NCBI GenBank assembly: GCA_038087875.1
Contig: CM075979.1
Coordinates: 79,732,001-79,796,000 of the forward strand
Reading direction: 5' to 3'
DNA: 64,000 nucleotides
From: Malacoraja senta
Taxonomy: Eukaryota
The notes beneath the pieces were generated by a model. The model was not told the origin of the DNA, ran no database searches, and worked only from the letters and a program-made list of their open reading frames with translations. The position numbers and the translations under genes were made by a program. Position 1 is the stretch's first letter. Each line of letters opens with the position of its first letter. Shown here piece after piece: positions 1-64,000 of the stretch.

Positions 1-94
1 GTGCTGTTGTCTATTTTAGGTGGTGTCACCACTGAGAATGCGAGTAAGATCCATCTGCTGTTACATCACGATTCATTTGTTTATGCTCAAGTGT

Positions 95-212
95 TGATAT
101 GTTCTTGCATTGCAGCAGTAACTACACTTCAGGAAGAGTTTTGGCTCTCGAGCAAGTTGGAACATCCTGTGGGAGTGAGAGGCGGAATATAAATGCAAGT
201 ACTTTTCTTTCT
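95..212 (+). mobile_element. Old DeuSINE (SacSINE1/AmnSINE1-like) 3' tail remnant
   Basis: 'gcagtaactacacttcagg...catcctgtgggagtgagaggcggaatataaatgcaagt' resembles the L2-type DeuSINE tail as I recall it; heavily diverged. Confidence 0.45.
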
Positions 213-879
213 TTTCCACCTTCATTGTAAAGATGCTTTAATTGATTGTGTGGGAAATTGCAGCATCAAAATGCTCAGTAAATTACCAAGTATACGATAT
301 CATAAGGTGTAATTGGAGGAGTAGCACTTTGCTGTGCAATCTTTCCCACGCACGAATAACCATTTTCTTCAGTTCCCTTCTTGATATTTGGCACTTCTTA
401 TTTACCATTCTGAGAATACCAGACCATACAAAGACTTCCATTTACCAAAGGAAATATTTTTTGACTGTTTCGCCACTGTAGGCCACTCTTAACCTTTCCT
501 GTTCCAGTAACAGTGTCTGAAGTTATTATCATCTACTGACAACCAGATCTCCTCATTCCTCAAATCTTTGAGAAAGTGTTAAACCTTTCCTCTGAAACTT
601 TCCACACCAGCATCTCTCCCACAAATGTCATGTTGCTTTGACGGCCTCCTATCTTTCAAGGGCCCGGAGATGTGGATAGGTTTGTTTCAGTGTTGCTACC
701 TTGGGCAATGAAACTAAGCCTCGGGATTGATTAGCATGAGCTCCATTGTGAACAAACTGTTAACTGTGATTGGAAGTTCTTTATGGCTGAGCTACCCTGA
801 CATAGCGGCACAAACAGCTGCCTCATTACTCCAAGGACCAGGATTGAGAATGAACAAGGCATGATTTTAATGTTTTGAT

Positions 880-1696
880 CGTAGAGAGTGTAGATGGTTA
901 TCAAGAATTACAGCAGGATCTGCTGGGCACGTGGGCTGAGGAAGGGCTGATGGAATTCCACACAGATAAGTGCGAGGTGTTGCTTTTTGGGACGTCAAAC
1001 CAGGGCAGGACCTTTACAGTGAACGGTAGGGCCCTGTGGATTGCTGTAGAGCACAGGGATCTAAGAGTACAAGTACATCGTTCTCTGAAAGTTTCATTGT
1101 AGGTAGATTGGGTGGAGCAAAAACCTTTGGGCCATTGGCCTTCAGTCAGGGATTTGAGTGCAGAGGTTGGGACATCGTGTTACAGTTGTACAAGAAGTTA
1201 GTGAGGCTACACTTGGAGTATTCTGTTCAATTTGGTCGGAAAGATGCTATTTAAACCAGAAAGATTTAGAGAAGATTTAAAAGGACATTGCCAGGAATTG
1301 AGGACTGAAGCAATAGAAAGAGAATTGAGTAGGTTGGGACCTTATCCCTTGGATTGCAGGAGGCTGAGGCGTAATCTTGTTGCGGTTTTAAGATCATGAG
1401 GGAATAAAAAGGGTGAATGCGCACTTTTATCAAGAGTAATCAAGAACCAGAGGACACAGGTTTAAAGTGAGAGGGGAGGAATTTAATAGGAACCTAAGGG
1501 GTAACTTTTTCAGACATGGGGTGGTGGGTGTATGGCATAAGCTGCCAGAAGAAGTGGGTACAATAACAACATGGAAAAGACATTCGGAGGGGTATGAACC
1601 AAACATGAGCAAATGGGACTAGCTTGGGGACTAGCATCTTGGCCGTTATGGACAAGTTGAGCTGAAGGACCTGGTTTTCATTTTCTGTATGACTCT
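880..1696 (+). mobile_element. CR1/HER1-type LINE, 5'-truncated, ORF2 C-terminus plus 3' UTR
   Basis: Frameshifted peptides 'WAEEGLMEFHTDKCEVLLFG...GRTFTVNGRAL' and 'IVLQLYKKLVRLHLEYSVQF' are typical CR1 RT C-terminus; tail 'ctgtatgactcta'. Confidence 0.9.
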
Positions 1697-1744
1697 AACA
1701 CCTTCTCCCATAGTCCACCCATCACTTGCCGGCTCCTCCCTCAC

Positions 1745-1862
1745 CTCTTTTATACTGGTTATCTCCCCTGCAAACAGTCCTGATGCAGAGACTTGACCTT
1801 AAATGTCGACCATCCCTTTCCCTCCATAAATGCTGCTCGATTCACTGAGTTCCTCCAGTGGC
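1745..1862 (+). mobile_element. Degenerate PLE terminal fragment
   Basis: 'agtcctgatgcagagacttgaccttaaatgtcgacc...tgctgctcgattcactgagttcctccag' is a diverged version of the PLE terminus seen throughout the window. Confidence 0.5.
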
Positions 1863-2664
1863 TTGTTTAAAAAAAAATCTTAATGCAGGTAGTTTAATTG
1901 GCTTCAGTAAATAACTTCTTGGAGCAGGTAAGGGGCAAATGTATCAAACTATTTGGAGGGCACATGAGGGTAAATAGATTGCTGGATTAAAATGGGATTG
2001 GTCTGCTGGAAACTGGCATTGACCCGATGGGCTGAATGACCCACCGAGCCTTAAATGAGGTAGTAAATTATTGTTCGAGTGCTGTTCCTCAACGTATGGA
2101 CATGCCATCGACATCAAAGCAGCTTGCTGAAGCTCTGAATTGGGGAGAATGAAAACGAGGCAAATATTTCAAGTGGTTGCCAACAATGTAGAATTAGATT
2201 ACAGCAAATATTTGGGAGGAGAGAGTAGCAGGAGGAAAATGATACAACCATCTTCAAGATATTATTCCCAGCTCTGATTGGGGCCCTCTCACATCCTCCA
2301 TCCCACATCAATCCAATTAAATCTCACCAATTGCCTCGACATTGGTTCTGCTTGATACTTTGCAACTTGGAGATGAAACTGTTCCAACGAAGTGAAGCCA
2401 AAAACATAATCTTTATATTTGGCCATGTGCCATCTTAGCAGGAAGAATAAGTAGGCCATATATCTCTTATAAATGAGTAGAGAAATGGTGATCTGGATTC
2501 GTAGAGATCATTAGAAATGCTGGTAGTTTATTGAGGCCATAAAATGAGTAATAGAAAGCTCTGGGTTTTCAACATAATTTTCCAGGAAAAATAATTGTGA
2601 ACAGTCATAATGTTGGGTTAAGCGTGGGTTAGGATGCTGTTGGTATGCTCCACATGCATCAGAG

Positions 2665-2925
2665 TAGTTTTAGCTTTAGAGGTACAGTGTGTACACCAGG
2701 TTCGCACTGACCAATGATCACCCACACACTAGTTCTGACCTACACACTGGGGACAATTTGCAGAAGCTAATTAACTTGCTTACCTGTACGTCTTTGGAAT
2801 GTGGAAGGAATCCCACCCGGTCACAGGGAGAACTTACAAATTGCCTACAGGCAGCACATGAGGTTGGGATTGAACCTGGATCTGTGGCATTGTGAGGCAG
2901 CAACTCTATCTCTGTGCCACTGTGC
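2665..2925 (-). mobile_element. HE1-type V-SINE
   Basis: Reverse tRNA-like head, V-domain 'tgtggaaggaa...ggtcacagggagaac' and (TAAAC)-like tail. Confidence 0.85.
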
Positions 2926-3376
2926 ACTAATGCTCCATCCTGCTCCATTGACATTTCGTCTGAGATTTTTGTAAACTTGAAGATTCTGAGATCGTCACGA
3001 TTGTTCTGGAGTTTTGGCAGTTCTAATCTAAAGTCACTCTGGGCAAAGACATAAATGGAAGGCACACAGTGTTGCTCAATGGCAAGTAAACCCTGCGGTG
3101 AACTGAAGAATTGGCCATTGAAAATTCTCAGTGGGTCTACGCTAGTTGGTCACTTCCCTTCTCTCAGTCCCTGGTTACATCACGCAGCAGATCTATTCTG
3201 AAGCATTATGACAGGATTTTCATCTAATGAACATTGCAGAGGATATAACTAATTTCATGCCAGTGTTTGGCAGGCACACTGAATATCTCATTTGTGGGAA
3301 CGAATTTCGATGTATTTGCCAGATGGTTGAAATACATCTTTCATTCCTGGTTGCATGGTGTGGGGGTGATTATTCT

Positions 3377-3640
3377 TGGGGGAGTCCAGAACCAGGGTTC
3401 ACAGTTTAAGAATAAAGGATAGGCCATTTAGGATTGAGATGAGGAACAACTTTTTCATCCAGAGAGTTGTGAATCTGTGGAATTCTCTGCCACAAAAGGC
3501 AGTGGAGGCCAATTCATTGGATGTATTCGAGAGAGAGTTAGATATAGCTCTTCAGGCTAACGGAATCAAGGTATATGGGGGGAAAGCAGGAACGGGGTAC
3601 TGATTTTGGATGATCAGCCATGATCATATTGGCTGGCTCG
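3377..3640 (+). mobile_element. CR1 3' fragment
   Basis: Peptide 'SRTRVHSLRI...NFFIQRVVNLWNSLPQKAVEA...FERELD'. Confidence 0.9.
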
Positions 3641-3817
3641 GCTCGGAAAACAGCGGGGGGGAGGGGGGGAGGGGAGGGAGAGAGGAGTTCTGTCTCAGAA
3701 TGTGGGGATGGTTATTATGACTTTTTTTATCAACTAGGAATTGTTGAGCCAGTATAATTTAGGAGAATTTTGATGATGGCCTGGTAGTTTGGCCTAATTT
3801 ATAATATTAGCTGAATA

Positions 3818-4088
3818 TGACTTCGATCCGGACTACCAGTGCTGTCTGTGTGGAGTTTTACATTCTCCTTGTGACCATGTGGGTTTTCTCTGGGTGCTCC
3901 AGTTTCTTCCCACATTCCAAAGATGTGCAGATTTGTTGGTTGTGGAGGAAGGAACCGGTTTGTGGGTTAATTGGCTTCTGTGAATTGTCCTGGGTGTGTC
4001 GGATAGAACTAGTGTACAGGTGGTTGGTGGACGGTGCGAACTCGGTGGGCCAAATAGCTTGTTTCCATGCTGTATCTCGAAACTGAAC
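3818..4088 (+). mobile_element. HE1-type V-SINE (5' eroded)
   Basis: 'ttcgatccggactacc...gtgggttttctctgggtgctccagtttcttcccacattccaaag...gctgtatctcgaaactgaac'. Confidence 0.85.
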
Positions 4089-5085
4089 TCAAGACTCTTT
4101 CCCTCTCCCCATTCCTGCCTTTGTCACTTATGGGCTGAGGAAAATACCACTCCACAGGATAATAACAGAGCAAGAGTGAATAGGGGAAGGAACTGTTGTG
4201 CGGGAGGTCATGGAGACGAAGCTTGTAAGGGGTGAGCAGGTCAACTGGTCAAGAGACATCGAAAGGTGGTGGGTCGGGACAGTGGAAAAGGAAGAGGAGG
4301 TGGTGGACAGGGTGGTGCCAGCAATTATCTGCTGATGATTCCCTACGGTGAACTATTTTGTATGTGCATGTTCTGCGGATGGATTTGAACGTTACGAGCA
4401 GATGTGTGCTGCACATGGATGGGCTGCAGGCTTGACGATACATATCATGTAACGGCTGGACCAAAAGGTGTAGTTCAATGGGGGGCTTCCTTTTACACTT
4501 CAAGGAGTGCGCCATCCTATCACCCCACCCATTTTGCTTTGATCTCTTAGCTCTGTTTACTCTCTTGTTACTGTGCAGTATCTAGTCTCTCTTTGTTGGT
4601 GACCAAGCCCTGTGATACATGAGAGCTATCTTGCTTCCCCCCCCCCCACCCCCCACCTCCCCACCCCAGCCCACAATAGAGATGAAAGCTTGCCCCATGG
4701 GAGATTTAAACAAAATCACAAATATCCTTTTTGTTTGCTCGATTTCAGTTGAAAGTGCAGACCTTGCTCCAGGCAGTGTGCAACATGACAACTATTACGG
4801 CCCAGATCCTACCCTTCCCCCTTCCCAAGCTCTAGGCAAACGCTGGTCCTCCTGTACACAGCCATTCACCCCCTGCAGTCTCGCCGAGCATCCATTGCAG
4901 GTGTTACGAGGAACTTGCACAATTTTTATTCCTGTCACGGTTGATCATTAACTGGGGGCTGCTCAAGCTACTCGGGGCAAGGCGTTGCAGTTCGGGACAT
5001 TGAGTGGTTTGATGTTAGTGGAACTCTGCCAGAAATGGAGGGAGTTGAGTAAATCAAAAGTTGGTTGGAAACATTGCCAACTTTT

Positions 5086-5355
5086 CATGTTCATAAGTTA
5101 TAAGAGCAGAATTGGGCCATTTGGCCCATCAAGCCTACTCCACCATTCAATCATGACTGGTCTATCTTTCCCTCTCAACTCCATTCTCCTGCCTTCTTCC
5201 CATAACCCCTGGCACCCGTATTGATCAAAAATCTATCTATCTCTGCCTTAAAACTATCAATTGACTTGGCTTCCACAGCTGACTGTGGCAATGAATTCCA
5301 CAGATTCACCACCCTCTGACTAAAGAAATTCCTCCTCGTCTCCTCTCTAAAGGTA
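5086..5355 (-). mobile_element. CR1 3' fragment
   Basis: Reverse of 'FFSQRVVNLWNSLPQ' region plus tail variant (TTATGAAC). Confidence 0.85.
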
Positions 5356-5729
5356 CTTCTGCAAGAGATGTATAATTAATTGCTGTGGTGTAGTAAAATG
5401 GGGATTATTCCAATTAGCAGTTTATAGTATTAAAGATAACATTATCAATGGACAGCAGCAGTTTATTGACCTGTGTGAATCAAATGCAGTGAGAAATATG
5501 ATCAGATAATTATAAAGGTGCAGTAGTAATTGATCTCATTCAATTCTTTCATTTGCCAAATGTTTCTTCTTCCTCAAATCTTTTCTCTTTTAATCTTTTG
5601 ATTAAACTCCACACCCGGTCACTGCCTCGAACCAAAGAAGTGTGTAAGAATCGTGGAGCATAAGAAGTCATTCTAGCTCTGAGAACCATTCCGACCCCCC
5701 CCCCCACCCCATGCAAAGCCTGATCTTGC

Positions 5730-6085
5730 ACCTTATTTCTCTCCTTCCACCTACATTCTTTCCTCTAGCTTCACAATTTGCAACGCTACAATCCTTTTGT
5801 CTTGTACCTTCTGTCTTTTCATCTCTGGCCCCTGTTCAATTATCTGCCTTTCAACCCCCCCCCCCCCTCCCCCCTCATCTGGGTCCATGTCAGGCTTTGT
5901 CCTGGCCTTCCTCCCTTCCAGCTTTCTCCCCCCCCCCCACCTTCCCCACCCAACCACAATCGTTCTGAAGAAATGTCCCAACCCGAAACGTCACCTGTCC
6001 ATGTTCTCTGGAGATGCTGCATGACCCACTGAGTTAATCCAGCATTTGTTTTTGTTGTAAGCCAGCATCTGTGGTTCCTTGCTTC
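5730..6085 (+). mobile_element. PLE 3' UTR/terminus with decayed hammerhead core
   Basis: Pyrimidine-rich UTR, then 'ctgaagaaatgtcccaacccgaaacgtc' (5965-5992) and the shared PLE terminal sequence. Confidence 0.7.
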
Positions 6086-6089
6086 AATA

Positions 6090-6645
6090 AATTAGTTGCC
6101 CCATTTCCAAAGGTAAATCATATCTAACTAACTTAGATAGAATATTCTGTTGAAGTAACATAGGAGTTAACTAAGGCAATGCAGTTAATGGTGTATATCG
6201 ACTTGCAAAAACATTTGTTCAGTATCCCATCTTGACATCAAGGTTGAAAATCACAGAATTAAAGCAACTGCAGCAATATGGGTAGAAAATTGGGTCAATA
6301 ATTGAAATTGGTGCAGTAAGTTTGTCAATCTGGAAGGAAATTTGCAATGGAGTTCCCCAGGGACTGTTACATGGACCAGTGTTTTTCTTGGTAAGTATCA
6401 ATGATTTTTGACTTTTATGTAGTGGACACAATTTCCAAATCTGCAGATGTCAAGAAATTAATGGAGATTATGGAATGTGAGTGAGGAGGATGTTTATAGA
6501 CCAAGGTGATCTGGGTAGATTGGTGAAATTTAATGCTGGCAAAGTTCACCACATCCATTTTGGTAGGAAGAATGAAAGGAGGCATTACGACCTAGAGGGC
6601 ACAATTCTGTAAGGCATCCAAGAGGAGAGATCTGTGTGGTGTATA

Positions 6646-6686
<41 letters not shown>

Positions 6687-6955
6687 ATATATGTGTGTGT
6701 GTATTGTTTATTGACAGTGGCAGTACAGGTTGAGAAAGTGGTTTCAAAAATAACTCTGGATCCAATGCATTACAAATGATGGCATTGAGTGCATGATCAA
6801 AAAAGTCGTGATTAACCTTAATTAAACCAGTGCTCAAATGCAACTGGAGGATTGTAACTAGTTCTGGAGACCAACCCTTAGGGACAATGCTGATGTATTA
6901 GAACGCATGTGGAAGAGATTGATGCAAAATTAATCCGGGAATGAGGGACTTTAAT
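6090..6955 (+). mobile_element. Old CR1 RT fragment
   Basis: Decayed 'GVPQG..GPVFFLVSIND' and 'SKSADV' RT motifs at ~6348-6450. Confidence 0.7.
6641..6702. repeat. (TATATG)n/(TA)n/(TG)n compound microsatellite
   Basis: Directly visible. Confidence 0.95.
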
Positions 6956-6959
6956 GGGT

Positions 6960-7145
6960 GTGGAGGACCAGTCAATGGATATTTTTAAGGCAGCGATAGA
7001 CAGATTCTTGATTAGTACGGGTGTTGGGGGTAATGGCGAGGAGGCAGGAGAATGGGGTTAGGCGGGAGAGATACATCAGCCATGATTAAGTGGTGGAGTA
7101 GACGATGGACTGAATGGCCTAATTCCACTCCAATCATTTATGACC
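6960..7145 (+). mobile_element. CR1 3' end
   Basis: 'ggatatttttaaggcagcgatagacagattc...gaatggcctaattccactcc'. Confidence 0.8.
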
Positions 7146-7264
7146 CCATGTACCAATCAACAATTATGAAAAGGTGAATCAATCATTCAATAGTGCTTTA
7201 CCTTAACCTGCATTGACTGAACTGGCCTGATCTTATTTGCATGTATTTTGCCTCATACTTATAT

Positions 7265-7485
7265 TTTTCATCTCTGGCCTTTGCCCATCTTTCTGGCTAT
7301 CAAATAACCCTCCTCATCTGAGTTGGCCTACTACCTGCCAGGGTTTGTCCTGCCTCTCCTCCTCTTTTCCAGCTTCCCCTCTTCCCCCCCCCCTCCCCCT
7401 CCCAAAGTCCTGACCCAAAATGTCGCCCATCCATGTTCTCCTGGGATGCTGCCTAACCCACTGAGCTGCTCCAGCACTCTGTGCC
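7265..7485 (+). mobile_element. PLE terminal fragment
   Basis: Similar to 5820-6050; ends 'gatgctgcctaacccactgagctgctccagcactctgtg'. Confidence 0.65.
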
Positions 7486-7959
7486 TTCCTGTGAGAATGC
7501 CGTGTTTGGGTCCAGAGCTGAAGCAATTCCTGCAAATCTCCCTCTGTTACAGGCTGTATACTGTGTGTGGTAAGCACTTCACTCACCATCTTCTGCTCCA
7601 GTGCCTTGGGTGGAATTGAAAAAGAATGAGTGGATTTTCAACAACAAAAAAAGTCATTTACTGGATGAATGATTTCCCAGAGCTTACAAGCGTTAAATTT
7701 GCAGGTGATCTTTAAAGAATGATTTGTATTTGACTATGGCACCTGGGGGAGGGTGACAGGGTTAAAGACTAATCTGAATTTGACTGCTTTTGTTAATTGG
7801 CAACACTACTGCGCTATTTATGCAGAAATCTCATTTTGTATTGACGATATGAGCAGAGGGAAAACTAAAAGGTGCACTAGACCAAAGTTAAGGGGTAAAT
7901 GTGTGCAAAGTTCACGGTTGAGAAAGTGGTTTTAAAAAAAGCTAAGGGGATCCTGGGCT

Positions 7960-8085
7960 CATAAGTCACAGGAGCAGAATTAGGCCATTTGACCCATCAA
8001 GTCTACTCCACCATTTAATCATGGCTTTCCCTCTCAACCCCATTCTCCTGCCTTCTCTCCATAACCTTTAATACCCTTACTAATC
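7960..8085 (-). mobile_element. CR1 3' end
   Basis: 'ggagcagaattaggccatttgacccatcaagtctactcc...' same tail family as 5086-5355. Confidence 0.75.
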
Positions 8086-8091
8086 ATGTAC

Positions 8092-8287
8092 GGATGCTAC
8101 CTGACCTGCTGAGTTACTCAGCATGTTTACGAAGGAACTGCAGATGCTGGAAAATCGAAGGTAGACAAAAATGCTGGAGAGACTCAGCGGGTGAGGCAGC
8201 ATCTGTGGAGCTTAGGAAATGGGCAACGTTTATGGTCGAGACCCTTCTTCAGACCTCAGTTACTCCAGCATTTTGTGTCTATCTTTT
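8092..8287. mobile_element. PLE terminus (8125-8254, minus) nested in another PLE terminus (plus)
   Basis: Inner element flanked by near-duplicate ctgagttactcagcat (8109-8124) / ctcagttactccagcat (8255-8271). Confidence 0.7.
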
Positions 8288-8598
8288 GATCCCAGCTGAT
8301 TTGCCTGGGGAAGGCATAATTCAAATAAATAGTTAGATGGGGGGCAAAAATAATATTGTCAGGTTAAAATAGACTAGATTTTGGAAATTTGAAGAAAGTG
8401 AGAATCCTGCAAATATACTGCAAATTAGGAAGCATTTGGGGAGGGAGGAGAAAATATGTTAATGAGACACATGGATGACCTTCAATCAAACCGACCTGCA
8501 TTGTATTCTATAGAGGTATTCTCTATGTACACTTGTCTCCAGTCTGAAATCAGAGTCCGTCACTTCCACTTTGTTTCCTGCCACTTGCTCAACTTTCT

Positions 8599-8734
8599 GT
8601 CTGGAGAAAGGTCTCGACCCAAAACGTCACCCATTCCTTCTCTCCAGAGATGCTGCCTGTCCCGCTGAGTTACTCCAGCTTTTTTGTGTCTATCTTCGGT
8701 TTAAACCAGCACCTGCAGTTCCTTCTCATACAAA
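8599..8734 (+). mobile_element. PLE terminal fragment
   Basis: Decayed hammerhead core then the conserved terminus; flanked by caactttctgtctg (8590-8603) / caactttctatttg (8735-8748). Confidence 0.8.
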
Positions 8735-8809
8735 CAACTTTCTATTTGTGCTCCCCTTCCCAATTTCATGGACATGTTATCAAGAACAAAGGCTTCCCAT
8801 GCATTATAT

Positions 8810-9018
8810 CAAGAGTTCCCAACCTGGGGTAAATTTACCCCCAGCGGGTAAATTTCGCCTACCTAGGGGGTGAATTTGTTGATTCTGGATTTGTACATAT
8901 TTTTTCTCATTGACTGACTGTGTTCATAATTAGTTGTTCATAAATAAGTAAAATAACATTGTTATGTGCTATTAAAGTTGCCTGGGGTAAACGGGACAAA
9001 AAAGGTTGGGAAACCCTG
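8810..9018. mobile_element. hAT (Charlie-like) MITE
   Basis: TIRs caagagttcccaacc / ggttgggaaaccctg (12/15); 8-bp flanks cattatat / catttcat (6/8). Confidence 0.8.
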
Positions 9019-9235
9019 CATTTCATTATCAACCTTGCTTCACTCATCAGTCCACTCCAACAAATAACTCTGTTGATTAAATACAATTTGCCTTTTAAAT
9101 CCATAAAGGTTTTTCTCTAATTAATCCACCTTCGTCAGGTTTAAGAAAACTTGGACAAGAATCTGCCCTAGAGTCATCCAGCCATTCCTTCAAAGCAATA
9201 AGAAGTGTTCAGTTTCAGCGTTATATTTAATTTCT

Positions 9236-9805
9236 CTCATCTCAAAATTTATTTTTTAATTATGGCTTAATAATAGCAAAAAACCGAATACTTAAATTCT
9301 GGAAAAATACACCAATACCAACGCTTAAAATGTGGATTTCAAGCATGTTGGACAACGCACATCTTGAGGAAATGCGATTCCTCCTAATAGATAAATCTTC
9401 CCTCCCCCAATTCTTAACGAGTTGGTCTCCATTTGTCGTCTGTTTGGAATCATACGGTGCAACACAATTGTAGAAGCTAACTGTTCCAGGACTGGGTGAG
9501 GGATGGTCAAGATTATAAATAATGATCTCCTTACTTTTCTTTTTTTATTTTCTACTCTCTTTTTTCTATTTTCTTTTCTTCAATTTTCTTCTTTCACTCT
9601 TTTTTTCTTTTTCACACACTATATACCTCACGTTTTTCTATCTTTTACTATCTACTTTCTTTTTCTTATTCTTTATCATAATAAAAAAAAGTAAGAAGCT
9701 TTACATAAAATGTATTATGTCATTATATACTAGGCACTTTGCTGCCATATGATTGTACTTCTAATAAAATAAAAATATTTAAATATATATATATATATAT
9801 ATATT
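9236..9805 (+). mobile_element. L1-clade LINE 3' fragment (ORF2 C-terminus, 3' UTR, tail)
   Basis: Open frame 9243-9473 'QNLFFNYGLIIAKNRILKFWKNTPIPTLKMWISSMLDNAHLEEMRF...QFLTSWSPF' matches the fish-type L1 ORF2 end; AATAAA at ~9763; 12-bp TSD tatttaatttct (9224-9235 / 9806-9817). Confidence 0.85.
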
Positions 9806-10381
9806 TATTTAATTTCTATGAATTGCTAACTCAAATCAACACATTTATAGCATGGCCTTATACCTTTGCTCACCAATTTTCACCATTCAGCTCTGAATTT
9901 CTGAAATTTTCTTCCAAAAAATATAGTGACGTTTGTTTAGTAATCCTCATGGAGAAGCTTGTGATGTGTTTTGCTGGTCACGTCATTGCTTGTCGTTGCA
10001 TAAAATTTAAACACAGCATTGGCTCTAAATGCACCTGTGTTTACAATGATGATTAAAGCATTTAATAACAATGAGTTGAGCACAATGATGCAAAAGTTGC
10101 CATTTTTCTCATATGATTTAATGTGGTGATTGAAAGTGACATCATGCAGCTCAGTCATATCCCAGAGGAGGTTTCTAAAAATAATGTGGGTTGCAGACTA
10201 TATTATCAGCTCATGTCTTCCTAATACACCTGCTTGTGTCCCAACAGCTTTTGAATTCAGAGTCATGCATTCTTCAGAGCAGTACAGCAAAAACCTTGGG
10301 TTAAAAATAGATTCATTTTAATGCTTTGCTGATCGGCTCGAGAGAGAGCACTGGCTTCTTCCTGGGAGAGGCCACAACCTG

Positions 10382-10680
10382 GTTTAGTTTAGAGATACAG
10401 CGTGGAAACAGGCCATTTTTTTCCCACCGAGTCCACACCTACCAGCGATCCCCGTGCACCAACACTATCCTACACACACTGGGTTACAATTTTTACATCT
10501 ATACCAAGCCAATTAACCTACAAACCTGTATGCCTTTGGAGTGCGGGAGGAAACCCAAGATCTCAGAGAAAACCCAGGCAGGTCACGGGAAGAACGTACA
10601 GACAAGCACTCGTGGACTGGATTGAACCTTGTGTCTGGCACTATAAGGCAGTGGCTCTACTGCTACGCCACCGTGCCGCT
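10382..10680 (-). mobile_element. HE1-type V-SINE, full length
   Basis: From (TAAAC)n tail to reverse head 'gccaccgtgccgc'. Confidence 0.9.
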
Positions 10681-11487
10681 GGGTTAAAGATGGGTTAACC
10701 GGGAGCCTTTTGATGAGCCACTCGAGAGAGAGGTGTTCAGTGAGTCTGTGCATTGAGAGCTAATCTGGTGCTGTGCAAATGTTAGCAGCGACAAGGCACT
10801 CTTGCTTTCCTCTGCCCACAAGCTGTTTCCACTTGCATGTGAATTCACCACGGTGCACTCTCTCCTCACACAGTCCTTTGCCTTCTTGTCCCCCTCCACT
10901 TTCACTTTCATCTTGCTTTCCATCCTGCCTGCCTGCCTGCCTTTGCCAATATCCTTTTTATTTCCCTCCTGCTTTCACTTGCACAGGCACAAGAGTTTTG
11001 CCGATGTAATTAAAGAGAAAAAGGGCAGTTTTACTGTCCACAGTCCCCGAAGCCCTCATTAGAAGGAAATGGGAACAGCTGGTCAGGAAGGTGGGGAGTT
11101 ATTCGTGTATTAAAGGCAGCAGTGTTATTATTGCCCCAGATTGGCGGGAAAGCCAGAAGTGTCTTTATGTGTGTGGCTGATGGACTGGTATTTTCATCTG
11201 GACAGCTCCTTCCAAACTGATAAAATTTTAATTTAACCTGAGCCGGAAAATTCACTTTATTCCCTCTCGCACCATCACTGTGACTTGCAGTGAAATCTGT
11301 AGGAGCAGGAAAGATATCTTTATGATCAGCCGTGAAGAAAGCTGGAATATGGGTATCATTGTGGTGCCACACAGCTGGCAGAGCGGAGTAAAACAAGTTA
11401 TTTTGATTTTTGGGTGGTGTTTCTGTGGCGATGAAGAAAAAAAACAAAAAAACATTTTACTCTGTTAGGGATGGGTCCTTTTCCCTT

Positions 11488-11582
11488 GATACACACAAAA
11501 GGCTGGAGTAACTCAGCGGGTCAGGCAGCATCTCTGGAGAAAAGGAATATGTGACATTTTGGGTTGAGACCCTTCTTCCGAC
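11488..11582 (-). mobile_element. PLE terminal fragment
   Basis: 'gctggagtaactcagcgggtcaggcagcatctctggag...gggttgagacccttcttccg'. Confidence 0.8.
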
Positions 11583-11714
11583 CTTTGTTTCTCCAGTGTA
11601 ATAAAAGGGGTAGGTTAAAGGGAGGTTTGTGTTTGTATTGTGCCTATCACATCCTTCATGTCCCAAGAAGTTTATAGCAAATGAAATATTTTTTTTAAAT
11701 AGTCACAATTGTGA

Positions 11715-11988
11715 TTAGTTTAGAGATTCAGCGTGGAAATAGGCTCACCAAATCCAGGCCGACCAGCAATCCCTGTACACTAACATTATCCTACATACAT
11801 TTACAATTCTTACCGAAGCCAATTAACCTCCAAGCCTATACGTCTTTGGAATGTGGGAGGAAACTGGAGCTCCCGTGGAAATCTCATGCGGAGTACGTAC
11901 AATCTCCGTGTAGATAGCACCTGTAGTCGGAATTGAACCCGGGTCTCTGGCGCTGTAAGGCAGCAACTCTACCGTTGCGTCATTGTGC
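11715..11988 (-). mobile_element. HE1-type V-SINE
   Basis: Tail, V-domain and reverse B box 'aattgaacc'. Confidence 0.85.
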
Positions 11989-12159
11989 AATGTATCGTGC
12001 ATCGTGATCTGGTGTAGGAAATGCAGCAGCAAATAGAAATAAGTGGCGAGTAGTAAATCTATTTAATTAGTAGGGGTTAATATTTCTCTCGTATAATTCG
12101 AACCCATATCAAACCAGGAAGAATACCTCATCTAATCCATTACATCCATCTGTGAGGAC

Positions 12160-12310
12160 AATTAGATGGCATTAGTGTCGTCTGAAATATGGCACCCCCA
12201 ACAGTGCACACCTTCAATGCTGTCCTAATGTTTTGGTCTATCAATATGTTTGTGTTTAAAATGGGGCTTGAACCTCCAAACGTGGGGAAAGATCGCTACC
12301 AATGGGGCCA
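12160..12310 (-). mobile_element. Old DeuSINE head remnant
   Basis: 'tctgaaatatggcacccccaacagtgcac...ggggcttgaacctcc...gctaccaatggggcca' resembles a reversed SacSINE1-type tRNA head. Confidence 0.5.
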
Positions 12311-13544
12311 ATCCAATTCCAATTTTGGCATAAGGTTGAAGATCCTTTGTGGCAATTCCAGCAGATCAGTCAGAGTTCTGCAGCAAATAGTAAAATCATG
12401 TTGTAATCTAAAACCAAGACTCTTTGTTGTGGGTGTCAGTCTAACCAAGATAACTGCATCTCCCCCCCCCCCCCCCCCCCCCGCCCCCCTTCATAGACAG
12501 CTGGGCCATTTTAGCTGTTTCCCTCTCTCTTTTCAGGAACCATCTCTTACCCAAGGCTGTAATCGCCTGTTTCAATTTACCTCCTGATAAACTCAAAGAT
12601 CCTAGGAACAGAATTCGGCCATTCGGCCCTTTGAGTATACTCCACCATTAAATCATGGCTGATCTATCTTTCCTTCTCAACTCCATTCTACCTCCTTCTC
12701 CCTTTAACCTTCCCAGTAATCCAATTGACCTGAGCCAACTCACCTCGCCCCACCCCCCCCTTCCCCAACCACTCTCCAGGTTCCTTTCAGAGAGTGCCGA
12801 TTGAGTCTGTTTCTACCCGCTCTACTGGAAGTAAAGTTCAGATCATTGGTATTGTTGAAGGTTTGTCCTTGCATCCCATCCCTTTTGATCATCCCTTAGA
12901 ATCTGTATGAACTGATCCTTGAACCAGAAGTATGGTAACAGTATTTAGGATTCGGGTCTAGCAATTGGTTCTTGAACTGGCATTGTGTGTGCTCAAATTC
13001 TACTACAGTAACTGAAGAATTTACCAAAATACTTGGAATTTAACGAAACTTTTTTTTAATGGCATGAAAGTGAATGATTACAATTTAGGGAGGGGACACA
13101 AAAGCGGTATATTTATGGTGTTGTGAGAGACTGCAGATGCTGGAATGTGGAGCAACAATCTGCTAGGTATGGTTGATGTTTTGTGTTGGGAAAAACTTGC
13201 ATTTGGTTTATTCAAGTCATCCCTTTTAGGATATTAGATTCTTTTCTTCATGACATTAGAATTCATTAAGGAAAAAAAATTGGCCATCCTTTAGTCTTGC
13301 TTGCATATAACATCAGCTCCTTCAATGCAGTTGACTCTTAACACTCTAGGTTCAGGGATAAGTAAGGATTGAGAATAAAGGCAGGTAGCTTCATCAACAT
13401 CTTCATCCAGTAAATGAATGAAAACAAAATATTCACTGACTTTTTCTGTTGAGCCGGTTTGCAAATTTGCTATGAAAATTCCTCTCTGCCTTCCAAAGTC
13501 TATGGAAGAACTCGCACTTCCAGATCAAGGAAATGGGGACAGTC

Positions 13545-13853
13545 GGGCGGTGCCTTACAGTCGAGTTGCTGCCTGACAGCACCAGGAACCCAGGTTCGAT
13601 CCTGACCAAGGGTTCTCTCTGTACGGAGTTTGTGCATTCTCCCTGTGACTGCGTGGGTTTTCCCCCCTGTGCTCCGGTTTTCTCCCACACTCCAAAGATG
13701 TACAGGATTGTACGTTAACTGGCTCCGGTTAAAAAAAAATAGTAACTTGTCCTTGGTGTGTAGAATAATGCGAGTGTACGGGGTGAACGCTGGTTGGTGC
13801 AGACTCATTGGGCCTGATTCTGCACTGTATCTCCAAAGTCTAAAGTAAAGTCT
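13545..13853 (+). mobile_element. HE1-type V-SINE
   Basis: B box ggttcgatcc; V-domain; tail variant (AAAGTCT)n. Confidence 0.88.
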
Positions 13854-14129
13854 ACATCAAGAACTGGCTGCTTGGCCAGTATCCTAACCCTATGCGCTTG
13901 TACTCCTGATTCAGGAATTATCCTGGCTTCTCCTGATAATTCTGTAACCTGAATTCCAACATTCAAGGAAACGGTTGAATCTTTTCTGCTGTCTCTGGCA
14001 TCTCTCTGAAAATGTAGCCTTCAGATTTTAAATGCAATGCTCTTGTTGCAGTATCCTGTGCGTTACGGAAATTTGCTACAGCCTCCCAGCTTCTGCACGT
14101 CTGTGCCTCTTTATTTATGAAGCCGCAGT

Positions 14130-14760
14130 CCCATGCGACTTGCTAATCATTCTCTCAATATGTCTTGTCACTTTTAAAGTTCCCTAAGCATGTTCATCTC
14201 TGTTCCTGTACACCCTTCAGAAACATCGTCCTTTGGTCTGCATTATATCTCCTTGTCCTTTCTGCTCAGAATTTATTTGGACTAAATTTCATCTGCCACT
14301 TTTTTTTTGCGCTCATTCTGTCAGCCTTTCTGCATTCACTTGCGGTCTTTAACTATTCACCTCCTAGATTGGTGTCATCTGCACGTTTGTGAAATATTAC
14401 TCTCTACACCCGCATCCAAGTCATTAACAAAAATCAAAGGCGGGAGTGGCCCCAGCACAGATCCCTGGAGAGCTCCACTGTCTGCCATTGTTCAGCCTGA
14501 AAAACATCGCTTACTACTGATCTCTGCTTTCTGTCCTTCAGCCAATTTTATTTTTTATCCGTGTTGCCTGTGGCCCCTTTATTCCATGGGCTTCAATTCT
14601 GTCGGAGGCTTTCATGTGGCAATTTCTCAATAGTTTCTGAAGACCCATATGGCGAAATTTCTCCTCTTCAACCTTCTCTGTTACCTGATCAAAAGTCCAA
14701 TCAAGTTAGTCAAATATAATTTTCTTTTTACAAATCTGTACTGCCACCCTTATCAACTCC
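14130..14760 (-). mobile_element. Old CR1-like RT remnant
   Basis: Reverse of 'GAPQGSVLGPLPPLIFVNDLD'-like motif at ~14410-14480. Confidence 0.6.
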
Positions 14761-15443
14761 ATCTTATCTTTGTGATTTCTCCCCCCTCCCCACCCCCTCT
14801 TTGATTATCCTTATTACACCCCTTGCAGTCCACCCCTAGGCACTGCCTATTAGTCTTGTTATCAGTAAGAACCTCAGCACAACACGACCCAAGAACCTTC
14901 AAAGAAAATATCGCACAAATAATTACTTCAATAATACATCATATCTACATCATAATTCTGAGCTGGCTTATTTTTGGAAGCTCGTCCTGTAATAGAGAGA
15001 TGAAGCACACTGGGCCAAAATCCTCAGAATGAAGAAGGTTTCTGACTGGAAACGTTGTCTGTCCACTCCCTCCGTTGATGCTTCCTGATCTGCTGAGTTC
15101 CTCCAGCATTTTGAGTCCAACTACGAGAGGTGATTGCTTACGGAGTAGAAGTAGAGATGTTTCCCGAGCTTGGGTGGGGAGATGTCGAACCAGTGGTCAC
15201 AGTCTTATAGTAAAAGGTCACTCATCCAGGATGGGGATGAGATAACAAAACTACTTAAGCCAGTGGGTATGGGATTGTCAATGGGCTGGTGTGAGTCGGT
15301 ATTTGGTCAGTGCGAGAGTCATTGGTCAATCAAAAATGATCAATTTTAAGGGAAGATTGTTTGTCTGACTGACAATTGAGGTGATAACGGTGGCAATGAG
15401 AGTTGAGTGTTTCATGTGACACGTAAGCACACTAGCTTCTTAC

Positions 15444-15641
15444 TTTTAGCTTCAGAGGTACAGTGTGGAAACAGGCCCTTCGAACCACCGAGTCCACGCC
15501 GACCAGCGATCACCCGCACACCAGTTCTAGCCTACACACTAGGGACAATTTATAATAGGCAATTAACCTACGGATTTGGAATGTGGGGGGAAAGTGGAGA
15601 AAACCCATGCGGTCACAGGGAGAACAAACTCCCTACAGACA
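15444..15641 (-). mobile_element. HE1-type V-SINE interrupted by a PLE fragment
   Basis: Tail and V-domain stop at the duplicated target. Confidence 0.8.
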
Positions 15642-15807
15642 CAAAATGCTGGAGTAACTCAGCGGGACAGGCAGCATCTCTGGAGAGAAGGAATGGGTGA
15701 CGTTTTGGGTCGAGACCCTTCTCCAGGGATACTGCCTGTCTCGCTGAGTTACTCCAGCATTTTGTGTCGGCCTTCGATTTAAACCAGCATCTGCAGTTCT
15801 TTCCTAC
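15642..15807. mobile_element. Fold-back PLE terminal element
   Basis: Inverted arms; flanked by acaaactccctacagaca (15624-15641) / acaaactccatacagaca (15808-15825). Confidence 0.85.
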
Positions 15808-15829
15808 ACAAACTCCATACAGACATCTG

Positions 15830-16560
15830 TTTGACAAAGTTCCACTTGATAGATTAATCATGACAGTGAAAGCCTGTCAGATTCAAAGGAAATGAAATGT
15901 CAGCTAAGCACCAGGTTAGTGACAGAAAGCAAAAGATAATGGTGAGAGGAAGTTTTGGTGACTGGAAGACATGCATGGGGGTCCCACAGGACACCGTTCC
16001 TGATCCTCTGCTTTCTGGGGTACACGGAAGCGCATTTAAATTTGGGCCAACAATTTGCACTTGTAGCTTGTGCCAAAGTTGGCAGTGTGGTTGATTTTAA
16101 AGAGGGAAGAAAGATGATACGGAAATATATTGATGGGTTGGTGAGGTGTGCTATACGAGTGGCAAATAGGGTTCAATTCAGAGCATTGAGGATTGGTTAT
16201 ATGAGGTGCTGCATTTGGGGAGGTCAAAGTGTGGAGGGATAAAGAGATTTGTAGGGCAGGTAGACAAGGTGGTTAAGAAGATGGCTGGGATTGTTTACGA
16301 GCTGTGGCACAGAATGCAAAGGAAGGCAGCTTGTGGTGGAATCGTACATAATGTTAGATGGGGCACAGCTGTGTCATATGTACAGTTGCAGTCAGCGCAG
16401 TGCTACAGGGAGGATGCAATCACATTGGAGAGGGTGCAGAGGAAATTTGGAGAAACGTGACGGGATCTGGAAAATTGTGTTTAATGGGTTTGTTTCATTT
16501 GGATGAGGGAGATCTTATAGCCTGTACTGCCGTGTATAAAACTGACGGCATGAGGGGTAA
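15830..16560 (+). mobile_element. Old CR1 RT fragment
   Basis: 'DRKQKIMVRGSFGDWKTCMGVPQDTV' and 'DAITLERVQRKF'. Confidence 0.8.
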
Positions 16561-16849
16561 AAGGAACTTTTAGCACAGAGTCAGTAGAAGCATTATTTTG
16601 CATTAGATTTATGTTAGTTATAACAACCCCGAAGAAGCTTCTTCAGTCCATCATGTGCATGGGAGTAATCATATAGGCTCCATTCCTCCACTCCTGATTT
16701 ATTTTCCCTGTAACAATGCAAGTCATTCCTTCTCTCACACACACACCTCATCTTCTCTTTATTTCCTGTTGCCATCAACCTACACTAAAGGGGCATACGC
16801 AGTAACCAATTAACCCTGGAACGTAGATAGATAAGTGAGGGATTGAGAT

Positions 16850-17066
16850 AAAATTAAATGAATAAATGATACTTTATTATCACATGTGATATGTGACAGT
16901 GAGTTTCTTTGTTTTGCATACGTAAGGTAAGCAAAGAGTCGCCACGTATAGGGCGCTGATGAGGTTACATAGTATTCCATTTAGTCCCCAATGGTTCCAC
17001 TGTTCTCGGCGCCCCCGCCCTCCCCCCCGCCCTCCCTCCCTCCAGACCGCGTCCCCCTTTGTACTC
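16850..17066 (-). mobile_element. Non-coding retroposon with Rex1-like 3' end
   Basis: Reverse tail 'cacatgtgataataaagtatcattt'; shares 'gagtacaaaggggga' and 'gtatgcaaaacaaaga' with 36310-36462. Confidence 0.55.
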
Positions 17067-17939
17067 AATGGTGGTAGTTAGAAGCTCATTGTCTGAAAGG
17101 TCGGTGCAAATTTAAACCTTCACCACAGTTTTAACAAAACTACCTGGTTGAGATTCGAGGAGTTTGTGGGGCCAAAAGCTGGGGCTGGAATTAACACCAA
17201 CTCCACCTTTGGTAGTATTGCCTCAATGGACCGAATGGTTCTATGAATGCATGCTGAAATCTGTCCTTGCTCCTCTCTGTTGGTCTTGAAAGCAAGAATT
17301 AAACATTGACATGGTATAAAAAAACCCTGCAAGAAATAGAAAATAAATAATTTCAGTTTCTTCTGATTAGTTGACAGGCAGAGATATACATGCACTTGTC
17401 CTTCTGACAACCTCCTTGGCAAGGAACAATGATCCTGTAATTCATTTTGGGATGTTTGCAGTAATTAGTGCACTGCCTCAACGTTATTGGGTTTGAATGG
17501 ACGTCTCTGTTAGTAGCACATGAATGCTCTCTGGAGCTGCCGTTTCTCAGCTCCACCGACCCACATTAGATCCCGACCTCGGTGCAAAGCTGCACTTTCT
17601 TCCTGTGACTGCATGGGTTCCCCCAGGTGATCTTCCGGTGTCCTCCCACATCAAGGACATGCCGGGTGGTTGGTTAGTTAGCAGCTGTCCCCTGCCAGTA
17701 GTGGAAATGGGTTTTGTGACAATTGGCTCGAAGGGCCGAATGGCCTCCTCCTGCACCTGTTTTCTATGTTTCTAAGGAGAAAAATTGTGTTGCAGTAAAT
17801 TATTAGGGTTGTGCTAGGACAACTGGCATAGACAGTGGGCAGAATGGCCTCCTTCTACATCATAAAGAAATGTGACAAATTAAATGTATAACGTGGCTTA
17901 CTGTGCCTTCTGCCCTCTGAAGGTAAGTTTGTTTTTTCC

Positions 17940-18205
17940 CGACTGAGCCACACAGTCAAGATTAAAGCCACATTTCAGAGATTTGAGGACCTAATAAAAA
18001 ATGGCGCATTGACCCAGCCCTGTTGGAGATTCCCTCATTGGGAAATGAGATGCTGAATGCTTCGTGTTTATGCTTAAAATATAACTCTATTTGAGAGGAA
18101 AATAAAGAATTCTTTCAGTGCCTTCTCTCGTATCTAAACCTCAACAAAAGCCACTAAAAGCAAGTTATCTGAACTTTCTCAGATTGGTATTGGTGGGAAC
18201 TTGCT
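17940..18205 (+). mobile_element. Old DeuSINE including Deu domain
   Basis: 'aaacctcaacaaaagccactaaaagcaagttatctgaac...ggtgggaacttgct' resembles the Deu domain as I recall it; cut by an HE1 insertion. Confidence 0.55.
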
Positions 18206-18420
18206 TTAGTTTAGTTTAGAGATACAGTGTGGAAACAGGCCCTTCAGCCCACCAGGTCCGCGCCGACCAGCAATTCCTGCACAAGGAAGCCGGAGCACTG
18301 GGAGGAAACCTATACGATCACAGGGAGAACGTGGAAACGCCACACAGACAGCTCCTGAGGTCCGGATCAAAGCCCGGTCTTCGGTGCTGTGAGGCAGCAG
18401 CTCTACTAGCTGTGCCACAG
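18206..18420 (-). mobile_element. HE1-type V-SINE (internal deletion)
   Basis: (TAAAC)n tail, V-domain, head. Confidence 0.85.
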
Positions 18421-18589
18421 TTACATTCAGAGTTTTTGTGAATGAAATTTCAAGGAAACTATTCAAACACGTAAAGACTTGCAGTCAAGTACTTGGTAAT
18501 GTAGCCAGCAGTACAAGATTGCCCAAAGATAGACCATTATAAACCTTTAGTGAACACAACAAAGATTCCTTTATTTCGAAAGGATGAGG

Positions 18590-18868
18590 AGTGGCACAGT
18601 GGTAGAGTTGCTGCTTTACAGCGCCAGAGACTCGAGTTCGTTCCTGACTACAGGTACTTTCTGTGCGGAGTTTGTACGTTCGCCCCGTGACCACGTGGGT
18701 TTTCTCCGGGTGCTCCGGTTTTCTCCCACACTCCAAAGACATGCAGGTTTGTAAGTTAATTGACTTTGGTTAAATTGTCTCTAAGGTGTGGGATAGAACT
18801 AGTAGACGGGGGTGACTCGGTGGCCCGAAAGGTCAGTTTCCACATAGTATCTCTCAGTTAAACTAAAC
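18590..18868 (+). mobile_element. HE1-type V-SINE
   Basis: A box tggcacagtgg, B-box-like agttcgttcc, V-domain, tail taaactaaac. Confidence 0.9.
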
Positions 18869-19470
18869 ATAATGGGTAATCAAGTTCATCTTTGGCCTTG
18901 GCTGAGGCCCAGTTTAACTGGCAGCAAACACTGCTGGTGGATCGTTCAGCCCCACTGCAGAGTGGCTCCTTTCCAAGATGAGACCAGCAAAGCTGCCGCG
19001 GTTGCCCTGGCAATGGCACCAGCGATGCGCTTCACCGAGACCTCTCCTTGGTGCATCCCAGGGACTCGGCCTCATCACGAGCAGCCTGATCCCTTTCCCT
19101 ATCCCGAGGGTGAAGATGCAAAGCCCAAGAATTAATGTGCATGGCACAGGATCTTAGATGCTGCTTTATAATGGGGTTTATTTGTGACCCGGGTCATTTC
19201 ATGTCAGCATATTAGTGGAGCTTAAATCAATAGCTGACTTTTAAAAGCCTACTAAGATCCAAATACAAGCTCTAAGCTTGAAAGCATAATTCCTTTATTC
19301 TGAGGCTAAAGCTGTTTTGGCTAGGTTACAGATATAGTGTTTAGATCAAGTCCCTAAAGGATTGTTATACAGTAAAAGCTTCATCATCTCTTAAGGGTGC
19401 AGGAACGGTTGTCCCTGGATCTTGCTTTCATTAAAAGAAGTGCTTTCACAATTCTTCATTCTGAAGATAC

Positions 19471-19872
19471 ATTTTTTCCCAAAATTAATCTTTATTCACG
19501 ATTAAAAAATATACACAAAACAAACACACTGCAAAAACTCCTCATTAATTCTCAGTGTTTATACATTCAACAGTATCATATTCAGTAGTGTTTGCACTTA
19601 TCTTTAAATAAAACATTCTGGCCACTAGTGGTCCCCTGGGCTAATATCCCTTCCCTTGTTTGAGGGGAGTGTCCAGCAGTGGAAGGACCCCTAGACTGTG
19701 GTCATTCCACCACAGAACCTTGGTGTTGGTTGCACTGGGCTTCAGTGTGTCCTTCAGCACATAATCTTCAACAATGTTCCCTGATGGATATCTCAGTCCG
19801 CTGGGAGACCAACATGGGTCGGGCAGACCAAAGGGCATCTTTCACCGAGTTGCTGATCTACCAGCAGCATTC
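19471..19872 (-). mobile_element. Tx1-clade LINE 3' fragment
   Basis: Minus-strand peptide 'NSVKDALWSAR...DYVLKDTLKPSATNTKVLW' matches the Tx1 ORF2 end; AATAAA and A-rich tail near 19471-19495. Confidence 0.8.
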
Positions 19873-19875
19873 TGA

Positions 19876-20015
19876 TACATTTGGACAGGTCCATAGATCG
19901 GAAGGGTTGAGAGGGATATGGGCCAAACGCAGTCCAATGGGAGTAGCTCAGGAATATACCATGTTCGGCATGGATGAGTTGGGCCAAAGGATCTGTTTCC
20001 ATACCGCATGACTTT
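19876..20015 (+). mobile_element. CR1 3' end
   Basis: 'catttggacaggtcc...gagggatatgggccaaacgc...ttgggccaaaggatctgtttcc'. Confidence 0.8.
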
Positions 20016-20380
20016 AAGAGAGAGTCTTTTATTAAGTTCTTCATGGCAAACCTGTTTTGATGCCATTTTCCTGTCCTCTTTGTTTAGTTTAGTTGAGAAG
20101 TACAGCACAGAAACAAGCCCTTCTGGCGCTGTAAGACAGTGACTACCTTTTCATCGCCATTGGTTGCACATTTTGACAGCTTGTATGAAGTTTTGCAACC
20201 AACTGTTGGTGGCTTTGATAGAATCAGTGATGGATGGATGAAAAAAGCACCTTTAATCCTTCATGCGTGGCTTTAAATAGAAAGAAGGAACATTGGTACC
20301 TCCTGGGATATATAATGCATGTAATAAACACCCTTTACTCTGATGCAGCAAGTGCCATCATATATAGGAAGGAGAATGAA

Positions 20381-20727
20381 GAGTCATAGAGTGATACGGT
20401 GTGGAAACAGGCCCTTAGGCCCAACTTGCCCACACCGGCCAACATGTCCCAGCTACACTAGTCCCACCTGGTCCATCTCCCTCCAAACCTGTCCTAGCCA
20501 TGTACCCGTCTAACTGTTTGTTAAACGTTGGGATAGTCCCAGCCTCAACTACCTCCTCTGGCAGCTTGTCCCATACACCCACCACCCTTTGTGTGAAAAA
20601 GTTACCCCTCAGATTCCTATTAAATCTTTTCCCCTCCACCTTAAACCCATCTCCTCTGGTCCTCGAATCGCCTGCTCTGGGCAAGAGACTCTGCATCTAC
20701 CCAATCTATTCCTCTCATGATTTTATA
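20381..20727 (-). mobile_element. CR1 3' fragment
   Basis: 'SRTRGDGFKVEGKRFNRNLRGNFFTQRVVGVWDKLPEEVVEA'; (TCTATGAC) tail. Confidence 0.92.
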
Positions 20728-21292
20728 CAGAAAAAAGAGACGAAAAATAAAAGCTAAAACTAAGATTGTCACTTGAGGGATTGAGTTTAGAAGCTTTGGT
20801 CTTGCGCTTTGGTTGGTTGGCTCTTTGATGTGTGCATCAGCCGTTGTGAAGAATGGGAGGAAATAAATTAATCTCATTAACCACACGTCTCCTGGTAATG
20901 TTAGAAATGCTGTCTTGGATGTCCAAATAGACCTGTCATGTTAATAGCTTGAGGTGAGGCTATCAGTTACAATCCACAATGTTGTGCCTTAAAGGTTTAA
21001 CTGCATTGTATAATCTGTCATATTCTCTTACTTAAGCAATTAATCTGAAGCCAAAGAAAACCTTGTAGCCTCTTATCACCTCTTGGCACACTTCATACGG
21101 AGTTATTAATACATATGTTACGGCTACAAAGAAATAACTGCAAACACCAATTTCCGACAGACGGCAATGCAATTAATATATTTTGCCTGGGTGAAGTATT
21201 TGCCAAGGGCCTCTTCGCAAAGTGACGGGGGGATCGGCAGTTTGATTTCCACTGTTTAGTTGCCAAACCAAAGAAGAGGTTCCAGACTCGTA

Positions 21293-21572
21293 AAGTCATA
21301 GAGTCTTACAGCACAGAAACAGGCCATTCGGCTCAGCTTGCCCACAACGGCCAACATGTCCCATCTACATTAGTCCCACCTGGCTGCATTTGACCCATTT
21401 CTTTCTAAACCTGTCCAATCCATGTACCTGCCTAAATATTACTTAAACGTTGCGATGGTGCCTCCCTCAACTACCTCCGCCGGCAGCTCGTTCCATACAC
21501 CCACCACTCTTTGCATGAATAAGTTACCCCTCGGCTTCCTTTTAAATCTTTCCCCCCCCTCACCTTCAACCT
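21293..21572 (-). mobile_element. CR1 3' fragment
   Basis: Same subfamily as 20381-20727. Confidence 0.88.
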
Positions 21573-21761
21573 ATTAACCTACTCAAGTGCAAGTGACTTC
21601 CAATGTTTATGATCTGATTATAAACTGATAATAATCTGATTATAAACTCCAAACTGATCGCAACTCTAAAACGATTTAATTTCCATAACGACATTCGGCT
21701 AGTTGCATCCATTTGCTCTGAGAGATTTTTGTCCAAGAATCCAGGAGACAAACAGACACAA

Positions 21762-22037
21762 TTTAGTTTAGTTTAGTTTATTGTCATGTGTACCGAGGTA
21801 CAGTGAAAAGCTTTTTGTTGCGTGCTATCCAGTCAGCGGAACGAGAATGCATGATTACAATCAAGCTGTCTACAGTGTACAGATACAGGATATAGGGCAT
21901 AACATATAGTGCAAGGTAAGGTCCGATTAAAGATAGTCCAAGGATCTCCAATGAGATAGATGGTAGCTCAGGACCGCTCTCTAGTTGTTGATAGGATGGT
22001 TCAGTTGCCTGATGTCAGCTCAGAAGAAGCTGTCCTT
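21762..22037 (-). mobile_element. Rex1/Babar LINE 3' UTR
   Basis: Same 3' UTR as the ORF-bearing copy at 49348-49775; (TAAAC)n tail. Confidence 0.8.
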
Positions 22038-22811
22038 AACAGCTGTAAACAACTCCATTCCAATAAAGCTACTCTACTGAATGAAGTAAATGTTTTTTTG
22101 TTATATGCTGAAATTTAAAATCGGTTTATGCACAGGTGCAGAACTGGATACATTAAGATGTACGTTTTTTTCTGATGAAACTCTTCTTCATCTGTACTAA
22201 CGGAACTGCACCACTTAATTGCTTCTACAAATATCTTCTATTGCATGAAACATTTGTTCTAAAACCCTGCCTGACTATACTGGTTTGTGAATGATTGTGG
22301 TTACGCAAATTAAGTCTGAAATGCGAATTCAATTCATAAACTTAATGCAACTTGAGAGTGAACTGTACCCAAAGTGGAAAATATAACCCAGGATCTTTAA
22401 CCTCCTTCTGGGCAGTTCAATGAAGGAGGAAGGACCTTGGTCTATCTTTGTCCTCTTGAAATGTGATTGTACATAGCGCAAAGTTATGCTCGTCTCTTGA
22501 CCTCCTGATTTAGATAGAATGGTACTATCCACTGACTCGAGAGCAAAGTAATATTTTTAATTATCCAAACACAAGCATGAAGTGCCCAAATGATTATTTA
22601 ATGTCCTTCATGAATACCTTTCAATGGTTGAGGAAAGGATTAAAAAAATGTAATCTTTTCGTAAATCTGATTTACTTAGCCATTTTCATCTTTTGGTTAA
22701 ATCCTTTGAGCTTAATACAAAACAGTCTCATAGGATCCTGACTTGTGTCCAGTTTGGTGCCAAGTCTGGTTGAACTTTCTTAACATGCTATTTCCCCTCA
22801 GATGACACTAA

Positions 22812-23008
22812 AGGGCCTGTCCCACTTGGGCGTCATTTACGCATCATCATTTACGCGTCACGACATGATGCGCGCATGGCGTGCGGTGAGGCGTAGTGGC
22901 GTAGGTAGTGGCGTGTGGTCGTGAGCGCGCCCCAGGATTTTGGGATTCACAAAGTCTTCGCTCGCCACCTGCGTGACGCGCAAATGACGCCCAAGTAGGA
23001 CAGGCCCC
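22812..23008. mobile_element. PIF/Harbinger-type MITE (family A)
   Basis: ~30-bp TIR gggcctgtcccacttgggcgtcatttacgc / gcgcaaatgacgcccaagtaggacaggccc; TAA on both sides (22809-22811, 23009-23011). Confidence 0.88.
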
Positions 23009-23021
23009 TAAATTAACATTA

Positions 23022-23327
23022 GGGGCAGCACAGTGGCACAGCAGTAGAGTTGCTGCCTTACAGCGCCAGAGACCCGGGTTCGATCCTGTACAGGGTTTGT
23101 TCTCCCCGTGACCTGCGTAGGTTTTCTCCGGCTGCTCTGGTTTCCTCCCACACTCCAGAGATCTGCAGGTTTGTAGGTTAATTGGCTTGGTAAAAATTAT
23201 CAATTGTCCCGAGTGTGTGAAGGATTGCGTTAGTATGCGGGGGTCGCAGGTCGGCGCGGACTCGGTGGACCTGTTTCCGGCTGGCCGAAGGACCTGTTTC
23301 CATGGCTGTATCTCTAAACGAAACTAA
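23022..23327 (+). mobile_element. HE1-type V-SINE, full length
   Basis: A box, B box ggttcgatcc, V-domain, tail. Confidence 0.9.
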
Positions 23328-23924
23328 GCATGGAGCTCAAAAAATGTAGTGTAATCTTATCTATAGATGGTGACAAATGAATTGAATTGTGATTAAAATG
23401 TAATGCATATCAATTGTATTGAATAAAGTATTCAAGCTCCCACCCTCAGCAAGCCTAATGAAGGTCAAGACACTAGAGTAGACTTGGGAGAATTTCCTTG
23501 AATTGCTCTTCCTTCCTTTCAGTGCCATCATCCCTGTGGAGGGGAGATGGAGTTTTTGCCCCAGGGTGTAACAGTCTGCTGCTCTGATTATGGTGACACG
23601 TTGAAAGGTAGGAATATCCTGTAAACATCTGTCAGGTACATGTAGCCCGGCATTTGTTAATGTTGTCAAGGTTTTTGCAAGCCCTAAAGTGAGAAAATGA
23701 TCTTGGATGAACTTGAAAGTTCAAGATTTTAGCAGTCACATTTGGCCTGGCAGCTTCCAAACAGTGAAACACATACATTTTTAGAGCACAGCCTTTGTAT
23801 GACTTGGGAGTAGCACGGGAACTGAAACGCTCCCTTTGGGCTAATTTCTTAGTGTGCATAAATGTGGGCCATCGATTATTGCCCTCGTGTATGCGGAGGT
23901 GAGCAGCCTCTTGGATGGCAATTG

Positions 23925-24057
23925 TTTGTGGGAGGAAACCGGAGCACCCGGGGAAAACCCACGTGGTCACAGAGAGAACGTACAAACTGTACAGGCAGCA
24001 CCCGTACTCGGGATCGAACTGTAAGGCAGCAACTCTACCACTGCGCCACCGTGCTGC
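23925..24057 (-). mobile_element. HE1-type V-SINE, 5' half
   Basis: V-domain and head only. Confidence 0.85.
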
Positions 24058-24447
24058 TAAGTCACCTTTGTTATGTTGGAACTCGGGCATCCAGTCTGTA
24101 CACAGAAAGATCACTGAAATAGCAATTTGACGATGACCTGATGATTTTTTATGTCGTAGCATTGACAGAAGGATAAAGGTCAGCTTGAATACCAGGTAGA
24201 ATTCCACATCTCTCTTAGGGTAGATGGCCTCTCAGTTAGATGCACTGTCAGTACTTCCATTGGCTCAGCAGGCTTTCATAACCATGCAGATGAATTATGC
24301 TGCCAAGTGTTTAGGTAAAAATGAAACCTGCCCTTTCTGATTCTAGGACACCAGTATGATAACTAATCCATAATGGAATTGACTCTCAATTTGATGTTGA
24401 CTGTCAATTTGACAGAGATATCATAATCTATGGTTAAATCGTCAGCA

Positions 24448-24652
24448 AATCACAAAGTGCTGGAGAAACACGGCAGGTCAGGCAGCATCTGTGGAGGGAA
24501 TGGTTTGATAATATTTCTTCAGACTGAAGATTAGTGGTCCTGACCCAATACGTCACCTGTCCATTCTCTGCACAGATGCTGCCTGACCTGTTGAGTCCAC
24601 CAGCACTTTGTGTTTTGCTCAAGATGCCAGCACCTGTAGTTTCTAGTGTCTC
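24448..24652. mobile_element. Older fold-back PLE terminal element
   Basis: Arms cacaaagtgctgg...ggcagcatctgtg / cacagatgctgcc...ccagcactttgtg around 'tcttcagactgaaga'. Confidence 0.75.
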
Positions 24653-25096
24653 TGTTAAATCCTCATTCTGTGCTAACAGCATAATAATGCCCATGAGAGT
24701 GGTTAAAGAGGTGTACACAATGGGCCTAGTGATGGCAAAATCCACCAGAGAGCTGGTCTCTGGCTTGTGTTTAAAGGCCACAGAGTGTGAATCGAACCTG
24801 CCGGTACCGACAGACCACAGGAGTAACATTACTAGCCTGAGTCACCTGTTGGGTTGGCTTGCTGGCTGTCGTGATTCTTTTAGTTTATAAATGCTTTGTG
24901 GATAATTCTCCTTTACCAGATCAAAGTTGAAGACCGAAGAAATAGCAAAGCACTGCACGCTATTGGAGGTGTAATTTAATGACAGATTAACTGGTTGGGG
25001 GATGGTGGGGGAGAAGGAGTGAGGGAGGGGAGAGAGATAAAAAGAGTGAGGGGTGGGGTAGAGAGGGAAGGCATGGGGAGAGAAAATAAGTAAAAC

Positions 25097-25475
25097 GAGA
25101 GTCAGTCGTAGTGATACTGTGTGGAAACATGCCCTTCGGCCCAACTTGCCTACACCGACCATCATATCCCAGCTACACTAGTCCCACCTGCCTGCATTTG
25201 GCCTGTTTCCCTCCAAACCTGTCCTAGCCATGTACCTGTCTAATTATTTCTTAAGTATTGCTCTAGTCCTTGCCTTAACTACCTCCTCTGGCAGCTCGTT
25301 CCATGCGCCCGCCACCCTTTGTGTGAAAAGGTTACCCCTCAGATTTCTATTACATCTTTCTCCCTTCAACTTAAACCTATGTCCTCTGGTTCTATGTCCT
25401 ATGTTCTCGATTTCCCCCAACTCTGGGCAAGAGACTGTGAGTCTACCCGATCTATTCCTCTGAAGATTTTATACT
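25097..25475 (-). mobile_element. CR1 3' fragment
   Basis: Same subfamily as 20381-20727. Confidence 0.88.
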
Positions 25476-26393
25476 GGGAAAGGAAAAGAGAGGCAGGACT
25501 ATGGGGACTTCTTGGGGCTGAATCTGACTGGATAGCATCCAGTGGATAACATAACATTGAACATGGAAAGCATAACATTGAAGCCAGCCTGGGCTGGATG
25601 GCTTGATTGGCTGCCATTCTGTTCTATGGAGGTCAAATACATGATCATGCTATACATGTTTTTATTTTGGACTGTTATTGGGAGAAGGAGTGTGTCCCTG
25701 CTTACTCTCCTCCAGCCTGTGCTCACCCCTGCTGTGCACAGGACAGGATGAGATGCCAGGGAAGTGCAAGCTGAGAGAAACGGCAACAAAAATAGAAGAT
25801 CAGCCATATCACAATGAATGGCGGTGCTGGCTCGAAGGGCTAAATGGCCTCCTCCTGCACCTATTTTCGTATAAGTATCAGGTAATTGAATGTTTGACTA
25901 TACATGTGCGGTGAGAATGACTGTGGGAGGCTGCTGCTTATATAATTGTGTGATCTCACAGGCCTGCCGCAGATGAGCAGGTCCATATGGTGCATCTGAC
26001 TAGATCCATCTGGACAACTTGCACTCTCCAGCGCGGGGACACGGCTTGCTTGTTCGGAGATTTCTGGGTTCTCATCTCTGCTGACTTGCTCAGCACTCCG
26101 TCCCACAGTCAGACCGATCACAGCTCAAATGAAAACATCCTGACATCTGTGCCAGTGTAGCCTTTCACCAGCCCCATTGATCAATCGGATGCGCCAGCTT
26201 TATTTTCTGTTTTGTCTGGTGCTTGCTGCTCTTTTGTTGCGCCTCCCTCTTGGACGCAGCCTCTCAAGGCTGAACAGCTCAGGTTTACACTTGCAACAAT
26301 CTGCACAGGAGGTGGTGGTTCAGTTCATTAAATCTGTTCTGGAGCTTTTAAAGATTCATCTATTCAATCTCCTCTCTCATTCCTTCCCCAAAT

Positions 26394-27252
26394 TGTTTAG
26401 TTTAGTTTGGAGATACAGCGCGGAAATAGGCCCTTCGGCCCACCCGGTCCACGCTGACCAGCGATCCCCGTGCACTAATACTATCCAACACACACTAGGG
26501 ACAATGTATAATTTTACCACACCAATTAGCCTGCAAACCTGTATGTCTTTGGAGTGTGGGAGGAAACCGGGGTACCTGGAGAAAACCCATGCAGGTCACG
26601 GGGAGAATGAGTAAAATTCATGCAATTATTTTCTCCAAGTCCTTTGCAAATTCCTTTTGGCTGAATTTGTATATTCATAAAAATATATTCATTAGAAAAA
26701 ATAAAAATTGCTGCAGCCGGTAGAGCTGCTGCCTCACAGCGCCAGAGACCCTGATTTGATCCTGACCTCCGATGCTGTCCGCGTGGAGTTTGCACGTTCT
26801 CCATGCAACGTCGTGGGTTTCCTCCAGGTGCTCTGATTTCCCTTGTCATCCCAAAGATGTGTGGGTTTGTAGATTAATTGGCCTCTGCAAAATTGCCCCT
26901 AATGTGTAGGGAGCGGCTGAGAAAGTGGGATAACTTAGAACTAGTGTGTACAAGTGATTTGTAGTCGGCGTGGACGTGGTGCGCTGAAAGGTCGGTTTCC
27001 ATGCTGCTTCCACCGAGTCCACGCCGACCATCGATCACCCATTCACTCTTTCTATCCTACACACTAGGGACAATTAACCTGCAAACCCGTACGACTTTGC
27101 GATGTGGGAGGAAACCGGAGCACCAGGAGAAAACCCACGTGGTCACAGGGAGAACGACAAACTCTGTACAGACAGCAGCTGGAGTTGGGATCGAACCTGG
27201 GTCTCTGGCGTTGTGAGGCAGCAACTCTACCGTTGTGCCACTGTGCCGCCCT
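26394..27252. mobile_element. Cluster of three HE1-type V-SINEs (-, +, -)
   Basis: Approximately 26394-26610 minus, 26713-27007 plus, 27010-27252 minus. Confidence 0.85.
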
Positions 27253-27714
27253 TAATTTAATTTAGCTTTTATTTTGGTGGGAAAAGCCCAACCGTTATTG
27301 AGTTCAACAGGATTTGCATTTCAGTTTCTGCGCCTCTTAATGATTTGAATATAAATAGGTATTTGAGCAGGGATTAATATGAACAACTGAACAACCAGAG
27401 GTGCTCGAATTTTATTCTAAGTGCAGCAAGCTGATTGAGAGCGAGCCGCTGATGCTGCCTTTCATCTTAGCCCAAAATGAACAACAAAGTAATGAATTGA
27501 AGTTTTTGAGGATTTCAAACAAATGCCAAGGCATAAATCAGCATAACATCCATTTGTCACCTGATAATGTGAATAATTTAGTTAGGGATACATGGACCTA
27601 GTCGGTCGTACCTCGGTAAACAGCCACTTGGCTCTGAAGTCACTGCAGATTTCGTTTAGAAACCAGAGCTGTCGGAAATGGGGTTTTCCCACACATTTCT
27701 TTCTCATCCTGTTT

Positions 27715-28135
27715 CTCCCTGGAATTTAGAAGGATGAGAGGAGATCTTGTAGAAACATATAAAATTCTTAAAGGATTGGACAGGCGAGATGCTGGAAAAA
27801 TGTTCCTGATGTTGGGTGAGTCCAGAACCAGGGGTCACAGTTTAAGAATAAGGGGTAGGCAGGCCATTTAGGACTGAGATGAGGATTTTTTTTTTCCACC
27901 CAGCGAGGTGAATCTGTGGAATTCTCTGCCACAGAAGGCAGTGGAGGCCAATTCATTGGATGTTTTCAAGAGAGAGTTAGATGTAGCTGTTAGGGCTAAC
28001 GGAATCAAGGGATATGGGGAAAAACAGGAACGGGGTACTGATTTTAGAAGATCAGCCATGATCATATTGAATGGCAGTGCTGGCTCGAAGGGCCGAATGG
28101 CCGACACCTACACACATTTTCCATGTTTCTATGTC
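27715..28135 (+). mobile_element. CR1 3' fragment
   Basis: 'LEFRRMRGDLVETYKILKG' and 'NLWNSLPQKAVEANSLDVFKRELD'; (CTATGTTT) tail. Confidence 0.92.
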
Positions 28136-28569
28136 TACCCCACGATTCCATTCACGAGCCAGAGGAGTTCTCAGGTGGAACAACGACCCATGAGCATGGA
28201 AAGCCAGTTGTCACATCTCCTCTCTCTCCTCATCATGTTGCTGCAGTGTATAATATCTCTCTCTCTCAATCATGATCGCCTCCCTCCACAGTGTGAGCAC
28301 AGTGGCTGTGTCTCAGTAAAGATATTTGCAAATGTTAATTTTGCATATGTCAGCCATTTCAATCGTCTGACAGCCACCCATTGTTAAAATATCACGTAGT
28401 AGTCATTTGAGAGGTGTTTGCCCACTGGCCTTGATTTTAAATGCTGCTGATGGAGGTCTTTTCAATTCTACTTCAAATAGTCTTTGTCCTCATCTATGTA
28501 GTTAATTGACATCTCATCCCACTGATAACATACTAGATAAACCATGGAAACTGAGAGAGGAGCCCATTT

Positions 28570-28745
28570 AGGATGTGACCCCTTCTTCAGACTCAAAACA
28601 TCAGTCTTCAGTCAGAATAATGGTCCCGACCCGAAAAGAATCGTCACCCATCCTTTTTCTCCAGAGATGCTGACCGATCCGCTGAGTTACTCCAGCACTT
28701 TGTGTCCATCTATGGAAGTAGCCAGCATCTGCAGGTCCTTGTTTC
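28570..28745. mobile_element. PLE terminal fragment with short inversion
   Basis: 'cccttcttcagact' followed by the plus-strand terminus. Confidence 0.7.
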
Positions 28746-28819
28746 TGCTTTTTTGAAAGGCAGATCTGTGGGGAGGGGACAGTATAATGCGACAAGATTG
28801 ACTTCACTTAGAAAGAAAG

Positions 28820-29180
28820 GCACAAAATGTTGGAATAACTCAGCAGGGCAGGCAGCATCTCTGGAGAGAAGGAATGGGTGACGTTTTGGGTTGAGACACT
28901 CCGTCAGACTGATGTCATGGGAGAGGGAGATACATTGATAAGGAAGTGTAGGGTACGAAAATAGGAATGGAGATCACGGAAAATGTAGAATAGATTATTG
29001 TTAGCTGAGAGCTAACAACAAAGCAAACAGATAAAATGTAGTTGGAGACAGTAAGACTGGTCGGAGAACTGAGAAGGGGGAGAGAGGGAGAGAGGGAGAG
29101 CAAGGGTTACTTGAAGTTAGAGAAGTCAATATTCATACCACTGGGGTGTAAGCTGCCCAAGCGAAATATGAGGAGCTGTT
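28820..29180 (-). mobile_element. Penelope-like element 3' end (ORF C-terminus, 3' UTR, terminus)
   Basis: Minus-strand 29178-29107 reads QLLIFRLGSLHPSGMNIDFSNFK*, the GIY-YIG-domain end of vertebrate PLEs. It runs into the terminal sequence seen across the window, which anchors the family assignment. Confidence 0.88.
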
Positions 29181-30371
29181 AGAAAGAAATAAAGCCTTGG
29201 AAAGAATTAGATGGGCTGAATGGCTGCCACCTTTACTGTAAGCTTTCTGTAATTATCTGAATTAGTTTGTTTTCAAAACGGAGTTAATGGTTTATGCAGT
29301 TTGTGGACACTCGAGAAAGCTTTCTTCCTCTTGGTTAATTGCCGTTATAGAAAGTCGGAAGAGGCATAAAACCATCCAGATGGTCATTGCACCCTTGGTT
29401 CCTGGGACTGCCTGTCACTCAGGCTTATCCAGTTACATGTGGGAGCATATTGCTGTCAGCTTTTATACTAAAGGTTGAGTTGCAATGCCAAGGGATGAAG
29501 CTCCTGGCAGGAAATTGGCGCCATGTATGCCAGTTTTAAAGACGTCAGTGCCCTGTATCATGCAAAGTCCCAGCTAAGAAATGTCATCTGGCGGCAAGCA
29601 CTTGCATCTTCCTCGTCCCACCTTCTCTCTTCGACCTTCACCTTGAACGTCTGTTGACGTTTGACAATGTTGAGGGGAAATATTCCAGTGGCACATCTTG
29701 CTAAAGTCCTTTGATGGAAATAAAGACACTTTATTTCAATCTGTCCTGTGCGCATTGTAAAACTAATTGAGGATTTGTGCCTTATTTCGGGTTTCAATGT
29801 TGCAATTGCTTCACAAAGAAGTACAAGCGCATTAAAAAGAACTCTTTTGTTCATAACCAAGGGATATAAGATGACATGGCATGTTTTCACGAACATTGTC
29901 AGGTTAACTGTTTTGTACTTTTTAATAAAGTATTTTTTGGGAAATCTGGGCAGAATGAAGAAAATCTGACAACAGAAAGTGAGATTTTATGGCAATAGGA
30001 TTTTTAATATTTTAGAATGTAATGCGATTAACTTTTTTTCTTTGTACGTGAACCGCTATAAGTCAGTTAAGTTAAGACTCAGCTGGGATCTTATGTTTAA
30101 TTTTGGGTGCCATGTTTTATAAAGGATGTCAGGGGCTTTGAGAGAGTGTGGAGGAGATTTACTGGAATATAAGTATGAGTGAATTAAGTATGAGTGAAGA
30201 AAGCAGAAACACTGGCGTGGGTTCTTGAAACAGAAACTTGAAGGAGCGCTTACTAATAGTGTTCAGTCATGAAGGGCTTTGATGCAGTATATAAGGACAA
30301 TAGAAATTGATTCATACAGTCAAAGGGTCTTCAACCAGACAAGATAATTAACAATAGGAATTGATTGATTG

Positions 30372-30665
30372 GACGATACAGCATGGAAACAGGCCCTTCA
30401 GCCCACCAAGACCATGCCGATCATCGATCGCCCATTCACATTAGTTCTATGTTTCCTCCTTTAACATCAACTCCCTACACACCAGGGGCAATTTACAGAG
30501 GCCAATCAGTCTGCAAACACGCACGTCTTTGATGTGGGAAGAAACCGGAGCACCCAAAGGAAACCCCATCCGCTCACAGGAGGAACGTGTAAACTCCACA
30601 CAGACAATATCCGAGGTCAGGCTCATACCCTGGTCCCTGGCGCTCAGGCAACTGCTCTACCAGCA
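30372..30665 (-). mobile_element. HE1-type V-SINE (older)
   Basis: Tail, V-domain, head. Confidence 0.8.
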
Positions 30666-30945
30666 GTGGAAGGCTGAGGGATCTTCAGTTTCAGTTTAGT
30701 TTATTGTTACGTGTATCAAAGTAAAGTGAAAAGTATTTGTTGCGTGCTATCCAGTCAGTGGAAAGACAATTGAAGGGGTATATAAAATCACGAGGAAGAG
30801 ATAGGGTGAATGCAAAATCTTTTACCTATAGGTTTCAGGTGAGAGGGGAAATATTTTAATAGGAACTTGAAGGGTGACTTTTTCAGAAAGGGTATATGGA
30901 ACAAACAGCCAGAAGAGGTAGTTGGGCAGGTACTATAAGAGCATT

Positions 30946-31200
30946 TTAGTTTAGTTTAGTTTAGAGATACAGCACAGAATCAGGGCCTTCTGCCCACCGG
31001 GTCCGCGCCGAGCAGCGATCCCCGCACATTAACACTATCCTACACCCACTAGGGACAATTTTTCCATTTACCAAGCCAATTAACCTACAAACCTGTACGT
31101 TTTTGGAGTGTGGGAGAAAACCCACGCAGGTCACCGGGAGAACGTACAAACTCCGTACAGACAGCACCCACAGTTAGGATTTTTGTCTCTGGCACTGTAA
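30946..31200 (-). mobile_element. HE1-type V-SINE
   Basis: (TAAAC)n tail and V-domain. Confidence 0.88.
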
Positions 31201-31466
31201 AAGGATTATGGATAGGCAAATGGATATGTGGGTAATGGAGGAGGTACAGGCCAAAGAGGTTAGATTAAATTAACTTGGTATCATTGGTCGCTGCACCACC
31301 GTGACCATCCACAAGACATTTGGACAGGTATAACAAGTTTATGAGGCCACAAATGGAGTACTTTGCTTTGTTTGATCACCCTACTATTGGAACAATATCT
31401 TTAAGTTTGAAAGGGTGCAGATAAGATTTTAAAGGATGTTGCCAGGACTTGAGGGGTTGAGCTTTA

Positions 31467-31785
31467 TGGGCCTGTCCCACTGTACGAGTTAAGTCAAGAG
31501 ATCTCCCGAGTTTCCTCTGATTCGAATTCGGAGAATTACGGTAATAGCCGCTCGTAGGTACTCGGGGCTCTCGTGGACATTTTTCAACATGTTAAAAAAT
31601 TTTCACGAGTCTTCCCGAGCTTACCGCGTTTCCCGAGTACTTGCCGTTAGCGTTACGAGCCGCTAAGAGACGTCCCGAGCTCCGACGTACCCGCTACGTA
31701 CATTCTATGTGCTTCCACGAGTTTGATTATTTTTTTTTAACTCGGGAGAGCTCTTGAATTAGCTCGTACAGTGGGACAGCCCCCA
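31467..31785. mobile_element. PIF/Harbinger-type MITE (family B)
   Basis: TIR tgggcctgtcccactgtacgagttaagtcaagagatctcccgag / ctcgggagagctcttgaattagctcgtacagtgggacagccccca; TTA on both sides; removing it restores CR1 'gagctttagggag'. Confidence 0.9.
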
Positions 31786-32179
31786 TTAGGGAGATGTTGG
31801 GCAGGCTATTATTCTCTGGAGTACAGGAAGCTGAAGGCTGATCTTTATAAAAGCATATAAAATCATGAGGAATAGATATGGTGAAGGGACACTTTTTCTC
31901 ACTGTAGGGTGACCGAGACCAAAACATAAGCTTACGGTGAGAGGAGAAAGATGTAGTTGAAACACGATGGGAAACTTTTCCACACACAGAGTCGATGAGC
32001 TGCCAGAGGAAGAAGATGGGGCAGGTACCATAACATTTCAAAGTCTGTGCAGTTCCTAAGGATGCGGCCAGGGACTCCATCTGGGCCAGTTACTTTCTGA
32101 GGGTTCACGTTCAGGAAAGCTGATCTTCAGCAACAGTGACCATGGGTAAAGGCATATTCGATTCTGAACGGATGGATAT

Positions 32180-32440
32180 TGAGGTGGTCGTGAGGATGGT
32201 CCTCACAGCGCAGCATTTTTGACCATTACAGCTCACCCCCTCCATGACACACTGGTCGACCTGAGGAGCACCTTCAGCAACAGACTGGTTTTACCAAGAT
32301 GCCGTACAGAACGCCATAGGAGATTCTTCTTTCCTGTGGGTATCAAACTGTACAACTCCTCTCCTTTCTGTCGTGGGGTAGACTGACTCCCCTTCCCACC
32401 TCCCCAATCCTTTCCACTCGTCGCTTTAATTTCATGTTTG
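32180..32440 (+). mobile_element. Rex1/Babar ORF C-terminal fragment
   Basis: 32231-32386 reads AHPLHDTLVDLRSTFSNRLVLPRCRTERHRRFFFPVGIKLYNSS. Confidence 0.8.
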
Positions 32441-32734
32441 TTCTCTCCACATTCTCATCAACTCCCCTTCCCCCCCCCCCCCCCCCAACCCAGTTATAAC
32501 CACACTTACTTAGGGGAATTTACAGCCAATCCATGTGTCTTTTCAATATGGGAGGAAACTCACTGTCACAGGTCGAAAATGCGGACGCCACACAGACAGC
32601 ATCAGAGACCAGTATTGAACCTGGATCTCGTGCTGTGAGGCAGCGGCTCTAATATTTGCACCACATTCAAAAATGTCAATTGCACATCAGTTGTAGCCAT
32701 AAATTAGTCTTCGTTGGCAGGACAAGATTACATA

Positions 32735-32892
32735 TCTTCTCTTCTTCTTCTTGCGTATGGCGTGCACAGCCTAAAGTTGTAGGACAACTTGTTCTATTTG
32801 ATCTTATTTGATCTCATTTGATTGTGCATTGCAAGGTTGATTGCATTTGTCGAAACAGGGCGGACCACGTGAAGGTTACAATCTCCCACCCC
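32735..32892 (-). mobile_element. Ribozyme-headed short retroposon, copy 1
   Basis: (GAA)n tail; same 5' end as the copies at 57693 and 61584; imperfect TSD agattacata / agattacaca. Confidence 0.88.
32839..32892 (-). ncRNA. Predicted minimal HDV-like ribozyme
   Basis: GGGGUGG GA GAUUGUA ACC UUCACGU GGU CCGCCCU GUUUCGA C AAA UGCAAUC: P1 7 bp with G1.U, P2 7 bp, P3 3 bp, 7-nt L3, catalytic-position C. Confidence 0.8.
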
Positions 32893-32919
32893 AGAGATTA
32901 CACATGATTCATTATATAA

Positions 32920-34200
32920 GACATCGGTATTGTGTTCAGTTTTGGGCACCTTGTTATAGAAAAGATGTTATCAAGCTGGAAAGGGGGCAGAAAAGATTTA
33001 TGAGGATATTACCAGTACCTGGGCCTGAGCTATAAGGAGAGTTTGAACAGGTTAGGACTCTATTCCTTGGAGCGAGGATGAGGGGTGATCTGATAGAGGT
33101 GTACAAAATCGTGAGAGGAATGAGATTGGGTAGATGCACAGAGCCTCTCTTGCCCTAAGTAGGGGAATCGAGAACCAGAGAGCATAGGTTTAAGGAGAGG
33201 GACAACAACCTGGCCCTTAACTCCAAGAGGTCCAAGGAGCTCATTGTAGACTTCAGGAAGTCTAAGGGCGGACACCCCCATCCACATTAATGGGACGGAG
33301 GTGGAATGTGTTTCCAGCTTCAGGTTCCTGGGGGTCAACATCTCCGATGATGTCTCTTGGACCCACAATACCTCAACTCTGGTCAAGAAGGCTCACCAGC
33401 GTCTCTTCTTCCTGAGGAGACTAAAGAAGGTCCATCTGTCTCCTCAGATTCTGGTGAACTTCTACCGCTGCACCATCGAGAGCATCCTTACCAACTGTAT
33501 CACAGTATGGTATGGCAACTGCTCTGTCTCCGACCAGAAAGCACTGCAGAGGGTGGTGAAAATTGCCCAACGCATCACCGGTCCCTCACTCCCCTCCATT
33601 GAGTCTGTCCAAAGCAAGCGTTGTCTGCGAAGGGCGCTCAGCATCGCCAAGGACTACTCTCACCCCAACCACAGACTGTTTACCCTCCTACCATCCGGGA
33701 GGCGCTACAGGTCTCTCCGTTGCCGGACCAGCAGGTCCAGGAACAGCTTCTTCCCTGCGGCTGTTACACTACTCAACACTGTACCTCGGTGACTGCCAAT
33801 CACCCCCCCCCCCCCCGGACACTCCTCCCATCAGGAAAAAATACTATGACTGTATGCACGTAAATAGATTTATTTATTGCTCATATTTATGTCGCTCTTC
33901 TAGGGAGATGCTAACTGCATTTCGTTGTCTCTGTACTGTACACTGCACAATGACAATAAAGTTGAATCTGAATCTGAATCTGAGGGTGGAAAGATGTATG
34001 GAATGAGCTGCCAGAGGAAATAGTTGAGGCAGCTACAATCGCAAAGTTTAAGAAACATTTAGACAGGAACGTGGATAGGACATGTTTAGAGGGATATGGG
34101 CCAAATGGAGGTGGGTGGAATTAGTGTAGATTGGACATGTTGGTCGGTGTTTGCAAGATGGGCTGAAGGGCCTTTTTCCTGACTCTATGACACTATGATG
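32920..34200 (+). mobile_element. CR1 3' fragment split by a Rex1 insertion
   Basis: 'YCVQFWAPCYRKDVIKLERGQKRF' before the insertion; CR1 end and (TCTATGAC) tail after 33982. Confidence 0.85.
33202..33981 (+). mobile_element. Rex1/Babar LINE, 5'-truncated, young
   Basis: 'DNNLALNSKRSKELIVDFRK' then a frameshift at ~33275, then ORF 33301-33792 'FRFLGVNISDDVSW...QRLFFLRRLKK...FYRCTIESILT...LLPSGRRYRS...NSFFPAAVTLLN'; (AATCTG)n tail; possible gaggg TSD. Confidence 0.93.
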
Positions 34201-34717
34201 ATGTCCAAGATAACTTTTCATTCTCATGGTCTACTAACAGCAATATGTTATTGAACATTATTTTTAAGATTACCCAGTCAAATACTTTGTGGCTACCACA
34301 TATATATTGAACCTCACAAAGGCACAGTCCAGCCCTCTGATTATATGATCTCGCTGTCTCCGTGGTGAGGGGTTTTATGGCTAATTCGATGGCCAGAGTC
34401 ATGCTTGATGAAGTTGTGGATGATCTGGTTACCCTCCCAGATGGATACTGTTTGTAAGTACCCTACTCTGATTACGATACAGAACCAGTATGAAACCAGA
34501 GACTGTTGTGTTGTTGTAGGGATTGGATTCCTCTGACAAGCTGAGGGGCAACATGACATTTGCTGTGGCTCGTGTTTGACAAACCACCGAGCGATAACAT
34601 AAAGTGACTCCCTGAGGGAAGAAAATTAAAATCGACCTCGTCGTGTGGCCTGCTGTCACCGGAGCTCCAGAGAAACAAACAGAAATGCTCTGAAGATGCT
34701 GTGACGATAGAGTGAAG

Positions 34718-35626
34718 ATAGACACAAAATGCTGGTGTACCTCAGCGGGACAGGCAGCATCTCTGGAGAGAAGGAGTGGGTGACGTTTTGGATTGAGACC
34801 CTTCTCCAGAGATGCTGCATGTCCCGCTGGGTTGCTCCAGCTTTTTATGTCTATCACAATCCCAGTCACAATCAATCTCAATAATACTTTATTAGCCAAG
34901 TATGTTTTGTAACATACGAGGAATTTCATTTACCAAGTCAGTCATACAGTTAAAAAACAACGGAATACACAAAACACAATTTAACATAAACATCCATCAC
35001 AGTGACTCCTCCACATTCCTCACTGTGATGGAAGGCGAAAAAAAGTTCAATCTCTTCCCTTTGCTCTCCCGCGGTTGGGGGCCTCGAGCCCTCCGTGGAC
35101 ATGATGATCTTGACTCCCGTAGCTGCGGCGTCCCTCCGCGTCGAGGCTATCAGGTCTTGCATCGGTGGGATGTTGGCTCCCCCGCACCGGATGATCGAAC
35201 CTTCCTCGATGTTGGAGCTCCCGATATCCATGGCCTCTCCTGAGACTGTGAGCTCCCGATGTAAAGTCCGCATGCAAGGAATCGACTCCGATGTAAGTCC
35301 ACGCCCCGCAGTGGGGCCCAAGGTCAGTCCGAGAAGGTCTTCAGCTCCATCGATCGACCGGAGAATGCTATCCGAAAATTAATTACATCTCCGGCAAGGT
35401 AACAAACTGAAAATTTTCGCCCGACTTCTCCCCCTCCGCCTCCCCCTCCCCCTTCCCCCCCCCCCACATCAAACAAACCGGAGAACATTTACGCAAACTT
35501 TTAACACGCACTAAAAAAAATTTAAAAGACGAAAAAACAAACAGACCGTTGGCGGGGCTGCCAATCGTGCGACGCTCCTGGTGGTGATCTTCGGTGTATA
35601 ACCAACATCTGCAGTTCCTTTCTGCA
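34718..35626. mobile_element. Fold-back PLE terminal element split by a 730-bp insertion
   Basis: Terminus breaks at 'gtctatc' (34855) and resumes 'atcttcggtgtataaccaacatctgcagttcc' (35587). Confidence 0.8.
34856..35586 (-). mobile_element. Non-coding CpG-rich retroposon with Rex1-like tail
   Basis: Boundaries defined by the interrupted PLE; minus-strand end 'aataaagtattattgagattgattgtgact'; no RT-like ORF. Confidence 0.7.
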
Positions 35627-35644
35627 CACAGAGGGTAGGATGGA

Positions 35645-35752
35645 TTTGATGGTGTCTTTCACAATCCGCACAGTGTCCCAGAACACGTTGTAGCCACTGA
35701 AATATACTTGGACTGTTTTAATGCAGGAAACATGGCAACCAATGTTCACACA
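35645..35752 (-). mobile_element. Old DeuSINE tail remnant
   Basis: Reverse counterpart of the 95-212 tail. Confidence 0.5.
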
Positions 35753-36106
35753 GGGACCTCTTCCAATACTGAGTGGCAACAATCAAACAGTATAGAAATT
35801 CTGTCATGCAATGCAGTTTTTATTTTATTGAGGGTGAGCATTTCAAGTAATGTGGTCCTTACTTATGTTCACTGGACACTGGACATATGCAATAATATCA
35901 AATGTGTTTCTTGTACTCTGAAATGAATCTGAAGGGTTGCTGGCTGGTTTGATATTAATTAGCGGAGCAGAGCTGATGCTGGAAGGTCTTGGTATTCCAG
36001 GAGGGCAGGTGGCAGGAGCGGGGAAGATGGGGGTGGAGGAGGAGGGGGGTGCCATCTTTGCTGCCATGGTGATGGCATCACCTCTTCCCAACATGCGACT
36101 ATCTCT

Positions 36107-36289
36107 GTTTAAGAAGGAACTGCAGATGCTAGAAAATTGAAGGTAGACAAAAATGCTAGAGATACTCAGCGGGTGCAGCAGCTTCTATGGAGCGAAGGAA
36201 ATAGGCAACGTTTCGGGCCGAAACGTTGCCTATTTCCTTCGCTCCATAGATGCTGCTTCACCCGCTGAGTTTCTCCAGAATTTTTGTCT
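36107..36289. mobile_element. Fold-back PLE terminal element with perfect 16-bp TSD
   Basis: TSD acatgcgactatctct (36091-36106 / 36290-36305); perfect 33-bp inverted arms 36184-36216 / 36218-36250. Confidence 0.92.
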
Positions 36290-36309
36290 ACATGCGACTA
36301 TCTCTTCTC

Positions 36310-36462
36310 TGCCGTCTTCGAGGTCGTGCTGACTTGGTTGGGGCGCATCACTGAGAACAAAGGGGGACTTTGTGGTGACTCTTTTGTGCACTTTGTATGC
36401 AAAAACAAAGAATGTCACTGCACCTAGCTAGGTACAAGTGACAATAAAGCATTATCATCATC
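36310..36462 (+). mobile_element. Non-coding retroposon with Rex1-like 3' end
   Basis: 'gtatgcaaaaacaaagaatgtcactg...gtgacaataaagcattatcatc'; related to 16850-17066. Confidence 0.55.
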
Positions 36463-38269
36463 TAATCTTTGATGCAGCCCACCATCGTTCTCTGACACCT
36501 CTTCAATTCCCCCACTCTTTCATCTCTGCATTATCAAGATTGGAAAGATTCATTGCAAAAAGTTAATCTGAATAAAATAATTATTAACCACTGCACTGAT
36601 AATCATTGTATTAATTTGCAGTTGAACTATGGAATTTTTCCCACGTAGATTTAAAATCTCTCTCGTATAACTGGGTGCCTTGGTTGCGGGCATAATGGGG
36701 GCAGAGGGTGACTGGGGAGCGGCAATGAAGAGGGTGAGTGGAGGTGGATTCACTCTGGTGGAACTGGAAGGGAGGGAGAGTGGGGGGATCAATAGAGAAA
36801 AGGTGAGCGAAGGGTGGGAGCTGAATGGAAGTGTTGGGAAGACTGAAGGAGATAAGTAGGGGAGGCAGAGTAGAGTTAGGGAGACCGGGATGAACGGGAA
36901 GACGAAGTATGGAGAGGATCAGGCTTGGAGTAAAGGAGGGGGGAAGAAGGAAAGGTGTATTGGCACGATTGTACATGCCCCTGTGTTCTGTGTCTGCGTG
37001 AGTGTGTTAATGTTCGGGAAACAAAGTTATTCTCTGGTCATCTCGGACTATTGCTTTACTCTGTCAGGCCCACCTGATAGCTGGTGTACCATGGCCACTC
37101 CATGTGAAAGGATTTCAAGCACAGGCACCCTCTGCTCCTCGGAACTGGAGTGGAAGCGGGTCATTGTCAGCACAGAGGCATTGCCTTCCATTGACTCATG
37201 GGAGGACATTGAGTGACGATTGGGATGATGTACTTTGGCAGCATTTGACTCAATTGCTGTATTGAGCGGGTGTATTTTTAATCCATTGGCCGTTGGCCGC
37301 TGAACCAACGGTGGCCAATAAGGCCAGGACTACTAGGGAGATGAGAGGTGCCAAGATTGGAAGGGGAACGGAGCGATGTATTTTGTAGAAAGGAACATGG
37401 AATAAAACAACGATTGTAGCACAGGAGACCATTGAGCCCTGTGGCTGCTGTCAAAGATCTGAGTAGTTTATTCCCACCTCCCAGTACAGTTCTTGAAATA
37501 CTTGTCCCAGTGCTGTTTAAATGTGAAGCGTGCTCCTGCCTCCTCCACCCTTTTATTAAGTGTTCCAGACCCTGACCTGTGGGAGGAGGGGAGGGGAGGG
37601 GTAGGGGGTGGGTGTGTTCTGCTACCTGAACATAAACCCACTCACTCAAACAGACAGGAACACAGTGACTTGCACGATCGTGCCTATACCCCCTTTGCTC
37701 ATTCCACCTTTTCTCCTTCCACCTTTTCTCCGCCTGATCCTCTTCATGCCTCATCGTCCCCTCCATCAGCCTCCCTCTCTCTATTCCGCTTCCCCTAATT
37801 ATCTCTTTCAGTCTTCCCAATCCCTCCAATCCCTCCATTCCGCACCCACCCCTTCACTTGCCCTTTCATTCCATGTATCCTTCTACAAAAGACATTGCTC
37901 CTTTCCCCTACTCCATTTTAAATCTTGTGTGTGTGTGTTCCTTCTTCCCACTAATCCTTCTCCTCCCTCCTTCCCCAACCCCCATCCCACTTTACCACCA
38001 CCCTCTCTCTGATTATTGTTCTCCCTGCTACGAGAAACCTAGCTGTCTGTCTACAAAGTAAGCCCTGCATAACTTTACATACTTCAATTAAATCTCTCCT
38101 CTGCCTATTCTGTTCCATTGCTACAACTTTCTTCTCCCAGAAATGCATTGCATCTTCTCAAGAGTCCCTGAGCCCCACTGTTCCCCGGATTAGGTACTAA
38201 ACCCAAGGCAAACTTGGGTGTGCCACTCTTGAATACACAGCGGCATAAAAACAAATGGTTGGTCTCATC

Positions 38270-38575
38270 GAGGTGAACAGAATCATGAGAGGAATAGATC
38301 GTGTAGATACTCTTGCCTTGAGTAGTGGAATCGAGAACCAGAGGACATGGTTTTAAGGTGAGGGGGGGGAAATAACCTGAGGGTTAACTTTTTCTCACGG
38401 AGGGTGGGGGTGTATGGAACTAGCTGCTCGAGGAGGTAGTTGAGGCAGGTAGTATCACAACGCTTCGACAAGTACATGGGTAGGACAGGTTTAGTGGGAC
38501 ATGGGCCAAATGCACGCAGGTGGGACTAGCGTAGATGGGACATGTTGGCCGGTTCCACTCTCTACGACTCTATGG
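38270..38575 (+). mobile_element. CR1 3' fragment
   Basis: 'gaatcgagaaccagaggacatgg...ctctacgactctatg'. Confidence 0.85.
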
Positions 38576-40719
38576 ATGGTAGATAGAGAGTTCAAACCTT
38601 TTCCAGAGCGGTGTTTCTTGATGGCACTGCTCACGTATTACGTTCATGACCTGAACATGGTCAACTTTGCCCTGGGAAGGCACATGCACTCTTGGCTCCG
38701 ACAGCACTGATCACACAAGGTCATCAATCTGACAAACCGTTCAATGCAGGGCTTTGTGTCCCTCTCTGGGCTTTTGTGAGAAGCCATTGTTCTGTTGCAT
38801 AGTTATTTATTGACACACAGTGGAAGAAAAAAGGCACAAAACACACGCAAACTGTTGATAAAGAATCTGGCCTCCTATTGAGAGTCATAAAACATTGCGT
38901 GGGTTATTGTTAACTACCAAATCCTTCAAACTTTGCAAATATAAATAAGCTGCCAACTTAGCGGTCAACAGTGAAGTGGGTTAATGCAAGAACCTAGACA
39001 GGAAAGGCAAACCTGATGCGTAACTATCTTCAAGAAGGTGGCTCTTCAGCAGATGAAAGCAACAGATTAGTCCTGGAAATGCTAGTAACTGTATCGTGAA
39101 TTGCAACGGTGGTTAAATTTCTGCAGCCCTTGCAGTTTGCTATTGAATGACCAAGGGCATAATTCAAAGAGCTCGAGTGGCCCACTGAGCCTGCACTGTC
39201 TCTAGCTCATTGAAGCCCAGCAGGAGATTGCTGGCCAATTTGACCTGGGGGAAATATAAAAAGGCTTTTTCAAGGCTGTAATGGGTCATTTGCTGTAGTG
39301 AAGCAATGGGCAGAAATAACTCTGATTGGATTTGGTCAATTGGACTACGCAAGTGGAGTGAACCTGCTTCTGTGTTCACTAAAGATTTTGAACTGTGCTT
39401 AAACTGGGTTAACGTGAACTAGCCTCGACTCCTATGTAAATGCGAAACTAGCTTGTGAAATAGCATTGAGCCAAACTCAATTTTAGGTTGTCCAAGCACT
39501 TCACAGTCAGTGGAGTATTTTGAAAGTGTCGCTACTATTGTATCAAGGACTCGCTATTGTATCAGTTACAAGAGAAATGCATCAGATTTGTTCTCGCATT
39601 TACCAGGTTCTTAAACAGAAGAGTCTTGCAAAGGGTGCTTAGAGTGGACGAACTTGTAATAATTGTGATTCTCATTTCCATTTCATACTTTAAGGACGAT
39701 GAAAGCATTTGTATCGATTTGCAACATTTCTGATTTTTTTGGGTGTTCTCAACCATGAAGTAATATATTCTAACTCCGATCGCCATGGAAACCACCAGGT
39801 CGTAATTCTTTGTTGCTGGCTCCTTTGTAGCATCACCAATGAGTTGGTATCTAAAGGCAGGTCCAATGAATGGTATATACAACTCGCAATTGTAAAGGAC
39901 TGTTAACATCGTAATATGTTCCAAGGATCTTCAAATGTTTTCAAATCTTGTGTGACAGCACGCTCCAAACTATTTTGGTGCCAGCATGTTTTGTGAAGAA
40001 TAACCTTCCTGTTGCCTTTCAGTGTTTTACGATACAAAAGGCACTTAGCAAATGCAAAATGTTGTTGGCCCTGCAATGTAATGGCCGGCACCCAAAAGTT
40101 TTGTCAGGAAGGTTTTTGGAAGTTTTTTTGAAGGACTGGGAAAGATGTTGAGAGGTGACGAGATGTTGGGAGGGAATGTTAGAGGTGATAGGATGAAGAC
40201 ACAAGCAGTCACAAGAGATGTTGAAGTAGGAGTGGGTAGTTTGATTTCTCCTTGTGTCTGCTCTCCCATTTAATATGAACGTAGCTGACCTTTCCCTATT
40301 GAGGCACATTCGTGCATTTAATTCTCTGGATATCCAAAACTCTATTCACCTCTATCTTGTCCACCTCTATCCACCTCTCGGTGACTAAGCCACGAGAGAT
40401 CTCTTGGGTAAAATGTTTGCAAGATACTTTCTCATCGCAGTCCTGAATGACTGTCTCCATATTTAGAGACTCTGGTTCCTTTGTTTTGAGAGTGCTCCCA
40501 CCTCACTGTTGGCAGGCAGTGAAGATGAAGGATTGCCAATGGTTTTCTTGGAAGGAAACCTACCGGTGGTGTTCTTAGATGTCTGCTGCCCTTGACCTTG
40601 CTGATGGAGGCCGTTGGTTTGGAACAAGTTGTCAGAATAGGCTAGATGTGGACCGCAAGTGCTATGTGATGGTGTTTGGTGAAAGGGGTGCCGATCAAGT
40701 GGGATGTTGAGCTCCTTAA

Positions 40720-41130
40720 ACATATGCTCTCTGGTTTTGGACTCCTCTACCTTGTGGAAAAATACTCTAACCCTCTTGTGATTTGTTTACTAACTCTATA
40801 AGGCCACCCCTCAGCTACCTACACCACTGGCAAAAAAAGCCCAAGCCTATCCAGCTTTTACCTTGTAACTCAATCCCTCAAGTTCTGCTAGCTCCTTGGT
40901 AAATCGTCACGTAATGCCATCTTTCCTATTGCAGAGTAACCAGAAGTGCACACAATATTCCTAATGTGGTCCCACCAACATCTTGTACATCTGTAGCACG
41001 ATATCCCTACATGTGTACTGCATATCCTTATTGATGAAGGCAAGCATGCCAAACATTATCTTCACCACCCCGTCTACCAGTGTCGCTGCTTTCTGGGAAC
41101 TGTGTACCGTTAGCCCTTGATCTCTCCAGG
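40720..41130 (-). mobile_element. Old CR1 fragment
   Basis: Reverse 'gatgttggtgggaccacattaggaatattgtgtgcacttctgg' (LV.PH.EYCV.FW motif). Confidence 0.7.
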
Positions 41131-41145
41131 GTTACTGTTAACTTT

Positions 41146-41380
41146 AGAAACAAAGAATTGCAGATGCTGGTTTATACCAAAGGTAGACACAATGTGCTGG
41201 AGTAACCGAGCGGGTCAGGCAACATCTCTGGAGAGAAAGAATAGGTGGCGTTTTGCGTTGGAATCCTTCTTCAGACTCGGGGTCTGAAAAAGGGTCCCGA
41301 TCCAAAGCGTCCCCCATTCATTCTCTCCAGAGATATGGTCTGACCCGCTGAGTTAGTCCAGCATTTAGTGCCTATCTTTG
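41146..41380. mobile_element. Fold-back PLE terminal element
   Basis: ~100-bp imperfect arms meeting at 'cttcttcagactcggggtctgaaaaag'. Confidence 0.85.
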
Positions 41381-42046
41381 TCATTCAGTGAGATGTGTTT
41401 CATGTACCGCCATATAGGGCCCACAATGTATCGGCCAGCAAGTCGTCGGCAGGAGACAAGCAGTTTCACGAATCTTTTGCCTTCTTAAGTTAAAAACCTT
41501 TCATTTAACAACAGTGGCATTGACTCCATTATGATGATTATTAATAATCTGAGCTGCCACTAGTGTTGTGTTTTCAGGATGTTGGAGATTGAAATAACTT
41601 TACTCTCACTATTGTCTGGCGATTTTTGATCGACTAGGGTTCTCTGACGTGATGTTCACAGAATACTTATACAAGTGGAATGCTCCTTCCAGCAACAGCC
41701 ACCATGGGGAATAAATTTGTACGCTGGGCTCTAAACTGAATTATTGACTAGGCGCTGCTTCAAAGTAACCCTACATAACAGAGAGATTATTGGACATTAC
41801 AACCATTTGCATTATTAATGTGGCCATATGGTGGTTGAGCCAGACAAATCAAAGGCGAATCATCCTTCCTCCTATTGTTTGCAAGATGTATTAGTTTACA
41901 AGATGTTGGTGAAATTCTGTCTGTCCCATTGTGGAAACCATTGTGACTTCAATATTGGGGAACATCCACTGCTCATGATTCAATACTTACTCATTTTGGC
42001 TGCTTATTGTAATGAATGCAACCTGGTGTATGATAGACAATGTTTG

Positions 42047-42600
42047 AGTCATAGAATCACACAGTATGGAAAAGGGCCCTTCACCCCAAGTCGCCCATGT
42101 CGACCAAGATGCCCCTTCTAAGCTATTCCTATTTGCCCATGTCTTTGCCCATGTACCTCTGAAGCTTTCCAATCCATTAGCTTCTCTGTGTCTTTTAAAT
42201 GCTTTTATTGTACCTAACTTAACTGCCTCTCATTCCATATGCCCACCATCTCTGTGTGGAAAAAGTTGCCTTTGAGGTTCCTATTAAATATTTCCCATCT
42301 CACCATAAATGTATGTTCTCTGGATCTTGATTCACCAAATCTGGGTAAATTTATTCCCCTCATGATATTATACCCCTTAGATCACCCCTCTGCTTCTTGT
42401 GCTCCGAGGAATAAAGTCTTAGTCTGCCCAAACTCTCCCGATAGCTCAGGGCCTCGAGTCCTGACATTGTCCTTGTAAATGTTCTCTGCACTCTTTCCAT
42501 CTTAATGACATCCTTCCTATAGCAGTGCGACCAAAACTGAACACAATACTCCAAGTGTTGCCTCACCCATGTGTTGAACAAGTGTAACATATTGTCCCAA
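42047..42600 (-). mobile_element. CR1 3' fragment
   Basis: 'VRQHLEYCVQFWSHCYRKDVIKMERVQRTFTR...LSYRESLGRLRLYS'. Confidence 0.9.
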
Positions 42601-42621
42601 TTTCTTTACTCAATAAATACC

Positions 42622-42996
42622 CTGAATGAAGAAGCCCAATGTACCAAAAACCTTTTTTTATCTTTGTTGTATACACCAAATGGGCAGCACGGTGGTGCAG
42701 CGGTAGAGTTTGCTGCCTTGCAGCTCCGGAGACCCGGGTTCGATCCTGACTTACGGTGCTGTCTGTACAGAGTTTATATGTTCTCCCCGTGACCTGCGCG
42801 GGTTTCCTCCGGGTGCTCCGGTTTCCTCCACACTCCAAAGACGTACAGGTTTGTAGGCTAATTGGCTTCGTTAAAATTGTAATTTGTTCCCAGTGTGTAG
42901 GTTAGTGTTAATGTGCTGAATGATCGCTGGTCGGCGCGGACTCGATGGCCTGAAGGGCTGTTTCCGCGCTGTATCTCTAAACTAAACCAAACTAAA
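42622..42996 (+). mobile_element. HE1-type V-SINE, full length (head at ~42682)
   Basis: A box tggtgcagcgg, B box ggttcgatcc, V-domain, (TAAAC)n tail; first ~60 bp of the range is probably still CR1. Confidence 0.85.
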
Positions 42997-43806
42997 CCTA
43001 TATCTGCTTTTTTAATGTATATAGAAAACAATAACTAAAGGCATTGGTGCCCTGTTCTCTCTGAACACTGGTCTGTTCCATAACCTGTCTATACCTCTGC
43101 TCACACCATGCCTGCTGACAACTATCAAGCAGGAACTAGAGCCACCTTTGAACTGATGGATCCAAATAGCCATTCCATGGTTAATGAATACTGAGCTATA
43201 AGCTACTGTCAACACATTAGATAACCAAGGAAAGCAATAACATTTAGCTGATTGTCTTTTATCATTAAGTGGGAGAGAATTAGTAGTTTAGGACAATTTA
43301 ATTGCCGATCATATCAGTTGCTACCTTACCTGTGGGTTGTCAAATTAACTCAATAAATCGTTAGATCACAGATTCTGTAGACCTTGCTTGTTAAATCATT
43401 TACTTTAAACAGCCCTGTAAATCCTAGGATTAAGATTTGACTTTTTTTTATTAACTTTGTCTATTTCACAAGGATATGTACAAAACCTCCACATGTGGGG
43501 GTGTGGAGAAAATTCACTGAGGCTCTTAGCTGCCGAGCTGATAGCGGGAACTCCAGTCGTGAAGAATAACTGTTTGATTCAGCAGCTAGAGAAGGGTGAA
43601 ATTGTAACTCAGCAGAAGTCTCTTGGAAGTCAGTTACTCGATTTGTTGTTTTTTCTCTAACTGCAACGGATGATCAGGTGAGGTGTTCAGGATAGAAATT
43701 TGTATGGGGAAACATGAAAGTCTGTGTTTTACTCCATGGAATAGGACTGTGCATCTTGCGGCTGTGTGGGCTTTTGGCTTGTGGGAACAGGCTTATTGTC
43801 GGGTAG

Positions 43807-44025
43807 ACACAAAATATTTGGAGTAATTCTCTGGGTCAGGCAGCTTCTCTGGAGCAAATGGATAGGCGACATATTGGGTCGGGTTCAGTCTGAAGAAGGG
43901 TCCCGGCTCGAAGCATCACCTATCCATGTTCTCCAGAGATGCTGCCTGGCCCGCTGAGTTACTCCAGCTTTTTGTGTCTATCATTGGTTTAAAACCAGCA
44001 TCTGCAGTTCCTTTTAGTACTTTTA
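43807..44025. mobile_element. Fold-back PLE terminal element
   Basis: Flanked by cttattgtcgggtag (43792-43806) / cttattgtcaggtgg (44026-44040). Confidence 0.82.
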
Positions 44026-44298
44026 CTTATTGTCAGGTGGTTAGCATTCCAGAACCGGACAAGGCAGTAGGTAGGATATATTGTAAGTAATGCAGCCTGG
44101 TGTGGGACAGAAAATACTTTTACGCAAAACCTTGTGGAAGTTTGGAACAGAACCCAAAAAAACTGCGGATGCTGGAAATCTGAAATAAAAATACAAAAAT
44201 GCTCGAAACGCTCATCGAGCAAGTCAGCATCTGTGGCGAGTGAAACAGGATCCGCATTTGCAGTTGATGACCTTTCATCGGCTGATAGAATTTATATA

Positions 44299-44498
44299 CA
44301 GCTGCTCCTTGACCTACGATGGGGTTACGTTCCGATAAACCCATCGTAAATCGAAAATATCGTAAGTCGAAAACCCATTTAAAACAATTTGATCACGTGG
44401 CCGGAAGTGACGTGTGGCTCGCTGCCGTTGCCCAGCGTTTGCACCATCGCAAAGTCAAGATATCGTAAGTTGAAGCATCGTAAATCAGGGAGCATCTG
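44299..44498. mobile_element. Tc1/mariner-pogo (Tigger-type) MITE
   Basis: 23-bp TIR cagctgctccttgacctacgatg / catcgtaaatcagggagcatctg (19/23); TA on both sides; repeated subterminal atcgtaa motifs. Confidence 0.88.
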
Positions 44499-45171
44499 TA
44501 TACGTGCGACAGTGAGGTGATAAAGACCAGGCATAATATGAATGCTTCCAGTAGCATTATTTATTCACACGGGATAAATTAATTTATTTTCTATAAAAAC
44601 GCTACAGGTCATGAGCAGGCATGGAAATGTAATACTCCATCCATTTTAAATTTTGCATTCAAGTGGAAAATTATTAATACCGAGGTATCATATTTAAATT
44701 GTTTTGCCTTTGGTATGAATTTGAACTTTTTTTTTCCATCCGCCTCCTCTCCAGAATACACTCTGTAGCCACGCTGCAAAACTCACCAGCCTCAGGAGAA
44801 TGCACCGTCAAGTGTTAGTTTCCATTCACACATACACTCCGTCTTCACTCTTTGTTGGGCTGAACTCCTCGTAGCAGATCACAACTAATTTTGCCTTTTG
44901 AAGTTGGGAGCAGTTCCTGAAGAAACTTTACCTTCACTGCAGTGGGGATCTTTGATGGAATGTCATTGACTTGTGACATCGGTTGTGTTTCTCCCTCCAC
45001 AGAAGTTGCCAGGCATCTTGAGTATCTTAAATGTGTTTGGATTTTAGTACCCAAAAGAGATGTTGGAAAATTTGAGGTTTTGATTATTGAAAAATGTTAT
45101 AAAGAAAGGGCACGGACAGATGGGACCCATGGATGGGTAAAGAGTGTTGGTCACTTATGATCAAAATGAAT

Positions 45172-45545
45172 AGGGTCATAGAGTTAAACAGCGTGGAAAC
45201 AGGCCCTTTGGCCCAACTTGCCCACACCGACCAACCTGTCCCATCCACATTAGTCCCACCTGCCGGCGTTTGGCCCATATCCCTCTAAACCTGTCCTATC
45301 CATGTACCTGTCTAATTACGTCTTAAATATTGCAATAGTTCCTGCCTCCACTACCTCTACTGGCAGCTTATTCCATATACCCACCACCCTTGGTGTGGAA
45401 AAAGTTACCACTCAGATTCCTATTAAATCTTTCACCCTTCACCTTAAACCTTTGTCCTCTGGTTCTTGATTCCCATACTCTGGGTAAGAGACACTATGTG
45501 TCTACCTGATCTCTTCCTCTCATGATTTTGTTCACCTCTACAAGA
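45172..45545 (-). mobile_element. CR1 3' fragment
   Basis: Same subfamily as 20381-20727. Confidence 0.9.
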
Positions 45546-46018
45546 TAAATGGATGAGAAAACTTGATGGGTTGGACCACGTTTTGTTTTTGTTCAGTCAC
45601 GGCATGGAGTTTTGCATGCAGCGTTAATATCACAGGCAATTGGCAAATGTGCAACATTTAATGTTTGCCTTTCTCGACCTCTATATCATTGCCAAGTCTA
45701 AGGCAGCCGATTCAACTTATTACAGTCAAACCCTCAATAAGATGATTGGATGTTCTTTCATGCTGGCAACTTGGCAAGTGCAAAGCACATACCCTGTCAT
45801 TAACTGACTGCAATTTAGTATAAAATTAGTGTTGAGCAGTCATACTGCAGTGAACACAATTTGCATGCAATCTAGACAGTGATGCGACACAAACAGGTGT
45901 CATATTTTGTCTTCTGGCAACATTAAATCTGTATTTGGGAAAAACTGTTTTAGTTTCTTCAGTAATCCTTTCAAGCAGATGTGGTTCCAAAGACAGGAGC
46001 CAAACATGGAAAAGTATT

Positions 46019-46236
46019 GACACAAAATGCTGGGGTACCTCAGCGGGACAGGCAGCATTGCTGGAGAGAAGGAAAGGGTGACGTTTCGGGTGAGTCCCTT
46101 CTGAAGAAGGGTCACAATGCGAAACGTCACCCATTCCTTCACTCCAGAGCTGCTGCCTGTCCCGCTGAGTTACTCCAGCATTTTTGTGTCTATCCTTGGT
46201 GTAAGCCAGCATCTGCAGTTCCTTCCTTCACACTCG
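46019..46236. mobile_element. Fold-back PLE terminal element
   Basis: TSD ggaaaagtatt (46008-46018 / 46237-46247); arms meet at 'cccttctgaagaaggg'. Confidence 0.87.
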
Positions 46237-47089
46237 GGAAAAGTATTTGTCCATTTGCTCTCACTTTCATTCTGTTCATAATGGGTTGTGCCCGGTAAGA
46301 GGAACCAGGCGGTCTTGCATTCTGTGCCCTCAAGTTTGGTTGCGGGAGGCAGTCCATGGGGAACAAGGGCTGGAGAGGACAGTGGTTCGTAGGATGACCG
46401 GGATGGAGTTGACGGCTGCAATGGGCCTTTGTGGCCAACCACTGCTGGAGCTGTAAAATGGCATCCAAGTGGTGCCTCTTGTATACAGGCTCAGTGGGTT
46501 GTTCTGTGGAATGCGGTCTAACTGGGGGGATTGGGATCATGTATGGTGATATTTTACAGAGCTGTATGGAAACAAAAAGTGTCTCACTCTACTAAGGTAC
46601 ACGTGATAATAAAGAAACCATTAAGATAGAATTATTACCATATCAAAATTAATGTCAATTTTGAAATAATTTTAAATGTTTTGCCTTTGCTGCTATTTGG
46701 AATATTTTTTTGCATCTGCATGCTCTCCAGAATAGACTTTACACTCACACCACAACTCTCACCAGTGTCTGGAGGTCACCCCATCAAGTATGAGATTTTC
46801 CATTGCACATACATTCCGTCTTCTGGAATCAAAACAGAAAATGTCAGCAGTTCGGGCAGCATCTGCGGGAGGAGAAAGTGTTGCCATTTCAAGTTGAAGA
46901 TCCTTCGCCAGGACTGAGAAAGTGAGAAAGCAAGTGCTTCCAGCTAGCAGAGAAAGTGGAGAGGGCAATGGGTGGAACGAGGGGAAAGTAGGATGTTGAA
47001 GTGAGAGTTTTGTCAATGGCTTATTGAAGACTTGCATCTGTGATTGATATCCATCTTCAGGAGTACAGGGCGTTAGGCTAAAGAATTGC

Positions 47090-47259
47090 TTTTTAATTAT
47101 TTTTTTATTTTAATTTCAAAATAGACTTTATTCAAGTAATAAATATATACAATACGTGAACCGTACGAAAAATTCATCCAACATTTTCGGAGGCTATACA
47201 AATTGTTCAATGCAGTTAATAATTTTTTTTCAAATTCCACAGATCCGTCCCCCACCCGT
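47090..47259 (-). mobile_element. Short poly(A)-tailed retro-insertion (probable L1/Tx1 3' UTR)
   Basis: Perfect 13-bp TSD gctaaagaattgc (47077-47089 / 47260-47272); T-rich left end; minus-strand AATAAA. Confidence 0.75.
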
Positions 47260-47414
47260 GCTAAAGAATTGCAATTAGTTGTAAATTTTGCCCCATGGAA
47301 TCGATCAGTTGGAATGCATTTCACGATGGGTCTTGAGCTCCACTCTGGAGAATCACCCATCAGGTCAAGGCTGGGTTCAAACACGGGCGTTACCAGTCAT
47401 TCCAGTCAACCTTG

Positions 47415-47982
47415 CTTAGTTTACAGATACAGCGTGGAAACAGACCCTTCGGTCCACCAAGTCCACGCCGACCAGCGATCCCGTACATTAGCACGGTCCT
47501 ACATGCTTGGGACAATTTACATTTAGATGCTAGATGCAGGAAGATTGCTCCCGATGTTGGGGAAGTCCAGGACAAGGGGTCACAGCTTAAGGATAAGGGG
47601 GAAATCCTTTAAAACCGAGATGAGAAGAACTTTTTTCACACAGAGAGTGGTGAATCTCTGGAACTCTCTGCCACAGAGGGTAGTCGAGGCCAGTTCATTG
47701 GCTATATTTAAGAGGGAGCTAGATGTGGCCCTTGTGGCTAAAGGGATCAGAGGGTATAGAGAGAAGGCAGGTACGGGATACTGAGTTGGATGATCAGCCA
47801 TGATCATATTGAATGGCGGTGCAGGCTCGAAGGGCCGAATGGCCTACTCCTGCACCTAATTTCTATGTTTCTATGTTTAAACCACGCCTATTAACCTACA
47901 AACCTGAACATCTTTGGAGCATGGGAGGAAATCGGAGATCCCAGAGAAAAACCCACGTAGGTCATGGGGAGAACGTACAAAC
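47415..47982 (-). mobile_element. HE1-type V-SINE split by CR1
   Basis: Tail half 47415-47525; V-domain resumes at ~47880. Confidence 0.8.
47526..47877 (+). mobile_element. Young CR1 3' fragment
   Basis: Uninterrupted 'SRTRGHSLRIRGKSFKTEMRRTFFTQRVVNLWNSLPQRVVEA'; (CTATGTTT)n tail. Confidence 0.93.
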
Positions 47983-48169
47983 TTGAGTCTTGGTTATTGG
48001 AGCAACCTCAGCCAGCATGAGGGAAATAGTTCCATCTGACCAATGTTTTCTTGCTAGAATTACTGTTGTCGCCTGACCAGGATCTGCTAATTGATTTATT
48101 GCAGTGTCAGGTGGGCTGCCCCTGGTGATGCTTAGATGGTCTGCGGTGATGAGGCTTTCCATGAAGGAT

Positions 48170-48455
48170 GTTTAGTTTAGAAAAGCAGTGCAGAAATAGA
48201 CTCTTCAGCCCACCAAGTCCAAGCAGATCAACGACCACCCTAGCACTATCCTACACCCTAGGGACAATTTCCAATCTGTACCAAATCCAATTAATCTACA
48301 AATCTCTTTGTCTTTGTGGGAGGAAACCTGAACACCCGGGGAAAACCCACGGTGGAAAACGTACAAACTCCGTGCAGACAGCACCCGTAGTCAGGATCGA
48401 ACCTGGGTCTCTGGCTATGTAAGGCAGCAACTCTACTGCTGCGCCACTGTGCTGT
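48170..48455 (-). mobile_element. HE1-type V-SINE
   Basis: Tail, V-domain, head. Confidence 0.88.
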
Positions 48456-48684
48456 CCCACGGAGGCACCGCTGTGATTTCTTGTTTAACAGGGAGTTGCC
48501 TTTCTCATTGTCGCAACATAATCTTTCCACCAAAATTGTCTTGTAGATCCTCCTAAAGCGCAAGGATTTTGCATAAGCTCCTATAAGCAGGTGATTGGAT
48601 TGAAGATTTGGAGCGACAAACGGTAAATTGAGTTGAGGTGCAATTTATTGATCATCTGCGTGAGTGGCAGAACTGACCTGAAGT

Positions 48685-48893
48685 TCAGTTGTGTTTAGTT
48701 TACTGAGGTTCAGTGATAAGCTTTCGTTGGGTGCTAAAAAGTCAGCGGAAAGACTATACATGATTGCAATTGAACCATCCACAGTGTACAGATACATGAT
48801 AAAGGGAATAACATTTAGTGCAAGATAAAGTCCGATTAAAGATAGTCCAACGAGGTAGATTGTAGCTCAGTATGGCTCTCTAGTTGTTGATAA
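48685..48893 (-). mobile_element. Rex1/Babar 3' UTR
   Basis: Homologous to 21762-22037. Confidence 0.78.
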
Positions 48894-49347
48894 GAACCAA
48901 AATGGCCGGCTCCTAGTCCTTGGTTTCTATTTTAACCCATCGAGGGATCTGAGCAACCCTCAGGTCATGGAGTTCCAGTCCGTTTGCAGTTTTCTCTCGC
49001 TGAGCTTTCACTGTTCTGACACGCTCACAATCCCTTTACATTATCTTCCTTTTCACGAAGTGGCATTTAGCCGACCACGTTGCCATGACACTGGTTGTGC
49101 AGAAATATTTTTGCTGCTTCTCTCTAAAAGGCTGTCCCATTCTTACCTAAGGGAGGGAGGCGGAATTTGGAATCAGTTTTGAAAGGCTTAAATTATACAA
49201 CAGTCCACCGTGGGCAAACCTGGTTTGTGATTCCTCTCACAGAAAAACATGGACAAATATAGAACATAATTAAGTTGGGTGACTGCAGAAATTATTCGTG
49301 ATGTTAGTCCAGACTTTGTCTCAGAGTCCGATGAATCCTTGGGACAT

Positions 49348-49775
49348 GTTTAGTTTATTATCACGTGTACAGAGGTACAGTGAAAAGCTTTTGTTGCATG
49401 CTAACCAGTCAGCGGAAAGACAATACATGATTACAATTGAGCCATCCATGGTGTACAGATACATGATAGGGGAATAACATTTAGTGCAAGATAAAGCCAG
49501 TAAAATCCGATCATAGATAGTCCGAGGGTCACCAATGAAGTAGATAGTTCATGACTGCTCTCTAGTTGCGTTAGAACGGTTCAGTTGCCTGATAACAGCT
49601 GGGAAGAAACTGTCCCCGAATCTGGAGGTGTGCGTCTTCACACTTCTGTTCCTTTTGCCCAATGGGAGAGGGTAGAGGGAGTGGCCAGGGTGCAACTCAT
49701 CCTTGATTATGCTGCTGGCCTTGCCGAGGCAGCATGAAGTAGAAATGGAGTCAATGGAAGGGAGGTTGGTTTGTT
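49348..49775 (-). mobile_element. Rex1/Babar LINE 3' fragment
   Basis: Minus-strand 'NLPSIDSISTSCCLGKASSIIKDELHPGHSL...RSVKTHTSRFGDSFFPAVIRQLN', then 3' UTR and (TAAAC) tail. Confidence 0.88.
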
Positions 49776-50103
49776 GAATGCTCTTTGTAATGGTCTGTTA
49801 CTCCAAATACCTCTTTTATTATTTTGTATGTCTGATGCTCTGAAAGTCTGCTCACTGAGCAAGAGAGAGAGCTTGTCATCTTCTCTCTTTTGATCCACCT
49901 GCTTTCAAGATTAGTCAGGAGGTTATTTATGGGCAGTGTGCAGGAGAGAGAGGAGAAAGGATGAGGGGAGGAGCCTTTTTTCGTTGGGAAAGATAAGTGG
50001 TGTTGTTCCCCAGGAGGAAGTAAAGTGAAAACCCATTCAAATAAGCAGAGGTGTACTGAGCATTTGATGCATTAAAGCCCAAACTAAACTGAATGAATCT
50101 AAT

Positions 50104-50335
50104 GTGTACGAAGGAACTGCAGATGCTGGTTTATACCGAAGATAGTCGAATGTGAGCTTCACCTTTCTTGAGTCATCGGTGCTGGCTGTTTGTTCCGTAC
50201 CTTTTCATACCTCTAGTTTCCCTCTTCCTTGACTCTCAAACTGAAGAAGGGTCTCAACCCGAAACGTCGCCTATTCTGTTTCTCCATAGATGCTGCCTGA
50301 GCCGCTGAGTTAGTCCAGCATTTTGTGTCTATTTT
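50104..50335. mobile_element. PLE terminal element with short 5' inversion
   Basis: Flanked by tgaatgaatctaat (50090-50103) / tgaattaatctaat (50336-50349). Confidence 0.82.
50241..50268 (+). ncRNA. Minimal hammerhead ribozyme core (PLE type)
   Basis: CUGAAGA-A-GGGUC-UC-AACCC-GAAA-CG-UC; palindromic ACGU in place of stem III. Stem I is weak. Confidence 0.55.
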
Positions 50336-50353
50336 TGAATTAATCTAATTCTA

Positions 50354-50445
50354 TACACAAAAAGGTGGAGTAAGTCAGCGGGACAGGCAGCATCTCTGGA
50401 GAAAAGGAATGGGTGACGTTTTGGGTCGAGACCCTTCTTCAGACT
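50354..50445 (-). mobile_element. PLE terminal fragment
   Basis: Reverse core with perfect stem II (gggtc/gaccc) but GAAA changed to AAAA. Confidence 0.8.
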
Positions 50446-51284
50446 GTTTCTGATTGAACCAAAACACTGGGTTGGCATGGGTTTTTTGGCGAGGTTTTTC
50501 TCAATGGATACCTGTAGCACGGAAATGACTTTTGAGAAAGCAGAATGTTTGTCTGCATAGTGCTGTTCGGGAGGGGTTGGGGTGGGTAACGGGTTTAGAG
50601 AACAACAGCCTCTAACAATACTGTATGTCAAGGGGATTTCATTTTGTCCACTTGAAAAAGTTGCAAAGAAACCTTTTCACTGCACCCTCATTGTTCCCTG
50701 AGAGCTGGGTTTAATCTTGCTGTGGGGTCTGTCGGGTCTAATTCAAACAGATTGGGTGGCTAACTGCTGTGCATTTCAGCTTGCCTTTCAAAGTGGGTCT
50801 GGCTACTGGCAGGAGGTCTCTCTGCACGGCATAGAGTTAACCCAGATAGCCTTGCTCAAGTTCCTGCCTTGCTCAAGTTCCTGCCTTTCGTGACATGTTT
50901 GTAGTCTCAAAGGGTGATGAAGACATCTTTCCTCTCTCTACACAGCCAATGCATAGAAATCCTTTCATAAGAAAATATCATCTTGGGTCGGGGTGGGCAA
51001 GAAGGAAATGTCGCATTGACTGGTCAGTTTGAAGCGAGCCCGTATTGATTGTTTATTTTGTTAACTGTTTCCGCAAGTCTTTCAGCCCCCAAAGATGTTG
51101 CCTCTCACTGGGCTATGGTCATGTTGGGTGCACTTTATCCATGCTTGAGCCAAGCTGCTGCATGTCACTATGTAATTTGGATATCATAATGGCTGATCCT
51201 CTTGCGATCTTCGCAATGTCTAGACCAGTGTCTGGGATGACGTCTAGGATGGAGATTGACAGCTTCTCGATTAGTCAGGGGTTA

Positions 51285-51570
51285 TATTCAGTTAAGTGTA
51301 CCGAGGAACAGTGAAAAGCTTTAGTTGCGTGATCACCAGTCAGCAGAAAGACAATGCATGATTACAATCGATCCATTTACAGTGTATAGATAGATACATG
51401 ATGAGGGAATGCCGTTTAGTGCAAGGTAAAACCAGCAAAATGGGTTATGGGGAGAAGGCAGGAGAATGGGGTTGAGAGGGAAAGATAAATCAGCCACGAT
51501 TGAATGAAGGAGTAGACACCGTGATCCAAATGGCCTAATACTGCTCCTGTAACTCATGAACTTATGAACC
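51285..51570. mobile_element. Rex1 3' UTR (minus) abutting a CR1 3' end (plus)
   Basis: 51285-51438 matches the Rex1 UTR; 51440-51570 matches the CR1 tail (TTATGAAC). Confidence 0.75.
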
Positions 51571-52160
51571 ATTGCAAACCCATCAAGAAAGATGTCCTAT
51601 TTTCTTTTACTTTGCCATGATCCAGCAGCATTGAAGTCCCTGCTACTGTCCGAACTACAATGGCACTGATCACAGATTGAATCAATTGACATCACCATAT
51701 AAAATAATACCTTTTTGTGGGGAAAGTTGTGGAAAGCTGATATGTTTTTTCTATGTTTACACACTATTTCTTAAAGGGCAGACATAATTACCAAGGGAGG
51801 TTGCACATTTTTTCTTTAATTACATTTATCAGAAGTTAGCAACAAGATCATTTAATGTTAGGAGTGAATGTGCCTGAGTTTACAGGGAATGGCTGTACAG
51901 GGGAAGCCACGTTTCTAATTGTGAACATGCGGAGATAACGTACCAGTAGCCTTCTGCTCTCACTTCCCTGAATTTCTGTTTCTATGTCTAATGAGCAAAG
52001 TCCAGCGAGGGAAGAGAAGATCCCGGGTTGAAAGTTGGGGGTGTTGGTCAGGAAGAGGGCCGTGGTCTTGTTGGGTTAGTCAGAGAGATGACCAAGGCTG
52101 GAGATCTGGAGATCTGGTGCGGTAGTTAGGGCAATGTCAGAAAAGTAACTAGACAGAGAG

Positions 52161-52455
52161 GGCGGCACGGTGGCACAATGGTGGAGCTGCTGCCTTCCAG
52201 CGCCAGAGATCCGGGTTCGATCCCGACTACGGGTGTTGTCTGTATGGAGTTTGTACGTTCTCCCTGTGACAGCGTGGGTTTTCTCCGGGTGCTCCGGTTT
52301 CCTCCCACACTCCAAAGACATACAGGTTTGTAGTTTAATTGGCTTTGGTAAAATTGTAAATTGTCCCTAGTGTGTAGGATAGTGCTAGTGTATGGTGATC
52401 TCTTGTCAATGGGCCGAAGGACCTGTTTCCATGCTGTACCTTTAAAGTCTAAAGA
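52161..52455 (+). mobile_element. HE1-type V-SINE, full length
   Basis: A box tggcacaatgg 52171-52181, B box ggttcgatcc 52214-52223, V-domain, (AAAGTCT) tail. Confidence 0.92.
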
Positions 52456-52939
52456 TCAAAATGGAGAATACGAAGATGAATGGTGTTGGGGAGAGGGGCA
52501 TTGCTGAGAGATATCACGTACAGAGCTATCTACCTGGAGAAAGTTGGGCAATTGGGCCCATTTGTCCAGGTAACAATGGCCATTTTAAATAGATGAATCT
52601 TTTGATTAAGGCCTGCTCTAGTGTTGTAAGCACAGGAGTTTCTCAGGTCATACTTGTGCAAAATGATATTGGGCAGAAATCATCAGAACAAATCCTGTAC
52701 ACAAAATGAGGTAATTGCATATTCCAGAAGCTTCCGTGCTTGTCACGCTGTAAAAAAAAAATCTGCCTCAAAACTATTGTGAGCACGACCGTTGTGGGAA
52801 TCAGCCCTCTTTGGGACACAGAATCCATCCGTTGTTTGGGAATGCACTAAACTGTTCCCATTCCTGATCATGTGTAGGTTCCAAAGCCTTTGATCTAAGG
52901 ATGTGGCTGCCTCCTGGGACAATAGCCCAATTTGCCATT

Positions 52940-53390
52940 GCTGACCAAGATGCCCCATCCAAGCTAGTCCCATTTTCCTGTGTTTAGCCTATATCGCTCT
53001 AAACCCTTCCTGTCTGTGTGCCTGTATGTGTCTCTTAAATGCTGTTATGGTACCTTCTGTATGGTACTAACTGCAGTGATAGTACCTTCTCCGACAGCTT
53101 GTTCCATAAACCCACCACTATCTGAATGGAAAAAGTTGCCCCTCAGGTTCGTATTAAATCTAGCTCCTCACGTTAAACCTATGTCCTCTGTCTTTTTATT
53201 CCTGGTGAAAGGACTGTGCATTCACCCTGTCTATTCCCCTTATGATTATCTTTAATCATCTTTAAAATCACTTCTCAGTCTCCCGTGCGCCAAGGAATAA
53301 ATTCCTAGCCGGCCCAACCTCTCCCTACATCTCAGCCCTTCGTCCTGGCAACATCCTCGTAAATCTTTTCCATACTCTTTCCAGCTATTA
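52940..53390 (-). mobile_element. CR1 3' fragment
   Basis: Reverse 'aaagatttacgaggatgttgccagga' and 'gaggggcaactttttcc'. Confidence 0.8.
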
Positions 53391-53764
53391 TGCTGTTATT
53401 TCATCCACTTTGTGAGAAATGATGCATGGCCTTAAAATCTATCTTTTCTATTTATTTTTTTAGTTGGACAGCACAGAAATGGGTAGTGCCTTGACCAACT
53501 ACTTCCATGTCCACATTTTTGCTCATGCATATAATCCCATTTGCCCGCAGTGGAGTGGTATATTTCTATACTTTATCTATTCAGGTGCCTGTTTAAATTC
53601 GTAAAATGTTAACTTTGTACTACAGATATATTTATCTTGATTTCCGTTTTTTATTCTTACCAGAACCCAATGTGTTAATTCAAACTTGGGTTTGTATGCT
53701 CCATTGTTACCTGATACAATCTGATTGTCCATTTACCAATTGTTTCTCTTTACTGGGACACTTC

Positions 53765-54073
53765 GTTTAGTTTAGAGATACAGCGTGGAAACAGGCCCTT
53801 CGGCCCACCGGGTCCGCGTCGACCAGCGATCCCCGCACGTTAACTCTATCCTACACTAACTAAGGACAATTTTTACATTTACCAAGCCAATTAATCTACA
53901 AACCTGTACGTCTTTAGAGTGTGGGAGGAAACCGAAGATCTCGGAGAAAACCCACGCAGGTCACGGGGAGAACGTACAAACTCCATACAGACAGCACCCG
54001 TAGTCGGGATCGAACCCGGGTCTCCAGCGCTGCATTCACTGTAAGGCAGCAACTACACCGCTGCGCCACCGTG
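53765..54073 (-). mobile_element. HE1-type V-SINE, young, full length
   Basis: CpG-rich, intact boxes; short insertion in the head ('cgctgcattcactgtaa'). Confidence 0.93.
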
Positions 54074-54099
54074 AACGCCTTTCCTCCTTAGTTATTTTA

Positions 54100-54471
54100 G
54101 AGATTCAAGAGAGTTTATTGTCATGTGTCGCAGATAGGACAATGAAATTCTTGCTTTGCTTCAGCACAACAGAATATAGTAGGCATGAATAATACAGAAC
54201 AGATCAGTGTGTCCATATACCATTATATAAATATATACACACATGAATAAATAAACAGTTAAAGTGCAAATAAACAGATAATGGGCTATTAATGTTCAGA
54301 GTTTTGTATGAGTTGAGTTTAATAGCCTGATGGCTGTGGGGAAGTAGCTATTCCTGAACCTGGACGTTGCAGTCTTCAGGCTCCTGTATCTTCTACCTGA
54401 AGGTAGCGGGGAGATGAGTGCGTGGCCAGGATGGTGTGGGTCCTTGATGATGCTGCCAGCCTTTTTGAGGC
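54100..54471 (-). mobile_element. Rex1/Babar LINE 3' fragment (different UTR)
   Basis: 'LKKAGSIIKDPHHPGHALISPLPSGRRYRSLKTATSRFRNSYFPTAIRLLN'. Confidence 0.9.
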
Positions 54472-54959
54472 CAATTATTTGACTCATTAGAACTGTGTCC
54501 TTCCCTGCTACTTATACCAATGGCCCACAAATTGAAACTTGTTTCTCGGCAGACAATCGTTGAGTTGTGCAATCACCTCACCGAACATATGACATTTGGA
54601 GTGTGGCTCAGATAATAATCCAGAAACAACCTTTTGTGGGTCGGCTCAAACTCTCTCTGTAGAACCCGTTCCTTAGTCCAACAATGGTGTTGGTGCCTGC
54701 GCTCTATACAACTGGATCTTCTCCCTCTCACTCTGTGTTTTTCTCTCGGTCAGAGAAGAGGCTTCTCACCCTTGTAGCAGGTCATTAATAGAGCCTATGA
54801 ATCTCTTTCTCCGGGCTTTAGAGAACGAGTGTCTGGGTCCCATTAAAGCCACAGTCCTTTTTACTCCCCCAGCCTGAGTTGCTTCCTGCACTGCACCATG
54901 GTGCCGATCTCTGTTTGCTGATCCTCCTTGAAATCCCAGCACCGTGCAGGAGAGCTATT

Positions 54960-55655
54960 ATGTACAGAAACGTCCCTGCACGATGGAGGAACGGCACGGT
55001 GTATGGAACTATCCCTGGACTGTATAGGTTTGACGCTATATACTGTCCGTCCCTGCATTGAATGGAAGTGTTACCATGTAGAGAACTGTCACTACACTAT
55101 ATGTGTGAGGGGGGAATCATGTATGGAATTGTCCATGCTCTGTAAGTGTGGCAATGCGTACAGAACTGTCGTTGCATTATATGGGAGTGGTGTCGTGTAC
55201 AGACCTGTTGTTGCACCATAAGGAGGTGATGTTGTGTACAGGATTGTTGCTGCACTACATGGGAGTGATGTAGTCTACATATTTGTCCCTGCTTTGTGTG
55301 GGAGTGGCATTGTGCACAGACCCATCCCTGCACTGGTGGTAGAATGGCCCTGTGCAAGTGTGGCGTTGTATCCAGACCCATCCCCGCACTCTGTGGGACT
55401 GGCCCTGTGCAAGTGTGGCGTTGTATCCAGACCCATCCCTGCACTGGTGGTGGAATGGCCCTGTGCAAGTGTGGCGTTGTATCCAGACCCATCCCTGCAC
55501 TGGTGGTGGAATGGCCCTGTGCAAGTGTGGCGTTGTATCCAGACCCATCCCCGCACTGGTGGTGGAATGGCCCTGTGCAAGTGTGGCGTTGTATCCAGAC
55601 CCATCCCCGCTCTCTGTGGGACTGGCACAGTGTATAGAACCATCCCTGCACTGTA
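54960..55655. repeat. Two-tier minisatellite: degenerate ~39-bp units then ~5.5 near-identical 55/56-bp units
   Basis: 'tccagacccatcc' recurs at 55371, 55426, 55482, 55538 and 55594. Confidence 0.92.
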
Positions 55656-56309
55656 TACATAAGATGGGTTCTGGATACAGAGCAGTTTGCAGAGTATGAG
55701 AGATTTACACTGTGCAGAACTATGCTGGTGTATTTGGGAGGGGCATTTTAAAAACAAGCCTTTACTGCAGTGTACGAGACTTGCACTGAGCACAGAATGA
55801 AGCTGCGTGGAAAGCAATAGGACTAGCAACAGGAATATTTTCCAATTTTCCAGTCCGATTAGAGGAAAATGTTAATGGAATATTTATTGACGAAGAGATC
55901 CGGTGAAGAAGTTCTGGTTCGATTGACAACTACGTGATCCTTGTGCAAATTCACCACTCGTTTCAGGGGTTTCTTGTGCATTCGGTGGGAGCTCCCTCTT
56001 GTAACCATGGCAATGGCAGGCAAGTCTCCGAGTTGCATTTCATTGCTTGCACTGCGCTGTAACAGCTGCCGGTAGCTGCGATCAGCTTGTGGAGATTGCT
56101 TTCTGAGCTATAATTCCACTGCAGTGTGATTAAGCTTCATTTCACCCTCTGCTTCCTGTATGCTTTGGTTGACCTGAGCAGCATCAGGCGCCAGCACCTC
56201 CTGGAAAGGTCAAGCGTATAGGGGATCATGACCGTGTTTAATTCCCCCCCCCCCCCCCCCGGCCTGGTGTCTGAGTACATTCAGTTTCAGACAGAAGTCA
56301 TTGACTCAT

Positions 56310-57162
56310 AACATTATACAGCACAGAAACAGGTCCTTTGGCCCAACCTATCCATGTTGACCATGCCTACCCAAACCAGTACCATTTGCCTACATTTGAC
56401 CCATTCCCACAAAATGTTTCCTATCCATATACCTGTCCAACAGTCTTTTAAACACTGTAATTGTACTTGCCTCTACCACTTCATCTGGCAGCTCGTTCCA
56501 TATATCTACCACACTCAGTGGAAAACCCCCCCTACAAATTTCCTTTAAACCTTTCCCATCTTGCCATATATCCATGCCCTCTAGATTTAGATTCACCTAC
56601 CCTGGCAAAAAGACTGTGACTATCTAGACTGTCCTAGACCCCGCATAATGTTATAAACCTCCTCAGCCCCCGTCACCCAAGAGGGAAAAAGTTGCAGTTA
56701 TCTGGTCTCCTCTTGTAAATCAAGTCCTCCAATCCTTGTAAAACTTTTCTGCACTCTCTCTAGCATAATTGCATTCTTCCCATAGCATGGCAACCAGAAC
56801 CTCACACAAGCCACCGGATTGCTATAATAGGAAGCTCAGCATCATTTCTTGCTTTTAGAGCCATAAATCACAGAATCGGGCCCTTCGGCCCAGCATTCCC
56901 ATGCCGACCAATGTGCACCATCTACACTAGTCCCACCTGCCCGGGTTTGGTCCATATCCCTCTAAACATTTCCTATCGATGTACCTGTCCAAATGTATTT
57001 TAAATGCTGTTATAGTTTCTGCTTCAACTACCTCTTCTGGGCAGCTCATTCCATACACCCACCACCCTCTGTCTGGAAAAAGTTGCCCCTCAGATTCCTA
57101 TTTAATCTTTCCCCTCTCATCTTAAGTCTATGTCCTCTGGTTCTCGATTCCACGACTCTGGG
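56310..57162 (-). mobile_element. Two adjacent CR1 3' fragments
   Basis: 'VVDIWNELPDEVVEA...FKRLLDRYM' and 'SRTRGHRLKMRGERLNRNLRGNFF'. Confidence 0.85.
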
Positions 57163-57180
57163 AATGGTCCAGTGGCCAGT

Positions 57181-57458
57181 AGGCAGCACGGTGGAGCCGC
57201 GGTGGAGTTGCTGCCTTACAGTGCCAGAGACACGGGTTCTATCCTGACCGCGGGTATTGTCTGTACGGAGTTTGTATGTTCTTTCTGTGTTTTCTTCTGG
57301 GTGTTTCGGCTTCCTCCCACACTCCAAGGGTGTACAGGTTTGTAGGTTAATTTGACTTGGGTAATAAATTGACCCTGGTGTGTAGGGTAGTGCTAGCGTA
57401 TGGGAATCGCTGGTCGGGCCGAAGAGCCTGTTTCTGCGCTGTATCTCTAAACTAAACT
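57181..57458 (+). mobile_element. HE1-type V-SINE
   Basis: Head, V-domain, (TAAAC)n tail. Confidence 0.88.
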
Positions 57459-57692
57459 GAACTGCTGGTCTTTTGATTAAGGTCCCCAGGGTGATCCTGA
57501 GACCACCCATGGTGCACGATCGTTACCAATGCCATTGTGATGGCAGTGTCAGGGCATTTGACACCTCTGTCCAAATAGTTTTTGTTCCACCATCCATGAT
57601 CTGTGTCTGGCAGGTCAATGGGGTGAAGGAAGGTAGGTCCTCCATGGAAGAGCAGGCAGATGATATATTTCAGTTGAATTATCTTTGAAGCA

Positions 57693-57834
57693 CTTCTTCC
57701 TCTTCTTTCGTGTGGCGTGCACAGCCTAAAGTTGGAGGACAACTTGTTCTATTTGATCTTCTGTTTGTGCACGTCGAGTTGACTGCATTAGTCGAAACAG
57801 GGCGGGCCACGTGAAGGTTGCAATCTTCCACCCC
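57693..57834 (-). mobile_element. Ribozyme-headed short retroposon, copy 2
   Basis: TSD tttgaagc (57684-57691 / 57835-57842); (GAA)n-type tail. Confidence 0.9.
57781..57834 (-). ncRNA. Predicted minimal HDV-like ribozyme
   Basis: GGGGUGG AA GAUUGCA ACC UUCACGU GGC CCGCCCU GUUUCGA C UAA UGCAGUC; one A.C mismatch in P3. Confidence 0.72.
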
Positions 57835-59039
57835 TTTGAAGCGCTGTGTATTTTTCTTGACGTGTTCCGCTATCCCGACAACTGAGTGATTGGGCAGGTG
57901 TTGCTTGAATCATGGGAGAAGAGATGCAGAGCATTTTAACACAGGAATGACAGGGGTTGAGTGTGATTGCATCTGATGTGTTCATCTAAAGGACTTAATT
58001 GTGAGCTTGCATAAGCAGGACTCCAACGAGGGCATTCAGAAGTAGATGTAGGCGAGATTTTACTTGTGGCTTTGAGCAATTTTAAATGGCCATTCATCAT
58101 AGCTGTGAAGTGAATGGGGAATGCTCTGTGTCCTACTCCCTGGAGCCATTGAAGGATGGTGCTTTTGTATCCAACCTCTAGGCCTGGGAGTGTGATGTCA
58201 AAACAACTCCCCTGCATTGTTGCTTTCCCTTTGCATCCCGGCCCACACCAAACAAGAACAACAACAAGCACAACAAAAAGAAGAGAGAAAATATGCAGAA
58301 GTGTTGTTCCCTTTTCTACTTATCCATTCTGCCCCTGGGTTTTGTCCTCCACTAGGAGTGTTCAGCTTTGAGGGACCGAGTTCTTTAGTTCTGCTGAGTG
58401 CCCCAAAAATAAAGGTAGGGGAGTAAATGACATTGTTTTCTGTTTAAAAGAAGAAAAGCAAGAGAGGCTTGGTGGTGGAAATACATCTATGGTCACACGC
58501 TAAACATGTGATATCGTAGTTAGGCTTTGTTTCCAACTTCAGAAGCAGTGCATAAAATGTATACCTTCTTGTGTCTCACAAACAGTGACCAGTTCCTGCA
58601 TCTTTACACATCCCAGACTGTTCTTGTTTGGCGCAGGCTATAATGTGAAGAGAAAACAGCATAGGAGGGGAGTTGTATTGATATCACACTCCAATCAATG
58701 GTTCTTTTGTATCACAGGGCGACGCAGCGTCTCAGCGGTAAAGATGCTGCCTTACAGTGCCAGAGCGTCACGCTGTCCTACCTGAAGCTGCCATTAAAAC
58801 CATGCGTGCTCTATTGAGAGGTACGCTGGTTAATGCCTGCAAAGGGTAACTCTAGACCTGATGTCAGGCAGCAGCTAATCCCTGGGATAGACCATTGGTT
58901 AGCGAGTGGAAATGAACTTGAGGTAGTAAAGGTAAAGCAATGGATCATAAAGCTGTTCTGGTCACATGATTTGGTTGCTTCTGGATGATCTCCCATCGCA
59001 GCTGGAGGCAGCTGATGTCAGACCCACGTGAACTGAAAG

Positions 59040-59195
59040 GCTCTTAAAGATAGCGGAGTCAGGGGATATGGTGAGAAGGCAGGAACGGGGTCCTGATTGT
59101 GGATGATCAGCCATGATCACATGAAATGGCGGTGCTGGCTCGAAGGGCCGAATGGCCTAATCCTGCACCTATTGTCTATTGTTTCTTGTCTATTG
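59040..59195 (+). mobile_element. CR1 3' end
   Basis: (CTATTGT) tail subfamily. Confidence 0.85.
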
Positions 59196-60141
59196 TGTTT
59201 TGGGAATGTTGAATTTTGCACCTTGCGCCTGTTCGTGTGACGTGAAAACAGAAAATGCTGGAAGTGAGCTGCTGATCAGGCAGCATCGATGGAGAGAAAC
59301 AAAGAAATCATTTCAGGTTGACAACGTTCCATTGTTGCCTTTGTTTTCTGGTTTTGTGCTGATTTAGTTGCTCGAAATAAAAGCAGTGGATGGATACAAG
59401 TTCCAAACATGCTACCCTGCAGGTCTGGCCAAAATAGATTGACTGCTCATCAGGTGTTTGTGTTGTAGTCTCTGTGTGAATGAGTTTGGGCTTTGCTCTG
59501 CTCTTCCTCACTATTTCTTGAGTCATAGACGGCACAGAAATAGGCCCTTCAGCCCATTGAGTAGCTGTTGACCATGGAGCTCCTGCTACTTCACTAACCT
59601 CACTGTAACCCATTTGAACATTCCCCTCAGCCTCCCCCAGATTCTACCACTCACCCATATGCCAGAATAAATGTAGAGGCCAATTTACTTGCCAACCTAC
59701 ACATTCTTTGGGAACAAACACGAGCTCCCAGAAGAAACCCATACAATCACAGGGAGAACTTGCAAACTCCACAAGGACAGCTCCAGATGTCAGAATTGAA
59801 CATGGGCTGCTGGGGCTGGGAGGCAGGTGTACTGGTCATGCATTGTGCTGCTTTTTGGTGAATTTGCACAATTTTGTTGGAAGTGGATAGTTGGGGGGTT
59901 GCACGTACTGTACATGGACTGTACTGCACAGGGAAAGGCCATTCGGCAAACAGAATCCATGCTGAACATGAAACTGATCTTCTTTGCCTGCACTAGCTCT
60001 CTGCCTGTGTTGGTTTGAGAAATAAAAGAATTAGAAATACTGTTCCAGTTGCAAAGCTAATAATTTTCCGTACCACTTGTTCTGCTCGCTTCCTAGTGCT
60101 CGACAAACACTTGTGAATTAAAACAGCTAACACAAGTTTAT

Positions 60142-60384
60142 GTGTAGAAAGGAACTGCAGATGCAGGTTCATACCAGAGATAGACACAAAGTGCTGGAGT
60201 AACTCGGGGTTAGGCAGCATACCTGGAGAAAAGGAATGGGTGACGTTTCGGGTCAAGACCGTTCTTCAGACTGAAGAAGTCTTTTTTGAAATGGGAGTCT
60301 GAAGAAGGGTCTCGACTCGAAACATCACCTATTCTTTTTCTCCAGCCATGCTTCCTGACCCGCTGAGGTACCATCACTTTGTGC
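60142..60384. mobile_element. Fold-back PLE terminal element with a hammerhead core on each strand
   Basis: Flanked by ctaacacaagtttat (60127-60141) / ctaacataactttgt (60385-60399). Confidence 0.85.
60242..60269 (-). ncRNA. Minimal hammerhead ribozyme core (PLE type)
   Basis: CUGAAGA-A-CGGUC-UU-GACCC-GAAA-CG-UC, flanked by GU/AC. Confidence 0.55.
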
Positions 60385-61583
60385 CTAACATAACTTTGTA
60401 TTGTACAATAACACTTTGTAAAAGAGAAGTCATTATTTATTATTTCAGCTGGTTTTTAATTATCGATTCTTATCGATTCTTATTCGTAACAGGTAATTAT
60501 CCCATCTGAAGCTAGTGCTTTAGCAGGGACAGTAGAGCTATCATTTGTTTCGGTCCACTTTTGTTGGAATTGAGGTTAATGAGGTGACAATCCTAGGATA
60601 AAGTATAGCCTACAAAGTGGTACCCGCGATGGATCTTAGTCGGGGGTAAGAAATGTGTTCATGTCCTTGTTCATATGACTGTTTCTGCCTAATGCATTCC
60701 CTTTACATATCCAGATGCGCAAAGTTAATTCCCCACCCCCCACCTTATTCACCCCCACCTCCCCCCCCACCCCAAAGCAACTCACATGAGAGCTCAAGTC
60801 ATCTCCTTTCAGGGAGAGATTAACAATAGGCCACGTCAAGCATAAAGGAAAACTGTCCCTCCCTGCCTGCCTGCCTCATTTCAGTTCCCTTTCAAGAACC
60901 TTTTCCCTTCCTGGAGAGACCTCTTCAGTTCTGCGTGGAATCTATTGATGGTTGAAACAAGCAGGATTTTATAATGGTACCTTTTGTGAGGAGGCCGGCC
61001 TGTCACGCTGTTTTGCTGCAGTCACGGTTCTCTATGGAGATTTAGCAAGTGTTGTTTTGGATGCAGTTTCCAACTTCTGTCCTGTGGTGTTAAAACCAGA
61101 GCGAATAAAAACTTAAAATAGGAATGCTGGTTTTTTTTTAGAAATAAATGCTGGGTTTTTTTTTCCACATTCGGGCTGAAGAACTGCAGGAAATGAGATG
61201 CAGGGAGGGTAGTAATTTTCATTTTCCGAGTATCTGGGTCTTCTTGATCCTGAACCATGGTGACGGAGAGCTATTTATTCCCATTGTTAGGCTGGTGTGT
61301 GACCTGAACCCCTCTGTGGTAGCAAAGCTGTTATCAGGCAACTGAACCATCCTGCCATCAACTATAGAGTCCTGAGCTATAATCTACCTCATTGGAGACC
61401 CTCAGACTATCTTTGATTGGACTTTACTGGACTTTATCTTGCACGAAACATTATTCACGTTATTCCCTTTATCATGTATGAGTGCAGTGTGGATGGCTCG
61501 ATTGTAATCATGTGTTGTCTTTCCACTGACTGCCTCAGAGGGCGCTGGAGGCAGGTTCTCTGGATGCTTTCAAGAGAGAGCTA

Positions 61584-61721
61584 CTTCTTCCTCTTTCGTG
61601 TGGCGTGCACAGCCTAAAGTTGTTGGACAACTTGTTCTATTTGATCTTCTGTGTGTGCACGTCGAGTTGATGCATTAGTCGAAACAGGACGGACCACGTG
61701 AAGGTTGCAATCTTCCACCCC
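61584..61721 (-). mobile_element. Ribozyme-headed short retroposon, copy 3
   Basis: Perfect 12-bp TSD aagagagagcta (61572-61583 / 61722-61733). Confidence 0.92.
61669..61721 (-). ncRNA. Predicted minimal HDV-like ribozyme
   Basis: GGGGUGG AA GAUUGCA ACC UUCACGU GGU CCGUCCU GUUUCGA C UAA UGCAUC; 1-nt bulge in P2. Confidence 0.75.
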
Positions 61722-62065
61722 AAGAGAGAGCTAGATAGGGCTCTTACAAATAGCAGAGTCAGGGGATATGGGGAGAAGGCAGGAACGGGGTACTGATTGG
61801 GGATGATCAGCCATGATGATATTGAATGGCGGTGCTGGCTCGAAGGGCCGAATGGCCTACTCCTGCACCTATTGTCTATTAACATGCAATAAAAGCTTTT
61901 CACTGTACCACAGTACACGTGACAATAAACTAAACACAACCTCAACTCAAAGCCACCTGACAGTTTGCTGGGCTGGCCTTGTCGTTGTTGACATTGTGTT
62001 GGTGGTACGCGCCGCATCCCTGGTGTGAAGTGACGGAGAGCGCGGATGTTTAACACGGCAAAGTA

Positions 62066-62210
62066 GGGCAGCGGTAGAGCTGCTGCCTCACAGCGCCAGA
62101 GATTCGGCTTCGATCTTGACCACGGGTGCTCTCTGCGCAAACTTTGCACGTTCTCCCTGTGACCGTTTTTCTCCGGGTTCTCCGGTTTCCTCCCACACTC
62201 CAAAGACGTA
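62066..62210 (+). mobile_element. HE1-type V-SINE, 5' half
   Basis: Head and V-domain, ending at 'ccaaagacgta'. Confidence 0.82.
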
Positions 62211-62410
62211 TAGGTGGTCGCAGGGGGCAAATTCGATCCGCCGATTGGCGCAGAAGTCCAGATGAGGTTGAGATCGGCCGCCTCACCCGGTCTAGACGCC
62301 ATATTTCTGGGGGTACTTCCAGGGGGGATTTCAAGTGCATTCTCATAATTTTATCCAGATTGACGGAGGTGCCGGCCCACCAGTTGCTGGAAATATCAGT
62401 GGTGGACCTG
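62211..62410. mobile_element. Possible DNA transposon remnant
   Basis: CpG-rich segment starting after TA and ending 'gtggtggacctg' plus TA; the left TIR is not convincing. Confidence 0.3.
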
Positions 62411-62688
62411 TATAATGCTTTCAACCAATTCAATTCATTCCTTGCCAGAAGAGCTTACAGGAAATTCACGGGACCCCAGGACATTCTGGTTGTGAGACCT
62501 GAGGTGTCTGAGAATCAGTTGGGCTCCAGCCAAGTTGTTCTAGTACAATTCCCACATGGTGACTGTACGGTAAAATTAAAAAAAGTCAAGGTTAAACTCT
62601 CCATTGATAGAGGTTGCAATGAGTACAGAGGAAGATGGCTGTGGTCAGTGACCAATAGCTCAGGGCAATCCAACACCCAACCATTTGT

Positions 62689-62823
62689 AGACACAAAAAG
62701 CTGGAATAACTCAGCGGGACCGTCAGCATCTCTGGTGATGTTTTGGGTCAAGACCCGTCTTCAGTTACTCCCCCTTTTTGTGAATATCTTCGGTTTAAAC
62801 CAGCATCTGCAGTTCCTTCTTAC
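62689..62823. mobile_element. Fold-back PLE terminal element (internally deleted)
   Basis: Flanked by acacccaaccatttgt (62673-62688) / acgcccaaccatttgt (62824-62839). Confidence 0.82.
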
Positions 62824-62979
62824 ACGCCCAACCATTTGTGCCCATTTCATCTACAGTGTGACCTTTGCTTTATTACAAACTCGGATATGAGTATGTTCAC
62901 CCATGCTTGCTGTGTTCAATTCCATCCTCAGAAAAGAAAGCACCCTTCACTTGTATAGAGTTATTGAGTTATACATTCA

Positions 62980-63162
62980 CACAGTGCGGAAACAGGTTCT
63001 ACGGCCCAACTTGCCTGCGTCAACCAACATGCCCCATCTGCACTAGTCCCACCTGCCTTTGTTTGGCCCATAATCCTCTAAACCTATCCTTTCCATGTAC
63101 CTACCTAAACACTTTTTAAACATTGCGATTGTACCTGCCTCAACTACCTTCCCCGGCAGCTC
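62980..63162 (-). mobile_element. CR1 3' end
   Basis: Same subfamily as 20381-20727. Confidence 0.82.
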
Positions 63163-63532
63163 ATTGTAATGACTGGGCAGTGGTCATTTCGACCAAGAGT
63201 GACAGCGTTGCATGTAATTGGTGGACTGATGAGCTCGCTTCAAGGGTTTCCTCACTTGCTACAGAACAGGTGTGGCGACAATTTCCTGAGCATTTTACCA
63301 GTTCAATTGTTGGTGGTGCTAACTAGCATGAGTTATCGCAAGTTAGTTGGTCATTAAGTCAGGCGATTTAAAATCAGCATTGGTCTTTCTCTTACCCAGC
63401 TTCTAAGAAGGTGGACTAATTCTCGGGCTTGTGCTACTCTGCAAATCCCAACATCCCAAATGGTAGATGTACAAATGTTTGGCTTTAAAAACAATGCAAC
63501 CAGCTTTTGGTTTACCAGTTAGTCTACCAGCT

Positions 63533-63806
63533 TTTAGTTTAGTTTAGAGATACAGCGCGGAAACGGGCCCTATGCCCACCGAGTCCCTGCTGACCAGCGA
63601 TCCCCGCATATTAACACTATCCTACAGAGACTAGGGACAATTTACATTTATACCAAGCCAATTAACCTGCAAACCTGTATGTCTTTGGAGTGTGGGAGGA
63701 AACCGAAGATCTCACAGAAAACCCACACGGTCACGGGGAGAACGTACAAACTCCATACAGACAAGCACCCGTAGTCAGGATCGAACCCGGGTCTCTTGCG
63801 CTGTGA
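63533..63806 (-). mobile_element. HE1-type V-SINE interrupted in its head by a MITE
   Basis: Runs to 'gcgctgtga' where the MITE begins. Confidence 0.9.
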
Positions 63807-64000
63807 AGGGCCTGTCCCACTTGGCCGTCATTTGCGCGTCACGCAGATGGCCGCACGTCACTGCCTATGTCATCACGCATCATGCACGCGTAATGCGTAC
63901 CATGCCCGCATCACGTGTGTGTCACGACGCGCGCGTCGTGCGTCGTGACGCTTAAATGATGTTGCGTAAATTACGCGCAAATGACAGCCAAGTGGGACAG
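63807..64000. mobile_element. PIF/Harbinger-type MITE (family A, opposite orientation to 22812), cut by the window edge
   Basis: TIR agggcctgtcccacttggccgtcatttgcgcgt / acgcgcaaatgacagccaagtgggacag; interior partly matches the reverse of 22812-23008. Confidence 0.88.

What the first reader, a model, noticed from the sequence alone, without database searches (positions are those of the whole stretch)
32735..32892. Tiny retroposon whose 5' end is a minimal HDV-like self-cleaving ribozyme
Seen: three dispersed copies (32735-32892, 57693-57834, 61584-61721, all minus) share the same 5' nucleotide, a (GAA)n-type tail and target-site duplications. The first 54 nt of this copy read GGGGUGG-GA-GAUUGUA-ACC-UUCACGU-GGU-CCGCCCU-GUUUCGA-C-AAA-UGCAAUC. 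That gives the HDV order P1-P2-P3-L3-P3'-P1'-J4/2-P2', with a 7-bp P1 opened by a G1.U wobble, a 7-bp P2, a 3-bp P3, a 7-nt L3, P4 reduced to about 5 nt, and a C (complement of 32849) at the catalytic position before NAA. Established: HDV-like ribozymes cleave just 5' of G1 and define the 5' ends of R2, RTE and L1Tc/ingi retrotransposons. Inference: this is a promoter-less non-autonomous element that is co-transcribed with host RNA, cuts out its own 5' end and is copied by a partner LINE. That would explain a fixed 5' end with no clear Pol III A box. I cannot tell whether this family is already catalogued.
Basis: partly seen in the sequence, partly recalled or inferred. Interest (0 to 1): 0.92.

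Follow-up and report, generated by a model that had tools for sequence, protein, structure and literature searches.

The report
Ribozyme-headed mini retroposon, three copies
Three copies of a ~140-base jumping element in this chordate genome each begin at the base where a stripped-down hepatitis-delta-type self-cutting RNA fold would cut; this is a known retrotransposon trick in an unusually small vertebrate form, and actual cutting is not shown.

Summary
Three full-length minus-strand copies (138-158 nt) start with GGGGTGG, end in a (GAA)n-like tail and are flanked by target-site duplications.

Evidence for the fold:
- Their first 54 nt fit a P4-less HDV-type nested double pseudoknot. My own descriptor finds it only at these copies (0.05-0.1 hits per shuffled window).
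- On the bare heads, the best Rfam matches among 4227 families are CPEB3_ribozyme and HDV-F-prausnitzii. Both are far below threshold.
- L3 plus J1/4 match the CPEB3 consensus at 9 of 9 bases. Five P1/P3 pairs differ from CPEB3 on both sides yet still pair.

Evidence for the family:
- DNA contigs of four coded organisms carry thousands of pieces with one sharp 5' boundary at G1.
- Head and tail are conserved (91%, 98%); the middle is not (~38%).

Not shown:
- Cleavage. PolyA RNA-seq shows the element inside longer transcripts, with no pile-up of read starts at G1.
- Covariation within the family: three copies give no power.
- The partner LINE, which is not in this window.

Best reading: a promoter-less, internally deleted LINE derivative that trims its own 5' end.

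The scan has noted this family many times elsewhere in this genome. It is a new variant of a known design.

The parts
32735..32892 (-). Copy 1, full element (158 nt). It belongs to a subfamily with a 12-nt GATCAAATR duplication in the middle.
32839..32892 (-). 54-nt HDV-type head of copy 1. Parts: P1 32886-32892 with 32857-32863; J1/2 32884-32885; P2 32877-32883 with 32839-32845; P3 32874-32876 with 32864-32866; L3 UUCACGU 32867-32873; G37 U38 (P1.1 partners) 32855-32856; P4 replaced by UUCGA 32850-32854; J4/2 C-A-A-A 32846-32849.
   Evidence: descriptor hit with 0 mismatches; Rfam RF02682 global alignment to exactly 32892-32839
32849..32849 (-). C44, the predicted catalytic cytosine. It is the first base of a 4-nt J4/2 that abuts the 3' strand of P2.
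   Evidence: no variant at 4% or more in family-wide contigs
32796..32838 (-). Variable middle segment, about 38% identical between subfamilies and rich in indels.
   Evidence: many joints and loose ends here
32753..32803 (-). Conserved 3' module. It reads as the end of an ORF (DQIEQVVLQL, then stop), overlapping a hairpin AAGTTGT-CCT-ACAACTT, followed by GGCTGTGCACGCC. This is the presumed recognition site for the partner reverse transcriptase.
   Evidence: (46 of 47 identical between subfamilies)
32735..32752 (-). (GAA)n-like tail; its length varies among family members.
   Evidence: ragged 3' boundaries at 57693-57701 and CTTCTT-ending loose ends
32895..32902 (-). Upstream TSD of copy 1 (TGTAATCT). 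The downstream copy is at 32725-32732.
57693..57834 (-). Copy 2, full element (142 nt), near the family majority sequence. Head is 57781-57834 and C44 is at 57791. Private changes: C29 (breaks A17-U29) and G52. TSD GCTTCAAA at 57835-57842 and 57684-57691.
61584..61721 (-). Copy 3, full element (138 nt). Head is 61669-61721. It has U33 (G4.U33) and a 1-nt deletion in the 3' strand of P2. TSD TAGCTCTCTCTT at 61722-61733 and 61572-61583.

Best explanation
This is a very short bipartite non-autonomous retroposon. It consists of the 5' end and the 3' end of a LINE joined by a variable linker, and it has no promoter of its own.

Proposed mechanism:
1. The element is transcribed as a passenger of host or neighbouring transcripts. 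This step is shown.
2. Its first 54 nt fold into a minimal HDV/CPEB3-type nested double pseudoknot. The fold has a G1.U36 wobble, a 7-bp P1, a 7-bp P2, a 3-bp P3, L3 UUCACGU with U20/G25, a C22-G37 P1.1, and P4 reduced to UUCGA. C44 sits at the head of a 4-nt J4/2. The fit to the fold is shown.
3. The fold cuts the RNA immediately 5' of G1, which gives every new copy the same first base. This step is inferred.
4. The conserved 3' hairpin plus the (GAA)n tail is recognised in trans by the reverse transcriptase of a partner LINE. The LINE copies the RNA by target-primed reverse transcription and leaves 8-13-bp TSDs. The TSDs and tail are shown; the partner is inferred.
For: Fold and its specificity:
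- The copies, TSDs and tails are confirmed.
- My descriptor hits only these copies, at their first base. Shuffles give 0.05-0.1 hits per window.
- 98% of pair cells form standard pairs in register, against 30-49% when the partners are slid.
- Unconstrained MFE gives P1. With the P1 strands blocked, MFE gives P2 plus P3.

Similarity to known HDV-type ribozymes:
- On the bare heads, the best of 4227 Rfam families are RF00622 CPEB3 (12.2 bits, E 0.36) and RF02682 HDV-F-prausnitzii (12.0 bits, E 1.8). The latter aligns globally to exactly bases 1-54.
- Against the CPEB3 consensus, L3 plus G37 U38 match at 9 of 9 bases. Five of ten P1/P3 pairs changed on both sides and all still pair.
- Residue numbering matches CPEB3: G1.U36, U20.G25, C22 (PMC4836649).

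Family-wide data:
- 6,298-13,202 contig pieces per DNA run in four coded organisms carry the element.
- There is one 5' boundary at G1, seen in 118-348 contigs per run with unrelated flanks. Depth drops more than 1000-fold outside the element.
- Subfamily-level variants in the head fall only at tolerated places: base 8 in J1/2, base 42 in the linker, base 45 (the N of C-N-A-A), and bases 31 and 32, which keep their P1 pairs.
- Between subfamilies the head is 49/54 identical, the tail 46/47 and the middle 13/33.

Other support:
- RNA reads run on into unlike flank in 94% of cases, so the element is co-transcribed.
- There is no tRNA, 5S or 7SL match.
- The design is established for R2, RTE and Ingi/L1Tc elements and their deletion derivatives (PMC6765202, PMC5786205, PMC3414825).
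- P4-less HDV-like ribozymes are described (PMC10879173); theta ribozymes tested there self-cleaved in vitro.
Against: - No cleavage data exist.
- In polyA RNA-seq, no place where many molecules begin was reported at G1, and 124 reads cross G1 into flank. That test is not strand-resolved and needs at least 20% of depth to flag a site.
- Rfam scores are far below the gathering thresholds of 35 and 44 bits.
- The three copies give no compensatory double change.
- The two P1 variants are CpG transitions, which could be mutational rather than selected.
- The match to the CPEB3 core could be convergence on a small active site, as argued for R2 in PMC3774820.
- The partner LINE was not seen here.
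- G1 overlaps the TSD by one base in all three copies.
Confidence: 0.6

Rival explanations
1. The head really has the HDV-type fold, inherited from the partner LINE's 5' end, but cutting is not its main or current role in this mini-element. It may instead be kept as a protein-binding or 5'-protecting structure, as the R2 5' pseudoknot binds R2 protein and as a stable 'cap-like' fold. Alternatively it may be a slow or inactive relic. On this reading the fixed 5' end comes from the LINE's own transcription start or from full-length reverse transcription.
For: - No pile-up of RNA starts at G1, with many read-through reads.
- R2 ribozyme folds also bind protein and protect the RNA 5' end (PMC6765202, PMC13708176).
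- The first 77 nt of L1Tc is both promoter and ribozyme (PMC3383444).
Against: - All catalytic-core residues are intact in the family majority, and no subfamily-level variant touches them.
- A purely structural role would not need C44-N-A-A, the U20/G25 pair or the G1.U wobble.
- 94% of the element's RNA reads run on into unlike flanking sequence, so most of this RNA is part of longer transcripts.
Confidence: 0.2
2. An ordinary SINE whose head is an unrecognised internal Pol III (or Pol II) promoter. The HDV-like drawing would be coincidental, and the fixed 5' end would be the transcription start.
For: - Bases 38-43, TTTCGA, resemble the B-box core GTTCGA at 5 of 6 positions (read by eye).
- The element has no T4 run.
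- A fixed 5' end abutting the TSD is also what a Pol III SINE shows.
- PolyA RNA-seq would not capture Pol III transcripts.
Against: - No A box is present.
- ARAGORN and Rfam find no tRNA, 5S, 7SL or snRNA similarity even at E up to 10.
- The only Rfam families that surface are HDV-type ribozymes.
- The chance rate of the full descriptor is about 0.05 per 128 kb, and here it sits at base 1 of the repeat.
- The unpaired core matches CPEB3 at 9 of 9 bases, with helices changed in a compensating way.
Confidence: 0.12
3. Chance or artefact: the repeat is real, but the pseudoknot is an over-reading of a G+C-rich head.
For: - The fold was found by eye on the same sequence that is used to support it.
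- There is no within-family compensatory change.
- Rfam E-values are 0.36-1.8.
Against: - Descriptor null.
- Slid-partner control: 98% paired against 30-49%.
- Head conservation of 91% against about 38% for the adjacent middle.
- Two independent HDV-class Rfam models rank top.
Confidence: 0.04

Closest known systems
NARTc/RIME and SIDER, the deletion derivatives of L1Tc/ingi (Ingi clade, trypanosomatids), carrying the Pr77/L1TcRz HDV-like ribozyme
   Same: Both are non-autonomous elements made of the 5' and 3' ends of a LINE. The first bases are an HDV-like ribozyme that frees the RNA from co-transcripts, and insertion is dispersed (PMC3185411, PMC4035085, PMC5786205).
   Different: The host is a chordate, not a protist. 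The head is 54 nt and lacks P4, against 77 nt. No promoter activity is known for it. The tail is (GAA)n rather than poly(A). Relatedness to an Ingi/Vingi LINE is only a lead from other notes of this scan and was not tested here.
R2 SIDEs (short internally deleted elements of R2)
   Same: These are ORF-less deletion derivatives that keep the 5' HDV-like ribozyme and the 3' protein-binding end, and are mobilised in trans (PMC3414825).
   Different: R2 elements and their SIDEs are specific to a site in 28S rDNA and are co-transcribed by Pol I. This family inserts at varied sites with 8-13-bp TSDs. The R2 ribozyme is about 180 nt, with a large P4 and J1/2.
Mammalian CPEB3 ribozyme (Rfam RF00622)
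   Same: Positions 1-38 have the same numbering. Shared features are the G1.U36 wobble, a 7-bp P1 starting GGGG, a 3-bp P3, an identical 7-nt L3 UUCACGU, an identical G37 U38, and a C at the head of a 4-nt J4/2 with A-A (PMC4836649).
   Different: There is no P4 (5 nt against about 18 nt). The P2 sequence is different. The score is 12.2 bits against a gathering score of 35. CPEB3 is a single conserved intronic locus in mammals, whereas this is a high-copy mobile element.
Minimal (P4-less) HDV-like ribozymes: drz-Mtgn and the theta ribozymes of gut phages
   Same: P4 is absent or vestigial, the total size is about 50-55 nt, and the core rules are the same. Tested theta ribozymes self-cleave in vitro (PMC10879173).
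   Different: [quoted passage not shown] This one heads a retroposon in an animal genome. Similarity to the theta consensus was not tested here.
Other ribozyme-bearing short retroposons: Schistosoma Sm-alpha SINEs (hammerhead) and twister-variant non-LTR elements of S. mansoni
   Same: A self-cleaving RNA is used to process a short retroelement transcript (PMC6765202, PMC8501958).
   Different: The ribozyme classes are different. Sm-alpha is transcribed by Pol III and is often found in tandem.

Membership tests
HDV-like (delta-like) self-cleaving ribozymes, structural class | Nested double pseudoknot in the order P1-P2-P3-L3-P3'-P1'-J1/4-(P4)-J4/2-P2' | tested here: met
   The descriptor hits copy 1 with 0 mismatches and copy 2 with 1. 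49 of 50 pair cells are standard pairs.
HDV-like (delta-like) self-cleaving ribozymes, structural class | G1 at the cleavage site, forming a G.U wobble at the base of P1 | tested here: met
   G1.U36 is present in all three copies; the same feature occurs in CPEB3 (PMC4836649).
HDV-like (delta-like) self-cleaving ribozymes, structural class | Catalytic C as the first base of J4/2, followed by N-A-A and then the 3' strand of P2 | tested here: met
   C44-(A/U/G)-A-A-U48. Base 45 varies among U, G and A, while C44, A46 and A47 do not.
HDV-like (delta-like) self-cleaving ribozymes, structural class | An L3 loop able to form the U20.G25 pair, and P1.1 (C22 with the G after P1') | tested here: met
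   L3 is UUCACGU, followed after P1' by G37 U38. This matches the Rfam CPEB3 consensus at 9 of 9 bases.
HDV-like (delta-like) self-cleaving ribozymes, structural class | P4 helix | tested here: not met
   Only UUCGA lies between G37 U38 and C44. This is the condition that defines the 'minimal' subclass (PMC10879173).
HDV-like (delta-like) self-cleaving ribozymes, structural class | Covariation support for the helices | tested here: inconclusive
   There are no double changes among the three copies. There are five double changes, all still pairing, against the CPEB3 consensus. Linked sequences of other copies could not be fetched.
HDV-like (delta-like) self-cleaving ribozymes, structural class | Mg2+-dependent self-cleavage 5' of G1, abolished by C-to-U at the catalytic position | not testable with these tools
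   The only in vivo proxy was polyA RNA-seq, which gave no start pile-up at G1 but is a weak test.
Rfam HDV-type families (RF00622 CPEB3, RF02682 HDV-F-prausnitzii, RF00094 and others) | Score at or above the family's gathering threshold | tested here: not met
   No match at gathering score. Sub-threshold scores are 12.2 bits against 35, and 12.0 bits against 44.
Bipartite non-autonomous LINE (RIME/NARTc, R2 SIDE, Vingi or RTE deletion derivatives) | No ORF, TSD-flanked, with a LINE-type 3' end carrying a simple-repeat tail | tested here: met
   The element is 138-158 nt, has TSDs of 8-12 bp and a (GAA)n tail of variable length. Its 3' module reads as the end of an ORF.
Bipartite non-autonomous LINE (RIME/NARTc, R2 SIDE, Vingi or RTE deletion derivatives) | Head and tail identical to the 5' and 3' ends of an autonomous LINE in the same genome | not tested
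   No such LINE is in the window. Other notes of this scan name a Vingi-like LINE (s1-140056, s1-141407); this was not checked here.
SINE in the strict sense (Pol III head from tRNA, 5S or 7SL) | A head derived from a small RNA, with A/B boxes | tested here: not met
   ARAGORN finds none. Rfam finds no tRNA, 5S or 7SL at E up to 10.

The most novel reading that the evidence does not exclude
The mammalian CPEB3 ribozyme is a domesticated copy of this class of retroposon or LINE head. The cartilaginous-fish family would then preserve the mobile ancestor type: the same 38-nt front half with an identical L3 and J1/4, here with P4 trimmed away. That would give the CPEB3 ribozyme, whose origin is unexplained, a transposon source. 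The evidence here does not exclude this. It equally fits convergence on a very small active site.
Probability: 0.12. Interest if true: 0.85.

Novelty: new variant of a known kind. Interest (0 to 1): 0.6.

Why it matters
Retrotransposons that free their own 5' end with an HDV-like ribozyme are known. [quoted passage not shown]

Three things are new here:
- The ribozyme is of the P4-less 'minimal' type. [quoted passage not shown]
- The host is a vertebrate-lineage animal, in which the element is extremely abundant and shared by several species.
- The catalytic core is base-for-base that of the mammalian CPEB3 ribozyme.

If the head is active, this would be among the smallest self-processing mobile elements known. 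It would give minimal HDV-like ribozymes a clear eukaryotic function. Thousands of genomic copies would serve as a natural mutational scan of the fold. It would also offer a concrete candidate lineage for the origin of CPEB3.

Thousands of potential cleavage sites inside host transcripts would further raise the question of how the host tolerates sense-oriented insertions.

Tried and rejected
- Rfam at gathering thresholds over the whole window: nothing.
- Rfam at E up to 10 on 231 nt: only noise, namely lncRNA fragments and a Na+ riboswitch hairpin formed with the copy-1 flank.
- tRNA search: none.
- More copies or other ribozyme-headed families in the window, by blastn, nhmmer and a relaxed descriptor: none. 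A strict-descriptor hit at 40671 (+) with a 57-nt linker has a P1 made almost entirely of G.U pairs and was discarded.
- Fetching linked copies for covariation from metagenome contigs (tail and head patterns), genome contigs and viral contigs: 0 hits each.
- Within-family covariation on three copies: no power. Three one-sided changes keep their pair, one breaks it, and there are no double changes.
- Partner LINE in the window: the only LINE-like ORF (33301-33792, PF09004) ends in (TGAATC)n and does not share the tail.
- Whole-element MFE is not more stable than shuffles (z = +1.06). This is uninformative for a pseudoknot.
- Papers by Ruminski 2011, Webb 2009 and Kojima 2011 are not held.
- No paper in the library links HDV-like ribozymes with skates. 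A broader two-of-six-terms search with 'HDV-like' and shark/cartilaginous-fish names put no HDV-like paper among the 15 it listed.
- An alternative register offered by the CPEB3 model has C41 as the catalytic C. I rejected it because it would make J4/2 7 nt long instead of the canonical 4 nt abutting P2 (PMC4836649).

Full report
WHAT IS THERE

Three minus-strand copies sit at 32735-32892, 57693-57834 and 61584-61721. A 27-nt core pattern and a 32-nt tail pattern each hit these three places and nothing else, with 0 hits in shuffles. A sensitive blastn/nhmmer search finds no further or truncated copy in the window.

All copies begin GGGGTGG and end in a GAA-rich run. TSDs are clear for copy 2 (GCTTCAAA) and copy 3 (TAGCTCTCTCTT). 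Copy 1 has an exact TGTAATCT offset by 2 nt from the element, which can also be read as a decayed 13-mer.

In all three copies the base after the downstream TSD is also G, so the 5' end is defined only to within 1 nt. This is the usual microhomology at a 5' junction.

THE FOLD AND ITS CHANCE LEVEL

I wrote a descriptor from general HDV rules:
- G1 and a 7-bp P1
- J1/2 of 0-5 nt
- P2 of 6-7 bp
- P3 of 3 bp
- L3 of 7-8 nt containing a C
- a G directly after P1'
- a linker, then C-N-A-A, then P2'

It hits copy 1 at its first base with no mismatch and copy 2 with one mismatch. Dinucleotide shuffles of the whole window give 0.05-0.1 hits on both strands. A relaxed version finds nothing else.

On the three heads, 49 of 50 pair cells are standard pairs. 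When the partners are slid by 1-3 columns, only 30-49% are. Unconstrained folding recovers P1. With the P1 strands blocked, the minimum-energy fold is P2 plus P3.

Private defects are a P3 A.C mismatch in copy 2 and a 1-nt deletion in the 3' strand of P2 in copy 3.

COMPARISON WITH CURATED RIBOZYME MODELS

Nothing reaches an Rfam gathering score. When only the bare head is searched, HDV-type ribozymes rank top among 4227 families.
- Copy 1: RF02682 HDV-F-prausnitzii, 12.0 bits, E 1.8, aligned globally to exactly 32892-32839. The only other match was a weaker Na+ riboswitch fragment (9.8 bits, E 3.5).
- Copy 2: RF00622 CPEB3_ribozyme, 12.2 bits, E 0.36, plus RF02682.

These are sub-threshold and prove nothing on their own.

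Against the CPEB3 consensus printed, the unpaired core (L3 UUCACGU plus G37 U38) is identical at 9 of 9 bases. Five of the ten P1/P3 pairs differ on both sides and all still pair. The residue numbers reported for CPEB3 (G1.U36, U20.G25, C22 in P1.1, a 4-nt J4/2 headed by the catalytic C; PMC4836649) map one-to-one onto this head as far as base 38.

P4 is replaced by UUCGA. U38-A43 could close a UUCG loop; I read this by eye.

FAMILY-WIDE EVIDENCE

Logan contigs of four DNA runs from four coded organisms lay 6,298-13,202 pieces each on copy 2 at 80% or more likeness. Summed depth falls more than 1000-fold just outside 57693-57834.

There is a single 5' boundary at 57834, in 118-348 contigs per run whose flanks disagree (agreement about 0.35). 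The 3' boundary is ragged at 57693-57701, consistent with tails of different length. The fixed 5' end is therefore a property of the whole family.

One contig of organism D skips 57694 to 57851 at the depth of the single-copy flanks. This suggests an empty site and so a lineage-specific insertion; I did not check it base by base.

Copy 2's C29 and G52 are private, because the family majority has U29 and A52, which restore A17-U29 and U12-A52.

Variants at subfamily level inside the head are:
- base 8 (A/G), in J1/2
- base 42 (G>A), in the linker
- base 45 (U/G/A), the N of C-N-A-A
- base 31 (C>U) and base 32 (G>A), which give G6.U31 and U5-A32

None touches L3, P3, G37 U38, C44 or A46-A47. By my own count about 46% of possible transitions in the head would be tolerated, so five of five tolerated sites has a probability of roughly 0.02. 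This is post hoc, and two of the sites are CpG transitions.

Between the two subfamilies in the window, the head is 49/54 identical, the tail 46/47 and the middle 12-13/33. That is a two-module pattern.

RNA EVIDENCE

In one raw polyA RNA-seq run (X22), 487 reads lay on copy 2, and 94% run on for 20 or more letters into unlike sequence. The element is therefore mostly part of longer transcripts, which supports co-transcription.

The same run gives no positive sign of cleavage. No place where many molecules begin was reported at G1, and 124 reads cross G1 into heterogeneous flank with a median of 80 nt.

The test is weak for four reasons:
- It flags a site only at 20% or more of local depth.
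- It is not strand-resolved, and reads whose first mate lies on the minus strand are about twice as many as those on the plus strand. If the library is stranded, this suggests that antisense RNA dominates.
- Most expressed copies are old; 396 of 487 reads are only 90-95% alike.
- PolyA selection loses many fragments.

I count it as absence of support, not as refutation.

THE 3' MODULE AND THE PARTNER

The conserved 3' part contains a hairpin (AAGTTGT-CCT-ACAACTT) whose stem is stable while its loop varies across the family. This is followed by GGCTGTGCACGCC and the (GAA)n tail.

In copy 2 the frame is open for 19 codons and ends in DQIEQVVLQL, then a stop (the same ending is seen in copy 1). 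This looks like the end of a LINE ORF.

No LINE with this tail is in the window. The one LINE-like ORF at 33301-33792 (PF09004, E 9e-17) ends in (TGAATC)n.

Other notes of this scan name a Vingi-like LINE, with a CPEB3-type ribozyme at its own 5' end, as the partner. I could not test that.

MECHANISM AND RIVALS

The best reading (0.6) is a promoter-less, internally deleted LINE derivative. It rides in host transcripts, cuts itself free 5' of G1 with a minimal HDV-type ribozyme, and is copied in trans through its 3' hairpin and repeat tail.

The rivals are:
- The fold is real but serves mainly as a protein-binding or protective structure, or is a relic (0.2).
- The head is an unrecognised Pol III or Pol II promoter and the fold is coincidental (0.12). 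In favour is only a 5-of-6 B-box-like TTTCGA. Against it, there is no A box and no small-RNA similarity.
- Chance (0.04).

WHAT IS KNOWN

HDV-like ribozymes at LINE 5' ends, and ORF-less derivatives that keep them, are established (PMC6765202, PMC3414825, PMC3185411).

Kojima 2018 lists RTE, Ingi, Vingi and R2 as the only clades reported to make bipartite non-autonomous LINEs. [quoted passage not shown] Vingi is not among the latter (PMC5786205).

A search of the held library for HDV-like ribozymes together with skates returned nothing, and a broader search with shark and cartilaginous-fish names put no HDV-like paper among the 15 it listed. Repbase and Dfam could not be consulted.

The design is therefore known. 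The P4-less form in an animal retroposon, and the CPEB3-identical core, are the new parts. Eickbush's caution applies to the CPEB3 resemblance: ribozyme active sites converge because few bases can fill them (PMC3774820).

HOST

The tools code the organism names. The LINE-like ORF's nearest atlas clusters are chordate. 'Skate' comes only from other agents' notes, and I did not verify it.

The same family has been reported many times by this scan on other pieces of this genome.

Noticed in passing
window 33301-33987 (+): A LINE fragment. Its ORF has a PF09004 'ALKBH8_N' domain (E 9e-17), which in chordates marks retrotransposon ORFs. It ends in AATAAAG plus (TGAATC)n at about 33960-33987. The tail differs from that of the ribozyme element, so this is not its partner.
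   Followed up: partly
window 57600-57930, run X22: RNA reads over the element are strand-asymmetric: reads whose first mate lies on the minus strand are about twice as many as those on the plus strand, across the whole element. If the library is stranded, antisense RNA of the element outnumbers sense RNA. This could reflect depletion or instability of sense (cleavable) transcripts, or just the orientation bias of insertions in genes.
   Followed up: no
window 57694-57851, run X4, organism D: One contig, at the depth of the single-copy flanks, skips the whole of copy 2 (156 nt). This is probably an empty site in a related organism, which would make copy 2 a lineage-specific and fairly recent insertion.
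   Followed up: no
window 32771-32803 and 57726-57785 (-): The element's 3' module is readable as the end of an ORF (…EDQIEQVVLQL, then stop). The stop lies inside the 3' arm of the hairpin. In copy 2 the frame is open for 19 codons.
   Followed up: partly
window 55158-55607: Two adjacent tandem arrays: a 39-bp unit in 3.1 copies (75% matches) and a 56-bp unit in 5.2 copies (94% matches). Overlapping ORFs on both strands have no Pfam match.
   Followed up: no
window 32880-32899 (-): In copy 1 the upstream flank AAUCUCU can pair with bases 9-15 (AGAUU…), forming a hairpin across the cleavage site. Rfam reports it as a spurious Na+ riboswitch fragment. Such flank-dependent alternative folds could make cleavage locus-dependent.
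   Followed up: no
window 34000-34190 (+): Directly after the (TGAATC)n tail lies another repeat, with motifs such as GGCCAAATGGAGG and GGGCTGAAGGGCCT. It looks like a separate interspersed element and was not analysed.
   Followed up: no
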